Shown here: positions 1-64,000 of the stretch, one piece after another
Position numbering within the stretch: the stretch's first letter is position 1
Layout of the letters: every line of letters begins with the position of its first letter
Source of the DNA: Sphyrna mokarran
Taxonomy: Eukaryota
Length of the DNA stretch: 64,000 bases
Reading direction: 5' to 3'
Assembly (NCBI GenBank): GCA_024679065.1
Contig: JAGIQG010000013.1
Coordinates: forward strand, 23,994,001 to 24,058,000
Notes under the pieces: model-generated
What the model was told of the DNA's origin: nothing
The model's database searches: none
What the model saw: the letters and a program-made list of their open reading frames with translations, nothing else
Position numbers and translations under genes: made by a program

Positions 1-99
1 CCTGAAGTAATTTGCTTTTGTCACTGACTGTTAAGCTTTTGGAACGATTTGAGATCATGAAAGGGATTACAAAAAGGCAAATTCTTCCTCTTTTTTTCT

Positions 100-360
100 A
101 TCACTTTGTACACAGCAAGATCCCACTAGGAAATGGTGTAACAGAGCATTTTTTAAAAAGTCATTTTGATTGTTTTTATTTTGATCGTTATTTTTCACAT
201 TATGATATAAAATCGTTTCTGTTGCACTTAGAGATCAAAGATGAACTTGGTGTAACATCTTACCAAGAGATGGCACTCCCAGCAATGCAGGAGATTATGT
301 GCTCAATATCAAACCCATAATCTCTCATTCTGAGGCAAGATTGCTGCCACTAAACCAAGA
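100..360 (-). mobile_element. Degenerate DeuSINE-like tRNA SINE
   Basis: cacagcaagatcccac ... ggcactccc ... ctgaggcaagattgctgccac; similar to 48990-49290. Confidence 0.45.
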
Positions 361-879
361 TTACATGCACTTCAAGATGCAATAACTGACTTGCACTGTC
401 TATCAGACAGCTGCAAGCAGACCTCTTCAAGGAGGTTCTCACCTTAAGTAGGATCTGAGCCTCTTGCCAAATAATTCCTGTTGTCATGGAACTGCTTTGG
501 CAATAAATTCAATCTGTCTGTATTTGCCATGCAGTTCTTCTCTACCACCACTAAAGGTTCCATTTGGAAAATACTTTGTACTAAAAATATAATCTGTCTA
601 GCTTTCTGAGCACAGAGGGTGTAGGGACAGCACTTAACTCATGATTGTAGCATGGGACCAAGTGTGTTCTGTATAACTGGAGGTCTCTGCTCCTTAACAG
701 TTGTCCCTTACCATGGAGCCAAGCAACATTGCACAGAGTGCCTTGTGCAGTCAACTCTCTGTTCTTAAAGGCAGGCTTCCCCTCCTAAAATGAAGTGGCA
801 CTGAAGAATGAGGCTGGAATTTCTTTTAAAAATGGCAGAGAAATATTAGGACAGAAAGAGAGAGAATTTTTGAAAATGG

Positions 880-1222
880 GGTAGCATAGTGGCACAGTGG
901 TTAGCACTGCTGCCTCACACACCAGGGATCTGGATTCAATCCGTCTGTGTGAAGTTTGCACTTTCTCCTCGTGTCTATGTGGGTTTCCTCCTTGTGCTCT
1001 GCTTCCCTCCCACACCCCAAAGATATACAGATTAGATGGATTGGCCATGCAAAATTGCCCCTTAGTGCCCCAAGGTCTTTAGGTTAGATGGATTAGCCAT
1101 GGTAAATGTGTGAGATTATGGGAATAAAGCAGGGAAGTGAGCCTGGGAAGGATACTCTGTCAAAGAGTCAGCACAGATTCTATCAGCCAAATGACTTTTA
1201 TGCACTGTAAGGATTCTATGAT
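880..1222 (+). mobile_element. HE1-type V-SINE with CR1-type tail (type A)
   Basis: tRNA head GGCACAGTGGTTAGCACTGCTGCCTCAC, core GTTTGCAC.TTCTCC.CGTGTCT..GTGGGTTTCC, tail GCACTGTAAGGATTCTATGA. Confidence 0.88.
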
Positions 1223-2062
1223 TCACATGGGGAAACATCCAGGCATGAAAGGGCTCAGCCAGGCCAGGGATAAAGGATGGCTCATTTGTTAGCTCACTGG
1301 ACTTCTGCTGCGATGATGCACTGAAAATGAAGCTGTATCCTTTATTCCTCATGGTGGTTTCTCTGATCTTGGTCCATTCATTCCATATATATCCTCTGAG
1401 TGGAAAATAGTTTCTATGAAACTACATCAGACAATTTTCCAAATGATTCTCCTCAATGCATGCCACTGTGTGTCTTTTCAATCCTAATAGATATCTATGC
1501 TATCTAGCAGGAGTTTCAGGAAGTTAGGATGGTGATTCCCTGTCTTAGTTGTGTCCCATTTTCCATTTTAAGACAATGTAGAGATAGTAAAATCACTCTG
1601 TGGCACAAGACTGGAATGTCACTCAGGTTTCAAAAAGTGGTTCAGAATGGGGTCGAGAACAGCTGCCAATGATATAGTTAGAATGTGAGTCTTCCACTAT
1701 TTCCTTGTCTGGTTGGCTGTAAATAAAGGAACATTTGCAAGAAAGGGAAATACATGTCAATTGAATTCTGATACTTCCTAATGTTGCTAGTAACGGTGAT
1801 GCTGATGGTATGTCACACGATGATGGCATGACAGATGTATTAGGAAACTTAAACATCTTAAACATTACTGTGAGATTACTTGGTAAAGGCACAAGTGTTA
1901 CCTTGGCATCAAAGCTTCTACGTGCAGTTTAAAATTTGCAAAACCATACACTTTCCCTTATTCTCAAAGTGGGACTCCATATAGAAAACATTAATAGCAC
2001 TGAAAACCTGCAATTCAATAAAATCCAAAAAGAAAAGTTGGATTGCACTTTACTGGCAATGA

Positions 2063-3460
2063 GACCATCATTGGCTTGGCCATCATTCCCTGCCCATCCC
2101 TAATTGCCTTTGAGAAGAGGTTGTGAACCACTATAATCTGTATGGTATGGGTACACCCACAATTCTGTTTGGCAGGGGATTCCAGAATTTTGGATCCAGT
2201 AACAGTGAAAGAGTGGGTGTGTAGTTCCAAGTCAGGATTGGATGTGAGACCTGGAGTGGACTTGCAGTTAATGCTGCTCCCATACATCTGCTGCTCTGGT
2301 TCTTCTAGGTGGTAGGGGGTTGCAATTTGGAAGGTGTTGTCAAAATAGCCTTTGTGAGTTGTCACTGTGCCTTTTGAAAATGATATACACATTGCTGCCA
2401 CTGTGTGCCATTGGTGGAGGAAATAAACGTTAATGGGAATGGATGGGGTACTGATGAAGCTGAATGGTTATTAAGCTTCTTGAGTGTTGCGGGAGCTGCA
2501 CTAATCCAGTCCAGCAGTGAGTGTTTCATCAGATCCCAGCCATATGCCTTGTCGGTGGTGGACAGGCATTGTGGAATCAGGAGGTGAGTTATTTAATACA
2601 GGTTCTGTTCCTATGGCCACAGTATTTATATGACTGGTCAAGTTAAGCTTCTTGTCGAGGAGACAGCACAATGGTATAGTAGTTAGTACTGCTGCCTCAC
2701 ATCATGAGGGATTTGGGCTTAATTCCCAGATTGGATCACTGTCTGTGTGGAGTTTGCATATTCTCCCGTTTTTGCATATATTTCCTCAGTTGATCTGGTT
2801 CCTTACCACAATCTGAAAGACATGCTGGTTAGGTACATTGACCATACTAAATTCTCCGTCAGTATAACTGAACAGGTGCTGGAATATGATGACTAAGGGA
2901 TTTTCATAATAAATTCATCACAGTGTTAATGTCAGCTTACTTATGACTATTAATAAACTTTAATAGTAGCCCCTGATATGGTGATGGTCGGGGATACAGC
3001 AATGGAATGGTACTGAATGACAAAAGATATGTCTTGATTCTGTTCTGCTTTGGTAGTCATTACCTAACACTTGTATGCGTGAATGTTACTTGCCACGTAT
3101 CAGCACAAACCTGAATGTTGTTTGGGACTTGCTGCATTTAGACATGGATTCATTCTGAGGCACTGTGAATGCTAGTGAGTACTATTAATTAGTGAATCCC
3201 TGCACTAAGCTCACTATAGAAGCAGCTGAAGGTATTTGGGTCTAGGACACTATCCTGAGAAACTCCCACAGTGATGTTCTGAATGTGAGATAATTGAATT
3301 TCAATAACAATAACCATTTTCCTTCATACCGGGTATGACTTCAACCAGTGGGGAGAATTTCTCCCTGATTTCCACTGACTTCAATTTTGCCAAGGCTCCT
3401 TGATGCTTTCCTCGATCAGATGTTGCCTTGATGTCAAGGACAGTCAGTCTCACCACATGT
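2063..3460 (-). mobile_element. Old CR1/L2-group LINE 3' fragment, interrupted by a SINE at 2665-2960
   Basis: Reverse complement of the family at 44590-45790; RT remnant VRLTVLDIKATSDRGKHQGALAKLKS in ORF 3301..3570. Confidence 0.75.
2665..2962 (+). mobile_element. V-SINE with alternative tail (type B)
   Basis: Same head and core as type A; tail GATTTTCA..AA.TTCAT..CAGTGTTAATGT.AGC.TACTT.TGAC.ATTAATAAACTTT. Confidence 0.85.
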
Positions 3461-3660
3461 TTTGAAATCGCTGCCAACATTTTGGAGATTTTGGAAGTAA
3501 ATTTAATGTAGCCGCAAACTTGTGAAAACAGAACATTTGCAATCCGGATGTGTAACAGTAACCAACTCATCAGCTGGTTGATGTTTCTTAAATCTGGTAT
3601 TGCCTAATATAAATCTAAGACAAGAACATTTAGTATGTTTGTCACATCTACCATTTCTAT

Positions 3661-4508
3661 GACCCCTATTTTACTATTTTGATTCTAAGTGCTGAGTGGA
3701 CTTGAAACTGAGAGTGTTTCAGATCCAACTTTTCGACCCATTCTCAGTTGCCCCCATATCACTCTACCTGAAAAAAAATCTGCAATTCCAAATTGCACTG
3801 TAGAAAGCTATGCGAGGGGCTTAACACGCCGGAAAACCTGCAGCTCGAATTGGCTGCACATGTGCAGAAAAAGAATGATAGAATGCGGCCAACTTGCCAC
3901 TTTGCTCCCAGGCTGGATAATATCTCCCCCTGACCCCCACAGACATTGTCCCACCCCCACAATATTACTGACCCGCTTACCTGCTACCCCTTCTAACACT
4001 CAGGGAAAACATGGGTCCCTCCTCCCTTCCACTCCACCAATCTCAGACAGAGTGACTGCGGGCCCCCTTTCCCTCTCACTGGTATTAAGCAGATGGAAGT
4101 GAACCCCCTTTCCCCTTCGTTGATCTCAGAGTGGCAATGGACCCCCCTTCCCCTTACTGATCATGGGCAGAGTGGCAGTGGACGTCCCTTTGCCCCCCAG
4201 TCCCCACCCATCCACCCACTGATCTCAAGCAGAGAGCTGTTGGACACTCAGCACTTACAGCCTCACCAACTAGAGCACCCAAATCGGAGTTTTGTAGAGT
4301 TGTCTGTTTTGTACCGAATCTGGATGGATGAATGCATACAAATGTGTTTAAGTGAGTGCTGTGTCCATTTTGGGTGTGGTCCTGATCATGGCTATTTTTG
4401 AGCTTTGGTAAAGGGGGAATTGCTGTGGAGGTGGGCGCAGATCACACTACGTGCCTTACACCTGGTTTTACTAGGTTTTCACATGTAATGTGATGTAGAA
4501 TCGGGTCC
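3661..4508. mobile_element. ~850-bp non-autonomous DNA transposon (PIF/Harbinger-like MITE), copy 1
   Basis: Collinear with 31069-31905; degenerate TIRs gacccctattttactat / atgtagaatcgggtcc; internal C-rich subrepeats. Confidence 0.75.
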
Positions 4509-4579
4509 AATGAGTCTAGTTTATATTGCTCTTTGTTAAAAGTAGTGATTGAGATGATACAATTCATCATTAGTTTCAC

Positions 4580-4772
4580 TCCGGGTTTCCTTCAGATATT
4601 CCAGTTTCCTCTCGCATCCAAAGACATGTAGTTAGGTGCATTGGCCATGCTAAGTTCTCCCTCAGTATACCCTTACAAGCTCTGGAGTGTGGTGACTAGG
4701 AGATTTTCACAATAACTTCATTACAGTGTTGATGTAAACCTACTTGTGACTAATGAATAAACTTTACTTTAC
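4580..4772 (+). mobile_element. 5'-truncated V-SINE type B
   Basis: Core remnant plus type B tail ending aataaactttactttac. Confidence 0.8.
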
Positions 4773-5757
4773 TTAGATGTAGTTGCTCAATGAGGTTAAG
4801 GTATTGTTGTAGCCTGTAGTAAATACATTGCCTTTTGGGGTAATATGTCTTCTCTGTATGGTAGGTATCTGACTGCTTATTCATTTAGTTTTATTTGCTG
4901 TGTATTAATACTTTTAATTGGACCAAAAATTGTAACCTGCTCATTTCAATATCTATTGCACTACTATTTGGTTTGTGTTTGGTAACTCTGTTACACCAGT
5001 ACTTTCTTTATAGTGGATGTCATTAATATAGTGTGAGCTATTAGATAATCATTGGCAGAATTGTGACTAATGCTTTAGACTTTAAATGATGGTTAATTAG
5101 ATAAAATACTGCAAAAAACAAATTTCTTGCATTAATGTATATGAAAATGTTATAATCCTGAGAGGAATTTTAAAGCAGTGAATTCAAATGCTAAATGGTT
5201 TTTTGATGTCAATCAAGATGACTAAATATTAATACAAACTTAGCACTTCCGTTAATTCTAGCACAGTCATCTGCCATAAGTTTTCAAGTTGGCTCAGAAC
5301 TCATTCCTTCAAGTTCAGATGCAATGAAAATGGCGACATAGAAATTCAATAGCGACTTGCCCATTGTTCAGACACAGAAAGGTTATGTAAATATCCATTG
5401 TGATTTGTAGTGTGAATCTTCTCATGGAAGGACTGCTGCAGACCATTAGTAAAGAATTAAGTTTGTAAAACAATACTTACCTGAATGTACATCCAGGAGG
5501 TGCAACTGTCCTATACTTGGCTCTACTGCAGTGCTGAAGACCAGTAGCCTCTGCTCTGCATCCTATTTTCCCTTCCTTATTGTTGTCCTCCTTCCTCTGT
5601 TGATTGTTACCTGTCCCTCTTCTGATTGCTTTTTCCTTCCTTTCTGCTCCCACTCACTGTCCTCTTTCCAATCACTGCCTCCGTTCCCTCCCCTGAATAA
5701 TTCTCCTGATCATAATCTTCTTCATGATTACTTCTCCCTCCTCTATTGATAACTGAG

Positions 5758-6100
5758 GGCGGCACAGTGGCACCATGGTTTGCATCTCTGCCTTACAGCA
5801 CCAAAGACCCAAGTTCAACCCTAGTCTTGGGTCACTGTCTGTGTGGAATTTGCATGTTCTCCCCGTGTCTGCAAGGGTTTCCTATGGGTGCTCCGGTTTA
5901 CTTTCACAGTCCAAAGATGTGCAGGTTAGGTGGATTGGCCATGCTAAATTGCCCCTTAATATCCCAACATGCCTAGGTCTATGTGATTAACAGGGTCAAT
6001 CCACAGGATTATAGGGATAGAGTCTGGATAAAATGCCCTGTGGGAGAATTGGTGTAGGCTTGATGGGCTGAATGGCCTCTTTCTGCACTCTATGATTCTC
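5758..6100 (+). mobile_element. V-SINE type A
   Basis: Head, core and tail GATGGGCTGAATGGCCTCTTTCTGCACTCTATGATTCT. Confidence 0.88.
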
Positions 6101-6311
6101 TGAATCCTTCTGCTCTTCAGTGGATCTGCAATTTTTTTTTCCATTGAGGAAAAGTCATTTAAAAGGTAAGTCTTGGGAAAAGGAATTCTTGAGGAGCATG
6201 ACATTTTGATGTGCTGATAATGAAATATCCAGTTATGAATTGGAAGGCTTTAGAGATATTTAATCTTCAATTAGTTCTTGTTGCTCTATTCTGTAAAGTT
6301 CTGCCTTTAAA

Positions 6312-6625
6312 TCATAAAATCTCTACAGTGCAGAAGAGGCTATTCGGCCCATTGAGTCTACCAACTCTCCGACAGAGCATTCCTCCCACATCCTATCTCT
6401 GCAAGCCCACATGTTTACCTTAATAGTCCTCCCAATCTACACATTTTGAGACACTAAGGGGCAATTTATCATGGCCAATCCACCTAACTTGCCCATTTTT
6501 GGTGTGTGGAGGAAACCGGAGTGCACAGAGGAAACCTGGACAGACAGAGGGAGAAGGTGCAAACTCCACTTAAGGCTGGAATCAAATCCAAGAACCTGGA
6601 GCTGTGGGGCAGCAGTACTAACCAC
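6312..6625 (-). mobile_element. V-SINE type A
   Basis: Reverse complement of the type A consensus. Confidence 0.85.
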
Positions 6626-7104
6626 AAATCTAACCTAGATCCACCACTTTGCCATCCCTGCACTTCAGTGGTAGATCTAGGGAAGGAAAGTGTCATATTT
6701 CAGGTGAAGAATGATGCCTCATATAAAAATGCCCCCTGTATCAAATCTATTTGGGTATTTCAGTTGCAATTCTTGAAAAGACACAATATGGTCATGCTTG
6801 TCTTGATCATCTGGCATTGATGCTTTATTGATCTCCTTAATTGTCATAATCCAGAGTTTACTGTATGCAAGTAGTTGTACTATCACTTGTCCAATGGTGC
6901 CAATGTTTTAGAAGACTTCTGGTGACCATGTATACCAGCATCTCAAATCAACACCCCCACGTATTAGATTGGAAAATCATTGAATGCGTTGAATGTGCTC
7001 TTGTTGGTTATTACATAGACTTCCACTTTGTCAGGTATATGGCTTTGAGTATCTGCAACGTTAGAATATCAGCAACTGCTCCAGTATCTATATCTTCAGT
7101 CAGA

Positions 7105-7400
7105 CGGGTAGTACTGTAGTTAGCATTGCTGCCTCACAACTCCAGGGACTTGGGTTCAATTCCCGACTTTGGTCACTATCTGTGCGGTCTGCAGGTTCTC
7201 CTTGTGTTTGCATGGGTTTTCTCTGGGTGCTTCGGTTTCCTTCCACAATCCAAAAATGTACGGGTTAGGTGAATTGGCTATGTAAATTCTCCCTCAGTGT
7301 ACCCAAACAGTTGCCAGAACGTGGCGACTAGGCGATTTTCACAATAACTTCATTGCAATGTTAATGTAAGCCTACTTATGCCATTAATAAATAAACTTAA
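7105..7400 (+). mobile_element. V-SINE type B
   Basis: B-box GGTTCAATTCC, core and type B tail. Confidence 0.88.
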
Positions 7401-7484
7401 AAAACTTGTGCCTGCCACTTTTATGAGGATATATGGCCAGTGCCAATTGGGTCCGCCATCCACTCTGATATAGCAATCTAAACA

Positions 7485-7792
7485 GGCAGCATGGTGGAAC
7501 AGGGGTTAGCCTTGCTGCTTCACAGTACCAGGGACCCGGATTCAATTCCAGCCTCAGGTCACTGTTTTTGTGGAGTTTGCATGTTCTCCCTGTGTCTGCC
7601 TGAGCTTACTCCAATTTCCTCCCAACGTCCAAAGATGTGTGGGTTAGGTTGATTCGCCATGCTGAATTGTCTTTTAGTGTCAGGGAGATTAGTGAGATGG
7701 ATAAATGGGGCTGAGAAGATAGGGCCCAGGTGGAATTGCAGTCGGTGCATGTTCTTTGGGCTGAATGGCATCCTTCTGCAGTGGAGGAATTC
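7485..7792 (+). mobile_element. V-SINE type A
   Basis: Head, core and tail gggctgaatggcatccttctgca. Confidence 0.85.
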
Positions 7793-8744
7793 TGGAGGGA
7801 GGCTGCTAAAAACCAATCTCAGGGCCTACATGTTATAATACAAATGAAAATGTACGAATAGAATTGATTAGAAACATAATGAGAACATTATGATTCCACT
7901 CCGTATTAAAATCTATTGTCACTGGAAACAATAGCAACCATTTGAGCAAGTCATGTTCCGAAAGTCAGGAGAAAGGTACACATCGTGTCTGCAACATGAC
8001 AAGCAGAGTAGCTCAGACTGACATTGAAAGGGAAATAAAAGCAGAAGGAAAATGAAAACAAAGTAAAGACAAAGCGCTTGGTTTAAATTAACTCATGGCT
8101 TCTTTTACATTATTGCTTCAGGTTTTCCGTCCTGCATTCGTTCTATTTTCTGCAGCCAATTTCATGCTAAGTTTGACATGTTGTATATTATTCCGTTCTG
8201 CTTCATCGCCTTTGTAGTTACTTGCGTGCGACAAATTTAACCTCTAGTTGAAGTAATGGAAATGAGTCTCCATGCAAATGTAATAGTTTATTAAGGACAT
8301 GGCACGCTTAAAACTCCAGATGGAACGAAATGGAACAGACTAATAAACAAATTGCCATGCTGAATTTCAAAATGCATCTCAAAAAAGTCATGTTCTACTT
8401 ATTCATGCCTTGGATGAAAATATTATAACAATTTCATTACGTTCATCTCACATTTACTGTCAGTGAGTTACACCCGCCACTTATTGCTAATTGCTTCATC
8501 TTTTCAATAACTTCTTGTTGTAATTGTTGACTTCCTTTTTTGGTCACACAATGTTAATTTGTGTTAGAAGAGCACCTATTTGGGGATTGGAGGGATCTTT
8601 AATTTCTATCTTTTGTCTGTAGGTGAAAACTGGACGACAGGGATTCAGCTATCAGGTTTACCCAGATTAAGAGGACATGGAGTAGGTTTAATTCGATGAT
8701 GGAGCAAGAATATGGGAGTGGATGGAGAGAAGGTGGAAAAGGGG

Positions 8745-9048
8745 AGGCATGGTGGCTTAGTGGGCTAGCAATGCTGCCTCAGTACCAGGGACCTGGGTTT
8801 GATTCCCGGCTTGGGCCACTTTCTGTGTGGAGTCTGCATGTTCTTCCCGTGTCTGTGTGGGTTTCCTTCAGGTGTTCCGGTTTCCTCCCACAGTCCAAAA
8901 GACTTGCTGGTTAGGTGCACTGGTCATACTAAATTCCCCCTCAGTGTTCCCGAACAGGAACCGAAGTGTAGCAATTAGGGGATTTTCACAGTAACTTCAT
9001 TGCAATGTTAATATAAGCCTACTTGTGACACTAATAAATAATAAATAA
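8745..9048 (+). mobile_element. V-SINE type B
   Basis: Head, core and tail cctacttgtgacactaataaataataaataaa. Confidence 0.88.
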
Positions 9049-9857
9049 AGGATAGGGAGCACAGACAAGAGAAAAAAGGCAGGAAGGGATGAGGATATGG
9101 AAGGGGAAAGGAGTGGAGAGAAAATAAGGTAGGGGTTCAAAAATCTTTGCTGTTGCGATACTTTGAAACTTTGTCCCCTTCTAAGTGAGATGCTTTCCCA
9201 ACTGCTCCTGTCCTCAACTCAGTACTTTTCCATGAGCTTTGCCTCATCTTTCCTACAAATGCCCACTGAGAGGTGTGGGGAAGCATAGCTCAGTGAGGGT
9301 GTTGGAAGCTACCCAACGAGAGGATCAACATCACAAACCTCCTTTAAAATTGATGTAAATGCAAAAAGTAATGGAAATTCTCAAGTTTTCGCTTATTAGG
9401 ATTTCCAAAAAGCTTTTCAAAAAGTTCCACATGCAATAATTCAACTGAGCTAAAGTCACCAGGTTTCAGGGGCTCCTGACACTGCCATTCTGGCACTACC
9501 ATCATGCCAAGGAACTGCCTACCTATCTCTCCTTCACCACTTGGGCCTTAAGCTTTTCTGTTCCACTTGCTTCTGAAAACCAGTAACGATTTGTTCTGAT
9601 GTGTTTCATGCCAGTTGGGTGGGATGAGAGGGGGATGTGAAACCCTATAATTATATTATAATGTATGCTAATCTATCTAAATTAGGTTTGTACCCTTCTT
9701 TGATCATGTCATGGTGAGATGCGGTGGTGGTAGGATGGGGGGGTTGGGGTGAGGAATGGGTTAGATTGCAATCATTAAGTATGTTTGATTCTCCACAGAC
9801 GCTATCACTCCTGATGAATATATCTAATGTCTTTTGTTTTTATTTTGCAAAAGAAAG

Positions 9858-10160
9858 GCATTGGTACAGTGGCCATTGGACTAATAATCCAGGGCAATGC
9901 TCTGGGAACCCAGGTTCGAATTCCACCATGGCAGATGATGAATTTAATAAGAATCTGCATATTTAAGTCTAATGGTGACCATGAAACCATTGTTGAATTT
10001 GCCACCTTTACCTGGCCTGGTCTACATGTGACTCCAGATCCACAGCAATATGATTAACTCTCCGAAACGATTAACAAGCCACTCAAGAACAATTAGGAAT
10101 GGACAACAAATGCTGGTTTTGTTGGTGACACCCATGTCCCATGAATGAATAAATAAAAAA
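9858..10160 (+). mobile_element. tRNA-derived SINE of a second family (MetaSINE/SlmI-like by recall)
   Basis: B-box GGTTCGAATTCC; core cctggtctacatgtgactccaga; tail matches the 3' end of the old LINE at 47895-47950; second copy at 18770-19090. Confidence 0.75.
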
Positions 10161-11684
10161 CTAATTCTTTCGGAATTTTTTTTGACCCCTTATGTCAATG
10201 TCTTCTTGGTCTCAGTGCACGCATCTCTGCTGCTTAGCAGCTGTAAGCCTGGCAAGATTACTGAAGAGGGAAACATCGCAGGAGTTGTAAAACTGAACAG
10301 TATGTAACAGGCAAATTAATGGCAAATTTAACATTGATAAATGTTAACTTTTTCTTATTACAATGGTGAACATCCCAAGTTATCAATGAATGGAAGTGAC
10401 CTGGCAAAAGAAGGTGCAGAAAGGGATCAGGAGGCAATAGCAGACTTATTAGTAATAATGTCTAGACAAAATCCTTTTCATTGGCTACAGTCACTGCTGC
10501 TTTCCTTACTCCCAGACCAAAATTCCTATCTTTGCTATAGTGATTTAAAAAACTGATTTGGAAAACCAAATTTGGGGGAATTTGCTACTTATCAGTGTTT
10601 ATACTTCAGTGACAGTTCTCTAAGCCATTCCAAAATAAGTCCAACAATCAGTAGTAAAAATGTTTAAAATGTTTTGTGCTTATTAAGGCCTTGCTGAGGG
10701 ACAATGTAGGAAGCACAAAAGATAGAAAATTTGGCCACTCTTCAAAAATTGAGCATTTAGTGTGGTTGAAAACTGAATTGATAAGATAAATGAGAAAAAA
10801 AGCCTGAGCTTGAGAATTATGCATATAAAGTTATGTCTGAAAGAATGAATGAATAAATTTGATAATGTGGACAGCCGTTAGGACATGGAATGTTATCCCA
10901 GAATCAACGGTGGAAGCAGAATCTATAAAAAATTTTAAAAGGGAACTAGATTGAGCAATGTGGCTAAATAAATAGTTTCTCAGGCAGCCAGTGTATTGCA
11001 AAATTCCATATGGTAAGGAACAGTATATAAAGCCTGAGTGAATATAAAAATGTAATTTTTCCTCCCAGATGAACTGCTATGATTCTTATGTTCATGCTGG
11101 AATCATAGAATGACGCAGCACTGATATACCATTCTATCCATTATATACTGGCTCCTTGGAAAGGTTATGTAATCAGTCACACTCCCATGCTCTTTCCATT
11201 TGGCTTTGCAAATCTTTTCCTTTTAAGTACTTATCCAATTTTCTGTTAAAAGTTATTACCAAATCTATTTCCTTCACACTTTCAGACAACGAGTTTTCGA
11301 TCATAACAACTTGCTTGGTTTTCTCATCTCTTTCCCCTTGGCCTTTTGAAAAACACCTTACATTTGTGTCTCCTGACTGTTGACCCAGTGGGCGGAATTC
11401 CCCAGTGTCGTCCGCAACGGGACCCATTTCGAGCGAGAACAGAAATGTTGGTGTTCCAGCCAAAACCCCATTCACTCCAACAGTTTTGGAAAATATTATT
11501 TGTGAACGAGGTTAGATTTCGGCTTCTGCCTCTGGAAACAGTTCCTCCTTCTTTGTGCTATCAAAACCATATATGGACTTTGTGATTTTTCTGAAACCAG
11601 GCTATATCGATGTATGGTTAAAAAAAATAAATTGGCTTACATAAGATTAGGTGCACAGTTAGATAGAATTACAAAATGTCTTTG

Positions 11685-11918
11685 TGTGAGACTTAAGTTT
11701 AGAGGAGACGTACGAGGCGAGTTTTTTACATAGTGCGTGGTGAATGTCTAGAAGGTAGTGGGAGCAGGTACGATAGTGGCATTTAAGAGGTAACCAGATG
11801 TGTTTGTGAGTAAGATGGGATTGGAAAGATATGGACTCCATAAGACAGGCATCATGGTTAGTGTGGGCTTGGAGGTCTGAAGGGCTTGTTCCTGTACTCT
11901 ACTGTTCTTTGTTTTTTT
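11685..11918 (+). mobile_element. CR1 LINE 3' end
   Basis: ORF2 C-terminal remnant followed by tail gaagggcttgttcctgtactctactgttctttg. Confidence 0.75.
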
Positions 11919-12424
11919 GTGACAAAAAGAATTGTTGTAAAGCTCTACAAAAATCGACATATAGAAAATGAACACTTAGCCAGGATACGGGCGGATTGGA
12001 AATGATGATAGCTGAAGGAATGACTTTTGTGAAGTATTTTAAGGTGGAGAGTTTAAGAGCAGGATTTCCAAAAGTTAAACTGAGGTGATAGAAGACTCTG
12101 TCACCATGGTGGGATTATTAGGTTAGACGTAGGGGCATAATACATAGAAAGCCAAAAGCAAAGGTACAGAAAGTATTCAGGAGGGGACACATGCTGGAGA
12201 GAATTGCAGACGTAGTATGTAATAGACATAATGAAGAGATTTAGGAATCTAGACAAAGGTTTTTCACATAATACAGTTGCGAACATGGAACCAGTGTAGA
12301 TCAGAGAGGACATGAAAGATGATACAAAGAACAGGAGTGAGAAAGGTTTCATTAGGACTGGGGCTGTGATAAAAGCAGAGATGAGAAACATTGCAGAGGT
12401 TGCAGATTATTGAATAGGCTTACA

Positions 12425-12657
12425 GTTTAAAGTTTATTTCTTGGTGTCGCAAGTAGGCTTATATTAACACTGCAATGAAGTTACTGCGAAAATCCCCTAG
12501 TTGTCTAACTTCTTGTGCCTATTCGAGAATACTGAGGGAGAGTCTAGCATGACCAATGCGCTTAACCGCCATGTCTTTCAGACTGTGGGAGATAAGTGAA
12601 GCACCTGAAGGAACACCATGCAGACACAGAAACAATGTGCAGACTCTGCACAGACAA
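12425..12657 (-). mobile_element. 5'-truncated V-SINE type B
   Basis: aagtaggctta.attaacactgcaatgaagttactg is the reverse complement of the type B tail. Confidence 0.82.
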
Positions 12658-13704
12658 TAGGAATGGATGGGGAGGCATAGGTTGACATAAATTGGCATGT
12701 ATGGGCATGGGAGTGGGTGTGGAAAGGAGTTGAGAGGTGTGGCTTGGAGAACTTAATGTTTAAGAAAACAACTGGGGTGAAGTCCTGAGAGCCAAGGTGG
12801 GTCTAATTAGCTCACCTCAGCTCTTGGGAGCCCCTGTGACCACCTTTGTTTTGCATCTGGGGTTAGTGGGCCTGACTCTATACCCCACCCTTTCCAATGC
12901 CCCAGAACAAACATCCTGCCATTTGAGATACTTTTTCTGGAGGAGGTGCAGTGAACTGGGCCAATACCTGCCATGGGAGAGAAAATCTAGGCCTTTTATT
13001 TTTACAATCCTCTCCTCTACCCCCTCCACCCTGCCATCCCTGGGAAACTGAGCCGCAGTGATCAGTGAACCATTTCATCTGCTGCCATTCCTCCTATCGA
13101 CTTCATAACTATGGCTAGAATGTTACTGAAATCTATCTTCATCAGAGTGTGCCTCAAGGTTAAGGTATCATTGTTTTTTTTCCTCTGACAATGGCACCTT
13201 TCAAGAGTGCAGGCCCATAGGCAATTGCCTGCCTCCCAAGTTGGATGATGGATTGGAGGCATCAAATTTAATTTGACACCTCTGGAAAAATCTCACAGGT
13301 AGAGCAGGATTGAGACTTGGGTATGATCTTGACTTGGACTGAAGTCTAAGGGCAGAAGATTCCACCCTAAGCCTCTGTAGTCCAGCTTTTGGCAAGAAAG
13401 TCATATGGCATCAACAAGAGTGTTTCAACATGTTAGCTACAGCAAAGTAAATGAGAATATATTGCATGGCATATATTGGGAACTCTGTGGTGATAATCTG
13501 TCAGTATTTGTGCATGTCCTGGAAGCAGTTACATATGAATGTGTTTTGTGCCAATTTTGCATGTTTATTTAGTCTATTCCCTTCTCCTTCTCTGTTACTG
13601 CTGGACAATGAGCTGTCACTTTTGTGCTGCGAAACAATGCTAATTGCAGTATCCTGCAATCGTTTAGGATCATAGAATACTTACAGCACAGAAAGAGGCT
13701 TGTC

Positions 13705-14005
13705 AAAGAACAAAGAACAAAGAAAATTACAGCACAAGAACAGGCCCTTAGGCCCTCCAAGCCTGCACCGACCATGCTGTCCAAGTGAACTAAAACCCCC
13801 TACCCTTCTGGGGACCATATCCCTCTATTCCCATCTCGTTCATGTATTTGTCCAGATGCCCCTTAAAAGTTACTATTGTATCTGCTTCCACTGCCTCCAC
13901 TGGCAGCAAGTTCCAGTAACCCACCACCCTCTGTATAAAAAACTTGCCTCATACATCTCCTTTAAACCTTGCCCCTCGCACTTGAAACCTGTGCCTTCTA
14001 ATAAT
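13705..14005 (-). mobile_element. CR1 LINE 3' end
   Basis: (AAAGAAC)n microsatellite tail plus ORF2 C-terminal remnant. Confidence 0.82.
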
Positions 14006-14254
14006 TGAATGTCTGCTAAGATATAGAGGATTACCCTGCTGGAGCCAAACAAAGAATGAGATCTTTGTCTTGGATTGTCAATGCTTTGCTTGGCAAAATT
14101 CTGGCATGTACTTCTTGTATTTACATCCCATTGCAGTCCCATGTTCCTTTTTATTTGACAGGTTGGTGGTCATCAATTACAACTGTAAAGGTTATCCCTT
14201 GCTGTCATTTGCTTAGTATATTTATGGATAGCAGATTGTTAGATTTGGTAATGT

Positions 14255-15205
14255 ATTCATTTACAGGATGTGGATGTTGCTGGCTAGGCCTGTATTTATT
14301 GCCCCTCTCTAACTGCCCTTAAGAAGGTGATACTGAGTTATCTACTTGAACCATTACTGTCCATGTGGCGTAGGTATCACTTCTGCTGGGAAGGGACTTC
14401 CAGATTTTGACCCAGTAACAGTGAAGGAACGGTACTATTTTTCCAAGTCAGGATAGTGTATGGCTTGGAGTAGAACTTGCAGATGGTGGTGTTCCCATGC
14501 ATCTGGTGTCCCTGTCCTTCCGGATGCTCGGGCTCACGGGTTTGGAAGGAGTTTTGAAGCAGTCTTGGTGAGTTGTTGCAATGCTTTTTGTAGATGGTAC
14601 ACATTGCTATTTTCCGTTTGAATCTCAGTGATATCAATTTTGCTGTGTCTTTAATGTTGCACAGTGCATCAATGTCTGTATGGCACTCTCACCTCGCCTC
14701 TTGAATATAGCTCTTTTGTCCATTTTTGGAATAAGGCCTTCCTCAGTAAAGATCTGAGGAACCCAAACTGAGCATCAGTAAGCCGGTTATCGCTGATTGA
14801 ATGCCTCTTGATAGAACTGTTGATGATCCCTTCTATCACTTTCCTGATGATTGAGAGTAGGCTGATAGTAATTGGCCAGGTTGGATTCATCCTGCTTTTT
14901 GGACATACCTGGGCAATTTCCACATTGCTGGGTGGATACCAAAGTTGTACTGCAGTAGAACAACTTGGCTAGGGACATGGATATTTCTGGACCACAAGTC
15001 TTCGGTACAATTGCCAGGATGTTGTCAAGGCCCATTGCCTTTGCAGTATCCAGTGCCTTGGTGTCATGTTGGTTGAATCGAATTGACTGAAAACTGGCAT
15101 CTGTGTTGCTGGGGACAGAGATAGATCATCCACTCGGCACTTCTGGTTGGAGCTAGTTACAAATGCTTTGGCCTTATCTTTACACCGATGTCTTGGACTC
15201 CCACA
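14255..15205 (-). mobile_element. Old CR1/L2-group LINE fragments with an internal deletion
   Basis: RT remnants ISLLSIIRKVIEGIINSSIKRH...LTDAQFGF and GLDNILAIVPKTCGPE; 3' tail at ~14255. Confidence 0.8.
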
Positions 15206-15605
15206 TTTGATTTGATTTTATTGTCACATGTACTGGGATACAGTGAAAAGTACTGTTTTATGGGTGCTAAATAAACAAAACATACTGCTCATGAAGTATA
15301 TAGAGGAAAAGGATAGAGTGCAAAAAATAAGGCACAATCTTAGCTGCCTTCAATGCCATGCACCCACTGCAGTGAAGTCAGAGAATTTAGCTGATAGCCA
15401 AATCTCCATTCATTGTGGCAGGATGGGAACAGTGGTAAGATTCTGGCTATGGGTGTTGCAACTACAGGTAGGGAGAAGAGAAAGGTCAGATTAATATAAA
15501 TGTTAAGGCTATTCAAAAGTCTGATGACAGCAAAGAAGAAGTTGTTCTTGAGTCAGAGGATCTTGATGATGAGGATATTTGTGGAACTTCCTCCGACTTG
15601 AAAGG
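15206..15605 (-). mobile_element. Rex1-Babar LINE 3' end with a small inserted MITE (~15331-15448)
   Basis: (TTTGA)n tail plus ttattgtcacatg...cagtgaaaagta, shared with 18357, 26088 and 40991. Confidence 0.75.
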
Positions 15606-15614
15606 ATATTTGTT

Positions 15615-15705
15615 TCCAGTAAAGGGTCTCGAAACATCAGCTCTTTTCTCTCCTTACAGTTGCTGCCAGACCTGCTGAGGTTTTCCAGCATTTTCTCTTT
15701 TGGCC
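15615..15705 (+). mobile_element. Penelope-like terminal repeat remnant
   Basis: cgaaac.tcagctc...ctgccagacctgctgag.ttttccagcatttt; similar pieces at 9750-9850, 19135-19265, 41635-41740, 44455-44575(-), 49375-49500(-), 55600-55700(-) and 60040-60165. Confidence 0.6.
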
Positions 15706-16274
15706 TCTTGTATTTGTCCTGCTTGTCCTACTAAATGTCTAATTATATGGTAGTATAATCCATAGGCAATGCAATAGGACCTCCCTGTGATTTAAAATGG
15801 GTAATACTTCAGTTATACATGCTATCTCGAATACCTCTTCAATCTGTCAGTAGGCAAACTGAAAGATACTTGAGTGAAATACAGCCTGAAGTGAATCTTC
15901 AAGTTACTTCATTTTACAGGCAGCATGTAAACATTTTGAGTGACTGTGGTAAATAAACTTCACTTTCTCTGCTCAATTTCACTTCTCTCCTCGAAAAATG
16001 AGAACAAATAATAAATCACGTGCCCTGTCCTTTTTGTGGGTTAGTATATTTGGTTTGGACATTCTTTCTAGACAACTTCAAACTGCAAAAACAGACCAGT
16101 TGCTTCTTAGCTACCAGCCTGTGGCTAAATTTCATTGACTATCCATTTATTACTGCTTGTTTTATCACCTTACAATGAATGCAAGTCCTGTGCCTCCAAC
16201 ATTTTGACCTATTTAAGAATTCACTAATGGGCCAATCTAACAAATAGAATGGCTCTTCTCAAAAAACAGCAATA

Positions 16275-16830
16275 ACTATTTGCATTTCTATAGTGCCTTT
16301 CTTAGAGTAAACTATCCCAAGAAACTTCATAGAAGTGTTATCACAAAAAAAAAGACACAAAGTCATATACAGAGATATTGGAGCAGATGAGAAACATTTG
16401 ATCAAAGAATTACATCTTAACAACCATCTTAAAGGAGAAGAGAGGGGCAGAGAGAGGGAAAGGTTTCAGCAGTGAATCCCAGTGCTGACAACCTTGGCAA
16501 CTGAAGGTATAGTTGTTCAGGGGAGACCAATCAAAATCAGAGATGCATTGAGAGACCAGATTGGAAGAATACAGAGATCTCAAAGATTTGTAGTTCTGGA
16601 AGAGGTTCCAGAGCTGAGGAAGGGATTTGAAAATAAGGATGTGAATATTAAAATTGAGGCATTGCCAGATCAGGAACCACTACAGGCCAATGAACGCAGG
16701 AGTGATGTATGAATGGCACTTGTTGGGAATTAGGATATAGGCAGCAGTGTTTCTGGATGAGCTCAAGTTACTGGAGGGTGGGAGATGGGTAGCTGGCTAG
16801 GAGAGCAGGGAAGGTGTTGAGCAACGTTAT
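16275..16830 (-). mobile_element. Old L2-like LINE 3' fragment
   Basis: ttgcatttctatagtgccttt tail followed by a purine-rich antisense ORF2 end; a similar piece lies at ~11975-12400. Confidence 0.55.
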
Positions 16831-18769
16831 GGAGTTAATGTTTGCCAAAGGATGTAATCATTAGACACCTCATGCTGAATTGTCCCCATCATAATATGCC
16901 AACTGAGATGAGATACTAGGGACGATTTTTCAGTCCCTTCAATGCAGACACAAATCTCATTTTGGCTGGAAACTCTCATGAGAGGGCCATAATAGGATTT
17001 GTGCCAGGGAGATCTCAGTATAAGTGTTTCCCTGCCTCCCCTCCCCTGTGATGTCCATATCCACTGAGGGCATGATCAGCAATCAAAAACAGAGATCAGA
17101 TGTGTTGACCTTAGCTGGGCTAGAAGGCCTGTGTAGCCCCCCGGATGGTTGGGGATATGGCAGGGAATTATCCCCTGGTGCATCTATGGGTGGGACCTAC
17201 AAAGGGCATGGCCTATAGGTGACCCCATAACAGGAATTTGTTTTATAAAGGAGGGTCAATGGGAGTCAATAGGGGTGCACAATGTCAGCGAAAATGGAGG
17301 GAGTGTGTGGGGGTCCTAATGCTGGCAATTAGGTTGGGGAAGGGCCTTTAATGTTGATTTGAGATTTGGGCTTCTGTGGACCTAGGGTTGCCAGCATCTT
17401 TAAGTTCCACATCTGACAATGATGATACAAAAAACCCTGCCCCCCCTCCCCCCACCCTGCTTTAAAATGGCAAAGTGTGAGAAGATCTAATTGCCTGTTT
17501 TAATGGGGAGAACATGCTAGTTTTCAGTCAGAACCTGACACTTTTGCCAGAATTCTCCAATTCCACCCTGAGAGCTGGAATTCTCCAGTTCTGCTGCAGT
17601 GAGTGAAGTTTTGGCTAAGCGCCAAATTCTCTGGATAATTCCATGCAATGGAAGGTTTTTGCTTGCCATCTTTTAAAGTGATTCCAAGTTTCATAAATCC
17701 TACTTCTGGGACATTTTTGTGTAATTTTTCTGTTGAAGTGAATCCTGCACTGCTTTTAAATACAGCTTACTTGTAAAAAAAAGCTAGCTTTTTTGTTTCT
17801 AAATGCAACAAACTGTAAACAAGACCAATGATCTTACTTCTTAACATTGCTACAAATGCTCTATACCACCAAGACAGTATTTCAGAAATGGTGTTTAACT
17901 CTTTTTAAAATCGGGTTTCAATGAAGGCAAAGTAGTTAAGCTGCACAGGGTATGTGAAATGCAAGACATAAATTTGGCAAGGGATGGAAATTATACCAAG
18001 ACCTGTGTACACAGGATCCAGGCCTTCACCCTCCTCTCTGCCTCAAGTATAATGTAGAAAGGGTTGGAGAATCACCTCAGAATCCAGGCTTGGAGTGCCA
18101 TGGATTCTTGAAGACTAATACATTTATTTTCACTATATTTTATTCCTCTCTCTTCATTCTAGGAAGACACCTTCCTAGCCCCACTAGTGCAGTGGGTAAC
18201 TAAGATGCATATTTAAAGCATTCATCATCAGAATTCTGATGAGGTGACCTCTCTTGTCCAAGCCTTGGCTGGGTCAATACTGGAGCCTACCAGCAAGCTT
18301 TGGGATTTACATTGGCATTAAGGTCTATCCCCATTTCTTGATCCTTATACATCTTTTATTTTGATCTGATTTATTACTGTCACATACATCAACATACAGT
18401 GAAAAATTTTGTTTTATATACGCTATACAAACAGATCCCTTTTTGTTATTTGTGAGAACATCTGCAATGGGTGATTCAAAAACAACACACATTAATCGAG
18501 GAACAAAATATGTCCCAATGAAACCCTCCCCTCTTCCCCCAACTTCACCATCTGGCTTCTGTCACTTATCTTATGTTTTGCTTTCACTGAACACTGGCCT
18601 TTATTCTCCCATTACTACATTGTGATATCTTACCTTTATGCACTCTATGCACCTTTTCCTGCTATTAACAATTACTCATTATCTACACCGCTTTGTTGCA
18701 ATTGCTCCTAGCTCCCACCAGTCACTGACCTTCTACTCTGCTCCAGCTGCTCCACTGGGGAGGAGGTGA

Positions 18770-19090
18770 TGGAGTGATATTGTCAAAGGACTGGTAATCC
18801 AGAGGCCTAGGGTGATGCTCTGGGGACCTGGGTTTGAATCCCATTGTGGCAGTTGCTGAAATTTGAATTTATAAAAATCTGGAATTAAAAGATTAGTGAT
18901 GACCATAAAACCAATTGCTGTAAGAACCCCTCTTGTTCAGTAATTCCTTTAGGGAAGGAAATCTATTGTCCTTACCTCATCTGACCTACATGAGATTCCA
19001 ATATGGTTGACTCTTAATTGCTGTCAAGGATGGACAATAAATGCTGACCCAGCCAGTGATGCCCAAATTCCATGAACAATAAAAAAAAAA
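18770..19090 (+). mobile_element. tRNA-derived SINE, same family as 9858-10160
   Basis: B-box GGTTTGAATCCC; cctttagggaaggaaatct; tail ggacaataaatgctg...catgaacaataaaaaa. Confidence 0.78.
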
Positions 19091-19744
19091 CTCTTTTCTA
19101 GTGTACAATCTGTCATTTTCCTCCCTCTCTTTAGCCCTGAAGAAGTTTCAAAGGGGCTCAAAAAAATTATTTTCTCTCTCCACAGATGCTGTCACAACTG
19201 GTCAGTTTTTCCAATATTTTCTATTTTTGTTTCAGATTGCCACATCTACAGTATTTTGCCTTGATTCACACAGCAACATGCTGATTTCCCTGTATCATCA
19301 AACATGTGTAACTGCTGGAAGTTGCTGTCTAATCTCCTCTTTAATAAAGGTGAGCACGAATTGCTACACCAATATTTCATATATATATTGTTGTTTAATA
19401 TTCGTAATCTGGACTTAATTTACTGTAACAATCTGTGGCTCTTAATTTCCACAGCAACATATAATTCTCTAATTGATTCAAGATGGAATACAACTCAAAT
19501 AATAACTTTCTTAAGATGTGGTTATAAAAAAAACATTTTTAATTCTACAACAATGGTTGGAAAAGAAAAATTGTCAAATAATTGCTGATTTTGTATGAAA
19601 ATTTTAATATGCACAGGCTTTTAATCTCTTGAAACTTTCTTTTAGGAACTAGCTCAGTCAAGAAAGCTTTGTCTTATTATCAGATACCAGATTATCAGGT
19701 ATCAACATCTTATTATCAGATTTTTCATCACAACTCTCTTGATT

Positions 19745-20038
19745 CATAGAATCCCTACAGTGCACAAGGAGGCCACTCAACCCATTGAGCCTGCACTGAC
19801 AACAAGCCCACCCAGATCCTATCCCCATAACCCCATCTCGTTACCCTGCTAATCCCCTTGACACTGAAGGAGAATTTATCATGGCCAATCAACCTAACCT
19901 ACACAACTTTGGAGTGTGGGAGGAAACTGGAGCACCTGGAGGAATCCCAGGCTGACACGGGGAGGACATGCATACTCCACACAGACGGTCACTCGAGACC
20001 TGAAACAATCTGGGTCCCTGGTGCTCTGAGGTAGCAGC
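19745..20038 (-). mobile_element. V-SINE type A
   Basis: catagaatccctacagtgca tail and reverse-complement core. Confidence 0.85.
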
Positions 20039-21967
20039 TTGCTATTAAACTTGCTGTTTTATTAGCAAACATTCATTTAATGAGTCTGTTCAATACCCAA
20101 AATAGAATAGAGGCTAAAATTTTCCAGTATTTATGAAAAATGGTTATTATTAAAGAAGCATTCTCTCTATATTTTTTCAATTTGCTGTTCCTGTGTAGAA
20201 TGACCATTTTAAGTATGATGCCTCTCAGCTAGTCTTGTGGCTATGTTACGAGGCACAATGTAATGATCCACTAGAAAACTGTGCCATGCAAAAGCAGGTC
20301 ATAGATTTGGCACACTGTATGCTCACATTACAAGTTCTCAAATTTAGTAGCAAGTGCCAAAGAGAGAATAGGTGAAAAACCCCCTGTTCCAGTACCTGGC
20401 TACATTGAATCATCTGAGTAAAGCGGACAGAGGAAAATTCAGCAAGGAAGGACCTCAGTCTAATTTTCTCCCTCTTTAAAATGAAAGGAAAGCAAAGTCA
20501 GTTTTCTGAGGGATTTGCAATCCTCTCTGCCCAGTTTTTCAGTGGGCTGTACTATCTTGTACATAAATGATGACAGGATTGAAGTTAATAAAGTTATTGG
20601 CCTCTAAGGCAAAATTTGCCAATCACCCCTAGATGAATGATAACAAACACTTGGGTTCTTTTTTCCTCAGAATTCTATATATGACCCTCCAACCGGTGCA
20701 TCTCACATTCATCACTTCTGGTGATGATGATGTATTTTAATGATATATTTATTCAATGATATACTAATAGAAACAGTGCATAACATATATTAAAGCAATA
20801 TCACAACACTTTCCACTTAGGGATTGCCAAACAGATGCTAAAAGTGGATAGACTTGGTGCTGTGTGCTGTTACGGAACTTGATATATGTTGATGCATAGT
20901 GGAAACAGAAATTTGTTACCTTATAACCATAAAGCAATCATTTCTCCTGTTGGAGCCTGGAAGCACTCAGTGGTGTAAAGATTTCACATCCACTCAAATT
21001 GCCCTCTGGTTATTGCTCTTTGGAATTTGATCTGGTTATAGGAGCTGAGGTAGTCTGAAGATTGCATCCCTTTCAAATCACATCCTCATCACATATTGTC
21101 CCCAAATAAACCGCCAGCACACACGGATGCAACACTGTATCCTGTAAATCTACTCCGATATTCCTTGAGCCTCTTTGGTCTTGGTCATTTGCTATTGTTG
21201 CTCCATCTCCCTCACTCTTCCAACATATGATAATCGCTGGGCTTGATGCAATTATGGTGCAGAGTTCAACAGAAAAGACTTGCTTAGTAAATATTCCCTG
21301 CTTTAATGTCAGCTTTAAATGGAATAAATGAAGACAATGTGGGCTGAAGTAAATCCAGAGTTACTTTCCACATTCCCATGCCTAAAAAGCAGTTAATAGA
21401 AAAAGGTGTTAACATCAATTTATGCATTAACATGTGTTAAAAATATTTATTTCTAAAGGCAAACAAAGTGCTCTCATAGTCTATTGATACCACAGAATGA
21501 ATATCTAAAATACACTGCTCCATTAATGCCAAAAACGATTACCCCTTGAACAGTGGTTGTTGTAGTCACCTATGAAGATGTTCTTGTCAACTAAATTAAG
21601 ATCAGAAATGATATTTTTTACCTTTAAAACAAAATTTTTGGGCCATTTTAAGAATGCATGGCCCTGGCATGAAGCCATACCCACAAGGAGTTCACATTGA
21701 GAAATCTTGAAAATGTGTTCAGGATTTCCTGATACGTTTTCCCAGTGGGAAAGGCTCTGTGCCAGCAGCACACATTTATAAAATTTATTTTCAAAATGAT
21801 AATCAAAGATACTTCTAACACTCAAATAACAACACATTTTTTGGAATAGGCATTAGAAATTAAATAGACAATTAAAACCTGAGCTTGTACTTAAGCACCA
21901 ATCTATTTGATTTTTAATTAACATTCCATTTGGAGAGTTGGGCTTATCCTAATGGTGATCTCCATTT

Positions 21968-22252
21968 CATAGAATCATTGAATCTCTACAGTGCAGAAGG
22001 AGGCTATTCGGCCCATCAAGCATGCACTAATAACAATCCCATCTAGGCACTATCCCAGGTATTTACCCTGCTAATTCCCTTGACACCATGGGGCACTTTG
22101 GCACGGACAATCCACCTAACCTGCATATCTTTGGTCTGTGGGAGGAAACCGAAGCACCTGGAGAAAACTCACACAAACACAGAGAGAATGTACAAACTCC
22201 ACACAGTCACCTGAGGCTGTAGTTTGAAACCGGATCCCTGGTACTGTGCGGC
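21968..22252 (-). mobile_element. V-SINE type A
   Basis: Reverse-complement tail and core. Confidence 0.85.
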
Positions 22253-22396
22253 TACACTCTATTGTGGTATTTTTTAAGAGATCTGCTGATTTTATTGTTT
22301 GAGCAGTCAATAAAGACTACAGTTAATCCACAAAAGATTATTGAGATTTCTTTAAGACATACCATTCTGTAATCACAATCCTCCCAAAACAATATA

Positions 22397-22861
22397 GGGC
22401 TGGATTTAGTGGAATCTATGAGAGCAGATATAGTAGCTGAAGAAACAAGAAGAATTGAGTAGGAGTATTTGCATCGGATCCGTTATGTTTGGAAAACTGT
22501 TCCTAAATTAAGTTGGGGACATGAAGGGTCTGATATGGGAATCCCAACTGCTGGCAGGCAGGTAATTGGGGTCCTTGAGATAACAATCCCTGAGCCCAGC
22601 AAACTTAGTGATGGCTGTGACCTACCCCTGCCCTTTCCTCCAATTCACCACACTTCACCTAGTGACTCCCTCCCCTACGATAGGCCAACAGTTTCAGGGA
22701 GTAAAGTTTCTGACCTTTGAGATCCATAATCATATGGAAGGCCCAACACTGGCCAATAAGTGCTTAATTGTGGTGGGTCTTTCCCTTGGAAGTGACATAA
22801 AATTCTTGCAGGTTCTTCAACTGGCTAGAGAGAGCCACATCACAGAAATGAAATCCAGCCC
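22397..22861. mobile_element. 465-bp Harbinger-like MITE
   Basis: Perfect 11-bp TIR GGGCTGGATTT (22397) / AAATCCAGCCC (22851-22861); AT-rich flanks; non-coding. Confidence 0.65.
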
Positions 22862-23045
22862 AATACTTCTACTTAATAGTAAATTGAACTAGCCTCTTTG
22901 ATGAATATTTCTATGCCATCTCCCATGGATATATGCCAATTGAAGAATGTCTTCTACCCTTCTGTTTGAGATTTGTTAACCTAGCAGAGTTCTGAGATTG
23001 AACATTGGACCTCCTAACCTGCATGGAAATATACCAGCGGTATAT

Positions 23046-23575
23046 CAAAGAACAAAGAACAAAACAGCATGGGAAACAGGCCCTTCAGCCCAACGAGCCC
23101 ACGCTGCCACCCCGATGTTCCCAACTCTACCCGCGATCCCTGTCCATGTTTATAGATCTATGGATTAAAAACCAAATTTGAGGCAATTTAGGGAGAACTT
23201 GTTTTGCCAATTAGCCTAAGAGCACATCTTTGGGATGTGGGAGGAAACCGGAGCTCCCGGAGAAAACCCACGCAAGCACGGGGAGAATGCGCAAACTCCC
23301 ACAGACACAGGCCCAAATCCATGTATCTGCACAGCACAGCGATAGTCACTGAGCTGTCGTGTTGCCCATCAAATGGTCCAGGTCAAGCGTACACTAACGA
23401 CGTGAAGCAGTAGGATACTCTCGAAAAAGGTCCAAGAGCAGCCCTCTCACGACCCATCGCGTGTATGCCCCTCGTTAGACAACAAGGTGGACCAAAGCAC
23501 CTGTAGGATAAAAACAAGTACATCAATATCATCATCTATTTACACACTTCCCAGGGACTCCCAAGGCTCATGATC
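23046..23575 (-). mobile_element. Extended V-SINE-like element (leader + degenerate tRNA head + V core + CR1 tail), copy 1
   Basis: Highly similar over its full length to 49541-50054. Confidence 0.85.
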
Positions 23576-23581
23576 CCTATT

Positions 23582-24065
23582 TTAAATCAGTTTTCTATAC
23601 CCCTCCATTCCCATTCCGTTCATGTGCCCATCTAAGTATTTCTTAAATAACTCCAGAGTACCTGCCTCCACCACTTTACTTGGTAGCGCATTCCATACCC
23701 CCACCACCCTCTGTGTGAAAAAACTCCCTCTAGCATCCAAATTATACCTTGCCCCCCTCACCCTAAGCCCGTGACCCCTCGTGCTATTTGAGTCCATCCT
23801 AGGAAAAAGCTTAACCCTGTTTACTCTATCAATCCCCTTCAAAATCTTGTACACCTCTATCAGATCTCCTCTAAGTCTACGTCTTTCTAAGGAAAACAGT
23901 CCCAATTTGCCTAATCTCTCCTCGTAACTCAGACCTTCCATACCAGGCAGTATCCTGGTAAACCTCCTCTGCACTCTTTTCAGAGTCTCCACATCCTTCT
24001 GGTAGTAAGGCGACCAGAACTGGACACAGTATTCCAAATGGGGTCTAACCAGCGTTTTATACAGG
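23582..24065 (-). mobile_element. CR1 LINE ORF2 C-terminal fragment
   Basis: Open frame EYCVQFWSPYYQKDVETL...LFSLERRRLRGDLIEVYKI...FFTQRVVGVWNALP, typical of CR1. Confidence 0.93.
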
Positions 24066-24349
24066 GATTCCTTTATCCATGATGCGCTCAGGTAAAGGTT
24101 TTGAGAGAAACTCTAGTAAAAGTTTGAAGGCCCTATAGTTTGTGGCACAGCATAATCTCTGGAATGAATAAAAATGTTTCAGATGCATTAGAAACTAACT
24201 GGAGAGAATGAAAATTGTGGACAAAAAATGTGGGGCTTTTTAATAGAACATTTTTTTGGTGAAGAGAATATTTAAGATTGTTCAGAATATGAAACTAGAC
24301 ATTAATGATTAAAAGTAATTGTTGACATAAGTTTAATTTATTCCTGTAG

Positions 24350-24660
24350 GACAGTATGGTGGCATAGTGGTTAGCACTGCTGCCTCATAGCGCCAGGGAC
24401 GTGGGTTCAGTTCCTGGCTTGGATCATCATCTGTGCAATGTCTGCATATTTTCCCTACGTCTGTGCGGGTTTCCTTCAGGTGCTTGAATTTCCTCCCACA
24501 GTCCAAAGATGTGCTGGTTGTATGCGTTGGCTATGTTAAATTCTCCCTCATTACACACAAACAGGTGCCAGACTGTGGCGACTAGGGGATTTCCACAGTA
24601 ACAACTTCATTGCAGTGTTAATGTAAGCCTACTTGTGACAGTCATAAAAAAACTTTAAAC
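24350..24660 (+). mobile_element. V-SINE type B
   Basis: Head GTGGTTAGCACTGCTGCCTCATAGCGCCAGGGAC, core and type B tail. Confidence 0.88.
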
Positions 24661-26087
24661 AATCCTTTCTTTGCTATTTCAACAGTCATTAGCCTAATTT
24701 CTCTTGTCACTGATAACATTTGCCAGCCTTGTGTTATCGTGCAAATTACAGCTAACTCTCTCACCATCATTTTAAGAATAAGGGTGCCAGTATTTACATT
24801 CTGGCATTTTCATTTTTTGTAATAAGTTCCCAATGACTGTGTAGCTTTGGAAATACCACCTGTTACTCTTTCGATGTTCCAGTAGCGCGAATGAAACATA
24901 TAAACCATCTCAAGAAAAGTGAAGTGAACAGATGTCAAAGTATGAAAAATACCATAAATCTCTTTGACACTAATTAGCACAGGCCAAAATATTATGAGGC
25001 TGACTACAATTGCTGCATTCTTTCATGTTCCTGAGTTGCCATGAGAAAGTGAAACTGTTGGAAATGTGTAAGTGGATCTGCCATTTTAGCTTTTCAAGAC
25101 AGAGTGCATGATTTTTGCGTTCCATCTAAAGTTTTCCATTGTACTTATCCTTGCGTTCAAGAAAACTTATTGTCAGAAATTTAAGGTGAATATGTTTCTA
25201 TGATTATGTGAAGAAAATGTTGATGCTTTGGGATGCAAGATGATGAGCTGAATTTTTAGGAGGAGGGTGAAATCCCATTGCAGAGGCAGGATGCAAGAGC
25301 TGAACCCGCATCTGCAGGCAGCAGGACCTGGGGGTTGCACTTTGATGATGGCAGCCAATTAACAGGACATCCAATCCTTGCTTCCAGAGGCCTAATTAGC
25401 TCAGCAGTTCACCCATGTTGTATTATGTTGCCACTTCTGAACATCATGTGATGGTGTGGGTTTGTTTGTGAGATCTTGAGACTTGTATGTTTAAATGTGA
25501 ACTATTTATTGTTAATCTTTAATTATTTACAGATCTTCAGTGACTGCCATTCACGGTGCTGCTTTTCCATGCAGGCTGCTTCTCTCAGTCTATTACCATG
25601 TGACTCTAAACAGCATACCGTGGGCAGTATTGTTCTCACGTCCCACATAGGACAATGATCTGTCGGACATCTTTTCATAATGAAAATATGTAGTCACATA
25701 ATACAACAATTCCTTTCTTCACAATAGAAAACTTTCCTTTGTTCATAACTAATTGCAATGCAATCTTAATTTGTTATATCTTCTCTCCCACCTGAAATCT
25801 CTGACTTTACAAATTGATAGTTCTTCCATGTCTTTCACATTTGGAGGAATAGGAATAATACCCTATGTCTCTGGTACTTGGCTGTCTCCATTTGATTCAC
25901 TTTTTGCACTCCTTTAAGATGTGTTTCTCTTTATTAACAACTCAGATAATCCAGGTAATTACAGTTCGGTGAGCCTTACATCAATGGTGGGGAAATTATT
26001 GGAGAGGATCTGGTGGTTTTTTTCATGTAGTTCAACTGGGAAGCTTCTAACCATCTCAGAAATTGCTCCTTTAGGCCTCAAGGAAGC

Positions 26088-26765
26088 TTTTGATTTGATT
26101 TATTATTGTCATTTATATTGGGAAACAGTGAAAAGTATTGTTTCTTGAGTGCTATACAGACAAAGCATACTATTTGTAGAGTACACAGGGGAGAAGGAAA
26201 GGAGAAAATGCAGAATATAGTGATGAATTTTCCCATTCCACCCACCAGGAGAATCATATCAGGTGAGGGGTGGACCATGGAAAAATCCGTTGTCCTTGAC
26301 TAGAATTTTTTGGTTTCGGGATGACTGTGGCTGGAACATCCCACCCAAGGCCAGTTACCAGTAAGCTGAACAGAAAGATCAGTGTAATGTGTGATAGGTC
26401 CATTCAAAAGTCTAATGGCAACACGGGAGAAGCTGTTCTTAAGTCAGTTGCTATGTGTTTTCGGGTTTTTGTAATCTTTTTCCCAATGTAACAATAAGGA
26501 AGAGAGTATGTCTGGGGTGCATAGGGTCGTTGATATAGTGGCTGCTTTCCTAGGCAGGGGAAATATAGATAAAGTCAATGGATGGGAGGTTGGTTTGCAT
26601 GATGGTCTGGGCTACGTTCACAACTCTTTGTAGCTTCTTATGTCTTGGTTACAGTAGAAGCCTCCGGAGAGGATGCTTTCTATGAATCATTTATAAAAAT
26701 TGGTGAGAGTCGTAGTCGATGTGCCGAATTTCCTTCACCTTCTGAGAAAGTAGAGGCGCTGGTGG
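26088..26765 (-). mobile_element. Rex1-Babar LINE 3' fragment with a ~128-bp MITE inserted at 26220-26347
   Basis: TTTGATTTGATT tail; antisense remnant reading RLYFLRR.RKFG.STTTLTNFYK..IESIL near 26665-26760. Confidence 0.8.
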
Positions 26766-26767
26766 CT

Positions 26768-27110
26768 GTAGAATCATAAAATCCCTACAGTGTAGGAGGA
26801 GACCATTCAACCATTCTAGTCTGCACTAACAACAGTCCCATCTAGGCCCTATCCCCACACCCCACACATTCACCCTGCTAATCCTTCTAACCTGCACATC
26901 CTAGGACACTGAAGATCAACTTAGCATGGCCAATGCACCTAACCCACACATCTTTGGACTGTGGGAGAAAACTGGAGCACCCACAGAAAACTCACACAGG
27001 CAAGCGGAGAATGTGCAAACTCTACACAAACAGTGATCCAAGCTGGGAATCAAACCTGGCTCCCCGGAGCTGTGAGGCAGCAGTGCTAGCCACTGTGCCA
27101 CCGTGCCATC
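26768..27110 (-). mobile_element. V-SINE type A
   Basis: Full head-core-tail on the minus strand. Confidence 0.88.
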
Positions 27111-28739
27111 CCCCACCTACTTTAAAAAGTATCTGTAGCGAGTGTCAGGAGATAGGTTGGACTGGTAACCCAGGTCCAAGGACAGTTAAGGTGAAGCATT
27201 TCACTAAACATTTTCAAAATATTAAAATATACCCTGTAGTTAATCATGACTTAGGACACAGCATCTGCTCAATAATTTCAGCAGAGTAGAACCAACTACT
27301 CCTTCACTCAAATCAAACCAATTGCTGCAAGGTGGTCTAAAATAAGTTTGGCAACTGTCTCATATATTTATCTCTTTTTCTGCAGAAAAATGAGTGTAAC
27401 AAGTGGCAATTTGTATTAGCATGTATTTACCTTGTTATTTTGCATTTTATGTACATGTATGGACATTCATTGCACATGGATTGAACGGACTAAGATACAG
27501 TTCTGGTTATTACTACCAAACAAATTAATATTTATACTTTTGTACTGGTATTAAAGTTTGATGTGCCATTCCATCTTAAAAGTACAAATACATTTTTTAA
27601 AAAATGCCATGTTTCCAGAATACCAGTGACTTCCACAGTCTAAACTTGTCAAAGGACCTGATCCACAATCGAGTTTAGATTATATTCTCACCAAAGTAAA
27701 TATCCTGCAGTTCACCAATTGCCTGCATGTTGTGTTTATTGCACTCTCTATTTGTATGAAGGGAAATGCTTGAATGCATTTAAATTGATCTTCTGGAACT
27801 GATCTCCATGTTGTTAACCGATTACGGAGAGGGCAGCATTCCCAGTTGAATAAATTGAAAATGGTCCGGAAAGAACATTTTCCTGAGTAGCATTTGGCAG
27901 CACGATAGTTTTATATTACTTAAATAATATTGTTTGCATTTTCATATCACTTTATCATGTCCAAATATTTCAAAGCACATTGTACATTATTTCTTGAATT
28001 GCATTTATGCCTGTTATGTGTGTAATTGTATCAGCATTTATGTAGTAATATAACTCAAAAATAAAACTTCTGCAGCTTTGAACTGTGACAGTGTCCAACG
28101 CTCCCAGGTAAGGAATGAATAGAACTGGATTCAGTGCACAGTTATCATTATTGATAATCCTTTATACCATAACACCAGTCTAATCTCCTTGATGGCCCCA
28201 TCGTACCCAGCTCAATATTTATATATGTAATATTCAATCCTCTTCTTAGCCAAATATTTGTTAAGCAATTTAATTGACACTTCATTCACCAGTATTGACA
28301 GGAATCTAGTCCATACAATGAATTATTATTTAATCTATATTATTTAATCGAGAAACATTTCTAATTCCTTGCTGTAATTCAATGCACTGTTCCAAAATTG
28401 AATGTTGCCATTTTCTATTCCAATTTTGCTGACTGAATTAAATAACTTGTTTACATCTCAACAATTGTTGCATTTCATCATTTTAAGACTCACTTGTTGT
28501 TATCTTTCAGTGTAAGCTACTCCCCTTTTGTGTCTCCCTCTTGATCCCAGGCAGGATAGGTGACAAATCCAATCACTACATTTCCTTCCCGTTATGTTCC
28601 TTGAATATTTACTGCAGCAAACTATGTACGCTAAAGGAAATGTGCAGCTTCTCAATAATTGCAGCTAAAATCAGCATTTTTTTCCTCATAGACCTCATTA
28701 CTTTGAATGTGTGTTGATGAGTGACAGGAACATAGTGCC

Positions 28740-30060
28740 TAGAAATGGTTCCACAATATACAGTCTGACGCCAGGACAGCCAGGCTATTCCCATGGTGAA
28801 GAGGAGCTGAAGATACTTCTAATGTTGCTGGCAAAGGGAACAGTGTTTAACCATATTCTCAATGTCATTGCATAATCCTGGCCACCATACATAATTACAT
28901 GCTAACATCTTCATCCTTGACTTTCCTGCATGTATGCTGTGGAACTCTGCAAAGAGTAACTCTTTGCTCTGGGAAGGGACAATAACTCTGAACACTGCAG
29001 CAGGATTCCATTCTGGCAATTCAGTTCAGTACTTCTGAAATAAAGCTTAACATTTTAAAAGTTTATTTATTAGAGTCACAAGTATGTTTCCATTAACACT
29101 GCAATGAAGTTACTGTGACAATCTCCCAGTCGCCACACTGGTGCCTGTTAGGGCACACTAAGGGAGAATTTAACATGGCCATTGCACCTAACCAGCACGT
29201 CTTCTGGACTGTGGGAAGAAACTGGAGCACCCAGAGGAAATGCACACAGGCACGGGGAGAACGTGTTGACTCTGCATAGGCAATGACCCAAGCCAGGAAT
29301 TGAACCTTGACCCCTGAAGGGAAGCAGATGATTAGACACAAATGTATTTGGCCAGCCTCATAAAACAAAATTGTTAACTATTAATTGACAGTACTAGGTC
29401 TTTGCTTGTCCAATTCTTGATCTGTTTAATGCATGCAGTGATGAACTCAAGAAACACCTTGTGTTCAGTGCAGACTTGATGGGCTGAAGGGCCTCTTTCT
29501 GCACTGTAGGGTTCTATGGTTCCATGAAACAGCTGCATTGGCAAGTCTGCCTGGCAACAGAAAAGGATTAAAACCACTTGCATTGGCGATATGCCAGCCA
29601 GTGTAGCACATGAATGTGTGCTCATAAGCTGATAGTATCTGGACCCAAGCACACTGAAGCTATAGGTCTAACTTATAGGTCTATGACTCTATGACTTTGC
29701 TACTCTGTCTGACTGCCAGTTTACAGTCATCATATAGATGTATGTTCTCGTCATACTTTACAACAGGGACGATGGTTGCGGCTCACTCATAAACAGGATA
29801 AATTATTCCCAAGTTTCCCAATTTGCACAACCTTTCTTCCACTTTTTCCCTTAGGGAGAAGACACCAGCCTGGCCTTGAAGAAATATGATGTTGTTGGGG
29901 GTCAACATGCATTTTAGCTTCCATGCCCTTCAGTTTTTCCAATTCATCATGAAAAACACTGTCACATTTCTTCTTGAGCTCCAGAATTCCTTTGGACTTC
30001 AAAAGGAATATTTCTGATCAGTCTAATTTTATTTTTTGCAGCCAATCTCAACCTAAAGGT
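28740..30060 (-). mobile_element. Decayed Ty3/Gypsy LTR retrotransposon pol relic, split by SINEs
   Basis: Integrase zinc-binding HHCC remnant RVIVP...FHSIHAGKSRMKMLACNYVWWPGL..DIENMVKHCSLCQQH (28819-29019); RT N-terminal remnant E*AATIVPVVK at ~29700-29790 and VFHDELEKLKGMEAKMHVDP. Confidence 0.85.
29058..29312 (-). mobile_element. V-SINE type B
   Basis: Reverse-complement type B tail and core. Confidence 0.85.
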
Positions 30061-30061
30061 A

Positions 30062-32080
30062 TCCAAAGTGGATAAAGGGATACCTGCTGATGTGTTGTAT
30101 TTGGATTTCCAGAAGGTGTGTGACGAGTTACCTCACAAAAGGTACTGTCATAGGACAAGAGTGTGTGGTGTTGGCAGTAGTATATTGCCATGAATAGAGA
30201 ATTGGCTAATGATCAGGGGATAAAGGGGTTCTTTTTCAAGTTGGTGAACTGTTACCAGTGAGGTTCCATAGGGATCAATGCTTATTCTTCAACTATTTAC
30301 AATATATATTAATGACTTGGACAAAGGTAGCCAAATTTGCAGATGATACAGAAGGCAAACTGTGAGAGGGATACAAACAGTTCACAAAGAGATACTGATA
30401 GGTTATGTAAATGGACAAAAAGTTGGCAAATGGAGTATAATGTGAGAAAACGTGAACGTGTTCATTTTGGAAGGGAGGACAAAAGAAGAGTGCATTATTT
30501 AAATTTAGAAAAACTGCAGAAAGTGAAAGCTGTGATACAAAAGAACTTGGGGGTTCTTGTGCACAAAACACAGAAAGCTAGCACGCAGGTGCAGCAGATA
30601 ACCAGGAAGGCTAATAGAATGTTGGCGCTTACATCAAGTAGAGTGGAGTATAGGAGAAGTCTGCAACTGTACAAGGTACTGGTGAGACCACATTTGGAGT
30701 ACTGTGAGCAGTTTTGGTCCTCTCATTGAAGGAAAATTATTATTTCATTGGAGGTGGTTCAGGGCAGGCTCACTAGCTCTTCCTTGATATAGAGGAATTG
30801 TGCTATGAGGAAAGGCCAAACAGATTGGAACTCTGAACATTGGAATTTAGAAGAATGAAAAGTGATTCAGTTGAAACATATTGAATTCTTAAGGGGATTA
30901 ACAGAGTAAATGTTGAGAGAATGTTTTCCTTCCTAGAGAGCCTTGTATCAGAGAGCATAGCCTCAGAATAGGGGGTGCCAATTTAAGAATGAAATGAGGA
31001 GGAATTCCTTCTCTCAGAGGGTTGTGAATCTTTGGAACTCTTTGCCAAAGAGAGAGGACAAAATCTTTGTGCTCCATTTTATCATTTTGATTCTAAATGC
31101 TGGATCGACTTGAAAATGGGAGTGTTTCAGATCCGACTTTTACACCCGTTCTCAGGCACCCACATATGCACTCTACCTGCAAAAATATCAGTGATTCTGA
31201 ATTTTGCTGCACACGCCTGTGGGTGGGGCTTAACACGCCCAAAACCCTGCAGCTCCGATCAGCACCCCCAACTGCGCACGCGCAGAAAAGAAAATGATAG
31301 CACGCTGCTCCACAGCCATATACCTCCTGGATAATGCCTCACCCTGGCCCTCACAGACATTGCCCCACCTCCACAACATTATTGATCCCTTTATCCCCCC
31401 ACCATCCCTGCCAGCCAGCGGATCCCCTTTCCCGCCACTGATCTCAGGCAGCGGACCCACCTTCCACACCTCCCGTTGATCTCAAGCAGAGAGTCGTCAG
31501 GTCCTTCTTCCCTGCCATTGTCCTCCCCCAACACCCCCTCCCCCGCACTACCAATCTCAAACAGGGAGCTGTCAGATGCTTGGCACTTACCTCCTCACTA
31601 ACTCTCACTGATGGAGCACCTGAATCAGACTTACATGGAGCATATCTGTTTCGTGCCATTTCCGGATTGGCGAAGGGGGAAGTGCCGGTCAGGTTGGGCG
31701 TGCAACTCATTCAGTCAATTTAATGCACTTAAATGGGGCTGTTGCGCCCATTTCGAGTGCGGTCTTGATCATGGTCATTTTTTGGCCTTGGTAAAGGGGG
31801 AAACTGGCATGGAGGGGGACATGGCTCGTGCTACTCACCTCACGCCCGACTTTACCAAGTTTTCGCACCACAGAATGGAAGCAACGTGATGGTAAAACTG
31901 GGCCCTTTGTATACGTTTAAGACTGAGATAGATAGATTTTGATCAGTAAGGGGATGAAGAGTTATGGGGAAAGGCAGTAAAATGGGTGTGAAGAATGTTG
32001 GATCAGCCATGATCCTATTGAGTGGCAGAGCAGGGTCAATGGGCCGAATGGCCTACTTCTGTACTTATTTCTTATAATCC
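30062..32080 (+). mobile_element. Decayed CR1 LINE (RT to 3' tail), interrupted by a MITE
   Basis: KVDKGIPADVLYLDFQK, KFADD, LYKVLVRPHLEYCEQFWS; resumes after 31908 and ends atgggccgaatggcctacttctg. Confidence 0.88.
31069..31905. mobile_element. ~840-bp Harbinger-like MITE, copy 2, nested in CR1
   Basis: TIR gtgctccattttatcat / atggtaaaactgggccc; TTT on both flanks (3-bp TSD); removing it restores the CR1 sequence. Confidence 0.82.
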
Positions 32081-34517
32081 ATTGATCATATGGCTCAGTC
32101 TGCAGCCTGCCTATCCTTTTCCAATAACTTACCCACATTTTTCAAGCTGGAGAGGATCCTGGTGATTGTGGGCCTTTTGTTTTTTCATAAAAGCTTTTAA
32201 AACTTATACAACTGCAGAAATTCTTGTCCAGATGATCTTAGATGTTTTTTGCAGGACCTTGCTGTTTTCAAATTTTGTAGCACTCACAGCAACTGGGGCA
32301 CAAGTATGCAACATAAGTTAGATTTATCCCATCCTCGGCACCAGAATAATAACTTGAGGTAGGGGCAGATTTGCTGCAGTTAAACTTAACTTCTGTTGAG
32401 AACACTTCTGGCATTGCTTAGATGCTTCTTGCCACCTTCCATAGTGACTAACACGGCTGCCTCAGAGCACCAGGGATTCAGCCCTATCCCACTCGCAGCT
32501 AATTAAGAACACCCCTTGTGTAATATCCCTGCAGGACAATCGGATCTGTGGTTGGCAAAGCTGACCAGCTTTCAGGTCGGGTGGAGGGCTGGGGAGAGGG
32601 ACAGGTAATCTTCCCCCATCATAAAATCCATCCTCTAGAGTCATTTGTGGCATAGAAGGGGATCATTCAGCCCATTGAATACCTGCAGACTCAGCAATCC
32701 AATCAGTCAACTCCTCTGCTCAATTCCTGTAGCCCTGCATATTTATTTCTTTTCCTTTTGAAAACATTGTTATTTCCCACTTCCAACATGCTGGGGGTGG
32801 GGGGGGGGGGGGGGTGCAGCAAGTTCCTGATGATTACCCCGCATGAAAAAGTTCTTCCTCACTTTCCCCTGCATCTCAAGCGCAAATTCTTAAATCAAGT
32901 CCTACCAACAGTGGGTCAACTAGCCTACTTCCGTCTTACAACCATTCCACAACCCTAATGAGAACTTTGTCCTGTCTATCTTATCAAAGTAAGAGGTCTG
33001 GCTGATAGTAAATCTGCTAGCTTTCGGCATTTGTGCCTTTGTCAGGCGAAAGAGGTGTTCTGGTCTCCAAAAGCACACATATCAGCACAGACAGTTTACA
33101 GATTGCTGATTAGAATGTGAATCCTTACACCTAACCTGCTATTCAAGTCTTAAAGTGGCTAACAAAGGAACACTGAGCACTGAGGTTACAGAGATGTGTA
33201 TTGTCTCCAGACAGCATAGTAAGTGAAGACTTTTGCTAACCCAGGCAAGTCATGGGGGTTACAGATAGTGTGACATGAAGCCAAGATCCCTGTTAAGACT
33301 GTCCTCATGTGTGCCATCTTATCAAAGCCTGTCATAATCTTCCATACCCCTTTCAAATATCCTCTCAAACTTCTTTGCTCCTCGAAGAAAAATCTTAGAG
33401 CCGTTCCAATCTAACTTTATAGCTAAACCCTCTCCTCCTATTCCTGGAACCATTTTACGTGATATCTTGTCAAACACTTATTTAGAATCCACAGAGACAA
33501 CATCCTCCACGTTCCCTTCATCAACATTATCTGTTACTTCATAAAAATAATCAATTGGATCAGTCAGTCACGTTCTGTTTTTTTTTACAAATCTATGCTG
33601 GCTTTCCTTAAAGCATTTGTAACAGTTAATATTTTCCCTAGTGATGGATTATCAAAACCTTATCCAGCCAATCGGCTCATGGAACCAGCCAATAAATAAC
33701 TGCTTGGATTCTTAAATCCTTTCTTGAATAAGGACAAATCTAATGACAACATTGTTAGAAACTACTTTATCTTCACTTTCTGGCAGTGGGGATCTAAAAT
33801 TCGGGTAACTATTGGTGTAAAATTGACAGAACTGTCCAAAGTTAGTGCTTTAAGTTGCTTTGCTGGATAGTCCCTAGTGCAGGGGAACTTGCAAAGGGAA
33901 GTTACTGTTTCTGGACAATTGTCGTGTAAAGCCTTACCTGGGGACTTCCAAGAGAGTTTCCCTGCATTTCTTTGGGGTAGCGCCCTCTCTAAATCTGATG
34001 CCGGGGAGCCTGGAAGTTAGGGACCAAATATATTTTTTTGGTTGTAAGCTTTGACGATTTTTTGTTCAATGTTATAGAATACCAGTTACTGACAGAAGGG
34101 AGACTACTGCCATCTACTGGATTATTCACAGATAATACAGTAGAAAACATTAAAGAATGAACTAATCCAGATTCTGAAAATTAGATTGCTTGGAAAGTGT
34201 CTGTGCTGGCTCAAGTTACATTATACTGGCTCAAGTTGTGAGGGCATGTTTTTCAATTCAAGATTCAAGCAATTTTGAAGATCACTAGTAATAATTGGTT
34301 TGGGACCATATAATCTACTCCATAAATCGTGCTGCCAATTGTAGAGTAAAAACTATTGAAATTATAGCACCTGTGTTTGCAACTGGTGTTATAATTTGGG
34401 AAACAATTAAGTGAGATTCTGAGGCATAATGCAGAATTCCCTGAAACTGCACTTAAAACAATCAAAAAATAAGGGGACATTTAGTCTATTATGGCTACAG
34501 AGCCGCTAACTCTACAT

Positions 34518-34740
34518 GATGGGTTGGTTTAGCTTGGTTGGCTGGACAACTGGTTCATGATGCCAACAACAGGGGTTCAATTCTTGCACTGGCTGTAGTT
34601 ATTCATCAAGGCCTACCTTCTCAATCTTGCTGCTTGCTTGAGGTGTGATGATCCTTAGGTTAAATCACCATCAGTTAGCTCATCCCCTCAAAAGTGAAAG
34701 CAACCTATGATCAACTGGGACAATGGTGACTATAATCTTA
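34518..34740 (+). mobile_element. tRNA-derived SINE of a further family
   Basis: A-box-like TTTAGCTTGGTTGG and B-box GGTTCAATTC; body unlike the other SINEs here. Confidence 0.5.
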
Positions 34741-36084
34741 CTACATGAGTTATGTAATATTAAAGATAGCTCAATAAAGGCTGATATTGTTCTTAAACTC
34801 CATGGTTCCCATATCCCCTCACTCCCTGAGAGACCAAAAATATGTCTGTCTCAGCCTTAAATATATTCAATTATAAACCCTCCCAAATTGAAAATTCTAA
34901 AGATTCATAATCCTTTGTATGAAGAAAATTTTCCTCATCTATGTGCAAAATGATTTGCCCCTTGTTCTAAGACTCAGCCGTGTTCTACACTATCCCAACC
35001 AGGGGGCATATCCTCTCATTGTCTGTTCAAGTTAATTCTTATATGTTTGAATGAGATTTCATCCTTCTAAATGCCAGAGATTATTGGCCCAATTTATTTA
35101 GTTTCTCATCAAGGACAATCCTTGCTGGAGTGCAGGGGTATGGAGTTGGGTGGGGAAAATGGTGGTGGGGGGGGGACATTTTGCTGTGAAGATAATATAT
35201 TTACAGTTGAAGACAATAGCAGCAATCTGTGTACTAACTGTGGATCAACTGTGAATCTCCAAATTCTCAGAAGTGTTGAGATTTTCAAGTTGTAAACAGA
35301 GAGGCTGTGGAATGTCAATTTACTTCCAATATAAAAGATAATTGGGTTTTCAAAAATAACTAATCAGTACTTTTACCTAGATACATGACCCATGTGATTC
35401 ATGTTGCCATGGTGACGGGATTTGAGATGGGAGGAAACCATTGGTAAGATCATTCTAAAACAACACTGAATAACAGAGACAGATGGGTTTGTTTGCCAGA
35501 ATCTGGGAGAAAGAGAGCAACAAGAGATCAAAATTCTGTACAGTTCTCCACGTGAGAATGTAGGTGAAAGCTTGTGGCTCAGATTAAAAAGACCAAATTA
35601 GTGAGGAGTTAAAATTAAGATAAAAAATTTGCCTAGAATGTGCTAGAGGGAGGATCTCCAGTATTATTCTTACTGTGAAACACAGTTCTGGAGCTCGAAG
35701 TTAGGCTGAGAAAGGAAGAGGGCAGCAGTAATCCCTTTTGAATTGATTCTGGAGGAATTACAAGTCTACAGAAAGGAAAGTGTAATGTATATCTGATTTC
35801 TTTAGTTGTGCTAAAAGTTATTTTCTATAGTTTAAAGTTTGAGTTGCTTACAACAGTAGTTTAATCAATTGTGCTTTTCATCTGTTTGTTACAGTAAACA
35901 TGTTAAAATGTGAAACTTTGTTGTGTCACTGGTTCAGTTAGTAACTAGAACTTCAAGTTTTTTTTAGAAGTTATCAATCTCCATAGGAATTGTAATTATT
36001 TGTTTTCTGACTTACTTGTTGTGCCTGTATGCCTTGTGTTCCTTGCAAAAGTATACCCAAGTCCCTCTGAACATCAACTGTTGA

Positions 36085-36390
36085 TGGCATGGTGGCCAGG
36101 GGCCAGGGGCCAGGGTTTGATTCCTGGCTTGGATCACTGTCCATGTGGAGTTTGCACGTTTTCTTCGTGTCTGTGTGGGTTTCCTCTGGGTGCTCCAGTT
36201 TTCTCCCACAGTTCAAAAGATGTGCTGGTTAGGTGCATTGGCCATGATAAGTTCTCCCTCAGTGCACCCGAACAGGTGCCAGAATGTGGTGACTAGGTGA
36301 CTTTCACCCTGTGAAAGTTATCGTGCAATGAAGTTACCATGAAAACCTCCTAGTAAACCTACTTGTGACCAATAAATAAACTTTAACTTT
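36085..36390 (+). mobile_element. V-SINE type B with an internally inverted tail segment
   Basis: Core intact; 36324-36354 is the reverse complement of the normal tail segment. Confidence 0.82.
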
Positions 36391-37088
36391 TGTCACAAGA
36401 TTATAGATAGTCACTTTGTAGTAGAGAGCTTGTGTACTGCTGAAAAATAGACATGCTGACAGCTTTTTGTCCTGCACACATTAGAATAATTCACAAGGAA
36501 CCAAATATCAAAAAGAACTACAATTTATACTGCAGAAGAATAGCAATGGCCTGAGTTTTCAGTTCATGAGTTCAATTACAGTTCCAGTCAATGGTAGCAT
36601 GTCTAGATCAGTGATTTCCAACCTGTGCCCCTGGCGTACCATGAGAAAGGTGCAAATGTGGCCGCTGGCATTTCTGTGTCTTTGTATCAACCCCAACCAC
36701 CATCACATGAAACCATGGATGCAGTCATGTCAATTCTTGTTCTCGTTCAGGGAGACATTAGAAATTCTCCTCATTCTCATTAAATAAGCATTTGAAAGGT
36801 GAAAGGGATGAAAACTGCAGTTTGCATTGTGAGACTGCAGGGTTTTGTTCAGGGGGTAGTTGTGACCCAACCTGGGGGAGGGGGAAGGGCAGAAGGGTAA
36901 CGGTAACTGGTGGTGCTGGGGGTTGATGGGACTGGCAGAGTTTGTTGCCGTGGAGCCAAAGGTGTCAGGGAAGTTGGCTAAATCCTCAAGAGAAAATACC
37001 CAGTGAGAAGATGCAGCTGCTCCTCTGCTGTCTGGGAGTCTTGATTGGCTAACTTTTACTTCGGGACTTTACAGGTGACAATTGGCCT

Positions 37089-37422
37089 TCATAGAATCCC
37101 TACACTGTAGAAGGAGGCCATTTGGCCCATCAAGTCTGCACCGACAACAATCGCACCCAGATCCCATTCCCTTAACTTCACATATTCACTCTATAATCCT
37201 TTCTAACCTACATATTCTTGAGACACTAAGGGGCAATTTAACATGGCCAATCCACATAACCCGCACATCTTTGGACTATGGGAAAAAACTGGAGCACCTG
37301 GAAGAAACCCATGTGTACACAGGCAGAATGTGCAAGGTGCACACAGAGAGTGACTCAAGCTGGGAATCGAACCCAGGTCTCTGTGAGGCAGCAGTGCTAA
37401 CCACTGTGGCACAGTGCTGCCC
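37089..37422 (-). mobile_element. V-SINE type A
   Basis: Full head-core-tail on the minus strand. Confidence 0.88.
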
Positions 37423-37834
37423 TATACAAGAGTCCAGGACAGAGAGCATATGGTGAATTAAAATCATCTATTCATTGAACATATATGAAATGTCCTTCCC
37501 CAGGGATTAGTGATTTAATAAGGTATGTATAGTTTAATTACAGTATACTCAAAATGGAAAGATGCCAAGGATTGTTTGGCGTACAACAGGGACATGTTAC
37601 AGAATGTAACACAAAATGATGCCGGTGTAAACCATATGTTATTAAAGGAGAGCAAATAAATCATGTGTATCTTTTTAGGACTGTGAAATTAAATTCATGT
37701 TTCATAATTACAAGCATCTACAACTCATTACAATGAACAAACTTTAGTGTTTGGATTTATCACTTAAATTGGTCAATGTAAAAAAGGCTCTTTTTGTATA
37801 GCATGGGCACTAGTTGCATTACAATGCAACAATA

Positions 37835-38362
37835 TAAGAACATAAGAACCAGGAGCAGGAGTAGGCCATCTGACCCCTTGAGCCTGCTCCACCATTCAAT
37901 AAGATCATGGCTGATCTTTTTGTGCAATCAGCTCCACTTACCCATCAGCTCACCATAACCCTTAATTTCTTTACTATTCAAAAATCTATCTATCCTTGTC
38001 TTAAAAACATTCAATGAGATAGCCTCAACTGCTTCACTGGGCAGGGAATTCCATAGATTCAGCCTTTTGTGTGAAGAAGTTCCTCCTCAATTAAATCCTA
38101 AATCTGCTTCCCCTTATTTTGAAGCTATGCCACTTAGTTCTAATTTCACCCACCAGTGGAAACAACTTCCCTGCTTCTACCTTCTCTATTCCTGTCATAA
38201 TCTTATAATGTTTCGATAAGATCGTCCCTCATTCTTCTGAATTCCAATGAGTATAGCTCCAGTCTACTCAGTCTCTTCATAAGCAAATCTTCTCAACTCT
38301 AGAATCAACCTAATGAATCTCATCTGCACCCTCTCCAGTGCCAGTACATCCTTTCTCAAGTA
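37835..38362 (-). mobile_element. CR1 LINE 3' fragment
   Basis: (ATAAGAAC)n tail, aggagcaggagtaggccat, then antisense ORF2 C-terminus. Confidence 0.85.
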
Positions 38363-38689
38363 ATATGTCTTTTTTTGTGTTTTCTTGTTGGCAATGATTT
38401 GTAATATAGCTTCACGTCTAACAACTATTATCATTTTATTTGTAATGAGAAAACCCTTTGCGGATTGCTGAATTACAGTACATCCTATGCCCCATCCCTT
38501 GTATGTGATTGGCCATTGTGAGGCTTATGACCAATCAGTTCAGCTGAAGGAAAGTGTGAGTCATGGAATTACTTGTCTCATTGAAGTGTGCCCTGTTACT
38601 AAAAAGGTTGCGAACCATTGGATCATCTTGATATTTTGACATGATGCAAATGACTATGGTTTTTTTGAATGGAAAATTAGCAGATATGC

Positions 38690-39110
38690 TAACAAGGCTG
38701 AATTAGCGCATGGACATGACATTGATATGCAAGTCTTGTATGTGATTGGATAGCACCTACTAAACAATCCTGATTGTGCTAACAATTACATTAACAACCA
38801 ATTTAAGATGATCATTTGGGCTTGCAGTATGACTCGTGTACATGTATTAGAGCTATAGATATTCACACAAATGCAGAGAGCCCTTACAAAAAAACAAGGT
38901 ACATGTTCACTGTGTTTTTCTCAACGAGACAAACACTTGGAGGGCAGCCATTCCCTTATTCATTTCCAAGGCAATGCTTTGACCAATCAGAATCAACCTG
39001 CCTAGTTTGAATGTAAACAAAAGCTTGGCAGTTTTATAACTTTATGATTAGTTCCCTGGTGCATTCGTCTTGGCAAAGCATCTATTAATCAACACCCTCT
39101 TCCCACTGCA
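38690..39110 (+). mobile_element. Penelope-like element, GIY-YIG C-terminal remnant and 3' region
   Basis: Manual translation from ~38743 gives VIG*HLLNNPDCANNYINNQFKMI, resembling the PLE endonuclease AIGQHL...FKII...LEA segment. Confidence 0.6.
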
Positions 39111-39366
39111 TTAAAGTGACTAATTTGAGTTTTGCTTAACCAATGTCTTGTTTCATCACTTCCTTGATATTCCAAATGCATCACATTTCATGGCACATCG
39201 AATGAGGTGACAAAAGGTTTGATATACCTTTGTTTACTTTGGCATAGGAGGAAAAGTGGAAGAGCCCTGTACAACCACGTTGTGCGAATTTAACATGATT
39301 ACACGGTATAGTATGATTTGGATTGTTCAAGAATGTGTTTTCTAATGAACAACGTTTGCAAAATAA

Positions 39367-39491
39367 TTGGAATTTTCCGACTGTGCTCCCCCAATGCCAG
39401 AAAATCGTGTCCGAGGTCAATGGCCCTTTCCATGGTCCGTGTCTCGCCTGTTATGATTCTTGTGGCAGGCGGGGTGGGAAAATTCCACCCT
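39367..39491. mobile_element. ~125-bp MITE, inverted homologue of 26220-26347
   Basis: TIR TGGAATTTTCC / GGAAAATTCCA; interior aligns with the reverse complement of 26220-26347. Confidence 0.7.
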
Positions 39492-39914
39492 AAAACACTA
39501 GCTATATACCATTTCAAGTCTGGATGAATCTTTGTCAGAACTGAAGGAACATTGTGTTGAATGAAGCACCAAATATTTGCCGACCTCCAATATTTTAGAA
39601 CTAATAAAGATAAGTATTAGAAAATAAAATGACCCCACAATTTCTCTCTGGGTGCAAACGTGGCTAAGAAATTATCTTAAATTTCTGGCAGGCCAAATCA
39701 GGGAAAGTTGGCAGACTATCTGGCTGCTAAGTCAGATATGCAATTGCAGACCTGAAGATGTGCATTAACGTCTTCGCCTTCTTTACTAAGTCCTGTCAGG
39801 GAATGGGCAATTTAATCAGTCAAAGTAGGAAACATCAGTATTCTGAGGTGGGCAGATGAATCAGTAAGTTCAACAGCAGTCAGCAAACTTAAACATTTGA
39901 ACGTGAAGACAGAT

Positions 39915-40328
39915 AACCTGCTTCTGCTCTCACTCCTCCCCACCGCCAGGAGGTGCGGATCCCGGCTGCCAAACTCCGAGCAAAACTCTTCTGTTCTCAG
40001 TCCTCCTCACCGCCGGGGGGCGCGGTGAGCTGAATCCTCAAACTCGGAACAGAAGCTGCCTGCTCTCAGTCCTCCTCACCACGAGGAAGCACAGTGAGCT
40101 GATTTCCCCAACTCGGAGTAGAAACCTCCTGCTTTCAGTCCTCCCCACCGCCGGGGGTGGCGCGGTAAACTGAATTCCCAAATTCAGAGCAGAAACCTCC
40201 TGCTCTTAGTCCTCCCCACCGCTGGGGGGCGCGGTGAGCTGAACTCCCAAATTCAGAGCAGAAACCTCCTGCTTTCAGTCCTCCCCACCGCTGGGGGCGC
40301 GGTGAGCTGAATTCCCAACTTGGAGCAA
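39915..40328. repeat. Tandem repeat, 6 units of 67-71 bp, GC-rich
   Basis: Anchor CTGYTYTYA(G/C)TCCTCC recurs at 39924, 39991, 40060, 40129, 40200 and 40269. Confidence 0.92.
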
Positions 40329-40329
40329 A

Positions 40330-40620
40330 CAGCAGTTCGGGAGATCAACAAGGGAAAGGTGAAAGAGGAAAAAGAAATATCGAGGAGCGGAAACAGGAAG
40401 AGAGACTGAGTGTGTGTGAGAGAGAGAGATAAATAAAGAGACAAAATAGACAGGAAATTTTCTCCTTTCGCTAATACTTTCCTGCTCGGACTGAGTGGTG
40501 TCAGGCTTGCCGTTTCCAAGGTGACAGCGGCTGAAGGAGAGGAAAATGTCGCTCTTCGGGAAGAAGAAGACGGCGGAAGGTGAGTGACTGAGGTCGGGGC
40601 CAGACCGAGGAAGCAGATTA
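40330..40620 (+). promoter_or_regulatory. CHMP2B core promoter / 5' UTR, CpG-enriched and TATA-less
   Basis: CpG density is locally high against a CpG-depleted background; tandem ETS-like cores GCGGAAACAGGAAG at ~40387-40400; TSS not locatable from sequence. Confidence 0.6.
40546..40579 (+). CDS. CHMP2B: CHMP2B coding exon 1 (MSLFGKKKTAE+G), 34 nt
   Basis: ATG at 40546 in context GAAAATGT; donor G|GTGAGT at 40580; resembles human N-terminus MASLFKKKTVD; phase 1 joins exon 2 in frame. Confidence 0.93.
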
Positions 40621-40642
40621 ACCCAAGTCTGGGCTGCCAGCT

Positions 40643-40942
40643 AAAGTTAAAGTTTATTTATTAGTGTCACAAGTAAGACTTACTTTCAGACCGCAATGAA
40701 AATCGCCTTGTCGCCACGCTCCGGTGCCTATTCGGGTACACTGAGGGAGACCTTAACATGGTCAGTGGAGCTAACCAGCACGTCTTTGGACTGTGGGAGG
40801 AAACCAGAGCTCCCGGAGGAAACGCGTGCAGACAGAGGGAGAATGTGCAAACTCCACACAGACAGGGACCCCAGCCGGGAATGGAACCTAGGTCCCTGGT
40901 GCTGTGAGGCTACAGTGCTAACCACTGTGCCCCATGCTGCCT
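40643..40942 (-). mobile_element. V-SINE type B in CHMP2B intron 1
   Basis: aaagtttatttattagtgtcacaagtaag tail with head at 40900-40940. Confidence 0.88.
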
Positions 40943-40990
40943 GGGCCAGGCTGAGAAGACATACCATCTATCCTCCTTTCATTCTGATTG

Positions 40991-41535
40991 TTTGATTTGA
41001 TTTATTATTGTCACATGCATTCATATACAGTGAAAAGTATTGTTTCTAGTGCGCTATACAGATTGAGCATTCTATTTGTAAAGAAAGAAAGGAGACAGTG
41101 TAGAATGTAGTGTTACAGTCATAGCTAGGGTGTAGAGAAAGATCGACTTAATGCAAGTTAAGCCCAATCAAAAGTCTGATGGTAGCAGGCAAGAGGCTGT
41201 TCTTCTGTTGGTTGATACACATCCTCAAACTTCCGTATCTTTTTGCTGATGGAAGAAGGTGGAAGAGGGTATGTCCAGGGGGTGTGGGGTCTTTAACTAT
41301 TTTGGCTGCTTTTCTGAGGCAGTGGAAAGTGTAGATAGAGTAAATGGATGGGAAACTGGTTTGAGTGTTGGGCTTCTTTCATGATCTTTTTAGTGTCTTG
41401 CAATCTTGGACAGAACAGAAGCCATATCAACCAAAATCAATCCTTTCTTTACTGCATTTGTAAATGTTGGTGAGAGTTGCAGTGGACATGCCAAATTTCC
41501 TTAGTCTTCTGAGAAAGTAGAAGTGTTGGGAAGCT
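40991..41535 (-). mobile_element. Rex1-Babar LINE 3' fragment
   Basis: ORF 41427..41624 contains SQHFYFLRRLRKFGMSTATLTNIYKC; (TTTGA)n tail. Confidence 0.85.
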
Positions 41536-44252
41536 ACTAGTAGTTTGGTCAGATTGTTGGTAGAAATGTAAATTCTCTTGAATTTATTTCTTTGACAAAT
41601 TATTAGAAATGTGTTAATCAACAAACATAAATATTTGTGAAGAATTCATATCGGACTCAAAACCTTAACTCTTGTTATGCTTTCCACAGATACTACTGGA
41701 TTTACTGAGTATTTGGCACTTTATCTGATTTTTATATTTGTGAGATTATCTTGGTGTGTAAGATCTTGTTACTGCCGGTAGCAGTTTTCATTTTCTCCAT
41801 CAATTACATTTGAAGATGTTGAGATGCAGATATGTATTGCTGTGTTTTATAGACCTGAGGAATATGTTGGATTTAAAAGTCTTTATGTTATTGTTCACTT
41901 TCACATAACTATCTCGATCCTTTTGCTGCTATAATCCTTGTGTTGGTCATTCTGACATCCTAATCTCTATGAACAAAATCTAGTCCAGAACACAACTAAC
42001 AGATACCTCTCCTTAATGAGATCTGTTCACTGTGACCCTGTGTTACCTGTGCTCCAGATTTCAATTCAAGCATCTCGCCTTAAACTTAGCCATGGCCTTG
42101 CCATCCTGCTTGATAATTTTCATTTAATCTTTTTGTATGAACATCCCTACTGTTAATGGCAGAACTCTGCTATCTTAGTCCCACTTCACATTTCTCTTTC
42201 AGCAGCATTCTCAAAGCTCATCTTTTTAATCAAACTTTTGCTTGTGCCTTTTGATTGTGCCCAGTCTATTTTTCTTAACTTGTGATTTTATCACAACTTT
42301 TTCAGCTCCAGAATACAGGAACTTTTAGATTGTCATTAATGGCACCAGCAATTCGTGAAGAAAATCGACCAAAAACATATTGGCGAATATTTCCATTCTG
42401 CACAATTTTATTTATAAAGCTATGGGAAAATATTTTTGGCTATGGAGTAACATGGGTTTAAAGTATTATCTTGGTTTCTCTGAAACAATAGCTTTTGATC
42501 TTGAGTCCAAAGGAGTACTTTATAGCACTGTTCCACAGAGTGCAAAAAGATTGATTTGACAAGATGAGTCATTGTGGGGTGAGTCTCTGGCACACTGATG
42601 CTGTCAGCCATGTGATGTGATTGAAACTGGTGTAAATGGTCATTGTCAGATTTCAGTATTCAAATTGAGATGTGATTCTTTCAAATCACATCATGAATTT
42701 TAATGAGAAGAGTCAAAATTCTTTGAGCAGTTTAAATTTTAATTACGTGTGAACAGAGTAAAGGCAAATAATTTTGAAGGCAGATTCTGTTGCAAACTAT
42801 TGTGATGCCATGGAATTTTATAGAGAATAAATTGGTTATGACTGCCATGGGGATGTGATTTATTGGTTAGCTCAAGTCTCCTGCCTATAATCTGTTCGTT
42901 AGTTGCTAAAATGTTTATTTGGGTTTCTTCACTGGTTGAAAAATCAACATTTGGAATTCCTATTATGAGTAAAAGATTATATATGTTTATAAATGAGTGA
43001 CAGTCTCAGGAATTCTTTATGCTGGTAGTTTATGATGAGTTATGTCAGTAGATCAGTGTCATTCTTAATGCAAGAAGAAATGTAAAGAAATATTTTTCAT
43101 CTATTAAATATGAATGGTTGTACATTTATGTGTCTACCATGTTTACAATTTAATATTGGTTCCATTTTTTAATAGGCAAAAATAAATAGATTTTCATTGC
43201 TCACACAAGCATTTGCAACCTATCCCCAAACCAAGCTCCTGAAAAATACAACAGTTTCTGAACTTACTCACAGAACTATTGTGTAGAAGGAGGCCTTTTG
43301 GTCTATCATATTGGCCCTGGTTCTTTGAGCAATCTCCATGACTCAATGCCAGTTCCCTACCTTTCCCTATTCTCATACATGTCATTTCCATTCAATAATT
43401 CATCTAACGCTTTTGTGAAGATCTTCATTGAATGGTAATACTTCTGACCATATAGCATACATCTCAAAGTAATCAAGTAACTACCTAAATATTTGTGCTC
43501 AGATGGGTCTCGAACCCACAATTTTCTGACACCGAGGCAAGAGTGCTACCACGGGGCCACGCCTAATAGATATTGGGCACTGTCCACATTGGGGCCACAT
43601 CCTACTCAATCTAAATTTACAATAATGTGATGCAGGTAGACACTTGTTAAGGATCCCATACTTCTGTTGAGATACTACTGGAATTTAATCAATTAGTATT
43701 GTAGATCTGCTAGCACAGCACGCTTGTAAGTGTCCCATTAATTGTCTGTTTACAAATTCTATCTTTTAGGACATTGTCTTGTCAAATAATTTGGAGGTAA
43801 GTCTGAAGAATCTTGGATGACTTAATGAGTCAGAGTAGATAGTTCATCTCTAACTTCATGGAGTGCTAGTCACCTGCCTTGTTTCAATATGAGTGAGTTA
43901 ACAACGTGGACTAAAATCTAATATCCATCATCATGTGTATCTTCCTGGAATCAATTCTATTTTGAGGAGCTGCTGTTATTTTCCCTCTCCATTGCAAGTT
44001 TGGTGGTTATTAATAGAGAGGGAAATCCATAGTTAAGAATGGGTTTTGTAGCATAAAAAGGACATATTTCAGAATTGGGTTATATTTGTGTATATTTCAA
44101 ATATCTATTTAATTATGAACTGTGGCTTGTAAGATCACGAGGAATGTATCTAATAATAATAGTAAATGACTTAACACGCTAGTTTTTTTGTTGTAGAGTG
44201 TGACATTGATATTTCTGGTATGTTATTTCAAGCACTCTCAATTTTCCTGCAG

Positions 44253-44344
44253 ATATAATAAAGGAACAGAATCGAGAGTTGAGGGGAACTCAACGATCAA
44301 TAGCCAGAGATAGAGCGGGCTTAGAGAAACAAGAAAAACAGTTG
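44253..44344 (+). CDS. CHMP2B: CHMP2B coding exon 2 (DIIKEQNRELRGTQRSIARDRAGLEKQEKQL), 92 nt
   Basis: Acceptor ttttcctgcAG, donor TTG|GTAAGT; manual translation matches CHMP2B helix 1; missing from the ORF track. Confidence 0.96.
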
Positions 44345-44589
44345 GTAAGTAAGTCAGAAATCACCTTGATGAAAATTCCAGGTTGAATCAATGTCTTGAC
44401 TGCTTCATGTCATTTAGCACTGTGTGAATAGCACAGGTTAGCAAAAACCTAGGATTGTAAAATATCATAGATTCTGGAAATCTGAAATAAAAATAGAAAC
44501 TGCTGGAAGCACTCTATGGTGAGGAAGCATTGTTGGCAATAACATTTCAGATAATGATCCTTCTTCAGAACTGAAAGACAATACCAGCT

Positions 44590-45790
44590 GCTCAATGATG
44601 CCCAGTTTGGGTTTTGCCAAGGTCACTCAGTTCCTGATCTCATTACAGCCTTGGGTCAAACATTGATAAGAGAACTGGGCCCCAGAACTGAGGAGAGGGT
44701 CACAGCCTTTGACATCAAGACTGCATTTGACTGCATATGGCATTAACCAGCCCTAGTGAAACTGGAATTAATGGGTATCATGGGGCAAACTCTCCACTGG
44801 TAGGAGTCATAGCTGGTACATAGGAAGATGGTTGTGAAGGTCAGTTATCTAAGCTCCAGGGCCCCTCTGCAGGAGTCCCTCAGGGTAGTGTCCTAGACCC
44901 AACCATCTTCAGTTGCTTCATCAATCACCCTCCCTCCATCATAAAGTCAGAAGTGGGGATGTTCCTGATGATTGCATAATGTTCAGCACCATTTGTGACC
45001 CCTCAGATACTGAAGCTGTCCATGTTCAAATGCAGCAAGATCTGGACAAATCCAAGCTTGGGCTGACAAGTTGCTAGTAACATTCGCACCATACAAATGC
45101 CATGCGACGACCATTACCAATAACAGACATTCTAACCACCATCTCTTGACATTCAATAGTGTAACCACCACTGAATCCCCCACTGTCAACATCCTTGGGT
45201 TACCATTGACTAAGAACTAAACTGGACTTGCCACACAAGTACAGTAGTTACAAGAGCAGGTCAGAGGCTAGGAATTCTGCAGTGAGTAACTTGCCTCCTG
45301 ACTTCCCAAAGAATATCCACCATCTGCAAGAGACAAGTCAGGAGTAAGATAGAATGTTCTCCACTTGCCTGAATGGTGCAGCTCCAACACACTTAAGAAA
45401 CTTGACACCATCAGGACAAAGCAGTCCGTTTGATTGGCACCATATCTACAACATTCAATTCCCCCATCACTGATGCACAGGAGCAGCAGACTGTATTATC
45501 TACAAGATGCTCTGCAGCAATTCACCAAAGCTCCTTAGACAGCACCTTCCAAACCCACGACCACTTCCATCTAGAAGGACAAGAACAGCAGATACATGGG
45601 AATATCGTCTGCAAGTTTCCCTCCAAGCCATACTGTCCTGACTTGGGAATAGATTGCTGTTCCTTTGCAGTCACTAAGTTAAAATCTTGGAATTCCCTCC
45701 CTAATGGCATTGTGGGTCTACCCATAGCATCTGAACTGCAGTGATTCAAGAAGGCAGCTCAGCACCACCTTCTCAAGAGCAACTAGGGAT
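44590..45790 (+). mobile_element. Old CR1/L2-group LINE (RT to near 3' end); tail continues at 47893-47952
   Basis: TAFDIKTAFD, GVPQGSVLDPTIFSCFIN; breaks at ...gcaactagggat and resumes at atgggcaataaatgctggcc. Confidence 0.85.
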
Positions 45791-47875
45791 AGAACATAGA
45801 ACGTAGAACATTACAGCGCAGTACAGGCCCTTTGGCCCTCGAAGTTGCGCCGACCAATGGAACCAATTTTATGACCCTCTATCCTAAACTATTCCAATGC
45901 TATCCATATGCTTATCCACTGACCATTTGAACGCCCTTAAACTTGGCGAGTCCACAACTGCTGCAGGCAGGACATTCCACACCCTTACTACTCTCTGAGT
46001 AAAGAACCCACCTCTAGCATCTGTCCTATAACTACCACCCCTTAATTTAAAGCTATATCCCCCCATGTTATCCATCTCCATCTGAGGAAAAAGGCTCTCA
46101 CTATCCACCCTATATAACCCTCTGATCATCTTATATATCTCAATTAAGTCACCTCTTAGCCTTCTTCTCTCTAATGAAAATAACTTCAAGTCCTTTAGCC
46201 TTTCCTCATAAGACCTACCCATCATACCAGGCAACATCCTGGTAAACCTCTTCTGCATTCTTTCCAATGCCTCCACATCTTTCTTATAATATGGTGACCA
46301 AAACTGTACACAATATTCCAAGTGCAGCTGCACCAGAGTTTTGTACAGTTGCAACATGACATCTCGGCTCCGAAATTCAATCCCTCTACCAATAAATGCT
46401 AACACACTATACACCTTCTTAACTACCTTATCAACTTGAATACCAACTTTCAGAGATCTATGCACCTGTACACCAAAATCTCTCTGCTCATCTACACTAC
46501 TAAGAGTCCTACCATTAGCCCTATATTCTGCACACATATTACTCTTACCAAAGTGAATCACCTCACACTTTTCCACATTAAACTCCATTTGCCACCTCTC
46601 GGCCCAGCTCTGCAACTTATCTATGTCCCTCTGCAAACTGTAACATCCATCCTCACTGTCTACAACTCCTCCGACTTTGGTGTCGTCAGCAAATTTACTA
46701 ACCCATCTCTCTACACCCTCATCCAGATCATTTATAAAAACAACAAACAACAGTGGCCCCAAAACAGATCCCTGAGGTACACCACTAGTAACTAAACTCC
46801 AGGTTGAATATATCCCATCAACCACCACCTTCTGTCTTCTATCAGCTAGCCAATTCCTAATCCAAATTGCTAAATCTCCCTCAATCCCATGCATCTGCAT
46901 TTTCTGCAGTAGTCTTCCATGGGGAACCTTATCAAATGCTTTGCTAAAATCCATATACACCACATCAACTGCCTTACCCTTATCCACCTCTTTGGTCACC
47001 TTTCAAAAAACTCAATAAGGTTTGTGAGGCACGACCTTCCCTTCACAAATCCATGTTGACTATCCCTAATCAATTCATTTCTTTCTAAATGACTATAAAT
47101 CCTATCCCTTATAATCCTTTTCAAAACTTTTCCACAACAGATGTAAGGCTCACTGGTCTATAATTTGCAGGGTGGTCTCTACTCCCCTTCTTAAACAAGG
47201 GGACAACATTTGCCATCTTCCAGTCTTCCGGCACTACACCTGTAGCCAACGATGACATGAAGATCAAAGCCAAAGGCTCTGCAATCTCCTCTCTAGCCTC
47301 CCAGACTAACCTGGGATAAATCCCATCCGGCCCAGGGGATTTATCTATTTTCGTACTCTGAAGAATAGCTAACACCTTACGTACCTCTATCCTGTCTAGT
47401 CTACAACCCTGTATCCCAGTATTCTTCCCAACTCCGTTGACATTTTCCCGCGTGAAGACCGATGAAAAATATTCATTCAGTGCCTCACCAATCTCTATAG
47501 GTTCCACGCACAACTTCCCACTACTGTCTTTGACTGGCCCTAATCTTGACCTAACCAATCTTTTATTCTTAACATATCTATAAAAAGCTTTAGGGTTCTC
47601 CTTTATCCTATCCACCAAAGTCTTCTCATGTCCTCTTCTAGCTCTTCTTACCTCCCTCTTTAGCTCCTTCCTGGCTAATTTATAACTGTCCAGTGCCTTA
47701 ACTGAGCCTTCACGTCTCATCTTTATATTAGCCTCCTTTTCCCTTTTCACTAGTGAACTAACTTCCCTGGCTCTACCACTTCCTTCCTGCCTGACAGGTA
47801 TATATTTATCAAGGACTTGCAGTAGCTGTTCCTTGAATAAGTTTCCACATTTCAGGTGTTCCCAGCCCCTGCAGT
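45790..47875 (-). mobile_element. Relatively young 5'-truncated CR1 (HER1-like) LINE, ORF2 with RT domain, frameshifted
   Basis: ORFs 47121..47921 (KSPGPDGIYPR, NYRPVSLTSVV) and 45884..46999 (YMDFSKAFDKVPH, SGVPQGSVLGP, FADD); (TTCTATG)-type tail; no endonuclease or ORF1. Confidence 0.95.
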
Positions 47876-48269
47876 TTCCTACTCCACCATTTATGGGCAA
47901 TAAATGCTGGCCAGCCAGCAATGCTCATGTCCCAAAAATGATTTTTAAAAAAAGTAGTAGTATTTCAAAAATAATGGAACCAAGGAAGGAGAGGGAAGAA
48001 CATATACACACAACAAGATGGCAATGATTAAATGGCATAAGTGATGTAAGATGAGGCAATAGAAATTACCAGCGAAATTTGAAAAAAAGCTTATGAGACA
48101 GTGCATGAATTACTAAGTGGGTGAGGGATAGATATATGGGAAGACAAGAATGAAAAACTGGCAAAGCGGAGTAGACCCTGACACAAAAATAAAAGTTGCT
48201 GTCAGTTTGTGCACTAGCACAATGTTCTGACTGAGGTACCGAACTTCGTGCACTAACCTATTCCATTCC

Positions 48270-48590
48270 AAATTATGAGTACATAATTCAGTGCAACTCC
48301 ATTGTCACGTGGGCTGTCCTTTGACGAGACATTAAGTTGAGGTCTCATTGGTGTTCTGATTGTGCACAATATATGTGACAACAATTTGAAAAATAACCGG
48401 GAGTCTCTCCAGCATTCTGGACAAATTTTCTCTTTCAATCAATTATTCCAAAAGAATATAAAAGGTGATTGCACATTGTTGTAATTGTGGAATCTTGTGT
48501 GTAAAATGCCTGGCATGTTTGCCTCTTTAACTGCATGGTTTGAATTTTAATAACTGAAATATTTTTGAGATATATAAATGCAAATCTCTG
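48270..48590 (+). mobile_element. Degenerate DeuSINE (SacSINE1/AmnSINE-like)
   Basis: gctgtcctttgacgagacattaagttgaggtc resembles the Deu domain; ends tatataaatgcaaatc; an inverted relative lies at 48990-49290. Confidence 0.55.
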
Positions 48591-49540
48591 CATCCCAATT
48601 GTGGAAACAGATGAGCCTATTCCGCAGTTCAGTGAGGTCACTTTAAATCAACTCACAAATAATAATTAAATTGTATTTTATGAATCAGTTTTAGTTGCCA
48701 GTCTATAGGTACTGGATGTAGTATCAAAATTCCAGTTCACTTTACTGCAACAGGCAAAGATATTCAAAGATTTGAAAGTCATGTCAAAGGTATGCAGCAA
48801 AGCTATTCAATCCAATTCTTTCACTGCATGCTTTTACTAAAATTTTAGAAATGCCAGCATTGTTTGAAACTTGATTTAGAAACCCGTCCTACCTGATATC
48901 GAAAGATCTCCAGTGCTTTCTTTTTAAATGTTAATTTGGACTATCTCTCTCGGCTTAGCATTTACCATTAAATAAAGGCACGGAATTATAACATCTGCAA
49001 TGATCTTAGGATCTCTCAAAGCACTTTGGAACCAGTGAAGTACTTTTAAAGTGTAGCAGGAAATGCAGCATCCAATTTGCTTACACCAAGTTTCCACAAA
49101 GAGCAATGTGATAATGATCAAATAATAAAGTGGTGCCATGGGATTATTCACATGCAGCTGAGAGAGGCCAGTAAGCTTGTTTTAATATCTTTTCTGAGAT
49201 TTAGCACATATAACAATGCATTAGAGTGTATGCCTTGACCTTGTGCTGAAATTTCTAGACTGCAGCTTGAAGCTTTGATTCAACGTAAGTGTGATATCTT
49301 TGTTAGATCAAGAGAGATGATGATGGCATCCTTAAAGAACTGATCAGAACTAAATACTAGTTAGTTATACACTCAAAAACAATATACTGTGGATGCCAGG
49401 AATCGGAAATAAAAATAAAAAATACTGGATAAACTCAGCAGATCTGGTGGCATTTGTGGGGAGAAACAGAAAATGCTTCAAAACCAAATGACCCAAGGGT
49501 TTATCTGACATTTTTGGTTTTATACTAGTTATATATCTTA

Positions 49541-50054
49541 CAAAGAACAAAACAGCACGGGAAACAGGCCCTTCGTCCCAACGGGCCCGTGCCGCCACCT
49601 TGATGTTCCCACTTCTATCCATGATCCCTGTGTATGTTTATAGATCTTTGCATTGAAACCAAATTTGTGAGACAATTTAGGGAGAATTTGTTTTGCCAGT
49701 CAGCCTCAGCACATCTTTGGCGTGTGGGAGGAAACCAGAGCACCTGGAGAAAACTCACGCAAGCACGGGAAGAATGTGCAAACTCCCACAGACACAGGCC
49801 CAAATCCATGTATCTGCACAGCACAGTGATAATCACTGAGCTGTTGTGTTGCCCGTCAACTGGTTCAGTTCAAGCGTACACTAACGACGTGAAGCACTAG
49901 GCTACTCTTGAAAAATCCAAGAGCAGCCCTCTCATGACCCATCGCATGTATGCCCCTTGTTAGGCGGATCGAAGTACCTGTGGGATAAAACAGAAATATA
50001 TCAATATCATGGACAATTTACACACTTCCCAGGGAACTCCCAAGGCTCACGATC
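49541..50054 (-). mobile_element. Extended V-SINE-like element, copy 2 (CHMP2B intron 2)
   Basis: Collinear with 23046-23575; the antisense ORFs share HRHRPKSMYLHST...QAYTNDVK. Confidence 0.85.
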
Positions 50055-50187
50055 TTGTTGATTTTTTTTTTTTGAGCAGGTGAAGGGTCTATATCCTAAC
50101 CATTAATCTTTGCTTCTTACAAGCTTTGTTGTACTGCTGTGTATTTTTAGCATTTTCACTTTTTTTTAATTTTACATTTCCTGCATT

Positions 50188-50965
50188 AGACCATAAGACA
50201 TAGGAATAGAAGTAGTCCATTTGGTCATTGAGTGTGTTCCGCCATTCAGTGAGATCATGACTGATCTGATATGATAACCCTTAACTCCACTTTTCCACCT
50301 TATCCACATAACCTTTGATCCCTTACTGATTAAAAACCTGTCTATCTCAGCCTTGAACATACTTAATGACCCTAGCCTCTACAGCCCTCTGTGTAAATAA
50401 TTCCACAGATTTACTACCTTCTGAGAGAAGAAATTTGGTCCTATAGTCTTTCTCCATTTCAATAATATTCAGCTGATTTATTCTTCCCACCAAAGTGCAT
50501 AACTTCACACCTCCCTATATTTTGTCTATTATATAGATATTAACCTGTCTATATCTCACTGTAGACTCTTTGTGCCATCTTCATCACCTGCCTTCCCACC
50601 TATTTTTGTGTCATTTGTAAACTTGGCAATGATACATTTGCTTTCCTTGTCCAAACCATTATTATATACATGATCCATTTTTATATGCACTGATTCTTAT
50701 AACACTCTACTAATTATAGGCTGCTATCCTGAAAATGCCCCTACTCTCTGTCTGCTGTTATCCCTACTCTCTGTCTGCTGTTATCCCTACTCTCTGTCTG
50801 CTGTTATCCCTGCTCTCTGTCTGCTGTTAATTAGACAGTCCTCTTGCCATGCTAATATGCTACCCCAGTACCATGGGCCCATACTTTATATAACCTTTTG
50901 TGTGGTAAATTATTCTATATTTTTGGAAATCTGAGTGTTTTACTTCTACTAATTCCTTTGGAAGG
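50188..50965 (-). mobile_element. Decayed CR1 LINE fragments ending ~40 bp before exon 3
   Basis: accataagacatagga tail; antisense remnants of KF.DDTKIGG and DFQK. Confidence 0.75.
50739..50829. repeat. Minisatellite, 23 bp x 4 (CCCTACTCTCTGTCTGCTGTTAT)
   Basis: Three perfect copies and one with a single substitution. Confidence 0.95.
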
Positions 50966-51007
50966 GTGTTTTCTCTTCTATACCTGATTTTATTTGTGCT
51001 TAACCAG

Positions 51008-51202
51008 GAAATGGAAATTAAGAAAATGGCCAAGGCTGGCAACAAAGATGCTTGCAAGGTTCTTGCCAAACAACTTGTGCAGTTGCGGAAACAGAAAACC
51101 CGTACGTATGCTGTGAGTTCGAAGGTTACTTCTATGTCTACTCAGGCTAAATTAATGAACTCTCAGATGAAGATGGCTGGTGCCATGGCTACCACAACAA
51201 AG
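51008..51202 (+). CDS. CHMP2B: CHMP2B coding exon 3 (EMEIKKMAKAGNKDACKVLAKQLVQLRKQKTRTYAVSSKVTSMSTQAKLMNSQMKMAGAMATTTK), 195 nt
   Basis: Lies inside ORF 50966..51229; acceptor cttaaccAG, donor AAG|GTACAT; Snf7-family sequence. Confidence 0.97.
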
Positions 51203-53065
51203 GTACATATATATAAAAAATGTTTTTGATGCATCATAAAAGAATTAATTTGTCAGCAAATAACTTGGGAAGACTTTGGGTGAAATTTTATAAAATAAAT
51301 TCTCAGTGCTGAATGAGTGAGAAAGTGTTAGAGTTTCAGATTTTTTTTTTTGGGTGAGTTTGAAAATGCAATCTTACGTCATTTAGTAAAAAAAGAATGA
51401 CAGGATGCGATTCTCACCAGCAAGGGGGAGGGAAAGCAGACTGCTGAGCTCCAGGGGTGCCATTGCACAGGCCCCCCAATCTTGCAATGTACTTTTAGTC
51501 TTCCTGAAATTACCCAGGCTAGGTGGATGTGAAGGCATGATTGTATCTTTCTGGCACAATTTCTGCAACAAGTGATGTTTAAAGAAGAAGCAGATTTTGA
51601 AGCAAATTTAAAAGTTTTTGCAAATGACTTCAAAATCTATTGGAATTTAACTGCAGTCCATCTAGTTGAATAGGTTATGCCGATTTTGAAGAAACTGGGG
51701 AACGTGCACAGAATGATCAACATTTTTCACCGATTTTTAAAGGGAGGAAATACAAAATAAGACGAGAATGTATTTGTGGTCCTATATCTTCGTTGTAAGT
51801 TCACAAAATTCCTGGCTGTTACAATTGTGTTGCCTCAGCCCGAATTATTAGATAGAAATAAGATTTGCTGTGAAGTACCAATAAAATTATTTCAAGTCAG
51901 CAGTTGAATTTTCTTCTCATAGAAATCCTTCATGCATGAATGAAAGATAAATTCACTTAAATTTCAGTTGCCTGAAGGAAATAACTCCATGTTAGCAATG
52001 CCTCTTCAGCATGTTCAATATATTACCAGATGTTAGAAGATACAATGGAAACATGCAGTTTGCTTGTGCTTGTGTGTGTGTGTTTATCTGTCTGTTAGTC
52101 TGTGAGAGAGAAATCTACTAAAAGAAGTTGACATTGCAGCAAAATTAGGTCAGTGACAGAATAAACGCAATCTGTGATCTCACTTTCAGATTACCGTTTT
52201 TTAAATGAATTCAGATAATTTATATGAATTAAGTGTGAATCAAATTTTGAGAATGTAATTTCTATGGAATATTATTTCTGGAGTATATATTAACTCAATA
52301 TTGTCAAATTACAGAGCAAATGACTTGATGTCTCCTGAGGACAGGGACTCTTTCTGTAAATGTGGTATTATGTAGAAATGAGGTTACCCTTAGGAAATAT
52401 CAAGAAATGATTGATTATTTTATTAACCAGAGTTTCAAATTTGAGCTCCTTTATTTCCAGCATTTCCCTCTAGAGTTTTATCATGCAAGTGCAATATTAT
52501 TTAGAAAGACAGCTTCCATCCCAATAGACAAATGTTATTATGCTTCAGATTAATCTCTTGACTTTCTTTTGCGATGTAATTTGGAAATTTAGTTTGTTGG
52601 CACAAAAGAAAGTTCTGAATAAGCCTTTAAACAAAGATGAAAAAGGGGTTTAATATATCTTTGGACTTGCAGGTTTTCCCTGAGGCAAATTGAAGTGCCT
52701 TGAGCAAATACAACCATTTAAATCACATTTAAATGAAGAAGGTTCTTCCAAAACGACAAACAGACACCTTCCACCTTATTTTCTTTTCTTTTTTATCAAG
52801 TGGATGCCCATGCTCAATATTTATTGTCCTATTTAATGTAGGAATGACACCATACCTGAGTGATATGCATTGTTTAAGCGACATTTTGGTTGCCTAAACA
52901 ATATTTTGAAAAATGGAGATTTTTGTTTGCTATATCTCTAATCAAAAATGCAGAAGGATTGGATTATTGTTTAAAATTACTAATCCTTCTCCCAAAGTTT
53001 TTAATTAAACGACATACCGTTGAAATAATTTATATGCGAGTGAAAAAACATGCTTTGTATTTTAG

Positions 53066-53168
53066 ACAATGCAAACTGTGAACAAGAAAATGGACCCACA
53101 AAAGACCTTACAAACTATGCAGAATTTCCAGAAAGAAAACATGAAAATGGAAATGACAGAAGAAATGA
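53066..53168 (+). CDS. CHMP2B: CHMP2B coding exon 4 (TMQTVNKKMDPQKTLQTMQNFQKENMKMEMTEEM), 103 nt
   Basis: Acceptor tgtattttAG, donor A|GTGAGT; translation nearly identical to vertebrate CHMP2B. Confidence 0.97.
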
Positions 53169-53487
53169 GTGAGTATGTTATTATCAAATATAAAATATGC
53201 CCAGAATTTTTTTAATGCTTTGCTGAACCCGTTTATGCAAAGGATTTTCAATAATAGGTTTCAAGATTTTCTGTGCCCTTCAGAGTAAAGCTTGGTGAGG
53301 ATAAAGGATTTGAAAGTGAAGCAAAACATTGAACATTCTTTGGGAAATGTATATTCCCTGATGTCCCTTTTCCCCCAAAAAAACTGCTTCTAATAGAGTT
53401 ACTATAAAACTTTCTAGATCTTTTTCATATTCTCAGAGGACAAGTGAAGCACAATTTAGATGCTGAATCTCAATATAATAGCATTGT

Positions 53488-53726
53488 AAAACTCTACAGT
53501 GCAGAAGGAGCATCTTCGCCCTATTGAGCCTGCACCACAAACCCACCCATTTCACCTACTCTGCACTTCTTGGACTGTGAAAAGAAACTGGAGCATCCAA
53601 AGGAAACCCACATATTCACGGGGAGAATGTGAAAACTCCACATGGACAGTGATCCAAACCAGGAATTGAACCCAGGTCCTTGACGCTATGAGACAGCAGT
53701 GCTAATCACTGTGCCACCATGCCACC
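53488..53726 (-). mobile_element. V-SINE type A with an internal deletion
   Basis: ctctacagtgcagaagga tail, core and head. Confidence 0.82.
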
Positions 53727-54723
53727 AACTCGTTTATCCCTAGTTGGGTGGGTTCCTTACTGCCTCCCTCCCTCCATTGTGATTCTGTTCCTACTTAAAA
53801 TATTGAAATAAAGATTGCATACATATGCAACCTTTAGTACCTCAGAACTGACAACCTCAAAGTCAAGGACAGGCTGCATTTCAGATCTTGTCAAATTTCA
53901 GGCAGTTCGGGTCAAGCCAGGTCAGGTGGAGCCAGGCATTGCTCAGAAAGCTGAAACAGATCAGTGCACAAGCATTGGGTGAAGAGTATGATTAGTCAAA
54001 CCACACCAATGATAGAACTGAATTGTCTAGGTAAGCTATTTTATTTTATTCAATTAAAATTGATGTGTGGCATATTCTACACACGTCTAGATTTTGAACA
54101 ACTCTTGTTTTTTGATTACCTGGATTTGAGACACTAACTGTGTTTAGTCTGATTTGAAATCCTGGTGATGCCATAGTCCAAATAATAGACAAGACAGTTT
54201 CAGACAAAACTACATTTTAAAAGTTGCAAACAGTTTTGCTTTCAACAGATTTTGTAATGCCGATGAGGTTTCATGACTAGTGATGTAAGGTGATTTGCTG
54301 TGGCATGTCTTACTGATTTAAAGAGATCTATCCCCTTGTCTATCCACAAAGCAAAGTTGGAGATCAGTGTCTCATATCTTTGCAAAAATGATCAAGTTTC
54401 TGTTTGGGAATGGGATACTAAGGCATACACCAACTTTTTGCCTCCCATGTGAGTAAGTGGAGTGGGCAAAGAAATGGATTTGACAAAGTGGTAGGTGAGG
54501 GCAAGAGGGAATTGGGCAGTTAGACTTTTGTTATGATCCTAATGGATTGAAAGGTCAATCTGAAAATTAGGCTTGGTTGGAAGAAGGATTAGGAGAACAT
54601 GGTGCTACTGAATGATAATTGAACTGAGAGGTGAAATTGATCCAATGAATCATGGTGCAATGATTGCTAGTATTGCTTAATGTCATCTGTGGGATATGGT
54701 AAATAATTGTGGGCTGTCCAATT

Positions 54724-55056
54724 AGTTGAGTATCCTTTATCCAAAACCTTTGGGGCCCAGTTGCATTTGGATTTCAGATAATTTTGATTCCTGGACACTG
54801 CGTATAAACTAATATTGCAAAGGCCTAAGCTAGTGATAGTTTAAAGTAAACAAAATAGCTGGAAAATTAAAGTATGTCATTAAATAATAAATACAGAGTA
54901 TCTGTAATTTTCTTTTTGACATGCTCACTGCAAAGATTGTGAGATAAACAGTGCAGATAAGCCTTACACTTCTGTACTAAAGGTCAATGAGATTCAAAAA
55001 TAGTGTGGTTTTTGGGTGTTTGGTTTACAGATTTATGAATAAAGATACTTGACCAG
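54724..55056. mobile_element. Tigger/pogo-like (MER46/Zombi-like) non-autonomous DNA transposon
   Basis: TIR GTTGAGTATCCTTTATCCAAAA / TTTATGAATAAAGATACTTGACCAG followed by TA. Confidence 0.65.
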
Positions 55057-56379
55057 TATTAATTGAACTTTTTAAGTGTATGACTAAATCATTAAGTGCA
55101 TCATATCAAAATTTAATCTCAAGGGAATTTGGTAAACTCAGATTCACCAAGCTTATAAATCTACCACAGCTTTTAAAAAAAACTATGTCAAAAACGTTAA
55201 TAAAATTTAAATAATTACTCAGTGTTTACCCTTCACCAATTTTCAGGATGGAGTGCGATTGATGAAGCATGCTGCGTTCTGAGCAGGGTTGGGTGGAAGC
55301 TGGCTCTTGCATTCAGAACAAGGTTGACACGTGATTGATTAGGTCAGACCAGGCAGGGATCAGATGGCTGGGGAATTACTAGGAGATCTGGTGTCAGACT
55401 GGCCAGTAAACTAGCTATTGCCCTCAGCTGGGCTCGATGGGGAGCTAGCTGCTTTGCGCAAGTATTGAAAAGGCTGCAACCAAATGGGAATAGTCAGTGT
55501 GAGCCTCATTAAGGAGAGAGAGGAGTATTCTGGTGCACCTGAGACTAAGAAGAAAATTTGTGCTGGAGTACTTGGTTGAACGTGGGAGATAGTGCAAAAA
55601 TGCCATAATAAAAACAAAAAACAATGGAAGTACCCAGCAGGTCAAGATAGCACCTATGGAGTGAAAGTGTTAATGCTTCAGGTCAACAACCTTCCATTGA
55701 AACGGATTTACAACAAAGTTTTAACAAAAACAGTTTGGTTTCGTATTGCTTGAATAGTATGTTGAAGATTTATGAGCAGTAGTTTGCGTCTCTTTAAAGA
55801 CATGGCCACAAGCAGTATGCCACCTGTACAGATGTGGGGGAGAATGGGGAAAGAAAAGTTGCTGTTTTATTCTGTGCAGAGATTACTCCATCCACTTTCT
55901 TCTGCAAATGTTTTTCCTGCTACTTCAAAAAAAACCTTCTGGACAATCAAGAAAATAGTGTGAAATACTAACTATGCACATTTAAATGATACTGTTTTTG
56001 AAAGCTCATCAGTGTTCTATTGAAGAATGTTATTAACTTATCCAGCAATACAGTAATACTAATTCTATAAGTCAATGTTCACTGATCTTTTTTTTCGGCT
56101 AAAATGCTCCATTAACAATTAGTTTCTTCTTTCCCCCTCACCCTCGTCAATGCTGAGATGTCATGTTATGAAATACCATGGAAGAAAAAGTTGTATTTCA
56201 AAGGATAATCCAATAAATACCTGTAGGCGGCAGGGCACCAGTGTAGAGTTAGACTAGAAGATCAACCATAATCTTATTGAATAAACCACTGTCATCTTGT
56301 TTCTTGTTTGCAATTTGAAATGTGATGCCTTTATTCTATTTGACAACAGTCCAAAATAAATAAATATGATTTCTTCCAG

Positions 56380-56486
56380 TGAACGATACATTAGATGACA
56401 TTTTTGACGAGTCTGGAGATGAAGAAGAAAGCCAAGATATTGTGAACCAGGTGTTAGATGAAATAGGAATTGAGATTTCTGGAAAG
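56380..56486 (+). CDS. CHMP2B: CHMP2B coding exon 5 (MNDTLDDIFDESGDEEESQDIVNQVLDEIGIEISGK), 107 nt
   Basis: Acceptor tttcttccAG, donor AAG|GTATTT; acidic segment and VLDEIG motif of CHMP2. Confidence 0.97.
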
Positions 56487-56776
56487 GTATTTATCCATTT
56501 TGCTTTTACAGATTTCACATCCATTTGAGGTGTACACTTATTATCATCAAACTCAAGTATTGATTGTCTTATTTGTTTAAACTAAATCCTAGAGGGGAAG
56601 ATAATCTTGCTGTTTGATTTTCTGTTGCAATTCTTTTCCTTCATAGATTCTAGCGCAAAGCAAATTGAGGTTTCAACAATTTGATTCCAATCTCTAGATC
56701 TAACTGATAAATCCAGTTATGATACCGTCAGAAAGAAAATTTACAATCAGTATTTATCTTAATACAATAAAATTTT

Positions 56777-57292
56777 ATAATTAATGGGAAATAGGCAAAG
56801 AAATAAACAGATTTCTTACATTTATTTGGATTTCTATAATAGTTCATACTAATTACTTTTTACTTGAAACCCCAATAATTAACGGGAAATAGGCAAAAAA
56901 TAAACAAATTTCTTACATTTATTTGCATTTCTATAATAGTGGCAACATAATCGTTTTGGTCCATTGGTCTGATTTTAAATGTAAATTAATTTCTCTCTGC
57001 ATAATGCCTTCAAACCCTCGGGTAGGAAGTTTATCCTTTATTTGATTTTTCTGATGAAAAACATCTGAAAACTAAAAACTTTAGATTTCATGTAAATGAT
57101 GAAAAGTAAATACTAAAAATATATTGAAAAACAAACAAGAAATTGCAAAAAAAAATTCTCTCCTTTCATAAGGCATGAATCAATGAAGGGAAATAAAATG
57201 TTTTTGCACCTAAACCTAATTTGTCACTAGAAACACCAGGGCTCATTCTAAATATAATTCATACTAATTACTTTTTACTTGAAACCCCAATA
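56777..57292. repeat. Local complex duplication A-B-A'...B' in intron 5
   Basis: 56777-56843 resembles 56875-56940; 56843-56877 is identical to 57258-57292. Confidence 0.9.
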
Positions 57293-58065
57293 CAGTTAAA
57301 AATCATTGCAGTTTGTAATCCTTGGAAATGATGAAAATTGGATTACTAAAACTGGTTTCAGTTTCAGGAAGTGTTTTTTTTAATTGATAGAGGTTCCAAA
57401 TTTGAGCATAGATTTAAAATAATTGGTAAAAGGAATGTATGTGGAAGCACCCACCAATGGTAGCAGAGGGCTCTGGAGTAAAACCACCTTCAAATCTGTT
57501 CCTCTCATCCCTTTTTCTCAGACCCCCCTGCCCTGTCCCAGCAAACACACCCTACTTATTTTCTGCCTAGGGCTGCACCACCTTTTCTGTGCCCAGTTGC
57601 ATTGCAGTACTGGCAGTGGCTATCACTCCTGGTATAGAGCTTAATCTCTTGAAAATAGCTGTGGCAGGGTTACCACCAGTCTTCCAGCTGGGAGATGGGC
57701 CCTGCTGCCGCAACTATTACATTCTACTCGATACAGCCAAAGTTAACTAATACAAATGTTATGTTAAAACATTGTAACCACTATGTATTAATGATGAAGA
57801 CCAAATCTTGTCTGCAAAAGTTAAAACTTCTAATACTTGAAATAAAAAAAGAAAATCACAAGTGTTGGACATTTGAAATGAAGAATGCAACTAATGTTTT
57901 TGGAGAATTGCAGGACCCACATTGTTTCCTCATCTATTGTCAGATTCTGATGGGGTACCAGTAAATTTACAGAATTTTCACTTGTTATTGCTCTATTTTT
58001 GAATGGTTTGAAATGCCAGAGCACCAATCTTTTTATGTGAATGAAACATGTTGTTATCTCTACAG

Positions 58066-58176
58066 ATGGCTAATGCTCCATCAGCAGCCAAAGGTCTACC
58101 TACAGCATCCACGTCTAAATCCCATATCTCAGATGAAGAAATTGAACGACAACTGCGAGCTTTGGGAGTGGACTAG
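58066..58176 (+). CDS. CHMP2B: CHMP2B coding exon 6 (MANAPSAAKGLPTASTSKSHISDEEIERQLRALGVD*), 111 nt
   Basis: Acceptor tctctacAG; C-terminal VPS4-binding MIM1-like helix DEEIERQLRALGVD; TAG at 58174-58176; spliced CDS 642 nt = 213 aa. Confidence 0.97.
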   Translation: MANAPSAAKGLPTASTSKSHISDEEIERQLRALGVD

Positions 58177-58660
58177 TTGATCTGGCTGTCACTGGGGGAG
58201 GAGGAAATCCTTCTCTGTTCACATGTGAATAATAACCTTTTACCTTAACTAACTTGGACCCACTTTAAGGGCAACATTGGATAAAATAATGGGAATATCA
58301 TGGATACTCTATATAACTTTAACAAAAAAATTAATTTCCAAAGCCAGACTCTGCCTACTTTGGTTACATAAAACTAATTTCTCAAGGATTTTTGGAGTGG
58401 AAATAAAAATTACTAACCATACATATTGTTTGTAAGATTGCCAGATGTATATCAAAGCATGGTATGTACGCTTAATTTGTTTGGCTCCACGTGTTATGGT
58501 TTCCCACTAAAATGACAAAGAAGAAAATGTTTGTTGCCAATTATATTTTTTAATATTCTGGTGTCATCAATATTATTTACATCTTAACAGGGAAAGCTGT
58601 AGGTAGTTTAATATTTTCAATGTTTTACAATAAACTGTGAAACATTTGAGTGACAGTTTA
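58177..58660 (+). other. CHMP2B proximal 3' UTR with candidate poly(A) signal
   Basis: AT-rich sequence after the stop; AATAAA at 58402 and 58629. Confidence 0.5.
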
Positions 58661-59189
58661 CTGTCAGTTTCAGGTTTCATTGAGGTCTGATTTACTCAGA
58701 TGGCTGTTCATACTATTTTTGGGTTGATATGCAATAGTTGCATCAGCACAGCACAAAAGCAGCACTGTGACTTGGTTGTTGGATTCTGATCTGATTCTTG
58801 TGCAGTGAAGCCTGGTGATATGAAACTACCTTTAGTTTCTAACTCACTGACGACTTGGATTTCATGTTGGAAACATTATAATTGCAGCCTGGAGCAAATT
58901 TATCTTACAGATATGTTCAGTAGTACATTTCATGTTCTCATCACTTTATAAACTTTGGGTAATTTGCTTTAATCAGAGTGCACACTGGTGTCTGACCTCT
59001 TCTACCATTTAAAATTATGTGCAAGTAGCAAGGTACAGCTGGCAGCTTTATTCGTTGAACGTTACATTCTACAAATAGCAGACACAGCAGCTGAAATAAT
59101 TACCTGGAACACATTATAAGACAAATTCAAACTAATAGTTCATAAAATCCCTGTATTGTAGTTGAGTAGGGACAGTAGAGAAAAAACAA

Positions 59190-60020
59190 GGGCGCGATTT
59201 TCCAGGAACAATCGGCGTGCCAATCCAGGAAGTTAATGTGCAAGACCAAAAATCCTATTACATGCTTTCTTCCTGGCCCTGTTTTGCTGGTGAGAATGGC
59301 TTTGCACCCAGAAAGGGAGTGAAATTTATTAACATAGAATTGCCAACATTTAAATGTGATTATCCAGTCTAGCATAGCTGCTTTCCCTCTTGCCAGTGAG
59401 CCATTGCATCGGTGAGGATTTCTATTGCTCTGTAGTAGCGGAGAACACGTACCATGGCCACGCCGGGAACAGTGGAGGCCATTGAAGTCGGGTAGTTGGG
59501 GGCATGGCTCGGTACACCCACCTAGCACCTGACAGTGGGGCACCATATTTGTGCTGGGATAATCTCAACAGGGTGTGGCCAAGGGTAGGGGTGGGGGTGA
59601 GGGTGGGCGTGGAGGGAGTTGGAGCCAGAACGGGGATGTGGCTATGATGGGGGATGGGACTGCACAATGATGGGAGAGTGTATACAGGGAGGGAGCTCTG
59701 CAACCAGGGTGGTATGCAAGGGGAAGTGGCATGTCAGACCACACGACTTACCGGAAGAGTCCTGATGTTCCGCTGCTGGTGACCTGCATTGGTGCAGAGG
59801 AGTAGCATTGCTGCCAATTGACGGAGGACAGGGAGGAGCTCTCCCAGTTCACGAGGAGAATGGGGCCCCTATGCAATGGTTCCCAAGCACTGTGAAGTTG
59901 GTCCCCCCACCCGCCATCCCTCTGTGGTTGCAAAGCTCCCAGCTGTCAAAAAAATTGACAGAGCGCTGGATGAATGTAGTGCCAACATCGTACAAAAGAC
60001 TGGCAATGTATTTAAATTAA
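59190..60020. mobile_element. GC-rich probable Harbinger-like non-autonomous element, one end only
   Basis: Begins GGGCGCGATTTTCC like the other MITE TIRs here; sharp GC/CpG contrast with the flanks; right TIR not found. Confidence 0.5.
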
Positions 60021-63000
60021 TTTAAACAATTCCCTTACAATAGCATAAAAGCAAAATACACTGGATGCTGAAAATTTGAAATATGATTCTTGATTTAGCT
60101 CTAAAATGTTAACTCTATTTTCCTCTCCACAGAGGCTGTCAGATTTGTTGAATATTTTCAGCACTTAAATATATAGGTAGACCTGCAACTATTAAATTCA
60201 TTTACATTGTTAGGGAACTTCATTGCTAACCAGCTAGCTTGTACTTCAAAAACCAAACAGAACATTTGAAGTTTTAAATCGGCCTTTATTTAAGCTACAA
60301 CAGCAAAGGTTGCTTCCATGAGATGATGCACAGACTTGGAGTGAGACATTGCAGCAGTAATTATATCTATGCTTATCTTGCAAGTAATTTGCATATACTA
60401 ATCGTAAGTATACATTAGTTCTGAAGTCATTGATATCCAATTATAGCTCATAGTTCCCATTATATTCACCTAACATAAATTAAGTAGTCAACCAGTTGCT
60501 GCCTCGAAACACTTGTCTACTTATAAGTTCAGTTACTAATGAAGCAAGCCCACATGATTGCACTATCCAAATACCCACACCTGCGGACCTTGGTTGCTAT
60601 TCTCCTTGTGGTTTATCAAAGTTCCCATTCTCTTGTCCTTTGTTTATCTTGTTTATGTAGCCCATCTATAACTATGGGAAGTTCACAGAAATAATTTCCC
60701 AGAGGAACTCTGCTGTACTCCACATGGACACTTTATTGCATTTGATGATTTTAACTTCTTCATAGACGAAAATGTCTGTTCTTAAAAAAAACTAATAGAA
60801 ATTTTTCTAATTTCTTTTGAGTTGATCAGAAAGTTGCTGAAGTAATCAGGTTTAAATTCTGTATTTACTGCAACCTTAATGTGGTGTTGCAATGTCATTT
60901 TTAAAATAAATAGTGTGTGTATATATATTTATACAGGTCATACTAACTTAACTCAGCCAGTTAACTACGTTTTTCCCTGTTGAGAACTTGCTGGTTGATT
61001 AATTTTAGCATTTCTTGAATATTTTTAACAGTTATTTAAATAAAAGGTGACAATCTGGAACATATTTTCCATTTTGAGTATCTAGTTACCTTTTTGTCTC
61101 TCAAGTAATTTTTTTTGTTTACACCTACCAGTGTGAGTCTTAAGCTTGAAGATTTACTCTGTATCTAGCCAGAGATGACTCAACAGGTACTGAGAAAAAA
61201 ATACACACTTGCGTTATAACTGTTTTGTATATGAGGGTTAGCTGACTAGCAAAATGGGGATTGGTATGCAACTTTCTGTCCATGGTTGCAGAGTGAAAGC
61301 TGCTATTTAATTTCTAGATTAATAATGGCCAAAATTATCTGCTACAAAGAAATCTGTACCATAGAAGAACTTCTTCAAGCTTGATAAAGATGATTTGTGG
61401 ACATAAAAAGTTAGAGTAAAATATAGTTAAATTATAAACCAAATAACTTGCAGACTGCTTTGATTCTGAAAGCAATATCAAAAATGGTGGTATTAGAGAA
61501 AATGCACTATTTAAGATCTTTAGGGAAATGAGGGAGCTGGTTTAAATTTATATTTCTCTTAAATAGGTTCTTAATTATAACATACTTTACCTTTTAGAAA
61601 TTATATATATAGCATCAGGTATTTTAAGCCAATGCTATTCAAATAGGTAAGAACCATCCTGCCTACTGTGTATGCCTTTCTTTTCACCGTATGAAAGTAA
61701 CTTAAGTCTTCAGTTCCTTGTTTTACAAAACTTTAAAAACATTGGCCATGAGGAAACACATTTTAAATGTGAGACTTAAATTTCTGAAGTTTCACATTTT
61801 GCACTGAATATAGAGAAAACCAGATTAGCATCGTGCTTTCATAAAATCACAAGATAATTATGGACAAGGAAGACCATTTGGCACATCCTTGTTCATTCAG
61901 CCATACAGGTGGACTTTATATTACCATATTCAGACAATATTGTGTGTGTGCCTTTTTATCAAAGCAATCTTGCATTTTCCTCTCTCCCTTGGCAATGGAA
62001 AATAATTAACTTGGGAACCTAAATGCAGAAGGCAATGTCACAATATTGTTGGCATTTTTGAATCCTACATTCAAATGTCCATCTACTATGTTTGTAAAAA
62101 TGCATATTAATAAAGAATTTGTGCACTAATATTAAACGTGCCTATTTCTCTTTAAAAAAAAGTTCTAGCAAGTCCTTGCCATAAATGTTCTGATCATGGT
62201 TTCTCAAAAGTTCTAACAACAGAACAGGTAACTTTGTTGAAATTATTGGAACAATGATATGTTTGTGAAACACAAAGTTTGTTCCCAGTTTTTTAGATTT
62301 ATTTCCTCTTTTGGAATTATTTATGAAGCAATTTGAAACTTGATTAATTTATAGTTATTTCCAGTATAGGTAATGGTATGATATGATTAAACTGACGTAG
62401 ACTTTCACTTAGTATTTTTCTCTGATCATGACATTTGTGCTATTGGGTATTCTTTTTAGTAATAAAACATCTGCACTGTATTAAGATACATGGCTCTATT
62501 ACTTGTATAGTAGGTACAAATTGTGACTTATTGCCAAGTGCGTACTGGGGACTTTGTGCCAAATGCTTACTAATGTGTGTGTATGTGATAATTTTTTTTG
62601 GATATCTCTTCAATATTGATACATACAAGGACACAATAGAATTGGTAGTTATCTTGTGTGAGCACATTTAAGTTACCAACTAAACTTACTATGAGAACAA
62701 ATGAAGATGATTCTTCTAACACTTAGAGGGGCCTGGAAATATTCTACACTGATGAGCATTTTGCATTAGTTCAAACTAAAGTTTAAAAGACTGTAGAAAA
62801 TTATATGAGACAAGTAAAAGAAATTGGAAAAAGTAAATGCCCTCAGATAAAGCAATAAACGTTGTGCTTTAGAGATGCTCAGATTGTCTTTGGTGTGTTA
62901 TTGATTTTGCATTTTGTTTTGCCAAGTAATTGAAGAAGGTATGACTTTTGATATTGGTACCAGATAAGCTTATAATATTTTTCGGGGAATTGAGGGTATA

Positions 63001-63540
63001 ATTAAAATTAATTTATAATTCTGTGGTTTCACCATTTTTATGTAAAAGTTAACATTAGTTTATCAAATGACCAGCTTGTCTTTAAATAATGACTTTTTTA
63101 ATATATTAGAAAGTGATGGTTTTAAGTTTCTATCAATTGACTATAGACTGTGTTGCAATAACTGATGGCATTCAGTGCAGTATTTAAAAGTTACAATTCA
63201 TTATGCTATATTGTTTGGAATGTTTTCTCTTCATTTTGTAACTTATTAATTGTTAAAACTGTTCAAAAGATCGAGAACTTAAACACTTGTATAAGGACAA
63301 AGAGGTACAAATTTCAAATATAGTGCATATATATATATATTGAATATATATTTTGCAATTTATTTATATTGCAAAAATAAAGTGTGTATGTGAGACATCT
63401 TAAAACTTGCACAATCATGTTTTGCATCCAACTTGCACTGTAGTCTTATTCCACTATTCTCATTTGTTTATGCTAATCATCCTCACTTTTTTCTCATTTG
63501 TCAGTTGTGGCTCAGTTGGTAGCACTCTCACTCTTGAGTT

Positions 63541-64000
63541 AACATAGAACATAGAACATTACAGCACAGAACAGGCCCTTCGACCTTCGATGTTGTGCCG
63601 ACCAAAATAAAAAGCAATGCCCCTCCAAACTAAACCATTCCCTTCTCTTCCATATACTTATCAATTAACCTCTTAAACGCCACCAAACTTGGCGCATCTA
63701 CAACAGCTGCAGGCAGGGCATTCCACTCCCTAATCACTCTTTGAGTAAAGAACCTACCTCTGATATCCGTCCTATAACTCATACCCCTTAATTTAAAGCT
63801 GTGTCCCCTCGTGCTAGCTTTCTCCATCCTAGGAAAAAGGCTATCACTGTCCACCCTATCTAAACCTCTAATCATCTTATATGCTTCAATAAGATCCCCT
63901 CTTAGCCGCCTCCTTTCTAACGAAAACAACCTCAAATCCTTCAACCTCTCTTCATAGGACCTGCCCTCCATACCAGGCAACATCCTGGTAAACCTCCTCT
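63541..64000 (-). mobile_element. Young CR1 LINE 3' end, running off the window, abutting a tRNA-SINE head (63505-63540)
   Basis: ORF 63630..63983 LFSLERRRLRGDLIE...FFTQRVIREWNALP; (AACATAG)n tail; same family as 45790-47875. Confidence 0.93.

What the first reader, a model, noticed from the sequence alone, without database searches (positions are those of the whole stretch)
39915..40328. Promoter-proximal array of six CTCF-like sites built by a 69-bp tandem repeat
Seen: six 67-71-bp units end ~220 bp before the CHMP2B ATG. Each unit has a same-orientation core: CCGCCAGGAGGTGC (39943), CCGCCGGGGGGCGC (40010), CCACGAGGAAGCAC (40079), CCGCCGGGGGTGGCGC (40148), CCGCTGGGGGGCGC (40219) and CCGCTGGGGGCGC (40288). 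Most are preceded 5 bp upstream by (T/C)TCAGTCCT. CpGs are retained, unlike in the rest of the window. Known: the CTCF core is about CCRSYAGRKGGCRS, with an optional TGCAGT-like ZF9-11 module 5-6 bp upstream. In bony vertebrates CHMP2B lies between VGLL3 and POU1F1. Inference: this is a repeat-amplified, unmethylated, directional insulator separating an upstream enhancer desert from a housekeeping promoter, and it may vary in copy number.
Basis: partly seen in the sequence, partly recalled or inferred. Interest (0 to 1): 0.72.

Follow-up and report, generated by a model that had tools for sequence, protein, structure and literature searches.

The report
Shark promoter repeat of CTCF-type sites
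A 69-base repeat copied six times just before the CHMP2B gene of what is likely a shark carries look-alike sites for the genome-folding protein CTCF, and shares an unexplained extra motif with about two dozen other clustered sites in the same genome, many of them at gene starts, so it is likely part of the promoter rather than an insulator; binding is untested.

Summary
The array is real: six 67-71-bp units (39907-40325) ending 218 bp before the ATG, single-copy, present in five other sequencing runs. In this genome no core fits the CTCF consensus fully (two have one mismatch); in relatives units 1, 2 and the last mostly do. The proposed ZF9-11 module is misplaced: offset 14, against 17-18 for 41 of 74 genomic sites. 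The conserved upstream block is a different feature: CTCC at -7..-4 occurs in 11 of 16 other core-selected arrays, 0 of 30 single sites and all six units here. These loci have unrelated linkers and often abut first exons (FBXL5, TADA1 confirmed). Best reading: a tandemly amplified, transcription-oriented promoter site of CTCF type, likely helping to keep the promoter open. An insulator against an 'upstream desert' is less likely: the gap to the vestigial-like gene is about 42 kb and the cores face downstream, though a divergent perfect core at 34107 leaves a boundary role open. No selection on the cores, no binding and no copy-number polymorphism were shown. CTCF-bearing promoter repeats are known in mammals, and this scan noted seven similar arrays in other genomes; I found the CTCC extension in no paper or note searched.

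The parts
39907..40325 (+). Tandem array, six units of 67-71 bp; units 4-6 are 88-94% alike, unit 1 58-66%, unit 3 58-75%
39934..39956 (+). Unit 1: TCCTCC block (-9..-4) and core with mismatches at core positions 9 and 12; full consensus in 4 of 5 relatives' runs
   Evidence: 17.4 bits
40001..40023 (+). Unit 2: TCCTCC block and core with G at position 6; full consensus in 4 of 4 relatives' runs with rows shown
   Evidence: 23.8 bits
40070..40092 (+). Unit 3: TCCTCC block, damaged core (3 mismatches)
   Evidence: 10.0 bits
40139..40163 (+). Unit 4: TCCTCC block, core with 2 extra bases
   Evidence: 12.2 bits
40210..40232 (+). Unit 5: TCCTCC block and core with G at position 6; best site of the window
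   Evidence: 24.5 bits; 9.6 bits upstream-only
40279..40300 (+). Unit 6: TCCTCC block, core one base short; relatives have the base
   Evidence: 12.0 bits
40399..40445 (+). GA/GT microsatellite between array and start codon
40546..40579 (+). First coding exon of the CHMP2B-like gene (name from recalled sequence and synteny)
51005..51202 (+). Snf7-family coding exon of the same gene
34107..34120 (-). Single full-consensus CTCF core, 5.8 kb upstream, pointing away from the array (divergent pair); lacks the CTCC block

Best explanation
The array is a tandem amplification of one CTCF-type site of a promoter class found at many places in this genome (TCCTCC, three bases, then a CpG-bearing core pointing into the gene); CTCF, or its paralog CTCFL in testis, likely binds the better copies (units 2, 5, perhaps 1) and would mark the upstream edge of the open CHMP2B promoter and help keep it accessible and unmethylated. 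Shown: array, position, orientation, class membership by sequence, presence in relatives, turnover of good cores between lineages. Inferred: protein binding, the activating role, methylation sensitivity (CpG at core positions 2-3 in five of six units), redundancy of the copies.
For: Consensus core is 20-fold enriched genome-wide (2259 vs 110 reversed control). Relatives have full-consensus cores in units 1, 2 and the last, differing from each other at the tolerant positions 3 and 9. Paired cores 59-84 bp apart: 77 matches vs 3 control, 18 loci. CTCC at -7..-4: 11 of 16 arrays vs 0 of 30 single cores, p 3e-7; a matrix of the 12 upstream bases only, from 15 core-selected loci, scores the six units 6.4-9.6 bits, single cores at most 0.9, and picks the core register as best of 138. 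The -19..-1 stretch is the least variable part of the unit (7 of 114 vs 56 of 300; segment chosen after seeing the alignment). 14 of 14 newly found loci have CTCC 2-3 bases before a CpG-type core. Candidate first exons within 450 bp: 20 of 28 class loci vs 2 of 30 single cores; FBXL5 residues 1-28 and TADA1 1-25 follow arrays in the same direction. Mammalian precedent: activating CTCF sites about 60 bp before the start, 90% in the direction of transcription (10.1101/095802, passages); clustered sites at active promoters, bound by CTCF and BORIS (PMC4562119, passages).
Against: No binding data. In this genome 0 of 6 cores fit the consensus and 4 of 6 are damaged; the bases after the core are GG or AG, not the T/C-G seen in 8 of 16 other arrays. 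Units 1-2 differ from organism B more than the flank does (18 of 129 vs 24 of 339, p 0.03), 6 of 28 core bases among them, and one change in relatives breaks CTCC in unit 2 (40005): no sign of purifying selection. Orientation bias of the class is not significant (14 forward, 6 backward, p 0.12); RNF7 lies on the back side of its array; 11 of 12 candidate exons gave no Pfam hit. The exon caller needs CpG-rich context, which favours class loci. The same preprint found no enrichment of tandem sites at CTCF-dependent promoters. Motif prediction alone failed at human Hox clusters (PMC5504073, passage). The transcription start is not known.
Confidence: 0.55

Rival explanations
1. Directional insulator or loop anchor: the forward array and the reverse core at 34107 form a divergent boundary between the vestigial-like gene and CHMP2B/POU1F1. 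It can coexist with the promoter role.
For: Full-consensus reverse core 5.8 kb upstream; at 0.81 cores per Mb the chance within 6 kb in that direction is about 0.002, judged after the fact. Developmental genes on both sides. Skate domains follow a CTCF orientation code, divergent sites at insulation minima (PMC10115646, passages). Tandem sites insulate in mammals (PMC7087399, abstract).
Against: No ZF9-11 module at working spacing, which known insulators typically have (PMC12885311, passages). That paper places the best-blocked enhancer downstream of the core, so not in the upstream interval. Only two good cores here. Class members sit at many unrelated gene starts.
Confidence: 0.15
2. Another zinc-finger protein, not CTCF, reads TCCTCC plus the GC-rich core (Sp/KLF, MAZ or ZIC type, or a lineage-specific protein); the CTCF likeness is incidental or secondary.
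For: The best-kept part of the unit is the pyrimidine block, not the core (7 of 114 vs 12 of 84 changes). The CTCC block is absent from ordinary single cores (0 of 30; no peak, 7 of 53). Class position 6 is loose: A 0.53, G 0.23, T 0.20.
Against: Class loci keep the full 14-base core and often T/C-G after it; several arrays hold 6-32 full-consensus cores; G6 cores show the CTCF upstream-module spacing. No matrices for these factors were tested; their motifs are recalled.
Confidence: 0.15
3. A neutral minisatellite: at most one ancestral promoter site mattered, and the copies are decaying without being bound; A at position 6 in relatives arose by CpG-to-CpA decay of the CG at core positions 5-6.
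For: Faster divergence than the flank; four damaged cores; positions 5-6 read CG, TG or CA in different units, as CpG decay would give.
Against: The same extended motif recurs in arrays with unrelated linkers (mean 6.3 of 21 identical), also in old arrays whose spacing has become irregular; CpG is not decaying fast in the array; the array persists in five other runs.
Confidence: 0.12

Closest known systems
Clustered CTCF/BORIS sites (2xCTS) and CTCF/BORIS-bound tandem repeats (PMC4562119, passages; PMC5007689, passages)
   Same: Two or more close motifs, GC/CpG-rich, at promoters, often made by tandem repeats; elasmobranchs have a testis-biased CTCFL (PMC7471279, abstract)
   Different: Occupancy is not shown here; the passages read mention no CTCC block 2-3 bases before the core; different vertebrate lineage
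Promoter-proximal activating CTCF sites (Nora et al. preprint 10.1101/095802, passages)
   Same: Upstream of the gene start, in the direction of transcription
   Different: Those are mostly not tandem; distance to the start (about 60 bp) could not be measured here; no depletion test
DXPas34 minisatellite at the rodent Tsix promoter (PMC3149622, passages)
   Same: CpG-rich minisatellite beside a promoter, one CTCF site per monomer, monomers up to 70 bp, site number turning over between related species
   Different: DXPas34 serves X inactivation at one locus; this array is one of many at apparently ordinary genes, with a shared extension
Tandem CTCF insulators (PMC7087399, abstract; D4Z4 cited in PMC13196383, passages; IL3 insulator PMC12885311, passages)
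   Same: Co-oriented sites between genes
   Different: No ZF9-11 module at working spacing; blocking untested; cores weak in this species

Membership tests
   0 of 6 exact, 2 of 6 with one mismatch here; exact in relatives' units 1, 2 and last as far as rows are listed
CTCF binding site | Score above shuffles with a site matrix | tested here: met
   Matrix from 28 other loci of this genome (not JASPAR; core positions partly fixed by the search): 0, 0, 4, 2, 0, 1 of 1000 shuffles reach the units' scores
CTCF binding site | ZF9-11 upstream module (TGCAG at offset 17-18) | tested here: not met
CTCF binding site | Occupancy in vivo or binding in vitro | not testable with these tools
   No ChIP or EMSA data
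CTCF binding site | Core conserved above flanks across species | tested here: not met
   6 of 28 core bases and 18 of 129 unit bases differ from organism B, flank 24 of 339
Clustered CTCF/BORIS site (2xCTS) or CTCF-bearing tandem repeat | Two or more close motifs at a promoter | tested here: met
Clustered CTCF/BORIS site (2xCTS) or CTCF-bearing tandem repeat | CTCF/CTCFL co-occupancy, active chromatin marks | not testable with these tools
   No chromatin data
Promoter-proximal activating CTCF site | Motif in the direction of transcription | tested here: met
   Cores and gene on the + strand
Promoter-proximal activating CTCF site | About 60 bp before the transcription start | tested here: inconclusive
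   Start not mappable from contigs
Promoter-proximal activating CTCF site | Expression falls on CTCF loss | not testable with these tools
   Needs experiment
Enhancer-blocking insulator / domain boundary | Divergent orientation with a neighbouring site | tested here: met
   Reverse full core at 34107-34120
Enhancer-blocking insulator / domain boundary | Blocking activity or Hi-C boundary | not testable with these tools
   No Hi-C or reporter data
Variable-number tandem repeat | Copy number differs between individuals | tested here: inconclusive
   Contigs break inside the array in all runs; at least 5 units in C, D, E and at least 6 in B
7SL/SRP-derived repeat | Similarity to SRP RNA above shuffles | tested here: not met
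   13-482 of 500 shuffles score as high in 10 comparisons with the genome's own SRP gene; no Rfam match near threshold

The most novel reading that the evidence does not exclude
Cartilaginous fish have a distinct promoter class of CTCF-family site, with an extra (TC)CTCC block 2-3 bases before a CpG-bearing core, read by an undescribed finger usage of CTCF or by germ-line CTCFL; such sites have been amplified into minisatellites again and again, independently, in front of housekeeping genes (CHMP2B, FBXL5, TADA1 and others), making repeat copy number a general tuning device for promoters.
Probability: 0.3. Interest if true: 0.75.

Novelty: new variant of a known kind. Interest (0 to 1): 0.48.

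Why it matters
The single array is an ordinary kind of thing: CTCF-bearing promoter repeats are known from mammals. What could matter is the class behind it. If the CTCC extension separates promoter-type from dispersed CTCF sites by sequence alone, it bears on the open question of how one protein acts as activator at some sites and insulator at others, and gives a short list of about 30 natural multi-copy sites on which CTCF and CTCFL can be compared.

Tried and rejected
Hairpin coding: unit z-scores -1.73 to 0.31. Structured RNA: 6 Rfam matches, all far below their thresholds. 7SL origin, suggested by recall: not above shuffles. Dispersed repeat origin of the unit: one locus by DNA search (it skips common words), 3 outside pattern matches vs 4 control with no similarity beyond the seed. 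CTGCT(C/T) at offset 18 as ZF9-11 module: no genomic peak. CTCC as a general extension of single cores: no peak (7 of 53 non-array rows, counted by eye among the first 100 of 122 listed). CpG-island side bias of the arrays: none (p 0.9). No RNA holder on record was listed; run X2 (RNA is a guess) has cover at 40334-40427 and none over the array, which cannot show a start. Copy number: lower depth of X1 over 40122-40398 fits a shared 32-mer or GC bias as well as a shorter allele. Gene naming: PDB gave only CHMP3/CHMP2A for the Snf7 exon, the Atlas Snf7 without paralog and nothing for L036. PMC8282625 (passages) proved irrelevant.

Full report
Observation. Six units lie at 39907-40325 with spacing 67, 69, 69, 71, 69; TRF gives period 69 and 79% matches. 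Units 4-6 are 88-94% alike, unit 1 only 58-66%. The ATG is at 40546 and a Snf7 exon at about 51005-51202. A Vg_Tdu exon lies 4.1 kb before the window with its ATG about 1.7 kb before it, and a POU exon 9.5 kb after it, both on the minus strand. The upstream interval is about 42 kb. CpG o/e is 0.59 against 0.24 for the window, though three other stretches are as high; CpG positions do not decay much faster than other C/G between units (10 of 59 vs 26 of 209). The array is single-copy as far as the searches reach.

Cores. Against CCRSYAGRKGGCRS, which is 20-fold enriched in this genome (2259 vs 110), the six cores have 2, 1, 3, 3, 1 and 3 mismatches; window-wide, near matches are not above chance (12 vs 9.1). 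G at position 6 is tolerated: 12 of 25 such cores with an upstream TGCAG have it at offset 17-18 (p 0.004).

Relatives. Of 24 runs listed I laid seven; five from other or unlabelled organisms hold the array (X3, X7, X11, X12, X13). All five show 39945 G>A, 39951 A>G, 39954 T>C, which makes unit 1 a full match in four (X3 has a further change). Four of four with rows shown have 40015 G>A and 40018 G>T, a full match in unit 2. X12 and X13 have a C put in behind 40290 and 40292 T>A, a full match in the last unit as far as rows are listed; X3 adds a mismatch. Middle units keep G at 6. Caveats: 97 and 26 rows were not shown, depth is 2-4 in X11 and X13, the relatives share most differences and are not independent, and there is no outgroup to tell loss here from gain there. 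Units 1-2 differ from B more than the flank (18 of 129 vs 24 of 339, p 0.03), so selection on the cores is not shown. Unit numbers are at least 5-6; contigs break inside the array.

Upstream module. Genomic TGCAG+core sites peak at offsets 17-18 (41 of 74; 3 of 74 at offset 14; control 0), in line with PMC10287918 (passages). TGCT(C/T) at offset 18 has no peak.

A class. Paired cores 59-84 bp apart give 77 matches against 3 for the control, in 18 loci, 16 after dropping two contigs with a repeated unit. Their linkers are unrelated (mean 6.3 of 21 identical; one duplicate pair), yet 11 of 16 have CTCC at -7..-4 (10 of 15 without the duplicate) against 0 of the first 30 single cores; no 4-mer exceeded 6 in 20,000 shuffles; G at core position 3 is in 13 of 16 vs 4 of 30. 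All six units here carry TCCTCC at -9..-4. A matrix of upstream bases only, from 15 core-selected loci, scores them 6.4-9.6 bits, singles at most 0.9. A search for CTCC 1-5 bases before a CpG-type core gave 41 matches, control 0; all 14 new loci have spacing 2 or 3, and 8 of 14 hold two or more co-oriented cores. With the full matrix (28 loci, partly circular) the six units are the six best sites of the window; units 2 and 5 (23.8, 24.5 bits) are near the class median of 25.2, the others weak. Candidate first exons lie within 450 bp of 20 of 28 class loci (14 ahead, 6 behind; bias p 0.12) and 2 of 30 singles; the caller favours CpG-rich DNA. Three of three tested in PDB were real genes: FBXL5 and TADA1 ahead, RNF7 behind; 1 of 12 hit Pfam, Erv26 below its cut-off.

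Mechanism. Shown: anatomy, orientation, class membership, turnover. Inferred: CTCF or CTCFL binds the better copies; in mammals such forward sites mark the start of the nucleosome-depleted region (10.1101/095802, passages) and clustered sites belong to active promoters and are shared with BORIS (PMC4562119, PMC5007689, passages); sharks have a testis-biased CTCFL (PMC7471279, abstract). CpG at core positions 2-3, the methylation-sensitive place, would tie binding to an unmethylated state. Redundant copies would allow the turnover seen. A boundary role remains possible: a full reverse core at 34107 makes a divergent pair, and skate uses the orientation code (PMC10115646, passages); but forward cores would face CHMP2B/POU1F1, not the upstream interval. 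What reads CTCC is unexplained.

Known and new. DXPas34 (PMC3149622, passages) and CTCF/BORIS-bound tandem repeats are the same kind. Seven earlier notes of this scan describe CTCF-like promoter minisatellites in other genomes (unchecked; they moved me toward the promoter reading); none was found for this stretch or for the CTCC extension. Ten paper searches (listings only unless named above) showed no account of a shark promoter class or of this extension; one search returned 0 papers. Most subscription papers, shark CTCF ChIP data and all supplements were not seen and may bear on this. Verdict: real, likely a promoter element, new variant of a known kind; interest 0.48.

Noticed in passing
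window 34107-34120 (-): The only full-consensus CTCF core in 134 kb scanned; divergent to the array; no CTCC block
   Followed up: partly
L031 3291-6530: 3.2-kb array, about 108 copies of 30-31 bp, 32 full-consensus cores, CpG o/e only 0.15: a much stronger insulator candidate than the window's array
   Followed up: no
L036 3395-4521 and 6358-6908: Two different 41-bp arrays 1.8 kb apart, same direction, 24 and 12 cores, the second just before a candidate first exon
   Followed up: partly
L027 4528-5414: 32-bp unit that is exactly TGCAG at offset 18 plus core, 28 copies: a complete core-plus-upstream-module site as a minisatellite
   Followed up: no
L034, L037, L039: The same 33-bp full-consensus array on three small contigs; duplicates or haplotigs
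   Followed up: no
L025, L041, L084: Three copies of a 34-bp array with the TADA1-like first exon behind it, differently decayed: a natural test of selection on the cores
   Followed up: partly
G000:C1437:96.42-96.52 Mb: Cluster of SRP RNA genes: 19 of the 25 scored matches lie within about 100 kb
   Followed up: no
window 40641-40945: High-copy SINE-like repeat in intron 1, 20 further hits in the window at 70-91%; V-SINE/HE1 type by recall
   Followed up: partly
window 39368-39581: Interspersed repeat with 14-nt inverted arms and very high depth in all DNA runs
   Followed up: no
window 50739-50829: Four copies of 23 bp, 98% alike, just before the Snf7 exon
   Followed up: no
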